The notes beneath the pieces are model-generated. The model was not told the DNA's origin. It saw nothing but the letters and a program-made list of their open reading frames with translations, and did no database searches. A stretch of 64,000 nt of DNA from Bigelowiella natans CCMP2755 (lineage: Eukaryota > Protista > Cercozoa): NCBI GenBank assembly GCA_000320545.1, contig ADNK01001625.1, forward strand, positions 55,316 to 119,315, written 5' to 3'. Position numbers and translations under genes: made by a program. Every line of letters begins with the position of its first letter. Positions within the stretch are counted from its first letter, which is position 1. Shown piece by piece: positions 1 through 64,000 of this stretch.

Positions 1-36
1 AAAACAGCTCCACAAGTCTGGGGAAAAGAACAACAG

Positions 37-2385
37 ATGGCTTTGGATGCTGCGAGGGATGTGCTGAAGTCTTCGTCTTTGTGCATGCCTAAGTTCGAAC
101 ACATTGCCCGTGAGAGTCCATTCCTTGTGGATGTGGATGCGTCTAAATGTGCTGGTGGAGCTACTCTGTCTCAAGTAGTTGATGGGGTGGAGCGCCTCAC
201 ATGTTGCTTCAGCTTCACCTGGCGCAAACATCAGATGAAATGGCACGCAACAAGAAAAGAATTTGACAACGGTGCTAGGAGTCTGGACTGCTTCAGTGTC
301 TTCATCAAGGGATTTCCAACGCGTGCAAGAATGGATGCAAAGGTTGCCATGCACATGGTGGCACATGGACAAGATCAATTGCGCGAACCTCACACCAGAA
401 TCTCCGCAGCTTGTGACTCGTGCATGCTAGTGGGTGTTGAATGCAGAGAGGGCCCGAGCCACAAAAATGCGGATTGCATTGGTAGGCCTGGACACAGTGT
501 TGAAGATGATGCGGATGAAGAAACACTGGTCAATCTCTTCCCTCTCCACCATGCTTCGGCAATGCTCAAATGCTTTGGTGATGAATTGAAAAATGGCACC
601 TGCTTGAGCTGCAACCAACCGGCAGTTGGACACCATCCCACAGATGCAGAGGTTGAACTCACTTGCTCACAACTGTGTCATGATGTGGCGAAGAAGGTGG
701 GCTTTGACGAGTCCAAGTTTCGCATCCTTTTCAAAAGGACAAACACAAAAAACAAATCAAACCAGAGCAAGCTCACTCCTGAAGTTGATGCTGCGCGCTT
801 CGACGGGGACTCAATGATCCACCCGTGCTCCACGTTGGCGCATGAAGCAGATGAACACTTGGAGAACTGCAACACAATGGAACACGGAATGGAGTTCTCA
901 CCTTCACAGTCGGACAGTGTGGAGGTGGAGCTCAAGTGCGATGTGTCATCTGAGCGCCTACCTGCAGAACAACGGGCAGAGTTCACCAAAACATTCGCAG
1001 CTCTAGAAAACAAAGGCAATCCAAATCATGCTCTCACTACGGCACAATGCAAAATTGTGGACAACACCTTGTGCAAGTGCGGCGACTGTGAGAACGACGA
1101 CCACAGTGTCCCTTTGCTCATTGTGGTTCCTGATCAACATCGGACTGAAATCATGGACGCCTACCACATGACGAATCTTGCAAATCACAGATGTGCAAAT
1201 GACATGGCAACAAAAATCCTGCAAGTACATCACTGGAAAGGCTTGACGTGTTCATGCAAAAAACATGTTGCAACCTGTCAGGTGTGCATCAGAACAAAAT
1301 CTCGCATGAAGCAATTGCCTTGCAAGCAGCTACAGATGAGAGGAGCAATGGAAGCCGCATCGATTGATGCCATTGGACGCACAGAAGGAAAGTGTCACTG
1401 CACACTGAATGCGTGCATCTTGTCGATAGGACATGTTTTCGCAAAATGCTGCAAGAAACTTGACGCTAAAGTCATGGCAGAGTTTCTGTTCGACTTCATT
1501 GTCGTGTTTGGTGCACCTCGCAAGATCCTTACTGACCAGGGACCTGAATTTGTGAACAGCGTCATGTCACACTTGAAGAACAGATTCGGTTTTGCAAAAC
1601 TCACCACATCGAGTAAATCCAAAACGGGCAACTCACTAATTGAAAGAAAGAATGGAGTGCTTAATGACGGAACATTGGCACAGCTCACACAACAGTCTGA
1701 ATCGAGACACAATTGGCACAAAGAATTACCTCATGCTGTCTTCTCAGCTAATGCTTTGTTGCCTAATGCTCGAGGAAACTCGCACGCTAAGCTCCTGTTC
1801 GGGTTTCAACCCAAGTTGGAAGGAGACTTAAACGGCAAACGTGCACCTGTGAGAGAGGAGAAAGTCGGAGACGACATTGACTCTCGCATTCAAATTGTGA
1901 AGAAGATGAGACAGTTGTTCCTGACGGACAGATCTGAATGGAGATTCTTGAAAAACTTTGAACGCAATGACAAGATGGGGCAACTAAAACGACACAAAGT
2001 GGGGGATCTAGTGTGGTTGCACCGTGATGAGGACCGCAAAGGGCATCGTGTTGCTCCGCATTTCGCGCTGAAAAAGACAGGCCCCGTCCTGATCACAGCG
2101 AGCATTGGAGATTCCAACACTCACAGAGTGGAAGATCCTGAAACAAGTCATCGAAACGCAGTTCATGCAAAGCACTTGTCTCCCTTTGGCACCTTCACAG
2201 CATCACCGGAAGCTGCAGTGCCACCACAGGATGAAGCGTCTTCGTCGGAGAGTGATCAAGATCTGTTCAATGATTCATCGGGGGATGAGGAAGAAGAGGA
2301 TGATGCTGACATCAGTGCACGCAACATTCTGATGCACACTCGTACCCGCAAGGCACTTGATCGTGGAGCCTTCGTGTCACATTGA
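37..2385 (+). mobile_element. pol: Ty3/Gypsy LTR-retrotransposon pol, 3' part (RNase H + integrase), degenerate by missense hypermutation; continues upstream of the window
   Basis: RNase H motif VDVDASKCAGGATLSQ...HKNADCI; integrase Zn finger H-x6-H...CQVC; core SIDAIG / LTDQGPEF / IERKN (D,D,E); GPY/F-like KVGDLVWL...KKTGPVLI. RNaseH-then-IN order is Gypsy. Only one Tyr in 782 aa. Confidence 0.93.
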
Positions 2386-2483
2386 ACTTGCAATGGAAGT
2401 CCAAGTTTCTGAGTGTTCCGTTCAGTTTGTGCAAGTGCACACAGATTGTTGCATCAAGTTAGTTTTGCGACGTCCGCAAATTC

Positions 2484-2497
2484 AAAAAAGGGGGGAA
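2484..2497 (+). promoter_or_regulatory. Polypurine tract of the LTR retrotransposon
   Basis: aaaaaaggggggaa about 100 nt after the pol stop, immediately followed by TGATGTGACG. Confidence 0.8.
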
Positions 2498-2809
2498 TGA
2501 TGTGACGGCGGAAAATTCAAAGGAATTTGACCGTTGAAAGTGGTCAATCAAGTCAAGTTGATCCCGTTGAAATGCCCTGCAGTTTTGGCAGTTTTGGGTT
2601 CAGTTGGTGCTGTCAGTTGATGAGCAAATTGAGTCATCAAATGGGAAGCAAGTGGTTTGGGAAAACCAAGTTTGTGTGCACGTAGCTGCCTCGATTGGTC
2701 AATGGCAGCGAACCCGCATCTGGCAGTCAGTTCGCTAGAAGTTTGAAAGCGGTCAGTGTGTTTGTTTGAGCGTGCACATGCGTGTGTTCTGAAGTCACCA
2801 ATGTCATCA
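2498..2809 (+). mobile_element. Probable 3' LTR (start 2498 or 2501; end uncertain)
   Basis: Begins with TG directly after the PPT. A possible terminal inverted end ...GTCATCA lies at 2803-2809. The 5' LTR is outside the window, so the end cannot be confirmed. Confidence 0.45.
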
Positions 2810-3028
2810 GGGTTTCATTGTTCATTGGAAAGTTTGATTGTTTTTGCTGAGTGAGCGGCGACGAGCTTGCTAGTTTGGCAGAGACAGAAGCCGACACTGG
2901 GAGGATGCTCTCAGTGGTCGCATGCTGTGCCAGTGTGGCATGGCTAGATGGGGCGGAACACACACACAATGCTTGCTCCAGTGCTGATCATTTTTCTTTG
3001 AGCTCTGGAGCTGAGCTCTGCAGGCCAC

Positions 3029-3057
3029 CTAGCTAGCTAGCTAGCTAGCTAGCTAGT
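3029..3057. repeat. (CTAG)n microsatellite within the TpA-depleted zone
   Basis: ctagctagctagctagctagctagctag. Shorter GCTAGCTAG runs recur at about 5640, 9802, 21299, 21438, 38794, 40921, 41628, 41752 and 47131. Confidence 0.9.
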
Positions 3058-3800
3058 CATGCTGGCATGATCTCTTGATCTGATGACTGCCAAACTAGAC
3101 GATGTCGTCGATCTGGACACGTGCTCGTGGTTGTGTGCGCCAGTCCAGCAGCGTGGTCGTGAAACAACGCATTGTTCACACGGCCCTCGTTTTTTGCAAA
3201 GGCCAGAGCGGCCGATTGACGCATCAGCGGAGGATTCATGAAGGTGCCGTTCCACTGACGTCCAGACGTGTTGATGTGTTCTGTTGTTTCGTGTGGTGCT
3301 CAGCTTGTGCACGCAGTGATCGCTATCAACCTGGCTGGCTAGCTGGCCTAGTGCCAGAGTGGCGCGCAATGCGAAGTTCAGTGTCAACACCCACATCACC
3401 AGAACACACCAACCTGGCAACCATGATCATCTCAATTTTCAATTTCAAACTGTGCACAAACTTCGCGTTTGTCTTGTCCGTGCGTCCCAGCGTTCTGGCG
3501 TTGCCTGGTTGTGCCAGTCTGGCAGCCTGCATGGCTCCAGGCGGTCTGTGCATGGCCAGCTGGAAGTCTGGAAGTGTGGCTCCAGTGTTGTCTCTCAGCA
3601 CACGTGTGTGCAAGTCTGGAAGTTGTCAATTCACAGTGATGTTGATCCTCGCGACCATTTTTTTGTGCGCAGTGACGCATTGCTAGCTAGATCTAGCCAG
3701 ATTGGTCACGTCCAGAGCCGTCAAGCCGTGATGGATGAACAAACCAGCAAGCCCTCCCAATTAGATTACAAGTGCTACAAATCTCGTAAAATCCCCTTTG

Positions 3801-3875
3801 TTTTCCATGAAAAAGTACGCGGATGTGTTGTCGTCACAATTTTCCATGAAAAAGCACGCAAATGTGTTGTCGTCA
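3801..3875 (+). repeat. Tandem 36-bp duplication upstream of mitochondrial L9, containing TGTTGTCG
   Basis: ttttccatgaaaaagTacgcGGatgtgttgtcgtca / ttttccatgaaaaagCacgcAAatgtgttgtcgtca. Confidence 0.85.
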
Positions 3876-3901
3876 TTCAAAAGCCAGCCTTCTTAGCATT
3901 A

Positions 3902-5359
3902 ATGGCCGCCTCACTCATGCGAAGTGGTGCGTGTTTCCGCGTTCTTGGGAAAGCACGCGTAACCCCATTCGCATCCATTCCGGTTTGTTCCAACACAAGG
4001 GCGTTCAAGCGATTTTTTGCCATCAGTTTGAAGAAGGTGGACAAAACATTGGATGTCATACTGCTGGAGGTACCCTCACGTCAAATAGCCGTCGTGCAGA
4101 ACAATGCGAAATGTTAAACGTTTGCTTAAATCAGGAACAAAAAGGTTTCGGTTTTAAGGGCGAGCTCGTGAATCTGAAAAGAGGGTAGTACTCATAAACG
4201 GCAAAACAACCGCATGGAAAATCCTGAAATTGCTTTCAACTTTGCTCATCCCACCTCTCTACATATCAATTCAGACATGCTAGGCAATTGATTTCGCATC
4301 AGCAAGCTGTCTACGCTTCAGAATTCAACAGAAATAGATTTATGGTGGAAATTTCGGTGAGTGGAATGTTTCTAATGATGATATTGATGGTGACCCCCCC
4401 CAATGTGAATTATTATTTCATCAGAAGGAGGAACTGAAAGCCAGGGAAGAACGTGCATTTTTGGACTCGGTTCGATTTAAAATATGTCTGCATCTGTACA
4501 ATTACAGAAGTTCGCACCACCACTAAGCTTGATGATCCTCTAATTTTGATGCTTTTGCAGCTGAAACGTCGATTTTCCAAATTGATTGTCAAGATAGACC
4601 GCGGTGCTGATCCATTGGATGGTAAGTAACACCATATCTAGTTACAGAGTGGCTATTACGCTAACTGATTGTATTTATGCCTCTTAGAAAAACGACATAA
4701 GCGTGGAGTTTCTCTCTCTGATATTCAGCGCCACATTGAATCAAAGTACTAGTTCTCACCTAGGCATGCCAATGGGATGGATAGTGCCTGTCAAATGAGA
4801 GGGTTTTCTTTCTGAGAGGAATTCAGTTTAAGGATACGATTTTCTAATTTTGAGTCATAACGCAGGTATTATGTTTTTAATATTCACAAACATGACTTCA
4901 GGTTCAATATGGACATTCCAATAGATTATCTATTCTTGCCTGGGAAAGAGCCGACCGAGGAAGTTATTATCGAAGGAGAGAACCTTCCTAACCTGGAAAA
5001 GAAGGACACCAAAAAAGATGATATCAGTGAGGAAAGTTCAGAAGATATGGAGATTGAGGTGCATACTTAACTATTTGTGGGCTTGTTATTCAAGATGCGT
5101 TAACTTTCCTTTGCCTATAGGTCCCAGATGACCCAATGATTGCAGGGGGGAAAATACATGGGGTAATAAATACAGAAGCTAACAAGATACCAATGTTTAT
5201 CACTAAGCTATCTATTTGTACTAGTTCGGCTCTTTCGAAATAAAGGTTAAAGTTGCTGGGTATCTGGTACCCCTTCAAGTTGTCATACACAGATGGGAAC
5301 CTCCAGAAGATGATGAGTTTCTTGAAGCAGCAGCAGCAGGAGACGCTGCGTCCGCGTGA
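3902..5359 (+). CDS. MRPL9: Mitochondrial ribosomal protein L9 (bL9m), multi-exon
   Basis: Spliced reading: R/S/A-rich presequence MAASLMRSGACFRVLGKAR..., then LDVILLE|EQKGFGFKGELVNLKRG|HARQLISHQQAVYASEFN (L9 N-domain). C-domain-like GVSLSDIQRHIESK|FNMDIPIDYLFLP. GT-AG introns. The last exons are less certain. Confidence 0.82.
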
Positions 5360-6060
5360 TCTAGTGGTAATTGTAGTGACGGGGTGCTCCAAAGCGCATA
5401 CGTTTTCTGCAACATGCAGTGCAGATCGACATGAGTTGTAAAAATTAACTGAGTTGCAAAGAAAAGATCCATACGACAGGCGTAGCATTCTTACCTGAGT
5501 CTAGGAGTGTCTAGGTGTGTCCCATGCGCATGCACATGGTCTGTGCGATGCGCTGCGCTGCTAGCGGTACAGCTACGTACACATCTAGACATATACGTGC
5601 GTACGTACTAAGCTACTAAGCTAGTAAGCATGACATCCACTAGCTAGCTAGTCCAGACATATATGTAACTGGAGCACGCACGCCACAGCACGCTTACATG
5701 CATGATCCATGCTACATGTAGCATAGAAATCACATGTTTTATCAATGCTAATGGCTAACGTGCCTATACGACGTAGATTGACAGCTGAAGCACACGTACA
5801 ATCTAGTGTGCATGAGCTCTACTAGTCTAGAGCTGTCGACAGTGCTCGTGGAAGCAGAGACAAAGAGGACGGATCGTCACTAAATGATGGGGTCACTCTC
5901 TATCTCTATGCTGCTCGCATTAAACCCAGTAAATTTCTTTTTGCACAAACATGGTTAACAAGTTCCAATCGCTAGATCGCATGACAGTGTAGCAATGGCC
6001 TTCTCAACGCCGATGATGAAATCAATATGTACCGTGACAGATGTGCAACAATAAATATAA

Positions 6061-7822
6061 TCATGAGAGTTTGGAGATCGTCTCGATGGCTTCTTCTGCG
6101 CTGGAGACAAATTGGACCATCTGTAGCATCTGTTTTACAAAAAAATAATAAAGAATGAGTGATATAACTTCACTGTGACCTAGGGAACATGATGGAGGCA
6201 AATGATCAAAATTTAAAGTGTTGCTGTTTTTTCGGCTCCTGCTACTGGCGCTGCTGCTGATGATAATGGAGATTATGCTCATTGGGACCTGCTCTGGAAT
6301 CTTTAATTTTGCTTGTACTCCCTGAATACAGTAGTAATGAGTCATCTATGCACACCATCATCATGATGCTTACTATTACTACTACGACTACTACTACTGT
6401 TGTTGTCTTTCTCAATCAATCAATAACACCTTAAGAATATCCTCCCAAGGATCTTTGAAAGCTATAATAGGGGGGGGACTGCTCGCCGCCAGGTTGGAGG
6501 AAAGAGGGAATAGAGAGAAAGAGAGAAAGAAAGGAAGAGTAGAGTTGTACGTCAGCAGTACTTATATAGTTATTGTGTGAGTATTAAATAGTTGTAGCTG
6601 ATTTTTTTTTTAATGCCATAAATGAATGAATCCGATAATTCATAACTCTTCGTCATCATACTTCTGTCCTGCAAGTGGTGCGAGCACGGCCGTATTCCAC
6701 GCCATTACTAATTCGGTCAAAGTGCCTAGAGACCCTGATGATTTTAATTTTATTACATCATAGATGATCGATGCTTGTGCAATCTGACGAAGGAAGCTCA
6801 AATAAAATCATTCCTTTTTTGGAACATATCGATGCTTTTTGAAATACGAATTCTTCATTTTCTGCGTTGCAATCATCATAATTTTCAATGGTTCATATCA
6901 TCCTTTGTCGTCGTCGTTCTGCTGCTGCCTCCTCATGTCGCCCAATTGTTATTTGCTACTTAACTTCGCCTAGGCGACGACGACATCATTATCATCATCA
7001 TCATCATCATTTAACTGCTAAAGCTATTGTACCACCTGGGAGGACAACGAATGCAGAAGCTTTTCCAACTAGTGTTGCGAGTCTCTCCTACAACAAGAAA
7101 GTAATTTCACCACTTAATCTCGAAGATCTTGTTATCGGGGTCATCATCATCATTGCTCGCAATTGACACTAACAGGTAGCAGTAATAGACTCGGGAATGA
7201 TATATTATCACTACTACTACTACTACAAGCACCTCTATTGTGTCCTCCTCTAGCTTGTGAGTGAGATACTTGTTGCCTCCCTTGCGCATAGGAAATGCCT
7301 TGGGGACAAGAACGCCACGAATCTTTGCCCCCTCTACTTTACGGGCTCCTTTCGTAGTAGCCTCCATCAAACCCATGTATCCGCCATTCATCTGAATCAT
7401 GAGAGGGAGATGTGTATCATCACAATTATCCTCTTATTATTATTCAAAACATGATTTTCTTAGCTTTGCAGTAGTAGTTAATAAATACGATATGGAATCC
7501 TTTCTTGGCCAAGGCTTCTCCAACTTTTACAGCCATTGCGTAGATGGGACTCTGTAGAAATGAACGAATAATTTAATTGTTGGTAGTTAGAAGATGTCGA
7601 TTATTATATGAGATGATAATTCATGCCGAACAATTAAAGTACATCTTCCTTCAGGCCGCTGGAACCAAAGACTGAAACCGTGCGCTATTAGTAGGACGAA
7701 AGAGGATCGTGTTAATCAATAAAAAGGAAAGGTACAAATCACTTTTTGCAGCCAAATCATCATCACCATCATTTACATTTTTAAATAACACAAACACACA
7801 CAGAGACAGACAGACACAATGT

Positions 7823-7863
<41 letters not shown>

Positions 7864-8507
7864 TATGAAACACTGAAGATATCGTATGTTATCTTTACAG
7901 ATTTTGCGAAGTCCCCTTCCTTAAGATCCACATCGGAGTTGGAATTATTGGATGTTTGAGAAACAGACTGTTTTTTCTTTGGATTTAGAACCCTGAGTAA
8001 GTAGGATAAGAAGGGGAAACGATTCGGTGACATCCCTCTAATTTCTAACGATGGACGGACTAAGAATATGTAATATATCTTAATTTCAATTACCCGTGCG
8101 TTGTTATCAGTTGGGCAGCGGCTTTTTTTGCCTCCTCCGAGTTCTGAATAGTCTCTTCTCCTCCATTAGTAATGGAAACCTAGGAATGCGACGATGTTAA
8201 ATATTACCATCATTACCCTTCTAACCTCGTAAGAGTTGATGACGATGGCTATGATGATGAAGATGAAAATACTTGTGAATATTCTTTGATAATCATGACA
8301 AAGATAAAAATTATGTCTTATTGTCTAAAGCTTCCTCAAATCCTACTTCCCCTACCATCATCTTGTCCAACTTAGCATACGCTTCCTTTGCCTTTCCTGA
8401 CAAAATTAATTCCACAATGAATACTGTATCATCATATTTTCAAGATCTAATGTATAAGTACCATAGGTATCAAGAAGGACTGCGCACGTTTCCTCCAGAA
8501 GCTCTCG

Positions 8508-8545
<38 letters not shown>

Positions 8546-8950
8546 GTGTGGTTCTTCTTCCAATTGGTTGCTGAAAGCTTGTGATTGTATTGTGCGTTAT
8601 ACTATCAACCTGAGTTTTGATTTTATATTTGTCAGCTTTCGAATCCTCAAGAGATTTGAGCCTTTTGATGTAATCATTCTTTTCTTCGATATACATCTTG
8701 AGATCATTGGTCAGTCTATTCGGATAGCGAAGAAGAATGATGAGAACGTAGAAGGATCATCAACAATCACTTTCCCACCTCTTGCAAGCCCCGGTTTGAA
8801 TACGTAACTGCCGAATAACTTGCTTTACGTCACCCTGTGAACAGTGGTGGAAATCAGCAAGAGAAAGCAGGAGGTGAAAAAGGTGGTGAGTGAGCATGAA
8901 GGATGGTATGGCATTGCAAGATGATTAGCAAAAAAAGATGGGCCAACCAT
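6061..8950 (-). CDS. Fusion protein: N-terminal tubulin-binding cofactor A (TBCA) + C-terminal LOG/SLOG-family nucleotide-binding domain
   Basis: Exons M|GDVKQVIRQLRIQTGACKR|LTNDLKMYIEEKNDYIKRLKSLEDSKADKYKIKTQ|RELLEETCAVLLDTY|GKAKEAYAKLDKMM (TBCA). Linker exons at 8179-8094 and 7992-7899. Then RTVSVFGSS|..VGEALAKKGFHI|MNGGYMGLMEA..|ERLATLVGKASAFVVLPG|SLGTLTELVMAWN (LOG PGxxGT motif), stop at 6061. Splice phases are consistent. Confidence 0.8.
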
Positions 8951-9120
8951 GTTGCCTTGTTGCTGTTTGATAAATTCTTCTTAGTGCTTCTTGTTCGTAA
9001 TCGTCCAATCTCGGTAGTAGAACTACTTACTACTATACTCCTCCTCCTCTCCTGGTTATCCTTGTTAAGAAGCTTCCGGGGAAGTTGATCAGTGGCGCGT
9101 CAATAATCAATCTAGGTTGT

Positions 9121-9177
9121 TTGTTGTCGCAGTGGGAAATCACTGGGTTTTTTGTTGTCGCAGTGGGAAATCACTGG
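9121..9177. repeat. Direct repeat (26 bp x2, period 31) with internal hairpin, upstream of the TBCA-LOG gene
   Basis: ttgttgtcgcagtgggaaatcactgg at 9121 and 9152; each copy contains cagtg-ggaaat-cactg. Confidence 0.9.
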
Positions 9178-10372
9178 TACTAAGTATTTTCTAGGAGGAA
9201 CACAACACATTTTTTAGAAAACGAAATGGAATTTATTGCTGCGATAACTACACATCCTCTCCTCATCACAATGTTCCTTGGCGCACACATGAACTTCCTG
9301 CCACAATCTGCAATTCAATGATCTAGGGTGCCCGAAAAACATCTTGGACATTTTGGCCCAGAACCGTAGAACCTCATCGCAGGAGCGAAACGACCAACGT
9401 TTCACCTCGCGTCGATCACGGTTTTGGCAGTGGTGTCGGACAGGCGCTGCCACATGATCACTGCAATTGTTGCAGATTGGAAGGAGCGTGCAACTGCTAA
9501 CGACTTCGTGGCAATCAAATGAGAGAGGAAGGAGTCGGGGTCGCAGTGCCAGAGTGGATTGCACAGGAGAGCGGACAAAATCGTTTCGCACATTGCAAGT
9601 CTAGAAGTGTCTTGTCACACGACTGTGGAGATGTGGTTTTTCATCATTTTTCATTGTTTGTTGTCAGGACTGGAGGAGAGAGGCGCAAATCAACTGGCTT
9701 CCCATTCGGGGCCTCCACAGCTCGCACGACAAAGTCGCGCAACGAGTCACATGCTAGCATGTTGCCATCTTTCGCCATGATGGGGCGCTCGGTCTTTGCC
9801 ACTAGCTAGCTAGACCAGGCCACACGGTTGCATCTTCACGCATCTAGGCATGCACGTCCACAAAATTGTGACAAAATGTGCACGAGAACACACACCTAGA
9901 TTGGACGACATGTGTGTAGCTCCGGCTGCTGAAGCTGAAGTGCTGGACATTTCTGTTGTTTTGACTGCTGCTGTGCAACGCATGCTGGCATTGTGGCATG
10001 GCGGCTGCTCTAGTGCTTGGTGCGCACAAATCGCATGCATGCGACGGATGTGACAAATGTGCAAAAAAAAAAAGTCGTTGTCATCGCAGTGTAGCTTTGC
10101 AAAGCTGCGACAACTACCGCGCTCAAATTGTAGCGTTTGTTTGTTGATGCGCATGCGTCGAGATCGATGTGGTGGACAGCACGTTCCCGTGCGGCGCTGA
10201 TGACTACGGTACGTGTTGACTAGCTTAGCTGCAGTTGTGATGCACCAGCAGGCTGAGTATGAGACAGACTGAGAAAGAGGGGATCTTCATCAATCATGTC
10301 GACGTAATAGCCATCTCAGGCATAACTTAGCTTGTTAAATTTATACTTTGATTCCTATCAATTGACTATAGT

Positions 10373-10686
10373 TTAAAGAACTGATCGTAAAGTCTCCAAC
10401 ACCTCCTTTATTTCTGGGTCGCTAGCGTACCTGTATCATAATCAATGATTCGATTCGTATATAAATTCAATAGATGTGAAAAATTAAAGTGCCATGTTCT
10501 CGCCGCTTAGAATATTATTTACTTGGCAAAAGCTGCAGGGCCATTTGCTTGCATGTCTTGCACTGCTGCCATTATCTTTGGGTTAGAGGCGGCCTGACGA
10601 TTAAATAGTGTCGAATTCAATTATGGCTTCCATACTATGTCAAAACAAAGAAAATATCAATACATATAACAACGTATTTACACAAG

Positions 10687-10723
<37 letters not shown>

Positions 10724-11449
10724 CTATTGTATGATGACTCTGTGAGAACGGAGAGTTCTTGTATCAAAGTAATTTTACGGCAGCTTCTTTTCACCACCTT
10801 CTGTATAGCTCCCATTGCTTTTGGGTTGGACATGACCTGATACACCACATACACATTGTTCATATTTATCCGTTCATCAACTCATGGTAAATGCATGAAT
10901 AATATTATGGGAGCACAAACTCAATATGATCGAATTTGTTTTTTACAAATAGCGAACCTTTTGTAGAAATTGCTGGAACTCGGGACCTTGTGGCATGCCT
11001 CCTCCCATCCCCGCGCCCCCCCCCCCCCCTCCTCCTCCTCCTCCTCCTGGAAATCCACCTGCACCGCCGAACCCCGGGATACCACCAAAACCAGGCATAC
11101 CACCAAACCCAGGCATTCCACCAAACCCACCTCCACCACCACCACCACCACCACCACCACCACCTCCAAAAGGGTTGCTTCTGTTTATTCATTGGAGAAT
11201 TCACATCATCGTGTAATAACAAACATAGATCATCAGTGCGATAGCATATAGGTCAGTCAGCAGCAGGATTAGAGTAGTAGTGTGTCAAAAGTAAAGAAAG
11301 AAGAGGAAGAGGAGAGCAAAATTAAAGGGGGGAGTGATGATGTTTATAATGAGAAGAACAGAGAGGAAGAAAGTGGTACTATATATGTGACAGCATCATA
11401 TTCACACATGCGACAAACAGTCTACATAGTGTCTATTGTGTACTCTCAT

Positions 11450-11485
<36 letters not shown>

Positions 11486-13681
11486 TATCATCAGTAGCAG
11501 CAGCAGCAGTAGCAGCGGCAGCAGCACAATCATCACCTTTATCATTATCATTATTATATGACACTCCCAATTACTATAAATTACTTTCCAGTGTTGCCTT
11601 CTCCCTGCTGCTCTCCTTGGGCACTCTTAAATTCATTATCACTTATAATCTTTATCATTCATGACAGGAGAAATAAGGAGCAGAGAAAGGCAAATATAAG
11701 AGGAGGAGGAGGGGGAGAGAGAATGCAAATGATTAGCTGTGGCGACAGCCCGCATGTATATGAATTTATTGTAATACACCTGTAGTCAGTCAAATATGAT
11801 AACACTCTAACTAAATAAATAAACCTCCAAAGGTGTACCTCTGCTTCTACGACATTAACAGTGTTCTGCGGTTGGCTGCCCTTCCCCTCTTCTGGTTGTT
11901 GCATCCGTGCATCGATCTATTTTTGTAATAATAGAATGGAGATTTAAATTGAGAGAGATTAATAGTAGAGGGGATTCATTGTAGTAGTCTAAGAAGCGTC
12001 TGTGCTCCTAAACCCCCAACCCCTCTCTATCTCTGACATAGTCATACCAGTAAATCCATGAAGTCTTTCCTCTCAAATAACCCTTTATAGCTAACTGAAC
12101 AACACGCCAAAAGAGAGTAAAATGATTGATTATGATGAGACTAGGGTAGAGCATTTCTACCTAAATCGTGTGATAGTTTTGAATCGATTATGCAATTTTG
12201 TTTTACCTCCGCGCTCATCTAACTCTTGTTTGATCTCTTTTATCTATGATTAATATCGGTGGTGGGTATTGGAGAAGGGGAGGAGGAGGAGGAGGAGGTG
12301 AAGGCGAATTACTTGACTGGATAAGGTATTTGTGGGTAGGGTGTTGCATCATCATCGGATAACTCCCTTAAAAAATATTTTCTTTATGATTATTTGTTAG
12401 ATAGCAGGTTAGTAACATCATCATAGATTTCTTTACAACCTTCAATTTGCTTACGGCCTGAATCACGTCTCCTCGATCAATCGACGGAGAGGACGATGAT
12501 GATGACGACGATTGCGATGATAAATCAGGGTCTTGTGCTCCACCAGCCCGACTACCATCAGTAGCATCAGCAGTAGCAGTATGCTCTTCTCCTACCCCTT
12601 GAGATGTTTTTCCTTTGATATAAGTAGATTCAAGAGTACCAAGTCTGGAGGAGGAAAAGAACAATGAGGAGGGAGGATAAATACGTGAGTAACTAGTAAT
12701 TCATGAAGAAGAAGAAGTAGTAGTAGCCAAGCGTTATTATTTATGTGTGGATAGTATTTGTACTGCGTCTATGGCGGGAGACTTCCGTTTGTGTTGGTTA
12801 TTCCAGGCATAAGGTGAAGAGGAAGAGGAGGAGGAGGAGGAGATGGACCCTCACGAAACAACAAACGTATTACACTCTTTATACTTACGAATCTTGCGGT
12901 TACCTTGCCTCGTACAAGCGCTCAACAAACTCAGATTTTTCTAACAAATCGCTGTAAACCACTCCTAATTTCTCCATTTCTTGGCGTATTTCCTTCAATC
13001 GCATCTTCGAAATCTCTTTCTTCATGTCGACGTCATCATTCTGAAATAGCAGACAGCAGCACGATAAGATAAATGGATCTACATGATGGGGATCATAATG
13101 TAGACAATTGTGTTACTATTCTAAATCTACCGTTGTGCCGCTACGGCCCCTCAGTATTTCACCAAGGCTCGGAATTCGCAATGTTCGCAGGGGCAAGATG
13201 ATGCTTCCGGGCTGATGTCTCGACGCCGGAGAGAACGAAGATATTGAGGATGAATCGAATATTGAAGGAACACTGAATGGATACTTGCTTCTTGATCGCT
13301 TACTATAGAAAGTATCTCCACCACTGCTAGAGGCAGTATCACATCTGCTTGATGCTAATTTGGGCAATCGGTTGCTACTCCTCAGTATTCTGAGGAGGGG
13401 GAGCTTGCTTACCCTGAATGATTACAAAGGACAGTGTTATCGTGTGAAGCGCAGCTGATTATGCGATAACATTACCTGAAAGCTTTCTGGTGAACCATTC
13501 GCTGAGAGAGAGGCATAGCGTAGAGAACTGCGGCAGTATATTATTTCTTATATCAGGTATAATGTTATTTCAACAATAATCTCCGATAATTCAGCAACAC
13601 TCAATACAACCATGTTTTACTTTGGGCAAAGGTGATAAATAGGTACGGTGGAATCAATGCCGTTGCCTGGATCGCCGCCAT
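10373..13681 (-). CDS. Putative plastid-targeted co-chaperone: two SAP-like (ARMET_C-type) motifs + GGMP/Gly-rich linker + C-terminal STI1 (DP/NP) domain
   Basis: Leader MAAIQATALIPPYLFITFAQ|ILYA followed by an S/R-rich transit-like stretch. MRLKEIRQEMEKLGVVYSDLLEKSEFVERL and LKIKEIKQELDERGVSYKGLFERKDFMDLL. FGGMPGFGGMPG. VMSNPKAMGAIQKAASNPKIMAAVQDMQANGPAAFAKYASDPEIKEVL*. Confidence 0.75.
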
Positions 13682-14335
13682 TCGTCGTAGCTAGCAATCG
13701 GGTTGCCGGGTGTTTGGATAGTAGGTGGGGGAGAGGAGGTACCCTATGATGATTGATGGTTCGGCGGTTTTAATAGTGCGACATCTGAAATTCCCAACTT
13801 TTCATATGCGATTTTATACCTGCGACATTGATTAAATACCTAATTTTGTTCCTTCTGGCTACGGTGAGCACTGCCACCAAACCTATGTCTCACAACCGGA
13901 CGACGAGAACACAACAGATTCTTTGTGTATCAACCACATGTTCGCAATGAGTGGAAAAACAAAAAGCTCCGCAAATAGCTAGCGTGTTGACTTTTTTTTT
14001 CGACGACGTCGCCAGAAACTATGAGTGTGCTGCAGTGTAGCGCGAAATTGTAAAAAAAGTGCTCCAGCAGCTCTGCGTCCTCTGCGTTCTTGGTCTTCCT
14101 CTCAAGAAATGAGTACTTAGAACAATCCTTGCTTGATCTCAGCGACAAGAATGTTCTCTTGTGCCTCTAAAGTAATCCATTTTTTTTGGAGAGACGTCTC
14201 AATATGCTCAACTCGCACTGAAACGCACTGGGATGTTATCAAACAATAATTTTCGCTGTCCATTCGCGTTTGAACCCAATGACTGGACAAACTAGTATTC
14301 AGACAGACTAGCAGAATCCATCCTTCCTCTGGACT

Positions 14336-16122
14336 ATGAAAGTGTTTCTCGCATTATCGCTCCTTGTGTCCTTCTGCGAGGCTGTATGGGGACCCAGAAA
14401 GGGAGCACAGCAGAGTTTGGTACTGGTAGTAGTAACACCTCATAACGCAACAATACATCAGGTTGTTCATAACCAACATTTTTTCCTTTAAAGGATTCTA
14501 TGGAGTCATCTTCATCATCATCTTCTTCATCATCATCATCATCATCATCATCACCTGCAGCACCCACATATGACATTGGGTGCATTTATCCAGAAGAGAT
14601 GCCTGAACCGATAACAGCCAGACAGCAGTTCATCGGGGCACAAGTTTCCTCTACAGCAGCTACAGCACCCCTTGAAACTCCGGTGGTGGTAAGAGGCGCG
14701 GAGCTAATCGGGACAGCTACCTACAATTGCTTAGCTTACCATGATACAACAGCACTCGATCGTATTACTGAAGCACCGCCCCTGTTCAGAGTTCCACAAT
14801 TTGCACATAATGCGTTTGCCCGTGTTATCTGTGCTTTAACAGCGCAACAGATAATCATCGCTACCCAGTTCACTACCCTTGCTCCTTTAACTAATGCCGT
14901 TCTACAAGGATGGGGACTCACGGTACCACAATCGGTTCGGCCAGAGATACTTGCTTGCGGAATAAACTCTACATGCCTTTTCGAAGTCGCCCAGACTAAC
15001 AACTTTCTTCCCTTTGTCATTGGAGAGATTGTAGCATTCGAAATATTTGCATTACAAATTGCAAATAGTGGATGGAACGACAATGGAGCTCTTGTGTACG
15101 ATCCCCGCCTCCGTAAGGCGGTTCCGTGTGCACTAAATTGCCAGGGTTATGCGGATATCATTGGCTATGCTCCTGTGAATAGCCCATACAACAACGGACG
15201 TGGACCAAGAAAATTAATCGTCGGACGAGAGAGGCGATGGGAGCCCCTTTTGGAGACAGATGGGTTCGGCTTCTTCTTTCGTCAAGAACACATTACTCCA
15301 CACATCGGATTCACAGTACAACCGACTCTAATTGACGAGATCGTCATGGTGGAAAGGCCACGCTACAATCTGAAGATGGAGGTAGATTTGCTGCTTGAGA
15401 GACTCAGAAATTTAACAACAGATATTGATAGACAACGAGATGTGGTATTTTATGACAACAAGCTTTCTGTTCGAAATCTGATCCAGACAGAAGTAAGAAC
15501 TCAATTCAACCAATCATACGAGCAGGAAGTTCTATTCATTTCAGCACTTGATGCGACTGAGGCCGATTCAACTATCTCTGTTTGGCGTAACAAAGTGCAT
15601 TTTGATCTTGTTCGTCCGACAACTGTGATACAGCGCAGATCGGGTGAAATCATAGAGACTTATTCTGGTGATCGAAACGCACCTGGTCCTGTTTCCGTGC
15701 CAGCTCGTAACTATGTACCATTTGTTCGAATTCAGCCTCACAGCGAGTATCCATCAGGATCAGCTTGCCTCTGCCAAGGGTATCAGGAATACACCGACGC
15801 TTTCACCCAAGGGGAGTACGGTGGGGTAGTCACCAACCTTGAAATCCCATGCGTGCCTCCCCTCTGCGACATTCCGGGGATGGTTCGTGCTACTGATATG
15901 ACAGATCTCTCAAACATATGTGGAGAGAGCAGACTTGATGCGGGACTACACTTCACAGCATCTGTACCTGCTGGACGGCAAGCGTGCAGTGGGATTGGGC
16001 CAAAGGGCTATGAATTAGCAACAAGATTAAAAGCAAATAGTCCTGCATTCTTACCAGAAAACGGCCACTTTTCCGACAGTCCCCGCCCTGTGTGTGGCGA
16101 CGCTGGAGGGGCTACTAGCTAA
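14336..16122 (+). CDS. Secreted vanadium-dependent haloperoxidase-like / PAP2-superfamily protein
   Basis: Signal-peptide exon MKVFLALSLLVSFCEA...QQSL (14336-14419), intron 14420-14493, then one long exon with KVHFDLVRP, PHSEYPSGS and SRLDAGLHF motifs. Confidence 0.82.
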
Positions 16123-17044
16123 TTGTAAGCTAGAGTTTCATGAGCAAGACAATTCTTGGAAAAACTGCCTACAGGTTCAGGCATACTCGCGCCGTACCTC
16201 GGTTTTTCTATGCGTCATCTTTTAATTAATTGTTCTCTTTTCCTCCTCTGAACAGTGCGATATTAATTGCACAGTAGTTTTTACCAGGAGACGCCATACA
16301 TTTAGCTCACATTACAATCTTTCTTATTTGAAAAACAGCTTCGACCTAATTTCATCGTTATTATTTTAAATTGTTATGTTAAATTGTTATTCGAAGATCT
16401 TTTGGTAAATTTAATTTGATGATAAGTAAATCGATATCTTCCGATATAATGTCAGTAAAGCAGAATCTTTGTAAAGTTTACTCACATTTTTGAGGCACAA
16501 TGGAACGGTCACTGATCGAGGCTCTAGCACCTACTCCACATGTATATGGCATGATCTACGCATGTCAATGTATGTAGGGTTACAACATGATGATCTATGT
16601 ACATCAACATGACAGAATGAGGCCCATAACATTGCATTCTTCCCTTGAAGCTTCGCGCGACATACCGTAAGCAAGCACGAAGTTGTGCAGCATGTATCCG
16701 TCTCGCGCTTTACTAGTATCAATGCGCAAAAGACTAAGCAGGTAGATGGACATCAGATCGTTTTTTCTTCTCACCAAACGAACAAATCAAGCATGCGTGC
16801 CATTACTTTGGCGTTCAGTGCCATTAAAGTCACATCGCACACTCGCGCAGTTCTAGAGAGCGCAGATGCATACAGCAGCAAAAAAGTAACAAAATATGCA
16901 GAGCTTTCGACGCGTGTAGCTATAATTATATATGTGTCTTGTCTATGTGTGCTATATTCATAATAATCACGTTTTTGGTACTTCTGAATGAAATCTTACA
17001 GCAGTTGGCTCTACTGACATATAAATCTAAGATCCGATGAAAAA

Positions 17045-18582
17045 TCAATTGTTATCATTTAAAGCTACGCAGGTCACAGCTTTCTGATGTCCCTTGTATT
17101 CCATCAAAACGTTGCCAGTGCTCAGCTTCCACAATTTGGCAGACATATCGGAAGATGCTAATATAGAGCAGTGGAAAACAACCAACCATGATGCTATTAT
17201 CAGATACTGCTGTATATCTTATGATTAATACAATAATAACCACAAAATAATAATGATAATAATACTAATAATAATTCATAATAAAAGGAATTTGACCTGA
17301 TACGAGATATTGCGAATCAGCCGAGAAACAACAGTCCCATACCCAACGCTGATGACCAACTAATGTTTTTTCTAATTCAAACTTCTTCGATATGTTCCAT
17401 ATCTTTATTGTCTTGTCTGCGGACGTTGTTGCCAGGTACCTGAAAACAGTTTTCAACGATAATTTGACACCGTGTCGTCAACGGATAATAATCCATCACA
17501 ACATTCAAGCCGCATTATCGAAAATTTCTGCTGTGAAATATCATAACCACACGGCACTGTAAGTAGTAGTTTTTCGAAATAGAGTAAATCTTACTTGACG
17601 TCCGGACTTATAAGAGCTTTTAAGCAATACGTGTCGTGTGCCTCGATTTTATGCAGTGGCCTGAAGGCTACATCCGAGTGCGCTGTACTACTATCATTCA
17701 ATTTCCAAATGAAGCAAGTTCCACGATTGTTTGCCGCCATTACAAGAGATGCATCTGGCGCAATGGTGATAGAGCGAATGGCACACTTCCCATCCGGAAC
17801 TAACTCATAACTACAGGCATTAGCAGTCAGATCCCATACGCGTATGTTCCCATCCTCGTCCCCAGAGATAATTTCGCCCTATTATGGAGTTGAAATGATG
17901 AGACAGGATTCAACTCAAGTGAGTAGATAATGCTATTTTCTGGACCACCACCTGATTCGGGTGTAGTGCTGCAGTGTTTATGGCAGCTTTACTGGGGTAA
18001 GACCGCTGAAATCCAGATCTTTGACGCATATCCCATATCTTAAGCGTTCCATCTTCGGAACCAGTGAACATCCATTTGCGGTCCTTCTGAAATCCCACTG
18101 CGGTAACATTCCCAGAGTGTCCCTGGAACGTTCGAACCTGGGAAGATTAATTAAATCCAGAGAACAAGAAGAACAAATATTAAATTGTAAAAATATTCAT
18201 GAATAAATCGTAAGAAATATGAAAACGAACCGGCATGGAGACGTCTTTCATTACATCGAATAAACGGCAGTGGCAATTGCCAACTGCTGCTAAGTATTGC
18301 TTGTCCGGTGTAATCGCCAACTTGTTGACTTGCTGTAATGAAGAAGTTGTTACGGTTGCAGCAGTGCCCGGAGATTAGGATTGAGCATCATTTTGCAATC
18401 ACTATCATGGTCATAAACATCATGTTTATCAACAACATCAATCTATGAGCTTATTCATTCCTGACAGAGTCGGAGAATTGCACGGTTCTGTAGCACTTCC
18501 CAGCTGGTGCCTCCCAAAATTTGATAGTGTGGTCATAACCCGCTGTACAAAGTACTACACTATGTTGATAACGCGAGGTCAT
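17045..18582 (-). CDS. LST8: TOR complex subunit LST8 (WD40), multi-exon
   Basis: [85 protein letters not shown]. Confidence 0.95.
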
Positions 18583-19009
18583 CTTTAGTGTTGTATTTTT
18601 GTCCTTATGGTATCTATGGGTGTCGGGATCCAATCAACTTTTTGCTTCCTCCCCCCCTAAGGAATCTTTCCTTAATGAATTCGGTGTTGTGAATTTACAC
18701 AGAATAGGCTATATCTCCATGTCGTACCTAAGGAATACAATCTATTTTATACCAAATAATACGTAATTTATTATTCAGAATTTGATTCATTTATTTGGAA
18801 GTTCTCTTGATAGTGACATGCGTCGGATTTTATGCTTGAGGTTGTTCTCGATATGCGCTACAAAATGCAAATCATTTATTCAGAAGTTTTCCCGATATTA
18901 ATAATACTAATAAAGATCGGTGATTATCTCACTCCTTTCCCCCCTCCACCTCGTTCCTCAGCACCACGTAAATGCCATGAGGAGGCATTAGTATTCGAAT
19001 GAATTGTGC

Positions 19010-20605
19010 ATGCACAGTTTTGCCACAATTTCTTCAAGTAAGTTGAAGGAGGTTAATGAGGCAAGTACCTTGCTGAGCCATGGCAACGATGATGATGTCT
19101 TTGCAAAGCATGGCATACAGCTCCCGACCCATCTCAACACATTATCCCGACGATGGGCTTCTCTCCTCCTCTTTTGCATTCTAAGCGCTATATGCTCTGG
19201 ACCTCTAACATCCTGGGCAACATTGGAACCCATTCTAATCGCTGACTATCGCGTTTTCGAAGGTAGAGATCAGAAGACGCAGCTCTCCTCTGTATATTCT
19301 GTCGCGGTAGGAACTGCTGTCCTAGGCTTATTCTTTGCAGGATTGGCGTATGATCGCTTTGGACCTCGAAACTTAGCAGTATTTGGAGGCTTTGGGTGCT
19401 CCGTAATGATGCTAGCCATGGCATCGTGCATTTCGTATCAAAGTCTCAATAAATTGCTCTTTGTCACATACCCAGCTCTTACAATTTTTGGCCAAATAAA
19501 TTTGTTTGGAGCTTACGCCTGGCTTTGGCTTCTTCCCGAATCTCAAAATACAGTCAACTCTCTCGGGTCTGCTATTATTCCCTCATTAAGTAATATGTCG
19601 GTACTTATTTTAGTAGTGCTGCATAACAGCTACCGAGTTCAGCTCGTGGAGTCTTTTAATGGCTTAGCCGTTATCTGTTTTGTATCCGCTTCTATCTGCT
19701 ACTTCATAGTCCCGGGAAAGAAACAGAATCTTCGTTACGCGAGTTTTGTCACTCGATATAAAATGGGGGCTGGAGCAAAGCAAAGAGGACTTGGCGATAG
19801 ATTTTCTAGTTTTTGTGACACTGATGGTGGGGATGAATATCACCGAGAAGAGATTGTCAATATGGAAATTACTGATGCAGTTGAGAAGAAGGAGGAAAAT
19901 GTGGTACGGTTTGAATGCTGCTCCATGGAAATCCAAAATGTGAGGGCTTCTTGGGCCCTCATGTTTTCCACGTATCCCCTTGAAAACGCTACGCTTTTGG
20001 CACACGTAATGCTGCTGTATGTTTTCGTGTTGTTTCCAATATTGGACATGTACCCATTCTATTGTGCTATATTCAAAGACGAGAAAGTAGCGACACAATT
20101 GGTTGACATTTTTGCAGCAATTTATGGATTATGTGGAGCGGTAGGAGCGATACTTATTGGAATGCTGATGGATAAATTTGGATTATTGATTATGTTTGGT
20201 ATCATTCAAGTAGCTACTACTTTAGTCGCAACACTGTTGATTTCTGGTGAATATGGAGTGCAGATTGGTGCACAGATACTGCTTGTAGTACTTGCTCAAT
20301 TGCTTAGCATTGTTGTCAATCGATTTGCGATGCTTTATGGACCACCGGAACTCTACGGCACCTACTCTGGCATTCAAATGGCATTTTTGGGCTTTGGTCA
20401 AATGTTGCTCATCCCTGCAATAAAGTTATTTGGTAGCATCATATATCCTCCTTCCATGTATCAAGCTGCAACTCGGTACGTGATGACCTTCTCTGTGTTA
20501 GGAGGCTTATCTATACTCGGTGGTCTTGCAATGTGCTATGTTCTCTGGCTTCGACCACCGCCGAAACCTGGGACTGTGAAGATCAAATTAGCGACAGTTT
20601 CTTGA
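19010..20605 (+). CDS. Major facilitator superfamily transporter (SLC43/LAT3-FMP42-like), intronless
   Basis: About 12 hydrophobic helices; MFS loop motifs GLAYDRFGPR and GMLMDKFG; central hydrophilic loop. Confidence 0.85.
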   Translation: MHSFATISSSKLKEVNEASTLLSHGNDDDVFAKHGIQLPTHLNTLSRRWASLLLFCILSAICSGPLTSWATLEPILIADYRVFEGRDQKTQLSSVYSVAVGTAVLGLFFAGLAYDRFGPRNLAVFGGFGCSVMMLAMASCISYQSLNKLLFVTYPALTIFGQINLFGAYAWLWLLPESQNTVNSLGSAIIPSLSNMSVLILVVLHNSYRVQLVESFNGLAVICFVSASICYFIVPGKKQNLRYASFVTRYKMGAGAKQRGLGDRFSSFCDTDGGDEYHREEIVNMEITDAVEKKEENVVRFECCSMEIQNVRASWALMFSTYPLENATLLAHVMLLYVFVLFPILDMYPFYCAIFKDEKVATQLVDIFAAIYGLCGAVGAILIGMLMDKFGLLIMFGIIQVATTLVATLLISGEYGVQIGAQILLVVLAQLLSIVVNRFAMLYGPPELYGTYSGIQMAFLGFGQMLLIPAIKLFGSIIYPPSMYQAATRYVMTFSVLGGLSILGGLAMCYVLWLRPPPKPGTVKIKLATVS

Positions 20606-21704
20606 AAAATAAAGCTGGAAAAAATGACTGTGATTCTTTCTTGACGGGCAGATCTTGTAATCTGTAAATTGGGATTGTTAATCTAATTTATAAGGAATGA
20701 AAAATGAATGATATAGGCATGTAATATTCGGATTATACACACAGTGTAGCGTCTAGATGGTAGCCCATACGCGGCAGCATACTTACGCATGTGCATCCAC
20801 TGCTGCTACATGACTCTCCTGCCTCACTGTCACTATAAGAGTGCAATACCTGGAAAATTTAGGCGGAGCGCGCAAATAGCGGATCATGGCAGTTCAATCT
20901 AGCAATGTGCGCTGCCCGCACTGTGTTGCGAAATGCTTTGTTACTTGTTCAGCTTGCTGCAGGCAATGCCACCGCACACACTACTGTACAGATGATTAGT
21001 GAGCTGTGCTCTGCCAACGTATGAAGCCATTCTAGCATTGCAGCGTTGCATGCGCGCGCGATATGGTATAAATGGCGCGATTATACGATATATCGCACTG
21101 AGCCATTCTAGTAGCGCTGCACAACTGCGCACGAACGCCTGGCATGCCAGGCGCCAGGCGCATGGAATGCCAATGTCTAGACCATCATACACTCTAGAAA
21201 GTGTGTGTGTGTGTGTGTACATGGCCATCCACTATTGCCGGGCAGCCGCCGTGTCGCATGCTGCCGCACACGGCCGCAAGCTGACTACTATAGATAGACT
21301 AGCTAGCTAGCTAGTCCAGAGCGTCAGAGACCCTGGTCTGACAGCTATGCGCACACGTATTGCGTCATGAAGCAAGACTTACGCATTCCTGCTAATGTGG
21401 CTGCGATTGCACGTGTATGCTAGCATGGCTAGATGGCTTAGCTAGCTAGCTAGAGCTGCCACTGGCGTCGCGCACCGACCACACAAAGCAAATGTATTTT
21501 GCTGTTACGCAGTGTGGGCGTACACATCAGAGACATTGTGCCGTAGCCGATTGCCGAACAAATAACAAGCGAGGGACTGGCACACACTGTTTTCACACGA
21601 AAATGAGTTTATATGTACAATAAGTTTGATTCTGAATTCACAGCAGTTAAAGTAATGCATAGAGTCTCTGACTATGCATCATCGCATCTGACCTAATGAC
21701 CTGA

Positions 21705-23432
21705 TTATTCATCTGACTTTGATGCTGCATGAAGTACTCTAATCCAAACCTTCTGAATCTGAGAATCCTCAGCAAAAAGTGTGTGTAGAGTTGTTCCGCT
21801 ACTCAAGGTGATTTCTAATCCATGCTTAGCTAACTGACTATCTTCCACTGCCTTTATTGTTGCTCCTCTGACACATGCCGCAACATCTCGTGATGACCGA
21901 CGATGTTTATGGCTCCTGAAGTGCGTCAGATATGACCCATGCAAAACAAAAAATCGCTTGTGAAGTGTGGAATTCGAACGCGGTTTCTGCAAATAACCCT
22001 CCATATAAAGGCAGGGGAAATCCTGATATTGGTACAGCTGGCTGTATGGAACAAAGCCTTTCGCTATTGCTTCTCGTTGAACAGAATCCAATGTGGATCC
22101 CCTGCTCTCTGGATTACTGCTGTTTCCCTTTGATTCACGATGCTGCTGCTGCTGCTGCTGGTGGTGGTGGTGTTTCGAGCTACCAGTTGAAAACGTTGTA
22201 TCTGCTCGGAACCTGTTGCTATCGTATGCCCGTAGCTCATCCAAAGCTTGCTCAAGTGCTCTCTTGCAGATAGGGTCAGAAGTTTTTGCCAAAAGCTCCA
22301 ACGTATCTACAATCTTCATTCTGTCCTCGCTAGTCCCTTCATCTCCACTACCTTCGTTCACTAACCCTAATGCAGCATCGTGTTGATTCTTAGAATCACT
22401 TTTTGATGTCGAAGTTCCTGTATTATTTGTCGTTACAGTTTCGTCAGAAGATGGAATAAAATCTAGTTTTCCCTTCCTACCGACTTCATCTTCCCAAGTA
22501 CTACATTGCGATTGCTGACTTTCCTTAATTTCTGATCGCTGCTGTTTGAATTTTTCCATGGCCTGTACCGATGCCGACATGATGCCTTTTACATTGCCAT
22601 TTCTCATCACATCAGTTGGAATTTCGGTAAGAGCATCAAAGAGACGCTTGCTCTCAGTAATGCTGATGAGCTTCGATTCGTAGGTCTTGAGGATTCCATA
22701 CACGATCCAAATTAAATTTGTCGTTCCATCTACCATAACAATATCCATGGCTTGCAGTGAAAGGTCTTCTGGGAAGTGTTCGGAGAAAAGAGTTGTCACC
22801 CACAGCTCCACAATAGTGACAAGATCCATTATGTCAATTCCAAGTTGATCAAAATGGTTACACAGCCGCCTTGAATTCTCACGCATCATGCTGAGTAGGA
22901 GGGCCAATTGATTTTTAACTCCTCCTTTACCGGCCGTGCTTGAAGAGTAAGCTCGCATACACTTTCCAAGCTTAGAGAATACCCCTAGCAACTTATGATC
23001 GTTTCTTGGATTATCTCCCAATGCATCTACAATCCTTGCCATAATTTGAACGACTCCCGGAGTGTAGTCACTCTCAGTATTCTCGCTATCTTCCATTTCT
23101 GTGTGGCACTGCACGAGCATCCCAACACGATGGATTTGTTCCCGAGAAAGGTGTTCAAAAGAAGATGATATGTGAAGAGACTCGAGCTGGAAGATAAGAT
23201 CTTCGGGCAATGTGTCGTCTGTATCAGCAACTGAAAGAGCATTGGCTCCTGCTTCAAACAGCTCTCCCTCTTCGTTCCCCCCGAATTCTTCCCTTAAACA
23301 GGCAGTCCAAACCTGCATCCTTTTGGCTGGAGAAACTCCATGTTTCCATACCGTTTCAACTGCTACCCTTGTTGATACAGATGACGGATCTTTGATGAAT
23401 GCATCCCACACTTGACGGGAAGAAGAAGCCAT
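21705..23432 (-). CDS. TBC (Rab-GAP-like) domain + C-terminal PH domain protein, intronless
   Basis: VWKHGVSPAKRMQVW, LCNHFDQLGID, WVTTLFSEHFP, AMDIVMVDG (TBC); MEGYLQKP...HKRFFVLHGSYLTHF...QKVWIRVL (PH). Confidence 0.85.
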   Translation of the reverse strand: MASSSRQVWDAFIKDPSSVSTRVAVETVWKHGVSPAKRMQVWTACLREEFGGNEEGELFEAGANALSVADTDDTLPEDLIFQLESLHISSSFEHLSREQIHRVGMLVQCHTEMEDSENTESDYTPGVVQIMARIVDALGDNPRNDHKLLGVFSKLGKCMRAYSSSTAGKGGVKNQLALLLSMMRENSRRLCNHFDQLGIDIMDLVTIVELWVTTLFSEHFPEDLSLQAMDIVMVDGTTNLIWIVYGILKTYESKLISITESKRLFDALTEIPTDVMRNGNVKGIMSASVQAMEKFKQQRSEIKESQQSQCSTWEDEVGRKGKLDFIPSSDETVTTNNTGTSTSKSDSKNQHDAALGLVNEGSGDEGTSEDRMKIVDTLELLAKTSDPICKRALEQALDELRAYDSNRFRADTTFSTGSSKHHHHQQQQQQHRESKGNSSNPESRGSTLDSVQREAIAKGFVPYSQLYQYQDFPCLYMEGYLQKPRSNSTLHKRFFVLHGSYLTHFRSHKHRRSSRDVAACVRGATIKAVEDSQLAKHGLEITLSSGTTLHTLFAEDSQIQKVWIRVLHAASKSDE

Positions 23433-23830
23433 AAAATATACTCGCTAGGGGTAAGTCGAACAGCCTTTCAATATATTTGCCAAGGCTTATGAGTCAGATC
23501 TTTACAGTTCAGAAAGTTACATTGTGATGTTTGTGGACACGTGTATGACAGCTTCATATGTGTGCGTTAGCTCTTTACATGCAAACAACATCAGAACCCA
23601 GATTAACAACAACCTGCTGGTGTGCTGCACAAAGGCGCCTTATATGAAAGCCAGAATTACTGTTTATGTCCCAATTTCGTGTAGGGAGGATTGGGAGGAG
23701 GATCAGAAAAATAAAAAGAGCAGATAAGTTGTATTGTTCGTTTTCAACCTACAGTCCTCCTCCCTCCTCCTCGTTGCAAACGAATCAAAGTCTTGTTGAT
23801 GATGGTGATGATGGATGTGCTGCATGTACG

Positions 23831-23905
23831 CAACAACTATTCACCACAACAACTCTTACAACAACTATTCACCACAACAACTCTTACAACAACTACACAC
23901 CAACA
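23831..23905. repeat. Minisatellite, 28-bp unit x ~2.5
   Basis: caacaactattcaccacaacaactctta repeated. Confidence 0.85.
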
Positions 23906-24297
23906 ACTCCTTTTATTTCCAGAAATAAATAGGAAATAAATTATACTGAATTTAACTGTAAAAGTTTAAAATATTGAAGTAACATACTCGCAATAAGGAT
24001 CTTCACTTGTACTTACTCCTTCCTATTTTTACTTCTCATTATACCGATAATACCTAAAAAAATAACGCAATTACCTTCATCATCATCATCATTCATATCA
24101 TCATCATTAACGACAACAACGCTGCAGGCAGTCACATCGTCACAACTGCAAGTAGATCTAGATCTAGGAGGGGACTAAAGAACGAAGAAGTATGCACAGT
24201 GCTCACATTTTTAACCCCTATCTTCTATTTCCCTACCGATAAAACCCTGTGCATATTATTCGTTGATTCGGTGAGATCTAATTACTGAAAAGTAGCT

Positions 24298-24981
24298 ATG
24301 CATTTAGGTAACGAATCCACCTTTGGGGTCTATATGCTCAGACAGAAGCAAGACCCTGGAACAAGTGCATACCTCATATTAGTATCCAGTGATAAACTGG
24401 AGCTAAAAATCCTAAGGTAAAAAGAAACACCTAAGATTTGTTTTTGAAAAAAACATTAGATCGCTTTTACAGGAGATATGGCTGCCGGATGTCTAAATAT
24501 ATTGACTCTCAATCAACTGGCAAAGACAAACTTGAATGCCCAGCCTCAAGCAAGATGATTAGATTGATAGTCGAATATATTACGCATCATGAAGGGAAGT
24601 CACCTGATCCCATACAGAAGCCCCTTCGAGGGTTCAAAATGAACAAAAACGTGCCAAGCGACTGGGATGCTCAGTGGATTGATGAGATAGGCTCACACAG
24701 AATGAATCTGTTCAGACTTGCAAAAGCAGCCGAAAACATGGGCATTCGAAGTCTGATAGACCTTGCATGCGCAAAGATTGCGTGCTTAGTGAAAGGCTGT
24801 AAGAACCGAGATGTCAAGCGAATTTTAGTAAGCAAGCCGACTACTGATATGCTTATCTTGTTTTATTGTGATATAACCAAATCACATTTTATGAGCAAAA
24901 ATAAGTAAAATTATGCGTTATTACTTTCAGGATGTGAAAATAAAGGACGGCACTGTTCCGGAAGCTGCTCCCAATAAATAG
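24298..24981 (+). CDS. Skp1-family protein (divergent paralog), 3 exons; 5' end uncertain
   Basis: LILVSSD..., IRLIVEYITHH, IQKPL, DWDAQWID, LFRLAKAAENMGIRSLIDLACAKIACLVKG. Confidence 0.82.
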
Positions 24982-25488
24982 CTCTAGAAAAGAATTGTAT
25001 AATTAGTTTTACTAGTAGCTGGATGACTGATATGCCCTACTAAATTGAGAATTAATCATGTGACAACTCTATAAGTGTCAGCTGGTACGCTTATAAGCGC
25101 ATGCATGATGATAATTATAAGCCTGTCACTAATATCTACTAGACACATCTAGATTTATGTGCCATCACAACATTGCAGCGCATGTAGCTATCTAGCTATA
25201 TCATGGCGTGCAATACGATAATGTAGCCACGACAATTACAATCTAGATGAATATAGGCACAAATTGAAACTTTACAATGCTGCATGCATCTGCGCTTGTC
25301 TAGTTGTAATCACTGCACCGTCCTGCTTCCGCAGCTATATACTTTCTTTTTGAGCCGTTGTTGGAGTTTTTACCTCATCAAGATTGACTTGCGAAGACAA
25401 GGAAACACGCACTGTTACGCGAAATGCGAGCCATTCAAGACCGAAGTAACATGTATTTGACTGCATGAAACACACCATAGCGGAGACC

Positions 25489-25590
25489 AACAGATTCAAC
25501 ATTAGCGCTCTAGCCGCTGCATTGCACAGCTACATGAGGATGACCATTGAACAAATTTAATTGATTCGATTCATTACATCCGTCATACAT
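25489..25590 (+). repeat. Dispersed repeat copy 1 (homologous to 47311-47460)
   Basis: agcgctctagccgctgcattgcacagctacatgaggatgaccattgaacaaatttaa...ttcattacatccgtc. Confidence 0.8.
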
Positions 25591-25807
25591 TATCTAGATT
25601 GTGTTTCGCAGCGGTGGCGTAGCATCGTTGCAATACGGCAGCAATGTCATTCATTGATAACAGAAAGCAACGAAAGTTGGTACTGACACGCATGTACGTT
25701 TATCCACAGTTTTCGCCACAGCTAGCAGGCATTCGTATGTTCTCAGTTTACTTTTTAAAGCAACATGTGATACAGCTCTTGCTTTAGTGTTCTAGCTGTC
25801 TAAACTA

Positions 25808-26710
25808 TCATCCCTTTCTGAGCATCGCAGCCCAACGACCAGCAGATTCCGACAGATTCAAGTAATTTTTCTGGGAGGACGTCTGATACAAACAAGTCAT
25901 CCAAAATATTAACCAACAGAATTCCAAAATTTATATAGAATTTTACGACATGGCACCGATGAAGAACTGACTTGAGCGAAAAATATGGATTGGACACCAC
26001 TATGTACCTGCATCATCTCTAACAATGCGACATCTGGCTTGAGCTCTTGCACGTGCTTAAGAGTGTCATCGTCCAGAGCACTACCAGTCGTTCGTCCATA
26101 ACTAGCGGCCTTTCGCACAAACTCACCCCCTTGTCCCTGAAGAAACGACTCTGGCTCAAAGGTAGGTATCTTGATTCCCTTCAACAATCCACGAATCTTC
26201 TCTAAGATGCCCGGCTCGTCGTACCAAATACAACAGCCTAGAAGGGGGGGGAGTAAATAGAGAGGAGGAAAGGTCAGCGTAATTGAAATGCCACGTGTCG
26301 TGAAATATTCGAGCGTGAATGAGAAGATGAGGTAGAGATGGTGTGGTACAAGCAAACGGTTATTGAAACACACAACTCACAAAAACGGTAGTAAGAAGGA
26401 CAAGGGCTTATCGTAGAATAACACCCCCCTTTCAAACAAAACCCCCCCCCCCCCCCCCCCCCTCCCGCTGCACCCAATCCCTCTCGTATAAAGAACAAAT
26501 ATGATGCCCTCCCCTATATAGCAATGTTTTTCTCTTGATACTCGCCGAGGCATAGCATGCATGGTGAGAGCACCTTTAGGGGCCAACGCCGTGCTAAGTT
26601 CGCGACCCTTCCACTTTCGCTTGTCATAGTACCACACCTTTGTTGATGATGGTGATGATCATGAGGATAAAGATTGCCTTAGCTTATAATGCCTCAGAGA
26701 AAGAGTGCTC

Positions 26711-26755
<45 letters not shown>

Positions 26756-26892
26756 AAAGAAAGAGAAAGGGAGGTAACAATGGATCTTCGCTCATGATGA
26801 AACGTAACGCTATAACGATAATAAAGAAGCATCACTCTGATGTATCTTCTCCTTCTCCTTCTTCTTCTTATATTCTTATATGGACTTATAAG

Positions 26893-26926
<34 letters not shown>

Positions 26927-27149
26927 TCTCCTGCTCTGTAGCAACGAGAGAAATAGCAAGTCCTACAGCATCTGCGCGACCAACACGTCCAATCCGATGT
27001 ATGTAGTCTTCTGCCTCAGCGGGAAGCGTGAGGTTGATGACGTAAGGCAGCTCTTTGATGTCTATACCCCTTGCTGCGACATCTGTGCAGATCAGAAACC
27101 GAACCAGTCCTAACAACAGCAACGTCATCGATGGTGAATACTATTAATA

Positions 27150-27182
<33 letters not shown>

Positions 27183-27358
27183 GGTAATTGATGGATTGTA
27201 GTAGTAGTAGTAGTAGTAGTAGTAGTTGTAGTAGTAGTAGTAGAAGATGGGAAGAAGGAGGATTAGAAGGGAGAGCTACCACACACACACACACACAAAC
27301 TTGTATCATACTTTATATATCATATTTGTATGTGTGTGTGTGCAGGAAAGCTTCTGCC

Positions 27359-27389
<31 letters not shown>

Positions 27390-27541
27390 TGTCTTGTACT
27401 CATCACCGTCCTTGAAAGCTTCCAAGTTGTCCTTTCTTTCATGCGGTCTATATTTTTCGCAGCACCACGCACAGCATGTACAATATATGTTTGGTTAGCA
27501 GAGACGAATAACATACACGTACTACTACAATGACACAGAAT

Positions 27542-27580
<39 letters not shown>

Positions 27581-28321
27581 TCATAATACTTTGACAAACT
27601 CTTGGCGTAAAAGGGTCATTTTCGTGCTCATAGTATTAGTAGTAGTAGTGGTAGCAGAAAGAGTAACACCGTTTGCCCCCATGCAAAGCCACGCATGAGT
27701 AAGGATTTTCCTTGCCACCCATCCTGTCTCTCCCTCCAAATCGCCTTCCTCCTCCAGCCTAAGAGCAGCATTGAAAGGATTGATTGATCGATTGATTGAT
27801 TGATTAAATGACAACATCAGTAGTGTGATGACGGGAGGAGATGCTTTCGAAACGTAACTATAAATCTTCCTTTAATGCTACAGTTTCAAGAAAATAATAG
27901 CAATAATAATAATAATAATATAATAAATGGTGTTGTTTATCCTTTTTGTGATTTATTTCTTTTCGCAAACACGCTCTAGTTGATGTACTAGTACTTCAAA
28001 AACTACCAACCTTAACTAGGAAGCTTTCCAGATTATCAGCATCAAGTTGTGTGCGCACAAAGATGATGCACTGCTGCATTTTGAACGTGTCGATGCTGAT
28101 AAGAAGAAGAAGAACAAGAAGAAGAACAAGACGATAGTAGTAATTGTATTATTCTTGCCTTCCACACACGCTGCTATCGTGATGTTGTTGTCGGATATGT
28201 TGTGCATCGATACAACACACACACACACACACAATTACCATTGCTTTAGCATGAGGACTTTATGCTGTTTAATGGTCTCCGAGTACTTTCCTGCCCCCTG
28301 AAGGAGAATGTGTACTGCGCG

Positions 28322-28386
<65 letters not shown>

Positions 28387-28514
28387 CAGCAAACAGTAAG
28401 GTGTTATTGGAGGCCTTATCTACTTCCAACAATCCCACTGCTTCTAATACGCACAAAACCAAATGGAGACAGATCCATCAATCATCATCATCAATCCTCG
28501 CAAACACTTGTAGT

Positions 28515-28546
<32 letters not shown>

Positions 28547-28627
28547 TTACTATTACCCTCGAGTCCTTCTTATGGACGCCATCCGTTGTGATATAACGAG
28601 TCAGCTTCGGATCGAAGAAACTTAATC

Positions 28628-28664
<37 letters not shown>

Positions 28665-28983
28665 CATTTGGTATTTATACTTAGAAGCAGCAGTTATCAT
28701 CGAGGTTTCGTAACACCGTAAAAACACGTACTATCACCACCACCACCACCACCACTACTACTACTACTACTATCACAGTAGAGCTAGTACCCTTTTTTCC
28801 TTTTCGGGTCGATCTTGACAAATACGTGATCAACGGTCTCCGGCACCGAATCCTTGCCCTTCAGGTCTACCCACGTAGGATTGCACGTTATTCTATCTGC
28901 TAATGACAGTATTTCTTTTGAGTGTAGTGTCGCCGATGAGACCACGACCTGGTAAGAGATAGGTAGGAAAGAAGAAGAAGATA

Positions 28984-29015
<32 letters not shown>

Positions 29016-29461
29016 AAATATAAGGATGCAGTCTGCACCGTTTCCACGGGTTTTTCTGTGGTTTCTTCCGTTTTTTACTTTTCTCGTTTTATTCATCAAA
29101 TATCACTAAAAACGTTGTTTCTTCCTCTGCCCATCCTATTTCTCCATCCCCCCCCCCCCTTAATGCAGCTTCGAAAACAGGGCAACACTGCATTCTTTCT
29201 ACTTGTGTGTCTGGTGCTTTGATAATTTGGTTATACAACGCCACAATGTCCTTGTCGCCATTATCACGTATGAGCTGATCTGCTTCATCTAGGACGAAGA
29301 AACGGCAATGCTTCATTCGTAGTTGGTTTTTATTCACAAGGCTCTTCACTGTTCCGATCGTTCCAACAGCAATCTGCACTCTGTCAAGATTATATGATAT
29401 TATATATACATAGGGATACAGTGATATTAGTAGTGGTAATAGTAGTAGTAGTAGCAGCAGC

Positions 29462-29493
<32 letters not shown>

Positions 29494-30343
29494 TAGTAGT
29501 TGCTGCTGTGACTTTTTTCAACGGTTCGGCTGCTGAAAAGTACTTTTACACTACTACAATGATGATAATAATGACAATGATGATGATAATATTATTAATA
29601 ATAATAGCAATACCCTTCTTTAAGAGTCCGAATGAGCTGCCCGAAGTTACCTCCCCCCACGAATAAAGCATGTTTCACTTTGGGAAGCGACAGGTGCTTT
29701 TTGAATTTGGTGATCTCCCTGAATACGAAGAAGTACATACTCATTCACAAACGGCTTATTCTCTGCAATTATTTGACTTATTATTATCGGAACAGGATGC
29801 ATTGTTTGACGTGTTCGCTGACTTGAAAACTTGCTCTGCAAGTTCCCGTGTAGGCTCCAAGATCAGACACAATGGTGACCGTCCATCATACTCTGGCCTC
29901 TTCTCCCCTCCCCCAGCCTTTCCCTCGGCTGCAGACGCCAGCCCATCTGATGGGGAGGAGGAGACGAGCTGCGACACCGGAGAGAATCCTGAGGGAAGAT
30001 TCTTGACGTTGGGGCCAAAGTTAAACTCTACTTCGGCGTTTTTGAGAACAACTGCAGGAAATAGCGCCTCTGAGCTGAGCGAACGAGGAATCTTGAAAGC
30101 CTCCCCCAGAAGTTCCCCATTCTTTGTAAAGCTAATGGAATGTGACGTTGAACGATCTACCATGCATCCGATGGTGTCGTTCTTGGAGAATAACGTGCCA
30201 TATCTGTGGTAAGAGGAGACGCGAAAGATGTTGATGCCATAACACGAAAACGACTTGAGAGTGGAGGTTAATGAATGGGGCGGCAGCATGTGTGCAGATA
30301 GTATAACTTTCATCGTTTTTTTCACTAGATTGCATAGTCTCCA

Positions 30344-30382
<39 letters not shown>

Positions 30383-30718
30383 TCGTCACACTATTACTTT
30401 TCATAGTTTCCTTTATGGCTTTTCATTCCTGTACCACCGAAACCGAACGATGCCCCGTCAGTACCCACGTTGAGAGAGGAGTTGATCGAGGAGACTCCTA
30501 CCCTGCTCAGTCCGTCATCCTTTACTGTTACCTCAAAGTAATATCGTCCTCGAAGAAGGCCTGTATTAGCTCTAACGCCAAACCAATCCCTCCTGCCCAT
30601 GGCTCGAGATTGACAAACGACCCCACTTGGCCCTATAGCCACCTTTTCTGATTGTTTAGTAGTCGCCATCATCAATGGTGTAGTAGATAAATGCTACTCG
30701 ATAATGATCATGCATGTC

Positions 30719-30750
<32 letters not shown>

Positions 30751-31500
30751 CTATGGGTTTATATTCTTGGTGGCGTGACGAAGATACATTCCAGTACGGT
30801 TTGCCTCTCATTGAGTGAAGACTAGACAAATAACCTTCCTCCATGCCATCATACCACACGTGCGTCTCTCTCCCCTTATTCTCCCCCCCACCTCTCCCCA
30901 ATCCTCCTCCTCCTCCTCCATATGTTTAATGCATATTTACGACTCCTCATATTACGCCTACTAACCGTCGCGATCTGCCTGATTTAGCTTCACTCTATGG
31001 CCTGATCCAATAACTTTTGTGCCGCCTTTGCCACCGGATACTTTTGAAGAGGAAGAGGCCTGCCCCCCCCCCCCCTTGCCGCCGTGTCGTCCCTTCGACT
31101 CCAGATGTTCCTTCAGCGTTTCGTACACGATCTGGAGGACCTTTCAACGTATGATGAGTAAATGTAACTTAATCGTATTCCAATTAAGGGACAGACAGCA
31201 TAAGCATATCGGTTCTAAAACTGAAGATGTAATGATACGAAGTTAACAACAAACACAACCGGAATGCCAAAAGCTCCTGTTTTCCCGCTGCCCGTTTCTG
31301 CGGCGATCATTACGTCCCCTCCACCTAAAATAAGCGGGATCGCCTAACAAACAGCAATTAAATATGCAAACTCAAGCCAGAGGTGACGGACATGAGGAGC
31401 AGCTTACCTCATCTTGCACAGGAGTTTGCAGAAGCCACCCCATCTCTTCCAGCGCTCGGATAATTTGGGGCATCACCCCCAGCCGCTCAAACCCGGACAT
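25808..31500 (-). CDS. DDX1: ATP-dependent RNA helicase DDX1 (DEAD-box with SPRY insertion), multi-exon
   Basis: [31 protein letters not shown]|[25 protein letters not shown]; [22 protein letters not shown]; [12 protein letters not shown]; FVLDEAD; SATLHS; DVAARGID; [11 protein letters not shown]. Confidence 0.95.
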
Positions 31501-31909
31501 ATTCTGAAGGAGGAGGTGGTGGTGGTAGTGGTGGAGGGAGGGAGGGAGGGAGGGAGGGAGGGAGTCCTTTCGCTCTTCCGTCTCTCTCCTCTCCTCTTCT
31601 GATAATGGTGATTGCGATTCGGATGAGAGAGAGAGAGTGAGAGCTTAGACAGATTAGTTGTTCTGTAAATAATTATATGTAATATCGCCATATAATATTA
31701 TTGATAATACATTATCCTCGCAAAGAATGAAAGAGCTTGGTGATAGTGGTAGACAGACTAGTTGTTCTGTCAATAATTTTCGGTAATATTTGTATGTAAT
31801 AATAATAATAATATATTAGAGTAGTGAAACATTTGAGTATAATTTAGGTAATTTTGGTACGTACTATATCGTACGACAGCCATCCATTCCCCCGACCGAC
31901 CGACCCTCC

Positions 31910-32282
31910 ATGCCAAGAACGACGACGACGACGACGACGTCGATGCCCTCGTGGCTGTTTCTCATCACCATAGGGCTGTTAGCAATGCTTGTAGGTCTGA
32001 TGGCATTCTGCCAGAACACCTTCCATGTGTCGTCGTACAGTGGTACAGGGCGCTTGAGATTGAGGAGTAGTGGCCCCATTGTACGATCAAGATCATCGTA
32101 CGCGAGACCACGTGTCAGCAACAGGTTGGGGGCGGGTGAATTCCTGCCACGAATTCGACGCCTCCATGCATGCTCAAAGCGTCCTAATGGCAGACAAGAT
32201 AGGGGGGTACTACATAGGCGAGCAGAGGAAGGTGATGCCATATCTCCAAATGATCCTTCTGCGACAACAACCCTCGGCTTGG

Positions 32283-32316
<34 letters not shown>

Positions 32317-32684
32317 GGATATCGAATCATCGACGACGCCGATGACAAAAGAAGAAGAGGAAGAAATATCCTTAACATAGAGCGTAAAGGTTTCTCATGG
32401 AAGATTGATTCGAAGTGCTAATGTCTGCACCGCATCTCCTCACTTCTCGTTATTTGTAATGTTTGCATTGTTATCATCAACGTTGCTGTGGGTGCTTAGT
32501 AGCTGTGTATATATTCACATCCTCCCTCTTGTCTCTATCCGCTTATTTTCCAACAGAGTTCAAAATCAGATGATTTGCCTTCGACAAGCGATGTGGTGGT
32601 GATTGGATCTGGGCTTGGCGGCCTTTGCTGTGCTGCACTCCTTGCCGCGAGTGGCAAACAGGTGTGGCTATTTTACTCATGCTG

Positions 32685-32740
<56 letters not shown>

Positions 32741-33262
32741 TTAGAAGATGAAATGATCTGTTATCGATCTCCCCCCTCTCCTACTCCTTCTCAATTACAT
32801 CTACTGCTCTGTTTCCGATCTACAGAACCCATTACCCCTTTCCATCGATAACGGCAATGTTGCTATATTCATGTATCATGTATAAGGTCACAGTCGTAGA
32901 GTCTCATACGGAGTTTGGAGGGGCTGCTCACTCTTGGAAGCGAAAGGCGAAGGTACTTGTTGTAGCCCTCACCAACAGATAAGTAGATAAATGAACGATG
33001 AGAAGGAGGAGGAGAAGAAAAAGGAGGAGGAGGAGGAGGAGGAGACGAAGACGATAACTAAGGGGTTGGAAGAGCATTGGTTCAATCGTTCGTTTGTTCA
33101 CTCTATTACAGGGCGGGGGATATTACACATTTGAAAGCGGCCCTTCTCTTTTCTCAGGTTGCTGATGATGATTTAATCCAATAATTCAATAACAATGATC
33201 AGCAGAGAGCTCAGGACAATTTCATGAATAGAAGACAAAAAGAAAGAGAGCGCGAGAGAGAG

Positions 33263-33300
<38 letters not shown>

Positions 33301-33471
33301 TCTTCGTTTTCCTTATCAGCAACTTTTGTCGCGGCGTTGTGATAATGATAATTTGAATAGGACTTTCACCAGAGTCAACACAGGCTAACAGATTAGCAAA
33401 TCGGCCGGCGAATAACCCACTTAGAGCGGTAATAATAGCAAAACCAGAGCCCACAACAAGAACAACAACAA

Positions 33472-33502
<31 letters not shown>

Positions 33503-33737
33503 TCATCATCATCATCATCACATAAGTATTGAGTTTGCTACTACTTTCTCTGTATTGTTGTTTAGGTTCTTGATGCTGTGGGAGAAGACTGCGACTGGAT
33601 AACGTATAATACATGGGGATGTGTTTTCCCTGAAGGAAAATTTACTGCGCAGGTTTCAAAGAGGAGAGAGAGAGCGGGGGGGGGGGGGGGGAAGAGCTTC
33701 GAATATCACACGTGGCAAGCAATAGCCAGCAGTAATT

Positions 33738-33776
<39 letters not shown>

Positions 33777-34100
33777 CAAAGGTAGGAAATGTTCCCTGGG
33801 AAAGTCCTGGCGGACTCTTAGATAGGTACGAAAATGATGATGATGACGATGATGACGACGATGATGATGATGATAATGGTGCTCTCAGCTATCCGATGTA
33901 AGACTACTAAACTACCTAGCACTCCATAAAACTTGTGAGTGAGTGAGTGAGTGTGTGTGTGTATGCGTGTGTGGTTCATCAATTGAACGTATCAAAAACT
34001 TTGTTTTATAATAATATGTGTTCTCTTGTAGATTTGGAGGCCCAAACGCACACAAGGAGTGGAAGGCATGTCTTAGCATATACACACACTTTATCTTACC

Positions 34101-34157
<57 letters not shown>

Positions 34158-34492
34158 CACAAAAACAAAATATGACGATGTTGATTACTTGAGTGCGTGA
34201 GTATCTGGCTGTTTGGTCAACTATTCTAATATCCACAATAATCATTTCATAAAGCATATGCACCATATTCTTCCTCTCAGGCTCTGATGGATTACATGCA
34301 GCCCTTAATATCTGTGTCGCAGGACCTCCCTGTTGTAACCGCAGCGTTGAGAGAAGTAGTGCGACATTATTCGTGCATCACCACCTTCATAAATGATATT
34401 CTTCTCGGAATTATGATGATGATCCTCCCCTTTCCCCACCCCTTCCTCTACCATACTTATTAGGATGCAATGGCTGCAGTTACGCTTGCCCG

Positions 34493-34528
<36 letters not shown>

Positions 34529-34776
34529 TAACCGACGAATGTTAACAAATGTGCAATTTAGCGGCACATTTATTGCATCCATTTCATTATCTTAGAGTAC
34601 TACGTGTAACATCAACTCCTCCTCCTCCTCCTCCTCCTCCTCCTCCTCCCTCTTCACCACCCTACTTGTAGTTATGCTCCGAAGATATTAGGAATGATAA
34701 GGTGGTTGGTTGTGACAATTAGCAAACAGTACAGACCAAACATCATCGCTACACGTACTCACTCACACGCACACGC

Positions 34777-34814
<38 letters not shown>

Positions 34815-35474
34815 GCACTCACATTATCTGGCAAATAATGGCACTACGTCACCATCAGGTACGGTCCAAAGCTCGGTCTTCTCCAAAAGCCTTTCGCTGA
34901 TATCGTTCGAGAAGTAGGCATCAAGGTAAAAACCAACACGTGCAATGCTACATTCACTGATACTGCTACTACTTCTACAACTGTGACCACTACATACACA
35001 CACATCATAAATTGGTTGGTCTAGGATGAATTCATACTCAATTGGCTCAACATGCTGTCCTTTCTTCTTCAAGGTATTAGTAGTAGAAGCAGCAGTAGCA
35101 GCAGTAGTAATAGTTGTAGTAGTAATAAACACACCTCACCTCCCCTACAACTACCACCAAATCAACACCTCCACGATGACACGTTGATCGTGTAATAATT
35201 ATGATTAATAGTGTGATGGATGGGTGCTCTTGCTACCTTATTAATTGTGTGCAAAACAACAGGAACACCTTCTGATGCACTTCTCGGTGCCGTGATGGCG
35301 TACATGTACGTCAGCACATGATGTTTTAGTCAAATTCCAATTTCCCTCATGATTATGGCATAAAAGAGTATAATCGCTTGCTGGTGGTTGTTCAAAGGCT
35401 TGGTGACTGGTACAAAGAAGATGCGCTTCTGGACTTTCCTAAAGGGTGTGTATTTGGTTATTTTGGTTATGCGT

Positions 35475-35544
<70 letters not shown>

Positions 35545-35706
35545 ATAGTTGGCATCACCAGTACATACATACATACATACATATATACACGTATTACGAT
35601 TAAATCTTATACAAAACACCATCATCATCTATCCTAGAGGATCTGGTGAAATTATTGAGGCTCTCATCCGAGCTATTCGAAAGGTGTCAGTCTTACACAC
35701 ACACAC

Positions 35707-35753
<47 letters not shown>

Positions 35754-36180
35754 GATCTACATGAGGAGGTTATGAGTTGAGTGCCTCTTACTCACATACA
35801 AATACTAATATCTCCATCTAGTCACGACCATTATCATTGTCATCGTCACCACCACCACCACCACCATTATCATCATCTCATCATCATCATCATCATATCA
35901 GAATGGGGGCAGAGTAGTTGGAGGGGCTCATGTGGGTGAAATCATGCTGAATGAGGCAGGAGAAGCATGTGGCGTTAAGATTGAGGGTGCGGCCAAAGCC
36001 AGATCAGGAGTAGATAAGGCAAGAATTCATATGATATATTTCGGAATATAAATCTTCATATTTTGCTTGTTGAGTAGTATAATGTCCCCCACCCCCCCCC
36101 CCCCTCTGTAAATGCAGTATTACTAATACGTGACGCAGTCGTATCAAATGGGGACATTTGGGAAACACAACACACACACC

Positions 36181-36273
<93 letters not shown>

Positions 36274-36398
36274 CATATTCGTTATATTGTAGGAGTACTG
36301 TGAAGATGGTAAAAGGAGGGATAGGAAGAGGAGGAGGCGCTATGAATACCTTCGATGACAAATGGAAGGAGTATGCTAGGTAGATTTACAATGATTCC

Positions 36399-36432
<34 letters not shown>

Positions 36433-38345
36433 ACACACAATTGAAGTGTTTTACAATGATTAGTATTTTCTCATGTATCTATCGATCCTCGGAGGAGGAA
36501 AGATTGTAGAGATTTGTTTGGCATTACGATGGTGATGATATATGAATTAAAGTAGCGGCTTGTGTGATTATGATGACGAGCTATTGTTTAAGCCACTAAA
36601 TGCACTAACCATTTTTTCCAACAGAACATCAACGGATTACGAGCAGTGTGAAAGTTTTATGCATCTCCATCTCGGAATTGATGCCAAGGTAGTAACGGGG
36701 ATTATATGTATCCATCATCCGAACGACGACGCATCGAATGATTAACGATTTCTGCCTTCTTCTCAGTATGATTCACCCTTCAGTGCATGCATTTTTATAT
36801 GTCTTCGTCTTCTTCCTCTTCTTCTTCATAGGGTCTCCCGGAAGACTTATGGCCTCAATTTGCCGTTGTAAGGGACTGGAAGGTGATGATGATAGAGAGT
36901 GGTGCTTTCGTGTTTCGTGCTTCATGTTGTCGCGCATCTTTCACATTTGCCAACAACCCACTGTTGTCGCGCACTCTCATCGTTGCCAACGACTCACTCC
37001 GTCCTCATATTCTCCCTTTCCAATATAGAAACCAATAGAATCAGAAGGGAATGTGATGATCGTTGCTATTCCTTCGCTCCTCGACCCATCGTAAGTATAG
37101 CAAGAGAGACAATATCATGATGATGATAATAATGCTTCTTTTTCTTCCTGCACTCCATTCCTTATTGTACTAACACTACGACTCTTGTGGATAGGCTTGC
37201 GCCAGAGGGGAAGCACGTCATTCATGCATACACGGTGGGAATTGTCGTGTGAACATATTATAATAATCATACTTTTATTGTTATCTATTTCTTTGTGATA
37301 TATAAATTTTAATTTTCGACTTTGTATGCTAACACCCATCGGATACTTTGAAGGCTGGAAACGAGCCAATTTCTCTGTGGAAGAGCATGCAAAGGGTAGT
37401 CTACAATCATTATGTAACGACGAAGACGATAACTGATATGAACGAAGAGGAGGAAGTAAAGCGGGGGGGAGAGAAAATCAAAAGATACGAATGAAAAAAC
37501 GAAAAAGCTTTACTTTTATAAATCTCATCGTACATATAAATCTTATAGTACAACGTTATAGTTTTGTTCGCCAAGATCTTGTCCTCGTTCTTAAGATTTT
37601 TATATTCTGACATCATGGTTGATTTTTTTAATTTACTCATTCTTCGCAGGGAACACCTGAATATGAGGCTCTAAAAAAGGAGCGTAGTGAGGTGTTGTGG
37701 AAAGCACTCGAACAGGTATAACGATGTGGTGATTTTTAATGGAAGGAGAAGATGAAAGCAAGTTACTCACCTCAAAAAATCAGACCTCTGATTATCCACA
37801 GGATTCTGTTCTGATAACGATCTCTTTCTTATCTTCTAATCAGTAAACTACATACAATAATGTGATTGACAAGTTGCGCATGAACGCAGGTTATTCCGGA
37901 TGTGCGAAGTCGTGCCGAAGTGGAGATGGTAGGGACACCCCTCACGCATGCGCGCTTTCTACGCCGCAATAATGGCACCTACGGGCCGCTTGTCCGCGCT
38001 GGCGAAGGTTAATCCAAATTTCATCATCATACACATTCAGTTATTTTCCGAGGTTTGTATGGAAAGTTCTCCATTGAGAGACTGGTGGTTTTCGCATTTA
38101 TGGAGAAAATACGTTGAGATTGATGTAATGAGATCTAAAATGTCAAACGAAAACGCAACTTGCACTATGCTACCGCAGGCACGCTACCAGGACACACAAC
38201 ACCAGTCCCAAAGTTATTTGTCTGCGGAGACTCCACATTCCCTGGAATTGGCGTTCCCGCCGTAGCAGCTGGAGGCACAATTTGTGCAAACACGATTTCG
38301 AGCCTCGACTCGCATTTCAAAACATTGGCAGCGATGGGTTTCTGA
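31910..38345 (+). CDS. Plastid-targeted carotenoid isomerase/phytoene-dehydrogenase-like FAD oxidoreductase (CRTISO-like), multi-exon
   Basis: Exon 1 (31910-32281) has a hydrophobic signal plus R/S-rich transit. DVVVIGSGLGGLCCAALLA, FESGPSLFSG, SFMHLHLGIDA, VGTPLTHARFLRRNNGTYGP, LFVCGDSTFPGIGVPAVAAGG. Confidence 0.88.
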
Positions 38346-39466
38346 TTTTCGCAATCTCAATGTGTGAGCTAACACTGTGAACAACATATAGATCTACAAA
38401 CGTAGACATTTTGTGGGTGCATGATGATTGCGATGTGTTGCATCTTGAGCGTAGTTTGTTCACCGCCGATCATTGCCTGATGGCACGCCACTAGGCTAGC
38501 TAGCAGTCTCTGTTTTTCTCACAGATTCTTTTTTTGTGATGGGATTCTTGTGCGCTGTTTTCGTTTGAGCTCACAATGCAAGAACGGCGTGCATCAGTGA
38601 AAATTTGCGCGTGCGGCAACTGTGTGGGTGCGCGCTGATCACATCAGCTCATCACGTGCGTCACAGGTGCGTCCAGTCTGCAATGTCTGGCAGTGGACAG
38701 ACTACGTGTTGTGCGCATCTAGGCATGCTGGCATGCCCAGCTCTTTTTCACAAGTTAGCAAGTGGTGAAGAGCGACGCACTGACGTGGTGCTGGCTAGCT
38801 AGAGTGGGGACCAGGCTAGCAGGGCGTGGGCATCATCGTGTGGTGCACCAGTCACGTCCACTTCGTCGCAAAACTCGCGTTCTTGAGATGCTTGCAGAAA
38901 TCGAACAAAGCTACTGCTAGACCAGCTAGCCTGTGCTGGCAGGTGACGCACGATTGCAATCAAACCAGTCAAGCAATGCTCTCCATCGGACGCATTCACT
39001 TCCAAGGCACCAGAACTCCAATCCTCGCATCGGCGCGGGCACGAAAATTGGACAATGAACAATGAACAATGATGATGAACCACATTTCCAAAATGTAACA
39101 AGGCATTTGCAGTGCATGGACAGCTGTTGCTGGCTGGCAATTGCTGGCTGGTTCGCCTGCAATCTGACTGAGGTGGCCAACAACGTGAGCCTTGTCGCGT
39201 TTTGCGCAGCTACCCCAAGTTTAGGATTTCGTTACTAATCTGTTGTCGCAGCTCTAGGACATCATGAATTACTGTTACAATGAGAACATTCTTCAGCTAC
39301 AAATGTTCTCCAAAAGGCATACTTTTATTTAGTAACGACATTCAATCTCACCAATTTTTAGTCCCACATCGAAAGAGTTCTTGGTTCTGTCAACACCGAA
39401 TTATATTTTAATTGTTCGGGTGTTAATTCTCCGACAACTCCGCACACATTTTAGACCTCCCCTAAT

Positions 39467-40566
39467 ATGCCTCCTTACGACCCCAACGCAGTCACATACG
39501 GTGCTTATGAACGAGATAGGGGGGATAGGAAGGGCTAATGAGAGATAAATGGAAGAATGCTTAGATAATGGAAACATTGGTTGCCGTTATAGAAGAGGAT
39601 TGGGGATCCACTTAGCAAGCAATAGTGCAAAATTGTTTCTGATTCAATCTCGCATGCGAATACTCTTGGGATTTTACACTGATGAGGCGGATTACATTTT
39701 TAAAGTAGCTTCAAACCATTGATAACCATCTCTCTAACTTAATCTTCGAATAATCCGTTAGTCTACCTCCGATGTGTGGGAGGCGAGGAGGCTGGTACTT
39801 CAGCTCTTGCACCTAAAGTCGGTCCTCTCGGTCTGGTAAGCCTCCATACAATACTCCCATTTAATAATACTTTTTTTTAAATTTCCATTTGGCTGGAACA
39901 AGAAGTTAGTGAAGTGTTTTCATATTGGTTTCTTAGTCTGCAAAGAAGCTTGCTGGTGACATTGCAAAGAAGACTACCTCCTTCAAAGGCCTTCGTGTCA
40001 CTGTACAGCTCGAAGTAAAGAACCGTCAGGCAACTGTTTCCGTAGTCCCCTCTGCAGCTGCTCTTATTATTAAGGCTCTAAACGAGCCACAGCGTGACAG
40101 AAAGAAAGTAAAACACGTAAAGCACGACGGAGACATATCCATGGATCAACTGTACGAGATTGCTCGTGAAATGAGGCCGCGTAGTATGGCTCGAGAGTTT
40201 TCGGGAACTGTAAGGGAAATGCTTGGTACATGTGTGTCTGTTGGTTGCACTGTTGGAGGCGACTCTCCAAGGGATCTCATCCAAAAGTAAGTCAAAAATA
40301 ATTGTGGGGCTAGGTGGGAGTAATTAGAGAGGTTATTTTCATATGGGAATGCAATGTGATTGGATTTACCTATTTTGTGATATCAAGGGATTCAGGGGAA
40401 TATTTAATATGGTGTGCTAGTGTACCTTTCGGTTGTACCGATTATAAAAATGTTCGTTGTATTTTCTTGAGTTCCAAAGCAGAGCCCTTGTGATGTTTTC
40501 GTGATGTAGATATATTTTTCTACCTACAGAATACAAGAAGGAACTTTTACGTGCCCTGAAAAGTAA
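39467..40566 (+). CDS. RPL12: 60S ribosomal protein L12 (uL11), 4 exons
   Basis: [32 protein letters not shown]|[53 protein letters not shown]. Confidence 0.97.
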
Positions 40567-42162
40567 TTAGCTTGATGATCGGCTAGTGAGCATTACCTAG
40601 GTGCTTATGAGCAATGGAATGTTTTGATGAACACGATTATGTCTTCATGATCTATAAATCATGTCATGATATAAATGAATATCTTCACGCGAAATTAAAT
40701 GCTGCGAGTGCGTCTCACCTTAATAGCGTCCAAAATGAGAACTATCTCTGAATGGGGCGACTCAGTATTCACCAAGTTATACGCGCATGAAATGATTATT
40801 TGTGCATGCAAGCTCCTGACGCATCATTTTTGACGCCGGTACCGTAGCTGCGACGATGCATTATTTGCGTGCGTACACACACACTTCTAGACTTACCTGC
40901 AGGTCAGGAGCAAATTGGATGCTAGCTAGCTAGTTTGGTGTCGTGGATGACGGCGTTATTGCATATATGCACGCGGTAGTCGGTCGCTCCATGCATGCAC
41001 TGCATGCGAGCAAAATACCAGAAAATTCTGACAATTTATTTGGTCAGGCTAGCAGGTGCCTATAGTAGAGATCTGCAATCTACAGCACAGTCACGCAGCT
41101 CAAAACTGTTTGAGCACACAACGTACAAAGCCACGTCGCCACGTCGTCGTAGTACGTACGTCGTGCGAGTACGTGATCATCCGCCTGGTCTACATGGGTA
41201 CCTTGCATTGTTAGTGGTGGACAGCGTAGCCTGGCGGAGCACTGTGCTATATAGCTGCTAGCTGTGGCATAGAGCACCAGGCGCATGGCACGGAAAAAGG
41301 AAAGGTAAGCTGCGAAACCTTTGGGTTCATCTTCGAGATCATTTCACTTTTATTTGTCATAGCATGCAGGCTAGCAGGCCCCAAATTTTGTCACAACTAG
41401 ACAAATTGTTGACATACGTAGATACGCCGGAACATGCCTAAAATTTTATTTATTTTTATTCGCCTCGAACCTAGTACGTGAAACGTGTATTTTTTTGCAC
41501 ACATCATGCTAGCATGCAGTCTATGGCATTGCCCAGTTGCCGCTGCATTGTTTCATGCAGTTTTCAAGCGCAGGATAGCAGGAAACGTTTGCGAAACCGC
41601 GCCATGAAATTCCCAGGTTTCGATCGCCTAGCTAGCTAGTTCTAGAGTTATTGTGAGCATTGCATGTGTCTACTAGTTTAGATAACTGCACATGTGCTAG
41701 CTGCGCAGTCGATGACGAATGTGTGATGGCCGGACTACTAGCCAGCGCTCACTAGCTAGCTAGCTCAGCATGCGTGACGGATCGGAGACTGCTGCAATTT
41801 TTTCACGAGTCCATGTCTGCGTTGTGATGCTGCAATGTCAGCTCATGTGTCGGCGACGAACAGAAAAGGCCTGGCTAGCTAGGCTGTGCAACTAGGTAGG
41901 GCTGCTGCACGTCGTCTAGCGTGCGCTCTAGCGCTACCGTATGTACGGAACGCCATGGCATATCGCATGTGTGTTGAATCAGGCATCCTGCTACAGCGTT
42001 AGCGGTGCTTAGCCATAGAACCAGTCAGTGCTTCTGAGGATATAGTATTTCTCCCCAACTTGTTTTACAGCTCATTCATACGGATAATACTTCGGAAAAC
42101 GAATATTGAAGATCTGGTCCATCATTAAGTTTTCCGTTTTCTAATTCACTACTTACAACTAC

Positions 42163-44018
42163 TTACATCTTACGGGGAACAATGAGAGCCACTCTCATGC
42201 ACTGTTTAGAGGAATATTTCGTCGACACAGCTTTTAGTGTTGTATCTCCATTGTAATGTTTCTTATGAGCTTTGTAAAGATCTATGAGCACCTCTTTCAG
42301 ATCGTTGAAACATGCCTTGGAGCAATAACGGAGTGCAGTTGGCTATTGTGGAATAACAAAAATGTACAAGCAATTTTTCGGAGTATGAGGGGCATGGCTA
42401 CTTGCAAACGAAAGCAAACGTTTGAAGACGAAAGTGTACCATCTCAGATTCTCCTGAAATAGTATATCGCGACAGTAAGACTGCTGCAGCCGCAATTCTA
42501 GACGGAGGATATGCCACATACATCGGCTCCTGAGCGCTTAGTTCGATCAGATACTGAAATACAAAAAAAATAAATAAATGAGTGCCAAAGTTTCATGAGC
42601 ACGTGAGATTTTTGTTGCACAGAATTAAGATTGATTTAAGGAAAGTGTTTACCTTCGCCAATTGCAGCTCTTTCTCTTTCAGTTGTATAAGTTTATTATA
42701 GATCTTCAAGAATTCCTCTGGGGTGGGCGCCGTAAGGCGAAATTTAAGGGATTTCAGGATTAAAGATTCCATTCGAATCACCTAGTGTCACCACGTGTAT
42801 TTGTATCGTAAGTTAGGAAAGCCCTGAACAATTTCAAGAAGAAAAATTGGGACCTCGTCTCGTGTGTAGGTGTTGTCCGAGATATAAACAAACTCGTCGA
42901 CCGATGGCGGATAGATTTCCTCATATTTTGAAGCGAGAAGCATGGCACTCACGCCGACAAGTTGCAATTTGGTGCGATTGATGGATATATCGCTTAGAAC
43001 TCTATCTATGTAGTTAACAGTAAGGAAGAACGTTTGGCGGTGGAGCTTATACTCGTCGGCTACCTCAACCAACCAATCTACAAGAATGCTTCTCATGGTG
43101 TGGTTAATATCCTCCTGCACAGCAGTCATTTTGTTTCCATCCTCCATATATTTTTCCTATTGCACAAAAGAATGGTGAATGAGTGAAAGCACGAGATAGA
43201 TTGTGTTTCACTACCTCTCGCTCGAGAAGGAAGTTTACAATATCAGATTCGTATGAGTAACTCGGATCAGGTTTCGAGCTCTGAATTTTCGCCAACAGGC
43301 CTGCATGTTCCGAGTAGCACGTACATTGGGATTGTTTACAGAATTCGATAAGATAGGAATTCAACATAATACAACAGAAATATTTGGTGAACCTTGTCCC
43401 TGTAAGGTTCTTTCAACCACCATCTCGTCACTAGTGTCACTGAATCCAGCAACACTACTACTATCGTCATAGTCGTCTAATTCGTCGTGTAGAGTGTCCA
43501 TGCTGATAGGAGATCGGTTATTATCTTCACCGCAACTGCTATCGCTTATCATTCCAAAATCTTCTGGATTCTCATTGTTGACATCCTCCTGAATGGCAGA
43601 TTTCACTTCCGACTGTTTTCGGGTCGTTCGAGGTACCTTCGACTATTTGTTAATGAAGAAAACAGAGACATCGATTTAGTCTTCAAAACTTGAGCTGCAC
43701 GTTATTTTTGTGCACATGTTTGTTTCCCCTTACTTTTTGATGTGATGATACCTTGCCTCCGACGAAGGTCTGTTTATTGCTAATATCGGCAAGAGCGCTC
43801 CGTTTGTTCCCGGATTTCGACTTGGTTTTGGACATAGTTTTTGAGGTTCGGCGTCGGGTCAGCATTGACGGATTGTCCTTGTTCTTAGAGTTTACGTGAA
43901 TATTCATTGCACTACTTGAGCTTCCACCTATATCCGTTTTATTCCCGGATCTTCTTTTGCTCCGCCTCAGCTTCCTGTCTCGAAACTTTGATTCGAGATC
44001 CACAATATATTCCGACAT
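42163..44018 (-). CDS. Mitotic cyclin (A-type), multi-exon
   Basis: D-box RSALADISN; cyclin box [47 protein letters not shown]. The 3' end may include one more short exon near 42066-42113. Confidence 0.92.
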
Positions 44019-45205
44019 GCGATGTTAATTTATACACCACTGGAATGAACCTTGGTGCAAGAAAAATAGAAGTGAGATTGACCTTACACGGTAGTAATAG
44101 ATTAATCTGATTTGAGCATGCTTTCTGTGAGAATAAACGCATAGAATTCTTAAATTTAATAGTCGAAATTCATAAATTATGTGGAGTGGCCACCATTCAG
44201 ATTCTTTTCTGAATCATTAGATCGTTTACAAATCCAACGGTTATAGTAGATTCTTTTTATTTTGACAATTTCGAAGATAAAAGCAAATCAAATAACGATG
44301 AGTTCTACTCTAAAACTCCTCATTGCTCTTCCAAAAACTGTCGGAGGACTGTGTAGTTAAAAGTTCTGGATGATTAAATGCGACCTTGGCTGAGGGGGTA
44401 AGCTCCCTTTCCGTCCAGTTGCAATAATCTCAGATTCTGAACTTGGAGCAGGAATTTTTTGATGAATAAATGCATACGTCCTATTTTAATTGTTGTCGTA
44501 GTATCGTAAACTCTTTCTTTTTTGTGTCGTTAAAAGTGTGTTTGATGCTTTGAATGGCTAGCACTCTCGTGTAGTATCGAGCTTTCCGAACATTTTTTTG
44601 GAATTAATTCGTTCAATAAATATCCTTAATTTTTGTAATAATTATAATATTATTCAAGTCTTTAAATTAAAATTAACGGCAGCTTCTTACCTCGTTAGGA
44701 TGGAACTGCCTTCGTAGGGTCTAGATCCTGCCAGTTTCCGGCGCGAAGCTGTATCCAAACCCGTTCTTCAGATTTTTCCTTTTGCGAAAATTGTACTAAA
44801 CGTCAAAAAAGTGTAGTTGCCGTTGTGCAAAAAAGAATCACTTTTACCAAGCTAGGTTTCACATTTGATCTACCAAAGTCTTATTCCATCAACTGAATGA
44901 ACCAACGACTCAATTCGTTGAGAGTCTCCGGAGATCCATGCTAACAGCAGTTCTAACGTAAACGCGTCGAATCCCAGTCAATCCAGATGAATTATGCCAG
45001 CAAATATTTCACCGGACAACATAAACAACAATAATTTTCAGGGCGAATAGAATCACAAGCGCCATTGGATTTTTGACACGGAGAAAAGGCCCGCAGAAAT
45101 TGGAAGTCTGTGGTGTGGATTTTATGCATGCGACATGGAAGGTTGTATTGTCTCGGAGGAAGACATAATATCAGACATTCCATACGGGTCGAGCCCCCTA
45201 CCCCG

Positions 45206-46648
45206 ATGGTAATGCTGCAACTCCTCTTGTGCGCAGTTGCTGTGGTCGTTCAGCCTGCACGATTAGTTCCAGTAAAGGTACAGTCTCGGACTAAGGCGTT
45301 GGGATTATCATCAAAGCCTGCATTGGGTCTTCGACCACGTCATCCGCTTCGACAAGAGCCTGTTCTATCACAGAAGTCCCGTATCCATTCACGGGTGAAT
45401 CAGGATCATGACAACCTTCAGCGGCCCGATCCTACACCACATTTAGACACTTATCAAGTTGAGAGGAGGAAAACGAGCACTCCGAAGAAATTTGCCATGA
45501 TAATCGCTACTACATATCTCGCTTTGTCTTCTGGTTTAATTGCTACAGCTGCTGAGGCCACCGAGGAAATAACTAAAAAAGATGGTTGGTTTCAGAGTAT
45601 CATTAATGTCTTGGAAAATAGTATTTTAGGAATTGATGAATACTTGCATAATATGGGCGTGGAGCAATCAACTGGATTGTCTATTATTATTGTAACGCTT
45701 ATTGTTCGGACACTCGTTCTTCCCCTGAACTTTGCATCTCTAAAATCCAGTGCGTTGATGCAAGCTATCTCGCCACGCATGAAAGAAATACAAGCTAAAT
45801 ATAAGGATGATCAGGAAACTCAGGGCGCCTTGATCCTGCAAGTGTATCAAAAAGCAGGAGTCAATCCTTTGGCAGGGTTGGTTCCGGCATTTGCGCAGAT
45901 ACCAATTTTTATCGCTTTCTACCGGGCACTTTCAAATTTGGCTAAAGATGACAAATTATCAGAATCATTCTTCTGGCTCCCTAGCCTTGAAGGTCCGACC
46001 TTTACATCTCAAAACCTTGATTGGCTCACGAAAGGTTGGGAAGGAATAAACCCGCCTTTGGGATGGCACGATACACTTGCCTACTTAGCTCTTCCTGCTC
46101 TTTATGTCATCGGCCAATCGGCCTCCCAAAAGCTCCTAGCACCACCACAGCCTGAAGGTAGTGAGAATCCAGCAGGGGGCTTTACCAAATTTCTTCCGTT
46201 ACTCATTGGATACTTTTCCCTCAACGTGCCAAGCGCCCTCATCCTTTACTGGGTTGTAAGCAACATATACAGTGTAGGATCAAGTTTGGCGACGCGAGCT
46301 CTTTTAGCCAATGACCCCAAGGTGGCCGAGTTAAAAGAACTCATGGCAGCACCAATGATTATTCAGGATGAAGAAGAAGAAACCCCTGATGCGTCAACAT
46401 TATTTCCTCCAGCATCAGCCGCGTCATCACAGGCGTATCCACCGAGAGACATATCGGCATCCTCCTCGATGTCATCACAAACTCAAGAGGATCGTTCTAG
46501 TCGAGGTAGTAGATTTCGAGAGCTTAAATCGAAGGAGTCCGGAAATTGGGAGGAGGAGGTTGTTGAACAAAAACCGGAGAGTGTGTCTCAGCGTGGAGCA
46601 AAATTTCGAGAATTACGAGCGAAGGAAGAATCTGCAAATGACGAGTGA
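45206..46648 (+). CDS. ALB3: Plastid membrane protein insertase Alb3/Alb4 (YidC/Oxa1 family), intronless, with bipartite leader
   Basis: Signal MVMLQLLLCAVAVVVQP plus transit-like region; GLSIIIVTLIVRTLVLPL, GVNPLAG, QIPIFIAFYRAL, FFWLPSLEGP, PLGWHDTLAYL, VPSALILYWVVSN. Confidence 0.93.
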   Translation: MVMLQLLLCAVAVVVQPARLVPVKVQSRTKALGLSSKPALGLRPRHPLRQEPVLSQKSRIHSRVNQDHDNLQRPDPTPHLDTYQVERRKTSTPKKFAMIIATTYLALSSGLIATAAEATEEITKKDGWFQSIINVLENSILGIDEYLHNMGVEQSTGLSIIIVTLIVRTLVLPLNFASLKSSALMQAISPRMKEIQAKYKDDQETQGALILQVYQKAGVNPLAGLVPAFAQIPIFIAFYRALSNLAKDDKLSESFFWLPSLEGPTFTSQNLDWLTKGWEGINPPLGWHDTLAYLALPALYVIGQSASQKLLAPPQPEGSENPAGGFTKFLPLLIGYFSLNVPSALILYWVVSNIYSVGSSLATRALLANDPKVAELKELMAAPMIIQDEEEETPDASTLFPPASAASSQAYPPRDISASSSMSSQTQEDRSSRGSRFRELKSKESGNWEEEVVEQKPESVSQRGAKFRELRAKEESANDE

Positions 46649-47310
46649 GATGAATGGTGACTGATGATAAATTTGTTGCTGAAAGTATTTTAATATTCTC
46701 GTTTGTGCTCTTTCCCCCCTAGATTTTGAGAACGTTACGTAAAAAGCTTTCGCACCTGATAATAAAATAAATCTTGAGTCTCGCATACGTGCAGTAAGAT
46801 AGCTCACACAATACGTTGTACAACTTATGTGTAGCACAATGTAACTTGTAGTACTCATCAAATGAAATTCTGTTGCCCAAAGCATTGTGTATGTACGAGT
46901 ATATGAAAATAGCTAGCTATGTATATAAGTAATAAAGATTTATACTTTAGCGTGCGCGTGCTTAGCGTGGTGATGAACATGTGAAATATCTAGATATGCT
47001 TATAGAGTACGTATATGACTTCACCTCGCAGCACGTAGGATACAATGCGCATTATTTATTATTGTACATCCATATTGCGTTTGCTATAGTTTTTGCGCAG
47101 ACAATAGCGCGCCTACAATTCTAAAATTGTCTAGCTAGCTAGATTGGCCATCAACGACGCCAGAGTTCTATGCGCTGCATGCATGCGTGTGCGCATGCTG
47201 ACTGATTGCTGACGTGCGATGTCACAGCGATATGTGTGTCGCAGGCAAGCTCCATATGTGACATACTTTCTCAAGCAAGCAACACGCATGCTAGCATGTT
47301 TACATAAACA

Positions 47311-47460
47311 AACAGACACAATTTAAGCGCTGTAGCCGCTGCACTGCACAGCTTCATCAGGATGACCATTGGAAAAATTTAAACATTTCATTACATCCGT
47401 CTCACATAACCGCAGGCACTAACAGGTTCAAAAAAAGCGCTGTGGCCGCTGCATTACGTA
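47311..47460 (+). repeat. Dispersed repeat copies 2 and 3 (one full ~110-bp unit plus a partial tandem unit), homologous to 25489-25590
   Basis: agcgctgtagccgctgcactgcacagcttcatcaggatgaccattggaaaaatttaa...ttcattacatccgtc, then agcgctgtggccgctgcattacgta. Confidence 0.8.
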
Positions 47461-47542
47461 CATAGATGTAATCTAAATGTTATTACTAAATAATGCAAAC
47501 CTTAATTAAAACCAGACAACTAGAGTCTCTGGCGGTATACAG

Positions 47543-47612
47543 CGTCATACTCCAGAGTCACAACAGAAACACAATGGTTCCCTTTACTTGTGGCTCCTTC
47601 ATGGCGATGATG
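47543..47612 (-). promoter_or_regulatory. SECIS element (type II) in the SELENOT 3' UTR
   Basis: Minus strand: ATGA-A-GGAGCCACAA-GT-AAA-GGGAAC...GTTTCT-G-TTGTGACTCT-GGAG. It has the AUGA/GA core, helix II, unpaired AAA and a mini-helix, about 130-200 nt after the stop. Confidence 0.85.
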
Positions 47613-47744
47613 TTTCAGAGCTTACTTATTAATCACCAGACCCGTCTACTACCATATGCCAAGCTAGCCTCTGACTCGCTACTACACTCAACCCCCAACT
47701 TCCATACTCTTTTCTCTTATATATGACACAGAGGTGGGCAGCAG

Positions 47745-48141
47745 CTATATAGTCGCTTCACCTATCGAAAATCCCATGGGAGGAAAAAAATATTGGTAAG
47801 AAATGTATGGACGTAACATAGACAATGGATGCTATGGATGATTAATTGTATCAAATAAGAAATACGTATGATGCTTTTTGTCAATGACTCGTGATTCGTG
47901 ACCGGACAGCAACGTCGTGCACAAGTTACCAAATTTTGGTACTTTGGAATAAATTATCACTTCCCAAAACTTTATTTTCTCTCGTTGGCTTTGTTAGGAA
48001 AATAGTAATACCTGCGTATGTTTTTGCAAGATTTTCCAGTATATCCGGTGTTGGGATCCTGATTATTCAGTGATAGTATAATTTGTTGAATCGGAGAAGC
48101 TACTTTCGGTTAAGGTTTCTTTATATTTCTCTCTGCTTCTC

Positions 48142-48189
<48 letters not shown>

Positions 48190-49061
48190 CCTCTCTATCT
48201 CCTCCAGCTGAGAGCATATTCACCGCCTTCCCTCTACTACGCCTGGCTAACTATTGACCTTCCTGTTGCAATTTTGCTGAAAACAGTTTCGTTGTCAATC
48301 TCTATCTCGAAAGCACCTATTCAAGAAGAAGATGTGAACAAGGGCTACAACAGCAGTGATCATGAACAAGCGTCCATAGATTTTTTGTATTTTTCACATG
48401 ATTTATTGTATATTTCCTTGTGATTTATTTCAATTTCCACTGATGTATCTACGTTCTAATTTTATCACACTAGCATCATGGTTTAGGCAATGGATTCCCA
48501 ACCTGTTGCAACGAGCTGCTGCGCCAAGGTGTTGAGCACGAATGCTATCATCACAGAAGCATAAAAGTTGTTCTTCAGCATCGCTACAATCTTTGCCCCA
48601 GGTTCGAAATCCATAGACTATGGTAGAGTAGTACGAAGGCATTCAGACAATGTAGGATTGTATCAGAATTTTCAAACAATATGCCAGCTATTTTACCATT
48701 TCTTATACTCCCCTCCTCTACCTCCTCCTCCCTCTTCCTGGCCACCTTAAACAGTTGTTCTCCGATAAACATAAGCGCAATCAGCCCGAACAGCGCGTAG
48801 ATACACAGTTGGGATAGAAAAGCGTTGAGAGGTGCGGGGGGGTATATCGCTCCTTCAACTTCCATCCCCTTTTCAATCAGGATCTTCGCCACCTATGTAC
48901 AGGAGGTACAGCAGAGCTTTAACAATGACGCTTCACACAGGCTGAACTCTATGAAGCTGATAATAATTATAACAACTACTACGGTTAACATCTACCTGAT
49001 TGAAAAGGTTCTTGTAACCTCAGCTTGCGCAAAAGCGGATGAGGACGTGCGTTGGAGCCAT
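47745..49061 (-). CDS. SELENOT: Selenoprotein T-like (Rdx family), in-frame UGA = Sec at 49022-49020
   Basis: MAPTHVLIRFCAS(TGA)GYKNLFNQ|VAKILIEKGMEVEGAIYPPAP..|..QQLVAT|GAFEIEIDNETVFSKIATGR|IPTPDIL..; CxxU motif plus downstream SECIS. Confidence 0.92.
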
Positions 49062-49715
49062 GGCTGCAAGTGATCGATTTGGCGACTAATGTCGAACAGA
49101 AAAATTAGTATGCTTTTCAAGGATGATAACTTCTATGCCCTCAACAAAAACTACATGACACGTGAAATAAAGTCTCATAGTGCGAAGCCATTGAGTATCA
49201 CCACTGAAACACACACACATCTCATTTGACTGCAGCGCATTACCTAGAGCTTCTCTCCGTCGCTTCTTCTCGAAAATTGTTATGTCTGACTATGTGTACC
49301 GCATATTATTATCGTATTGAAAAAAAGGCATGTGTTTTATACGTGCGATAACCATATATACTTGGCGCAGAACAATATAACCTCACAATGTAACATTTTT
49401 GCTTCGTTGCACTAAGCATGCGACAGGAAAGGTGCTCACACACATCGAAATCGTCGGGAGTTTTTCTCTAGACAAAAATATATCGATAAAACATCGTAAA
49501 AATGTTTCAGTAGTAGCAGAAGTGCGAAAAAGTACATAAATCCTGCAAAGCAAACAATGGGTGACACCCTTCCCGACTGCAAAATCGTACCCTAGATCTA
49601 CGAATGAATTAGGGCCCCATTCCATCGTCTTCAGTGTGATGGACGTTAAGGTTCAGATCAAATCCGAAGAATACCCCCCTTCCATTGTTCACTCTCTCTC
49701 TTGATCACCTAAAAT

Positions 49716-51288
49716 ATGGAAATGGGTCAGGTTGGAGACTTGTTATCGTCAGGGAACCCCTTGAATGCCCTTTCAAGTACCTTCAATGCGCTTGCGAGTA
49801 AATCTCAGGAAACACGTTCAGCTGCAGCTGAGAGGCTTAGCTCCTACATGGAGGTTGTCCCCATTTACTCATACCTACCTATGTATACGATGCAATGTGT
49901 GTGTGTGTGTGTGTGTGTTGTGCTGAACCCCCCCCCCCAGCATGTGCCATCGTTCGGTCCGTTTATAAATATTCTGAGTAGCCCTCGTAATTGAACTAAT
50001 AGGCAAAATCTAGGCAGTTGACAGCAGACAAATTCGAGGAATTGGCTAGCAATATCACCTCGAAAATTACAGATCTGGTCAGTCTAATAGAGTACACCTG
50101 GAGGCTTATCCACCCTAACTCATTCATACTTTTATATTTTTTGGCTCTTTGACCACAGGTGAATGGACTCGATATCTATGGAAAGATGGGAGGAATAATG
50201 GTGAATAATCTTTTCCCATCATAAATCAATTGAGCTATTTTTTTATCTCTTTCGCTCTATTAACTTGTTCTCAATACCAAAAAATCAGGCTATCAGTATG
50301 ATAAGCGAGCACTTTTCTGCAGAGAAGAATATATTCGAAAACATCATCTTGCGTATCGCGGCATGTTTTCACCGCGTCTTCGAACAAATAAAAGAGCCCG
50401 TGGTCCTCGAGGTACTTAAATTGAGATTGCCCCTCCTCCCTTCATAGAGAATGACATTATTCTTTTTCTATAAATAGATGGCGGCCCGTGCTCTTGGCCA
50501 CCTAACACAACACGGAAGTGGGTTCTTCAGCGAGATAGTCAACGATGAGGTCGCTTCCTAACTTCTACTTAGCCTGAATTCTTGTTTGAGGCGGCTTCCA
50601 AGACTCAACGTTGGTTATTGGCAGGTGGTGGTGGCACTTAGCTGGCTTGAGAATCCGAAGTATGCTGCAAGGCGTTTGGCGGTACATTCAAGTGTTTGGA
50701 GGAGAGAAAGAAATTGCAGCAGCAGATTAATTAATTGAACGATATTTTATTAGGCGGTCTTGCTTCTCCGGGAATTCGCAATTAATGCACCCACACTCTT
50801 CAACATTCATGTCCAAAAATTTCTCACACACATATGGGTACTAATGAAATAGGAGCCCTTCCCTAGGCTACTACTACTAATTTGCAGATAAACTCCAAAT
50901 CTATGAAACCTCCCCAATCTTACTCGAATATACTTTAATATTCAATGTGGTTGTCTAATTCGGCTTTTCATTCTGTGATCTCGAGCACGGAACCGCGAAA
51001 GGGCGTCATGCTATTAAATCAGCGGGATCACAATTATATCCCCCCCCCTCCCCCCCATCATTACTACTCAGGTCGCTCTTACAGACAAACTTGTTGCCGT
51101 ACGATATCGTGCCCGTGATGCTTTGAGCGCCTGTAAGTCCTACTAAATATTTAGATTAGGCAGAAAATCTTATTATTAACGAGTGTGAGAACCAATAATG
51201 AATCACTCATCATGACTGAGGTGATGATGAGGGGGGGAGGATAATTCTAGGTACTACGGTGTTGAGTATTTGTTCATTCTTCACACAC

Positions 51289-51328
<40 letters not shown>

Positions 51329-52116
51329 ATGGACGATATAGCCAAACGCAAAAGTAGATGGAGGCAGTACTGTCATCGTCGCATCTACGAGAGGGCAAGA
51401 GAGGGTTTAAAGACACCAGATCGTACTCCCAAAGTCCATGGATCTCTCCTTGCATTAGGAGAGCTTCTAGGAAAGGCTCGCGAGTAATGAATGAGATGAT
51501 GATCATGATCATGACGACACAGGCTTTTCCTCCTATTGAGAAGAATCGATGCTACGTTTCGCAACATATGATTTGCAGCAATATCTTTGGAAGGAATTTA
51601 TATTTTGAGAACGTGAATCATCCAGATTGTGATTGCTGATGTTGTGTACTCCTATTGTATCCTGTCGATATAATCATAATGGTATAATAATGATAATAAT
51701 AATAATAATAAGGTTCATGATAGTCTCGGGGCAGTTTACTGAAACCTCCGAATTGATCATGAGGACTATGGTCGTCAAGAGCAACACAATACGTCAAACT
51801 ATCATATCACTTCTCCCGCCGCTTGCGACGATATCACCCAGACGCTTTGCGAGGCAGTATTTACGTGGATCGATTAAGTTCATCATGGATGGGTTGAAAC
51901 AGTCAAGCTCATGGACCCTTCCCAGCTCTTATCTGGCTCTGGGAGAGCTCGCAATAGCAGTGGGTAAGTAAGAAAGAACACGTGTCGGAGAATGTGGTAT
52001 CTCCATCACGCGTGTGAGCATATTCAGATCCTACTTCTGCTTTATTTTCCTTTTTGATTTTTGGTTTTACTATGTTACGTTATATTGAGCACTGCCATCC
52101 AGCCATCCACGCATTG

Positions 52117-52149
<33 letters not shown>

Positions 52150-52339
52150 ATGTAGGACCTGCCATTCTGCCATTCCTGGATACGGTGATATCACTTGTCA
52201 AAGAGGGACTGCAGATGCGTAAGAACAACTACAGTGAGGCCGCCCTCAGCTGTCTTTCCATGCTTGCAAGAGCTCAAGGGGTCACCAGCATTTCTTTTTT
52301 GTTTAATTAGTTTGTTCGATTCTTCCCTCCCTCCTACTG

Positions 52340-52370
<31 letters not shown>

Positions 52371-53667
52371 TATCATTCACCATTCCTTGTTTCGGAAATA
52401 GGTCGAGCTAGAGCACTACGCAGATGATATCGTGGAGAAGATGTTTTCTCATTGTCCATTCAGCAAAGAGATGGTAAAATAGAGAGGCACTGATAAATGA
52501 TAATGATGACGATGACATGCAAAATCCAACTCTTATTTCCACACGAAAGTTTAAGAGCGGTCTATATTGGAACAATAGCAACAATTTCTATAATCTGTGC
52601 ATATATAGCTTATTATTATTATTATTATTTTCTGAATTGATCCGTTACAATAATCCGATTTGAAAGGTGAGTACCTTGTCGCATCTAGTCATGAGCTCCC
52701 CAGAAAAACTCATATTGGTCAGTAGTAAAGCATCCTTGAAATTCATCGAGATTCCACTTGTACTTTTACGTGTTGTTATTGTCAAAAGTAGTAGATACTC
52801 CTTCTCTCCCTTTTAGACTATCACTCACTATTGTTGTTTATTACTCACTGCCTTCTCTTTCTCTTTCTCAGGTTCAGGACCGGCTACTTTCTACATTATC
52901 ATCCATTCTTTCAGCGAAAGACCAAAAATCCTTCAATACTCTCATCAACAACGGTTGTTCTCCCTTGTTATCAGACATATCTTCCTCCTCCCCCTCCTCC
53001 TCTTCCCATGTATGTGTTTAGTGACAATTATCATCTTCTGCTTCAATAGTTTCTAGAACTAGAAGCAAGGCATAATTTTCTAGTTGTCGGTTTTTTTTTT
53101 AATTGAAATTTAAAAACTGATCGAAAAAGAGGAATATACACTTCAACGATGACTCTCTTCTCCCATTGATGGTCATTCATAATTGGAACCGACCGACACA
53201 CGATAATCAACTATCAGGTGGCATATACACATCGCCAGCCTTGGAACAATCAAGCAGTAAAAAGTCTCCTCTGCTGCATCCTCTTTCACCGGTCGTGTAA
53301 ATATCATTATCATCATCATCGTTACTTACGACAAACCGTCCACACCAATAACGGCATGTGACCGAGAGAAAGCAACATATGAACAGGCAGTTTTTCAGAT
53401 TGTTATTGGAATAATCCATCTCCTCTGACTGAGGAGCATTTTTTTTTCCCCCCCCCCCCCCCCCCTACATTATGTGTCAACTGACTGACTGGCTGCTGGA
53501 TTTTGTGAATGATTGTAATAATTATTGCAGGTAAGCTTTCTTGCCTCAATTCCGAAAGGATCAACGACGACGGGGCCTTCTTCCATGTCAAAGTTCTCCC
53601 TAGGACCATCGATGCTACAAAAATCGGTATTAAATAGTAACAATTAGAATTATAAATGTTTTAGTTA

Positions 53668-53700
<33 letters not shown>

Positions 53701-53722
53701 GAAGCTATGAGTGTGATTGTCG

Positions 53723-53758
<36 letters not shown>

Positions 53759-54411
53759 TATTTCTTGTACAAAGGACCCGGTGAACCAGCAATCAGCTGC
53801 CAGAAAGGCTGCTGCTTTGCAGACGTTAGGCACGTTTAATTTCCGAAATCTGAAGGAGATAAACTTGCTCAGGTGTGGATCATTAGAGCATGTTGGATGC
53901 TACAGTGCTACTACTACTTTGTGATTGCAGTAGTAACACGAATAGCAAAAGAAAGAAAGTTATCACATCATTATATATCAGTGTTGATTAATCTTGGTTG
54001 AGATATAAATACTGTGATGATACTATGAAGATTTGCCTCGACGACGGTTGTCCCGTTCCTGAACCATGAGAGAGCAACTCTAAGAAAGGAAGCTGGTGTT
54101 GCCTTGTGCAAGCTTATACTTGGTAGTGTTGTCATGACTAACAACAACAACAACAACTACTCACGTGTAAATTCAATTATGATGATAACCCTAATGATAT
54201 TAATGACAGAGTTGATGAGACGCTGATGATGTTCCCCCGACTTTGTGACTACGACTTTGTGACTACTACTTAGGAATGCTGTCTGAGATCGAGGAGGGAA
54301 GGCATATTGCTCAGATTATCTTTGATATTCTGAAACGTGTTGCTTCTGTAGCTATCTCCGACTCCGAACGTAAGTTAACTACTGGTGTAAAATCAACGGA
54401 TTATCCATCAC

Positions 54412-54447
<36 letters not shown>

Positions 54448-54852
54448 TCACAGGCACCATTCGCCTTGCACTATTACAATCGTTCAAAGTACCTCTGGAC
54501 AAGTATGCGTGCCAGGTGAGAAGAATTGCTCGAAAATTATTATTGTCATTATCATTATTATCATTATTATTATTATTACGATATTATATGTGTCGGCATC
54601 GTTGTATGACGTCGTGTGAACAACCTTGAATAGATAGCTGGATGATGACAGCTACAACGACGATTTCTAGATAGTTCTTATTTGTTATATTGTTTGTTGC
54701 TGTTGTTTTTGTTGTTGTTGGTGGTGATGGTGATGGTTGTCTCATCCCTCTAGGTGGGTATCTTATCGATTCTATTCCCTGCCCTCAACGATGAAGCTTT
54801 GGAGAATCGCCATCAGGTACCTACAACAGTAGTGGTAGTGGTAGTAGTAGTG

Positions 54853-54884
<32 letters not shown>

Positions 54885-55913
54885 CGTGGTAGTAGCAGTA
54901 GCCGTAGTATATTTTAGGTATACGAATGTGTGAGGTCATATCTATCGTAATCATCATCTTTTTCTTTTCGTTGTAGGCTATCACCCTTCTTGGACGCCTC
55001 TCCCAACACAACCCTGCGTAATTATAGCAGCATAGCAGCAGTAGTAGTAGTAATAGTAGTAGTAGTAGTAGTGATTTATGATTTAGATCGTTACCATTCG
55101 GAGATAAATAGCTGTTGTTGTTGTTGTTTTTGATGATGATGATGGGGTTGTTGCTGTGATGTTTTCAGGTACGTACTACCGCAGCTCCGTAAGATGCTTC
55201 TGCAGCTATTGGACCAGCTTGACCAATTTGGTGACAACAACAACAACAACAACAGTATACCTTCTTAATCATCACATTAGCTCAAGATCCTCCTCCTCCT
55301 GTTGCTCCTTCTTCTTCTTCTTCTTCTTCTTCTAATACTACTACTACTACTATTCCTCTTCTCACTTTCTCTCTCTTCCCACCATTACCACCATCAGACG
55401 ACGGTCCTGAGCTGGAAGAGAGCGCCTTTCTTCTTGGACATTTGCTTGTGGCGTGCCCCTTGCTCGTGAAGCCCTACGTTCTTCGCATATCCAATGTATT
55501 CCTTCATATGTATAGATGGGGGCGGCATCAGCATCGACACACTACGACGACGACGACGACGACGACGATGATGATGATATAGTCTTTGAGTCGGGGGGAA
55601 GTATCATCAAACAACTCATATGTTTTATATTTTGATATATATATATATATATATATATATTTATTTATTTATATATGAACAGATAAAAAAACACATCAAC
55701 AGCTTTTGCGCCTCCTCTCTCCTCCCTCCTCCTCTCTCCTCCCTCCTCCTCCTCCTCCTTACTACAGAGCTACCATGATGTGAGGTGTTGTTGTTTTGTT
55801 GATATGGTATGTATTATTAGGTATTGGTCTCCAAGTTTGAAAGCAATGGTGAGAGTAGTTCTGAAATAGTTACTCATATACTACGACGAGAAATAGATGA
55901 TAAAGAAGATGAA

Positions 55914-55946
<33 letters not shown>

Positions 55947-57416
55947 AGGGCAGCTAGGAGATAATCAATTAGTGGAAGAAGTAGAAGAAGAAGAGAAGTA
56001 GAATCAACTACCCCTCCTCCACGCGATTATTCTCAATGTCTTCTTGTGGCTATTGCTGTCTTAATCATTATTATTCTCGGTACTACTTACTTACTTACTT
56101 ACTTACTCTTTGGTACTTGTGGTTTCTCCCCCCCCCCGTTAATCCCACCCATTGCCTCCTTTAAAGGTTTAAAAAGCTCAAAGATATGGAATCGAAACCT
56201 GTTCCATTCTCACGCGTACTATAAGTCTCCGCTCGCATCTTCTATGCTGCCTGCACACTCGTCGTATGCAGGATCATTGACAGCACCGGGTAATACTACA
56301 TCCTCCTCCTCCTCCTCCTCCTCTTCTGCCGCTGCAGCAGCCGCAGTTGTTGCTATAGGTCAAGATCAATCACCGGTTCTAACGGGAGGAGTGGAGCCAT
56401 CATCATCATCATCATCATCAACAACCCCCCCCTTGAAGCCATTATTATCATCGTCGTCAGCAACATCATCATCATCTACACACCAACAACCAATGTCGGG
56501 CTTTGCCACCTCCTCGATCTCCTCCTCATCGTCGTCGTCATCTTCAAGGATGCTGCTGTCGTGGGGAGCGGGTGGTCATTTAATATGGGCAATCGGCGAG
56601 TTAGCATCATCTTTCGTAGCATCAAACGCCGATTTCACCAAACATCTTGACAAACTGCTCCCTCTCATCATCGACGCCTTACAAGACGATACGATCTCAT
56701 CTGGGAAACGCATGGTGGCAGTAAGGGCTTTGGGGAAGCTCGTGCAAGGCACAGCATACGCTATTCATCCATACGTCAAGTACCCGAAGCTACTGCCGAC
56801 AATGCTGGCAGCAGTGAGAAATGAGCACAATTGGATTACGCGGAGAGAGGTGATTAGGACGTTGGGTATTCTTGGAGCAAGAGATCCCCTTCTCTGTAAA
56901 AACGAACTCGATAAGAAAGAAGACGATCTCGGAGGGGGCGGGGGAGGAAATACGTCAGGAAAGTCAAGAACAGCGGCAGCAGAGGGAGGAGGCGGAGGAG
57001 GGGGGGGGGCAATGAGAGGGAGAGATGGAAGAAGAGACAAGAAAGATGAAGAAGGCGGTGGTACTCATGATGATGATAGCACAAAGAACAGCACCATGGC
57101 AGAGAATGCTAACAACAATAAAGGAGGTGCTGCTGCTGCTGCAGCCAAAAGACGACGTGATAGGAGGAGGAAGAATATGAAGAAGAAGAAGAAGCTATGT
57201 GAGGATGATGGTGATGACGATGATGATGACAATAGCATGGAAGGGGCTACTTCAATCACTGCAAATACTACAAACTCCTCGGTCCGTCACCTAAATCAAT
57301 ATTAACCGTATTTAATATATATATTTCAATAACTATTCCTTATCTTATCATCATCATCACCATCACTGAGCTCTGCAGCTGCAGCTCTTTTAACCATCTT
57401 TTTCCCTACTACTCTG

Positions 57417-57449
<33 letters not shown>

Positions 57450-57634
57450 CTACTACCACTGCTACTACCACCACTACCACCTGTAGATAAGCGAAATGGT
57501 GCTCGGTGTGAGCAGCCATGGATGTGTTGGCACTGAGGGTTTCTACGCAAAGAAAGCTACCACATCCCTGTTCGATATACTGAGGAATAGCAAGCTGAAA
57601 CAGCACCATGCGAAAGTGATTCAGGTGGGCCTTG

Positions 57635-57665
<31 letters not shown>

Positions 57666-57713
57666 TTCTACGATCAGTTAGTTGTACTACTATATCCATG
57701 CATACAATGCATG

Positions 57714-57748
<35 letters not shown>

Positions 57749-59065
57749 TGTAAATGCTTTTTATTAATGGATGGAGGCTAAGCATATTATACGCTGATTA
57801 TTCGGGTTGTTCCTTCTTCTTGAGCTTGTTAGCATCGATCATCATTGAATGATCCCCTCTCTCTCTCTTTCTGCTTCTTCTCTCTTCTTCCTGCTGTTGT
57901 TCTTCTTGCAGGCTGTAATGTTCATATTCCAAAGTTTGGGCTCTAGATGCGTGGGGTTCATGCCTCATACATTACCACTGTTCTCGGACGTAATACAACG
58001 ATACATTGATGATGCTGCTAATCACGATGATGATGATGATGATCATGATGATCATGATGATCATGGTACCTGTCAATAGGTTTTGTGGACTTGTGACTCT
58101 GCTAATCGGATGATGTTCTTCTCGCAACTAAATGGCCTCATAAGGATTGTTGGTATGTCATTAGAAGATGATGATGATGATGATGATGATGATGAGAAAT
58201 ATCAGAGGGGGGATGGGATGCTATATACGTGTATTGATGCCAAAGATTGTAATGCTGCTGATATGAAGAGATGGGATCATACTCTTCCTTTAAATTCTAA
58301 AGCAATAGTAGTTCTAATAAAATAACTTCGTTCTTTTTCTCTTCCCCCGCCCCCCCCCCCCTTCTCATGAACTTCGTTTACAACAGGTCATCACATATCG
58401 CCCTACATGGATGAGGTACGTGAAGTTGTGTAGCAAATTTTCTGCTTTTGCCCGGCTATTGTAGTTTGCTTCTATCCGTTTATTTGTGGGTTGGCTGGTG
58501 CTATTACAAATATTTTATTGAATACATCGTACTTCTGCTGCCTACTACTGCTACCTGAATTATTCGTTCTTGATCACTTTTTCCTTTCTTAACCACTCCT
58601 CTCTCCCCCTCCCCCCCTCTCTTCTCCGACAACCATTGCAAGATTGTATCCGTGGTGTTGGAGTTCTGGCCGAATACATCGCTACAATCCTCCATTTTGA
58701 TTCTCATCGAGGATCTCTCTGATGCACTTAATGAAGATCAGTTTATTCCTCATCTGCCCAGTATCATACCAAGCATCTTAGCAGTCTTGCACGAAGACCG
58801 CTCGCCCTCAAGAGAAAGGTAAAGAAGAGTAGGAGAGGAAAAGGATAATACCATGCAACGACGCTGATAGGATGATACTCTGCTCTTAAGAATGATCAAA
58901 CGTCAACCTCCTTTCACCTCCTACACACACACACACACTATATTATATATATATATAGATCATTTCGGGCTCTAAAGGCTTTGGAGACTCTTGCGTTGAA
59001 TGGAAATCTGAACAGCTCTCTGTCTACGGTTGGTTGTTTGCTGCTGCTGCTGCTGCCTTGTTGTG

Positions 59066-59100
<35 letters not shown>

Positions 59101-59434
59101 ACTTCCCTACTACCAGGTTATACCCTCGTTAACGGCTGCTTTCAATCGAGGAGGGGGAGGGGGAGGAGGAGGAGGAGGAAAAGGGAAGGAATCAAGCAGC
59201 TCGGATGTGGTCATCATTTACTTGTTACTGCTACTACTCGCAAATCTTTATAATCTCTTTCTCTTTCTTCCTCTCTCTCCCCTCCTTCCATAGACACAAA
59301 TATTGAAGACGCCATTGACGATCTTCCACCGAATCATCCAGATCTTGGGAATTCTCTGCGAGGTGATAACAGTACTCACTGCTACTAATACTACTATGAG
59401 TTATTATCCTAATTATCCTCACATTTCTTCTCAC

Positions 59435-59467
<33 letters not shown>

Positions 59468-60894
59468 TTAAATGACGCTGTTTAGACCGGCGAAATCCAA
59501 GATCATGCCTGCAGGGTGCTCCAACCGCTCTCAAGACTTGTAGCTAAGTAATCCATTCTCACTATCCATTCATTACATAAATGATGCTACTCACGAGACG
59601 TATGGATGTTCATATGCTCATCTGCTGTGTTGATTTCTTACGAAAGTAGGGTGCATTTGCATCATATGTCCTGTGCGCAGTTTTCTCTCGCCAATCAACA
59701 TCCCCAACAAAAACAACAAGAACAACAACATTGAATAACCAACAACACATCTCTTTTTTTAAGGTACCCATCCCTGCGAGGTGTGATCCTAGAGGCCATC
59801 TGCACTCTCGTCTCAACGTTAGGCATGTCGTTTATGATTTACGCGCCGGTAATCTCGGGTATAGTCAACAAGTGCCGGGATGTAAAAGACCGCTCATTAC
59901 TCCGGAGGTAGTAGCAATAAAAGCAGCTGTTTGACACGATCATCAGCATCATCATCATCATTATCATCATTATCTACCTCTTCATCATCTGATTGTCGTA
60001 CTCGCTTTAGTGCTAATCCTCCTCCTCCTCCTCCTCCTCCTCCTCCTCCTCGTCCCTGTTCTATAGATATCGATCGATCGTGTCGTCGTTACTGAGGCAT
60101 ATTCAGGAGAGACGCAAAGAGAACCTAGCACTCTCTGGCTGCCATGTATGTAGTAGAGAAGATATAAGCATAATGACGATTGGAGAAATAATAACAATAA
60201 TAATAACAATAAGAAGAAGGAGAAGTGAAGCGTAGAAACAGCAGTAACAGCAGCGTCTGTCTTGTTGATCATCACCGTGTCGTCTCCCATGAGAATCGGA
60301 ATATCTTGTCACCTTTCTTAGTTATACTCGGTGGTACTTAGTTAAATAGTGCTGGTGGTGGTGGTAGTGTTGGTGGTAGTTTGGGAAAGAATATAGTCTT
60401 CAATTAGCTGCTGTTCCCTGGATGACACCATCATCATCATCACCACCATCACCATCATCATCATCATCATCACCATTCTGGTACATCGTATTACTACTAG
60501 GTCGTTGGGCAGGATACATTCCAAGAAGCTGTTGATAAGCTTGCTTCGGAAATTGAGTCTGCAATCAGCTCCTCAGGAGGGGGGGGGGTTGGAGGAGGAG
60601 GAGGAGGAGGAGGAGGAGGAGGAGGAGGAGGATTTGGTGCTGATCTTGACAGCGAGTTGAGGGTGCTGCAGTACGATTTAAAGCATGCTGATGGTGGGGG
60701 AGGAGGAGGAGGCGGCGGTGGTGGTGGTAGTGGCACTAACAGTGATGGGAATAATGCTACTACTACTACTACTACTACTGCAGATCATCGCAATGATGAT
60801 GGTGGTACTTCTACGAGTGCTGGTGGTGGTGGTGGTGGTGGTGGTTTTCGTAGGAGATGGCGCGCTACCTACAGAGCAAGACTGAGGCAAAGGT

Positions 60895-60942
<48 letters not shown>

Positions 60943-61103
60943 TGTGTGTTTTCCCCTTCTTTCTCTCTTTCTTATTATTGAATTCCTTTCTTCTTCTTCT
61001 TCTTCTTCTTCTTCTTTTCCATCAACTTCCTCAAGACGATCTTCCGGCAAACGAAGAAAGGGGCCTGTACCTCAACAGCTCCAAGTAGATAACATCCCAA
61101 CAA

Positions 61104-61142
<39 letters not shown>

Positions 61143-61350
61143 ATCTCTATGTCTTTCCCATAATTGTGGTTGTTGTATGTGTTCTCCTGTGTCTTCATTA
61201 GCATCTAAAAGTATGATGATGATCATGATGGTGATGATGGCGCAGAAGAGTCGAATCAAAGACTCTTATTCTTCTTCTTTTTCTTCTCCTTCCCCTTGTT
61301 ACCTGTTGTATCTATTCTTGCTTAATTAACACTTGTCGCAACTGCCGCTG

Positions 61351-61384
<34 letters not shown>

Positions 61385-61451
61385 AGGTCAATCAAAAGAA
61401 CCTCAAGGATGCGTGGAATTCAACCAAATGCCATCGGTTTGTCATTCTGTC

Positions 61452-61485
<34 letters not shown>

Positions 61486-61501
61486 GTTTTGCTTTATCAA
61501 C

Positions 61502-61534
<33 letters not shown>

Positions 61535-62833
61535 CAGTAATGATAATAACAATAATGATAATTACAACAACAAGGCGTGAAGACTGGGTTCAATGGATGC
61601 AAGGTTTCTCAATCGAGCTGCTCAAAGAATCACCTTCGCCTACTCTAAGAGCATGCTCGGAACTCGCTAGAAAGTAAGAAGAATGGTGGTTCAGAAAGTG
61701 GACGACTATCATACGTTCATACGGCCATAAAAGAAGTAGCAGCCTTCCAACGAATGACCAAAACTATAAAACCACAAGATTCTTTTTTATCATCATCATC
61801 ATCATCATATATCACGATTATCGTTATCATCATTATTGAAAATAGGAAAACGAATTTTGATGATCATCACATGAATGAGACTAACAATATGTATGTAAAT
61901 GAATGTACATATTATTCCACAGATACCAGCCACTGGCAAGAGAGCTCTTCAACCCTGCCTTTGTTTCTTGCTGGTGATAAGATATCAATCAATAACTCAT
62001 GCGTATCATGTAAGAAGAAGGCCCACGGAAACACCCTATTTACTCCTCCTTCTCCTCCTCCTCCTACTACTACTACTACAATAACAGGATTGCTCTTGAC
62101 GATAGTCTTCAAGATGAGCTTATCTACCATCTAGAATTGGCACTGCAGGCTGCAAACATTCCACACGAGATTGTACAGTTGCTCCTCAACCTAGGTGTGT
62201 TGTTACTGGACTTTATTGTAATGGTGCTAGTATTGTTATTATCATCATTATCATCAAGTTGTGTTGATTGATTGTGGGAAGGATGATCGTGGTAGAGGTA
62301 GTAGTAGTAGTAGTAGGAAGCAACACTACTAGTAAGACAAGAAAGAAGAAACATTCCCAAGTGTATCATCATCATTTTCGGCTGAAAAAACTGGCTGAAG
62401 TCGGTGATACTGAGGCAGTTAATTCCAATGACAGTTGAGTTCATGGAGAAGCAAGGAAGGCCTCTTCTTATTGACGTCAGGCTGCTTGGAACATTAGCAG
62501 AACGGTACTAAGACCAACCTAATACCTCAAATGCCAGCGAAATATATATTATTTAATGATGAATGATACTAGCAATACTTATTCGTAGTGAATACAATAT
62601 GCATTTATCTATCGATTCTCTCTTAACCGCTCTTTCTTCCTACTCTCATATGATGACAAAATGACATTCTGAAAATGATAAAAAATGTGAAATAAAAAGG
62701 TTCCACGCGTACGCTAAAGCGCTGCACTACAGAGAGCAGCACTTTCGAACGTAAGTTGATTAACACTGCTTGTGGTGGTGGTGGAGAAGTAGGAAAAACA
62801 GTTGTTGTACTGGCTAATGACATTCAACCTAAG

Positions 62834-62868
<35 letters not shown>

Positions 62869-63941
62869 TCATCGCCGTCATCGTTACAATAACTTCTTTG
62901 TTTCATTTTCTTTGCTCTGCTCGCATCGTTAGGTCCCCAAGTAGTGCCATCGAGAAGCTCATAAGCATAAACAATCATCTTCAGGAACCAGAGACTGCAC
63001 AAGGCCTTCTAAAGTCGTAGTAACTAATCGTATCATTGCCATATTGATGGCCTCCTCCTTCACACACACACACACACACACACATTATTTTGTGCTACTA
63101 CACGACTGACTACTGATACATCTTTATTATTCGCAGATACGTCCGCAATTCAAATCTCGCAGAGCTCAAAACCTCGTGGTAATATATAGCATATCTATAT
63201 GTATCTATCTAACCAATCAATATATGACTTGGATATGCTGTTGTGCAATGATGTTTTTGCGAAGGTACGAGAAGCTGGAACACTGGAACGACGCTTTGGA
63301 AGCTTATGAGCTCAAACAGCTCAAAGATCCAGCCTCTGTGTCTTGTAATACTTACTCATCTAATGTTGGGGAGGGGGGGGAGGGAATATACCTCACATCA
63401 TTCTTGGATATGAATTTGGTTGCTGTTGTTTGCTATATCCCTTGTTACAACTGCTGCTGCTGCTGCTACTACTACTACTACTACTACTGCTACTACAATA
63501 CTTAGGCATGCTCGCACGTGCTCGGTGCCTGGATGCTTTGGGGGAATGGGATAGAGCTGTCACCTTGTGCAGGAAGCTGTGGCAAGTCAAAAATGATGAA
63601 CTCAAATCTGTGGTATTATTTTTAGCAATTAGTATTATTATTATTATGATTATTGTTGTTACTTATTCAGAAGAGCAGTAAGAGTGGTTTTTGGGGGGGG
63701 TGGGATGCAGAAGAGACTATTCATATAAATAAATGAATACTAATTTTAAGATAAATTGATCGTTGAAAAAGCTTTATTGAATATCATTACAGTTCAGAGC
63801 AATAGCGATGTCGTTTTTCTACTTTTCCTCCTCCTCCTCCTCCTCCTCCTCCTCCTCCTGTCTGTTGCCTCATACTTTAGGTGGCACCGCTTGCTGCAGC
63901 AGGGGCTTGGAATCTTGGTCAATGGAAATGGTAATCGTAGC

Positions 63942-63984
<43 letters not shown>

Positions 63985-64000
63985 GTGTGTGTGTGTGTAT
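49716..64000 (+). CDS. TOR: Serine/threonine kinase TOR, 5' part (HEAT repeats to start of FAT), many exons; runs off the window end
   Basis: [20 protein letters not shown]; [27 protein letters not shown]; [13 protein letters not shown]; [26 protein letters not shown]; [14 protein letters not shown]; [11 protein letters not shown]; [12 protein letters not shown]; [12 protein letters not shown]. Confidence 0.96.

Follow-up and report, generated by a model that had tools for sequence, protein, structure and literature searches.

We show that a Ty3/Gypsy long terminal repeat (LTR) retrotransposon of Bigelowiella natans has been subjected to strand-symmetric hypermutation of TpA to TpG or CpA, very probably by a host process that acts after integration, changes A:T into G:C with TpA as its nearly exclusive target, and is the same process as the one described by Mettrop et al. 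2026 (bioRxiv 10.64898/2026.01.13.699255). The evidence comes from six insertions of the element, from the two LTRs of single insertions, and from unrelated sequences that carry the same signature.

A TpA-depleted Ty3/Gypsy insertion

Within the window (i.e., the whole stretch of 64,000 nucleotides analysed here), bases 1-2400 hold 27 TpA dinucleotides (observed/expected ratio, o/e, 0.17; TG 1.73, CA 1.47, CG 0.67), whereas base composition predicts approximately 160, and chance can therefore be excluded as the cause. A recount confirmed the three tallies on which an earlier sequence-only reading had rested, namely these 27 TpA, the absence of any TAT from bases 1-2400, and a single Tyr in a 782-aa ORF (37-2385) that has 42 His and 32 Cys. 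Bases 1-3750 contain 46 TpA (o/e 0.19), the TpA o/e across the rest of the window, 60 kb, is 0.84, and the TA-poor islands are sharply bounded. The sequence-only reading placed the end of the first TA-poor stretch correctly, at about 3750; bases 2923-3750 lie outside the retrotransposon and are single-copy flank.

Positions 1-2922 are the 3' part of one Ty3/Gypsy (Metaviridae) LTR retrotransposon insertion (Table 1). The whole element spans ~6.5 kb and its 1873-aa frame extends upstream of the window, with the Pfam order of reverse transcriptase, RNase H, and integrase found in Ty3/Gypsy; protease and chromodomain models gave no match in the Pfam search of the full frame. Five bases, AATGA, separate the polypurine tract from the start of the 3' LTR at 2501, and the ancestral LTR start, TGTAAC..., now reads TGTGAC in the window copy. 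Six insertions are present in the assembled genome (the window copy and five further full copies, 87-96% identical), and all six have perfect 5-bp target duplications, each different from the others. The element is nearly silent in RNA, with only 19 reads at ~6% sampling of an RNA run.

Table 1 Features of the Gypsy insertion and of the TA-poor islands of the window.
Feature	Position	Strand	Evidence or remark
3' part of gag-pol frame (RNase H, integrase zinc finger, integrase core, C-terminal tail)	1..2385	+	Pfam RT_RNaseH_2, RT_RNaseH, Integrase_H2C2, weak rve
Pfam domains of the 1873-aa frame (aa)	RVT_1 866-1017; RT_RNaseH 1086-1199; Integrase_H2C2 1455-1514; weak rve 1561-1612		Pfam search of full frame
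5' LTR of window element	contig C2112 (G000:C2112):51723-52150		upstream of window
Polypurine tract AAAAAAGGGGGG	2484..2495	+	direct reading; kept in 6/6 copies (LTR alignment)
3' LTR, 422 bp, TG...CA termini	2501..2922	+	matches own 5' LTR and LTRs on seven other contigs
5-bp target-site duplication TGCTG	2923..2927	+	identical five bases ahead of 5' LTR
TA-poor flank outside element	2923..3750	.	TA o/e 0.24-0.26; single-copy, no other genomic match
Second TA-poor island	9201..10000	.	o/e 0.30, TG+CA 1.56; around copy of ~120-bp dispersed repeat
Third TA-poor island	38301..39200	.	o/e 0.35, TG+CA 1.63; around copy of the same repeat (~39043-39116)

Copies and LTR pairs differ at TpA

TA counts across the six copies fall from 335 through 264, 110, 67, and 12 to 5; the gain in TG+CA among copies equals the loss of TA, and CG is constant at 258-274. 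The 369 TA-class sites hold 656 of the 1011 variable columns, in line with the expectation of the sequence-only reading that copies would differ preferentially at TpA versus TpG/CpA. We took polarity from the three-state columns and from per-column tallies. At 231 sites TA, TG, and CA are all seen among the copies, indicating that TA is ancestral and that the hits are independent, and TA is invariant at only 3 sites. The ~1,300 TA>TG/CA hits essentially never yield CG, and up to 98.6% of the TA sites of a copy are converted. Private changes outside TA number only 2-22 per copy in the five close copies, most of them also A:T>G:C.

Action on both strands, as had been proposed, is borne out by TG:CA ratios of approximately 1:1 in every copy (154:154, 65:58, 27:31, 143:124, 173:181, and 167:191). 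The order of TG and CA along the copies is random (runs tests, z from -1.1 to +1.3), whereas mutated and unmutated TA sites are clustered (z down to -12), and where hits are not inherited the outcomes agree between copies at only ~45-60% of sites.

The two LTRs of one element provide a comparison within single insertions. Comparison of LTRs within elements gives 31 differing bases, 26 of them at TA-class sites (6 of 7 for the window element), as the sequence-only reading had predicted, and at some sites the two LTRs of one element show opposite outcomes. Since most differences between paired LTRs fall on TA sites, integrated DNA is the substrate of the process.

Sequence context of the hits

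CTAG is largely spared and can be described as near-immune, accounting for 67 of the 121 residual TA, whereas its share of TA is 4% in ordinary DNA (odds ratio 30, p = 2 × 10−55). Susceptibility runs roughly as DTAH : CTAH/DTAG : CTAG = 1 : 0.5-0.7 : 0.15, and C or G on either side depresses the TG and CA outcomes to the same degree, not just the change at the adjacent base pair. A strand-specific model of CTAG protection (3' G or C at -2 blocking one strand) was dropped, as both outcomes arise at CTAH (83:69) and DTAG sites (113:111). A small share of the hits falls on ApT (odds ratio 6.4, p = 2 × 10−8; roughly 1-2% of the TpA rate), in agreement with the 4 ATG/ATT T>C events that we tallied by hand in Table S2 of Mettrop et al. 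2026, although the text of that preprint places all hits at TpA (bioRxiv 10.64898/2026.01.13.699255). AA was never hit, with 0 events at 837 AAA/AAC/AAG sites. CpG is unaffected (o/e 0.67-0.70 inside and 0.78 outside), consistent with its constant count among the copies.

Effect on the coding frame

Tyr counts in the 1873-aa frame across copies are 72, 50, 20, and 5, the last being the window copy; the least-changed copies, with 72 and 50, are thus not equally Tyr-free. Replacement of Tyr by His or Cys, which had been guessed from conserved Gypsy motifs, is directly visible against the least-changed paralogue, where QVYYWKG, KKYVATC, DNTLYK, GKYHYIL, ELPYAVF, RYKVGDLVWLH, and SNTYRV correspond to QVHHWKG, KKHVATC, DNTLCK, GKCHCTL, ELPHAVF, RHKVGDLVWLH, and SNTHRV in the window copy. 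The guessed change of Val to Ala likewise appears as EAVSIDAIG versus EAASIDAIG. The exception is RLTCCFS, where the least-changed copy already has CC.

The window frame carries 195 amino-acid changes and zero stops, so the proposal of missense with an open frame stands for all 1873 codons. The window copy also scores lower against the Pfam models than the TA-rich copies do. A change of TA to TG or CA never generates a stop codon, so that ~10% missense (Tyr>His/Cys, Ile>Thr/Met, and Val>Ala) disables the element with the 1873-aa frame kept open, and the end state is a transposon with an intact 1873-codon frame yet almost without tyrosine. An open reading frame in this genome is consequently not a reliable sign of activity, and genes predicted in TA-poor DNA call for caution.

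Flanks and other TA-poor islands

Hits are graded inward from the ends of the element. Beyond these ends TA recovers over 400-600 bp, and the unique flanks of other insertions are also hit, so that the hypermutation spreads about 0.4-0.8 kb into flanking DNA. The window insertion is TA-poor over 830 bp on one side only, its 5' flank being normal, and 2923-3750 may be an older island rather than the product of spread. Most of the TA surviving there lies in CTAG, including a (CTAG)7 run at 3029-3056. Homology among the three TA-poor islands of the window is limited to a 40-bp repeat core and to runs of CTAG, and the ~120-bp dispersed repeat, which is unrelated to the Gypsy element, shows the same three-state columns. 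One copy (L022) has a sharp boundary between clean and saturated parts, which could reflect recombination or an assembly chimera instead of regional action. The sequence-only reading is supported, none of the refuting conditions that it had named being borne out, but the TpA hypermutation need not be repeat-induced, as single-copy flanks and the single-copy viral insertion of the preprint are hit.

Relation to the prior report

TpA>TpG/CpA hypermutation in B. natans is already known. Mettrop et al. 2026 described de novo TpA>TpG/CpA hypermutation of integrated NCLDV (giant-virus) and virophage DNA in this species, the NCLDV target being a single-copy insertion (bioRxiv 10.64898/2026.01.13.699255). 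In asexual mutation-accumulation (MA) lines, 230 of 231 de novo mutations in viral regions were A>G or T>C at TpA, with a rate of ~6 × 10−7 per site per generation (order 10−7 to 10−6) in vegetative lines, TpA-poor coding sequences were enriched for reverse-transcriptase and DDE domains, and 124 TpA-poor clusters were found (bioRxiv 10.64898/2026.01.13.699255). All our counts from Table S2 of that study are hand tallies and provisional.

Both data sets show regional A:T>G:C change at TpA on both strands of foreign or silent DNA, the surrounding genome being normal. They differ in degree, the viral region being 1.8-fold depleted whereas the Gypsy end state is near saturation. The terms 'LTR', 'retrotransposon', 'Gypsy', and 'CTAG' do not occur in the preprint text, which analyses neither retrotransposon copies nor LTR pairs, considers no context wider than TpA, and does not treat islands <3 kb (bioRxiv 10.64898/2026.01.13.699255). 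Here, we add 1) the LTR-pair proof, 2) the near-immunity of CTAG, 3) the minor ApT target, 4) the inward grading, 5) the flank spread of ~0.5 kb, and 6) the short-repeat signature. The Gypsy family is thereby an independent confirmation by natural experiment, without mutation-accumulation lines.

Contigs of runs from 2016, 2021, and 2025 were aligned to the least-changed copy, with the caveat that contigs drop rare variants. The two later, independent DNA runs (2021 and 2025) showed 73 and 88 A>G/T>C variant places on the element and carried the same paralogue variants; all 40 variants listed were states of assembled paralogues (69 further places were unlisted). The 40 listed variants thus give no sign of new hits in this Gypsy family since the 2012 assembly.

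Mechanism and alternative explanations

In the explanation we favour, each TA becomes either TG or CA after integration, through action on chromosomal duplex DNA in which either base pair of the palindromic TA is hit with equal probability, site by site. The action is regional, beginning near the element ends and LTRs, proceeding inward, and leaking into flanks. A mark of silent chromatin or of small RNAs, and not repeat homology in itself, presumably guides the targeting. As for the chemistry, an enzyme that deaminates adenine to hypoxanthine at TpA in duplex DNA is our leading candidate, a tentative one given slightly less than even chances. A more specific picture is possible though doubtful: the mutator might be a new enzyme activity, a chromatin-guided natural A:T>G:C duplex editor that reads TpA as a symmetric four-base site with ApT as a weak second palindromic target, is loaded on silent chromatin, starts at LTRs or short dispersed repeats, and spreads over a few nucleosomes.

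The enzyme search was a six-frame family search of the genome, exon by exon, which would miss micro-exon genes. It found one ADAT1-like gene for A_deamin (C2414:14438-15741) and the same six loci for dCMP_cyt_deam_1 and MafB19-deam; no match was obtained for Tet_JBP (PF12851), YwqJ-deaminase, or OTT_1508_deam, with the controls of two of these also silent, and no candidate stood out among the deaminase families searched. Candidate deaminases would include the ADAT1-like gene and the preprint's ADAT2/3 pair.

The palindromic nature of TA makes A>G on one strand indistinguishable from T>C on the other by sequence, which leaves room for a route through thymine. On this route, modification or oxidation of the T of TpA in silenced DNA (to a base of the 5-hydroxymethyl- or 5-formyl-uracil type) would let it pair wrongly with G, so that T>C arises on either strand. 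Dinoflagellate 5-hydroxymethyluracil favours TpA and TpC, and 5-formyluracil causes A:T>G:C transitions. We consider this route unlikely, and the absence of a Tet_JBP match argues against it only weakly, as the search was made exon by exon with silent controls.

Error-prone patch repair, with a Y-family polymerase resynthesising silenced DNA and misinserting G opposite T (Pol eta-like WA>WG), is less probable still. Pol eta does give A>G at TA and AA motifs, and the hits are spatially clustered, both in the runs tests and as close pairs in Table S2 (hand tally). Against it stand the absence of AA events and the lack of strand coordination between TG and CA, seen in the runs tests and even in close pairs: those ≤300 bp apart in one MA line comprise 8 of the same type versus 9 of opposite type (hand tally).

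ADAR has a preference for U immediately 5' of the A that it edits, and retroelements have an RNA stage. RNA editing of this ADAR-like kind, or errors of reverse transcriptase that retrotransposition then fixed, is nevertheless highly improbable, being refuted by the discordant LTRs of one insertion and contradicted by equal hits on both strands, by hits in single-copy flanks and a non-retroelement repeat, and by hits in a single-copy viral insertion in MA lines (bioRxiv 10.64898/2026.01.13.699255). Inherent or ancestral TA poverty (codon bias, horizontal origin), or a reversed RIP-like CpA>TpA process that made the TA-rich copies the mutated ones, has nothing in its favour beyond the view from a single copy and can be dismissed, given TA counts that range from 335 to 5 among copies with 89-98% identity, three-state sites that need TA as intermediate or ancestor, and TA-rich copies whose frame is open, with 72 Tyr at conserved Gypsy positions and higher Pfam scores, and without RIP-type stops.

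Comparison with known systems

The process shares with fungal RIP its near-saturating regional transitions on transposons at the DNA level, a dinucleotide context, post-integration timing, and leakage into flanks. RIP, however, is a premeiotic change of C to T at CpA that depends on duplicated sequence and gives rise to TpA and to stop codons. Here the change is A:T>G:C, TpA is destroyed (335 to 5), and no stops arise in 1873 codons; in contrast to the need for duplication, the single-copy flank 2923-3750 and other unique flanks are hit, as is the single-copy NCLDV insertion of the preprint, and in contrast to premeiotic timing, the TpA process occurs in asexual lines (bioRxiv 10.64898/2026.01.13.699255).

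APOBEC3 and ADAR resemble the process in that they disable retroelements by transition hypermutation in a specific context, and perhaps also in their chemistry, deamination. These enzymes act on cDNA or RNA before integration, with a bias to one strand and both LTRs alike, whereas the present process is post-integration, strand-symmetric, and discordant between LTR pairs at TA sites. CpG decay through 5mC deamination also erodes a palindromic dinucleotide in silenced repeats into two symmetric products (CG>TG/CA versus TA>TG/CA), but the dinucleotide here is another, base composition shifts in the opposite direction, and CpG is untouched.

To our knowledge, DNA-level hypermutation defences outside fungi are very few, and this is the only one known to drive A:T to G:C. 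We know of no natural duplex-DNA adenine deaminase; deamination in duplex DNA has a precedent in DddA, a duplex-DNA cytidine deaminase toxin, and adenine deamination in DNA with a 5'-T preference has one in TadA-derived adenine base editors. A candidate enzyme would have to accept integrated duplex DNA, choose a strand at random at each site, spare CTAG, act weakly on ApT and never on AA, AC, or AG, work from the ends inward, and spread ~0.5 kb. For base editing, a natural TpA-specific activity that turns A:T into G:C in duplex DNA would clearly be of interest.

A Ty3/Gypsy insertion depleted in TpA

Dinucleotide counts in bases 1-2400 gave 27 TpA (observed/expected, o/e, 0.17), TG and CA o/e of 1.73 and 1.47, and no TAT, while the 782-aa ORF at 37-2385 contains 1 Tyr, 42 His and 32 Cys; the TpA, Tyr and TAT counts of the sequence-only reading were exact. 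Bases 1-3750 hold 46 TpA (o/e 0.19), and the remaining 60 kb of the window has an o/e of 0.84. TpA depletion is thus confirmed, and a hypermutation reading supported. All of 1-3750 had been taken for a TA-poor Gypsy element: the TA poverty stands, but Gypsy does not reach 3750, as the element ends with its 3′ LTR and 830 bp of single-copy DNA follow.

By Pfam, the window ORF encodes RNase H and integrase domains. A search of the source genome (91 Mb in 3736 contigs; window at C2112:55316-119315) recovered five other full-length copies at 87-96% identity, and LTR matches on further contigs. The element measures ~6.5 kb, its own 5′ LTR lying 3.2 kb upstream of the window, and one 1873-aa frame runs from CCCH fingers through RT and RNase H to integrase, a Ty3/Gypsy domain order. 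The CCCH-type fingers (residues 378-432, in a nucleocapsid-like gag region outside the window) stand where retroviruses usually have a CCHC knuckle. Each of the six copies is flanked by its own perfect 5-bp target duplication, which in the window copy reads TGCTG; all six differ, indicating independent insertions.

Features located in the window
Feature	Position	Description
Polypurine tract	2484-2495	
LTR (3′)	2501-2922	422 bp, TG...CA ends
TA-poor island	9201-10000	holds ~120-bp dispersed repeat, inverted orientation near 9584-9665
TA-poor island	38301-39200	holds ~120-bp dispersed repeat, core ~39043-39116

Direction and strand symmetry among copies

We aligned the six elements and tallied columns directly, without a consensus. 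TA per copy falls from 335 through 264, 110, 67 (window copy) and 12 to 5, TG+CA climbs from 962 to 1283, with CG nearly constant (258-274). Among 369 TA-class sites (columns with TA, TG or CA states), 231 show all three states, 50 more retain only TG and CA, and merely three TA are invariant. Because TA is one step from each of CA and TG, which are two steps apart, TA is ancestral and the change runs from TA to TG or CA. In the five close copies, private non-TA changes number 2-22 per copy against 58-358 TA hits, an excess per site of roughly three orders of magnitude. The 231 three-state sites and the fall from 335 to 5 bear out the proposed TpA->TpG/CpA hypermutation, opposite to RIP, and differences between copies concentrate where that reading placed them.

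Both DNA strands are affected, as had been proposed: TG:CA is near equal in every copy (154:154, 65:58, 27:31, 143:124, 173:181, 167:191). TG and CA follow one another in random order within every copy (runs-test z between -1.1 and +1.3), hit versus unhit sites in partly hit copies are strongly patchy (z -4 to -12), and doubly hit sites in copy pairs share an outcome about half the time, except for hits inherited within the L019-L022 subgroup of insertion loci.

The differences among paralogues are real, since independent runs carry the assembled states. In a 2016 run the least-changed copy lies in one contig with one difference; variants in contigs from 2021 and 2025 DNA runs are almost all A>G and T>C, and among the variants listed 40/40 match assembled paralogues. 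The family is nearly silent in RNA, given 19 reads over 5.9 kb of element in a 2026 run sampled at ~6%.

Consequences for the protein

Four copies keep the 1873-aa frame open, and in them Tyr declines from 72 to 50, 20 and 5. Between the least-changed copy and the window copy, 195 residues have changed (Y>C 34, Y>H 33, I>T 16, I>M 15, V>A 15, others) and no stop has arisen, matching the predicted missense decay with an open frame; Pfam scores are reduced in the window copy. At those tyrosines a third copy shows different outcomes. Eight of the nine quoted motifs were guessed correctly, and the less-changed copies, with 72 and 50 Tyr, are not Tyr-free.

Timing and sequence context

At landing, both LTRs of an insertion have the same sequence. 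Across six LTR pairs, 26 of 31 differing bases fall at TA-class sites, some of which became TG at one end of the element and CA at the other, so the process acts on integrated DNA; such differences within single insertions exclude RNA editing and reverse-transcriptase error.

In saturated DNA, CTAG makes up 67/121 surviving TA, compared with 4% in ordinary DNA (odds ratio 30, P = 2 × 10−55), whereas TA with neither 5′ C nor 3′ G forms 11% of survivors versus 63% normally. A one-sided C or G reduces both outcomes about equally (TG:CA 83:69 at CTAH, 113:111 at DTAG), which argues that the TA site is read whole in duplex DNA, not strand by strand. Private A:T>G:C changes outside TpA cluster at ApT (26/705 sites versus 13/2199, P = 2 × 10−8), and AAA, AAC, AAG, CAC, CAG, GAC and GAG together show none in 1,602 sites.

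Regional distribution

In the two least-hit copies the LTRs and final 0.6 kb are hit and the interior is almost clean (in one, 1/253 sites at 1.5-5.5 kb); in another, the hit fraction grows toward the 3′ end (2/61, 33/69, 13/15). Around two insertions, TA o/e rises from ~0.2 to above 1 within 400-600 bp on both sides. The 830 bp 3′ of the window LTR are TA-poor and, by genome search, single-copy; as the 5′ flank is normal, this stretch may equally be an older island or the result of spread from the insertion. Beside insertions L020 (C1679), L021 (C584) and L023 (C1096), TA is absent from as much as 1 kb of flank, on one side or on both, which suggests nesting in, or preference for, regions hypermutated beforehand. 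In L022 (C550), ~0.7-2.4 kb of the element (1.7 kb) is nearly untouched between hit DNA, the 3′ side being heavily hit, near-saturated and sharp-edged; this could reflect regional action, recombination between copies or assembly chimera.

Of the other loci of the ~120-bp repeat, 20/22 lie inside TA-poor islands of 0.4-1.5 kb, in which the sequence outside the repeat is single-copy by search. Repeat copies also show TA/TG/CA three-state columns; a preliminary genome-wide search gave over 300 candidates, the loci examined being L028-L050. CTAG runs or pairs occur in TA-poor islands of the window (3029-3056, (CTAG)7; 9800-9815; 38490-38505; 38795-38820), and may be surviving TA or an island feature in their own right.

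Possible chemistry

The process shown here causes A:T>G:C changes at TpA; it follows integration, works on duplex DNA, treats both strands alike and is regional. Its chemistry could quite plausibly, if tentatively, be adenine deamination. Exon-wise family searches, which miss micro-exon genes and are therefore weak evidence, turned up no zinc deaminases beyond a small, ordinary set; the sole A_deamin (ADAR/ADAT1-type) gene found (G000:C2414:14438-15741; HAE...PCGDAS motif, long low-complexity inserts) looks like ADAT1 by sequence. A route through modified thymine seems unlikely, and the same searches, with the same blind spot, returned no Tet/JBP match. Error-prone resynthesis is highly improbable, as AA is never hit and hits lack strand coordination.

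Comparison with known systems

The phenomenon is not novel as a kind, having been described in apparently this very species. In a mutation-accumulation experiment in B. natans, 230/231 de novo mutations in integrated giant-virus and virophage regions were TpA-context A>G or T>C changes, which arose at ~6 × 10−7 per site per generation and in some lines only; TpA-poor CDS were enriched in reverse-transcriptase and DDE domains, 124 TpA-poor clusters were reported, an ADAT2 homologue was proposed as candidate, and RIP was named as comparison (Mettrop et al., 2026, bioRxiv 10.64898/2026.01.13.699255). No second such paper came up in our searches. The signature of the proposed system holds in copies and LTR pairs.

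We tallied Table S2 of that preprint by hand. Scaffold 10 holds 91 A>G (TAA 32, TAC 22, TAT 34, TAG 3), 119 T>C (ATA 33, CTA 17, GTA 30, TTA 35, ATG 3, ATT 1) and one C>T. The text places all hits at TpA, yet its own table has four ApT events (scaffold_10 402688, 416158, 431449, 450385), and for one of them the same line carries a TpA hit 2 bases away; these events agree with the minor ApT target in Gypsy. Events adjoining C or G amount to ~10%, versus ~20% of half-sites in ordinary DNA, and hit pairs <300 bp apart in one line are of the same type in 8 cases and opposite in 9. As a rough inference, the preprint's numbers imply ~1 × 10−5 per TA per generation, at which the window copy's 83% TA loss would need ~2 × 10^5 generations and background mutation would add <1 change per element; its three private changes other than A:T>G:C are of that order.

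Fungal RIP runs in the opposite direction to the change in the Gypsy copies. LTRs, retrotransposon copies and CTAG do not figure in the preprint text, to which our analysis adds 1) the LTR-pair proof, 2) a saturation end state, 3) CTAG immunity and a minor ApT target, and 4) a gradient of hits running inward from the ends, spread into the flanks, and small islands around a dispersed repeat.
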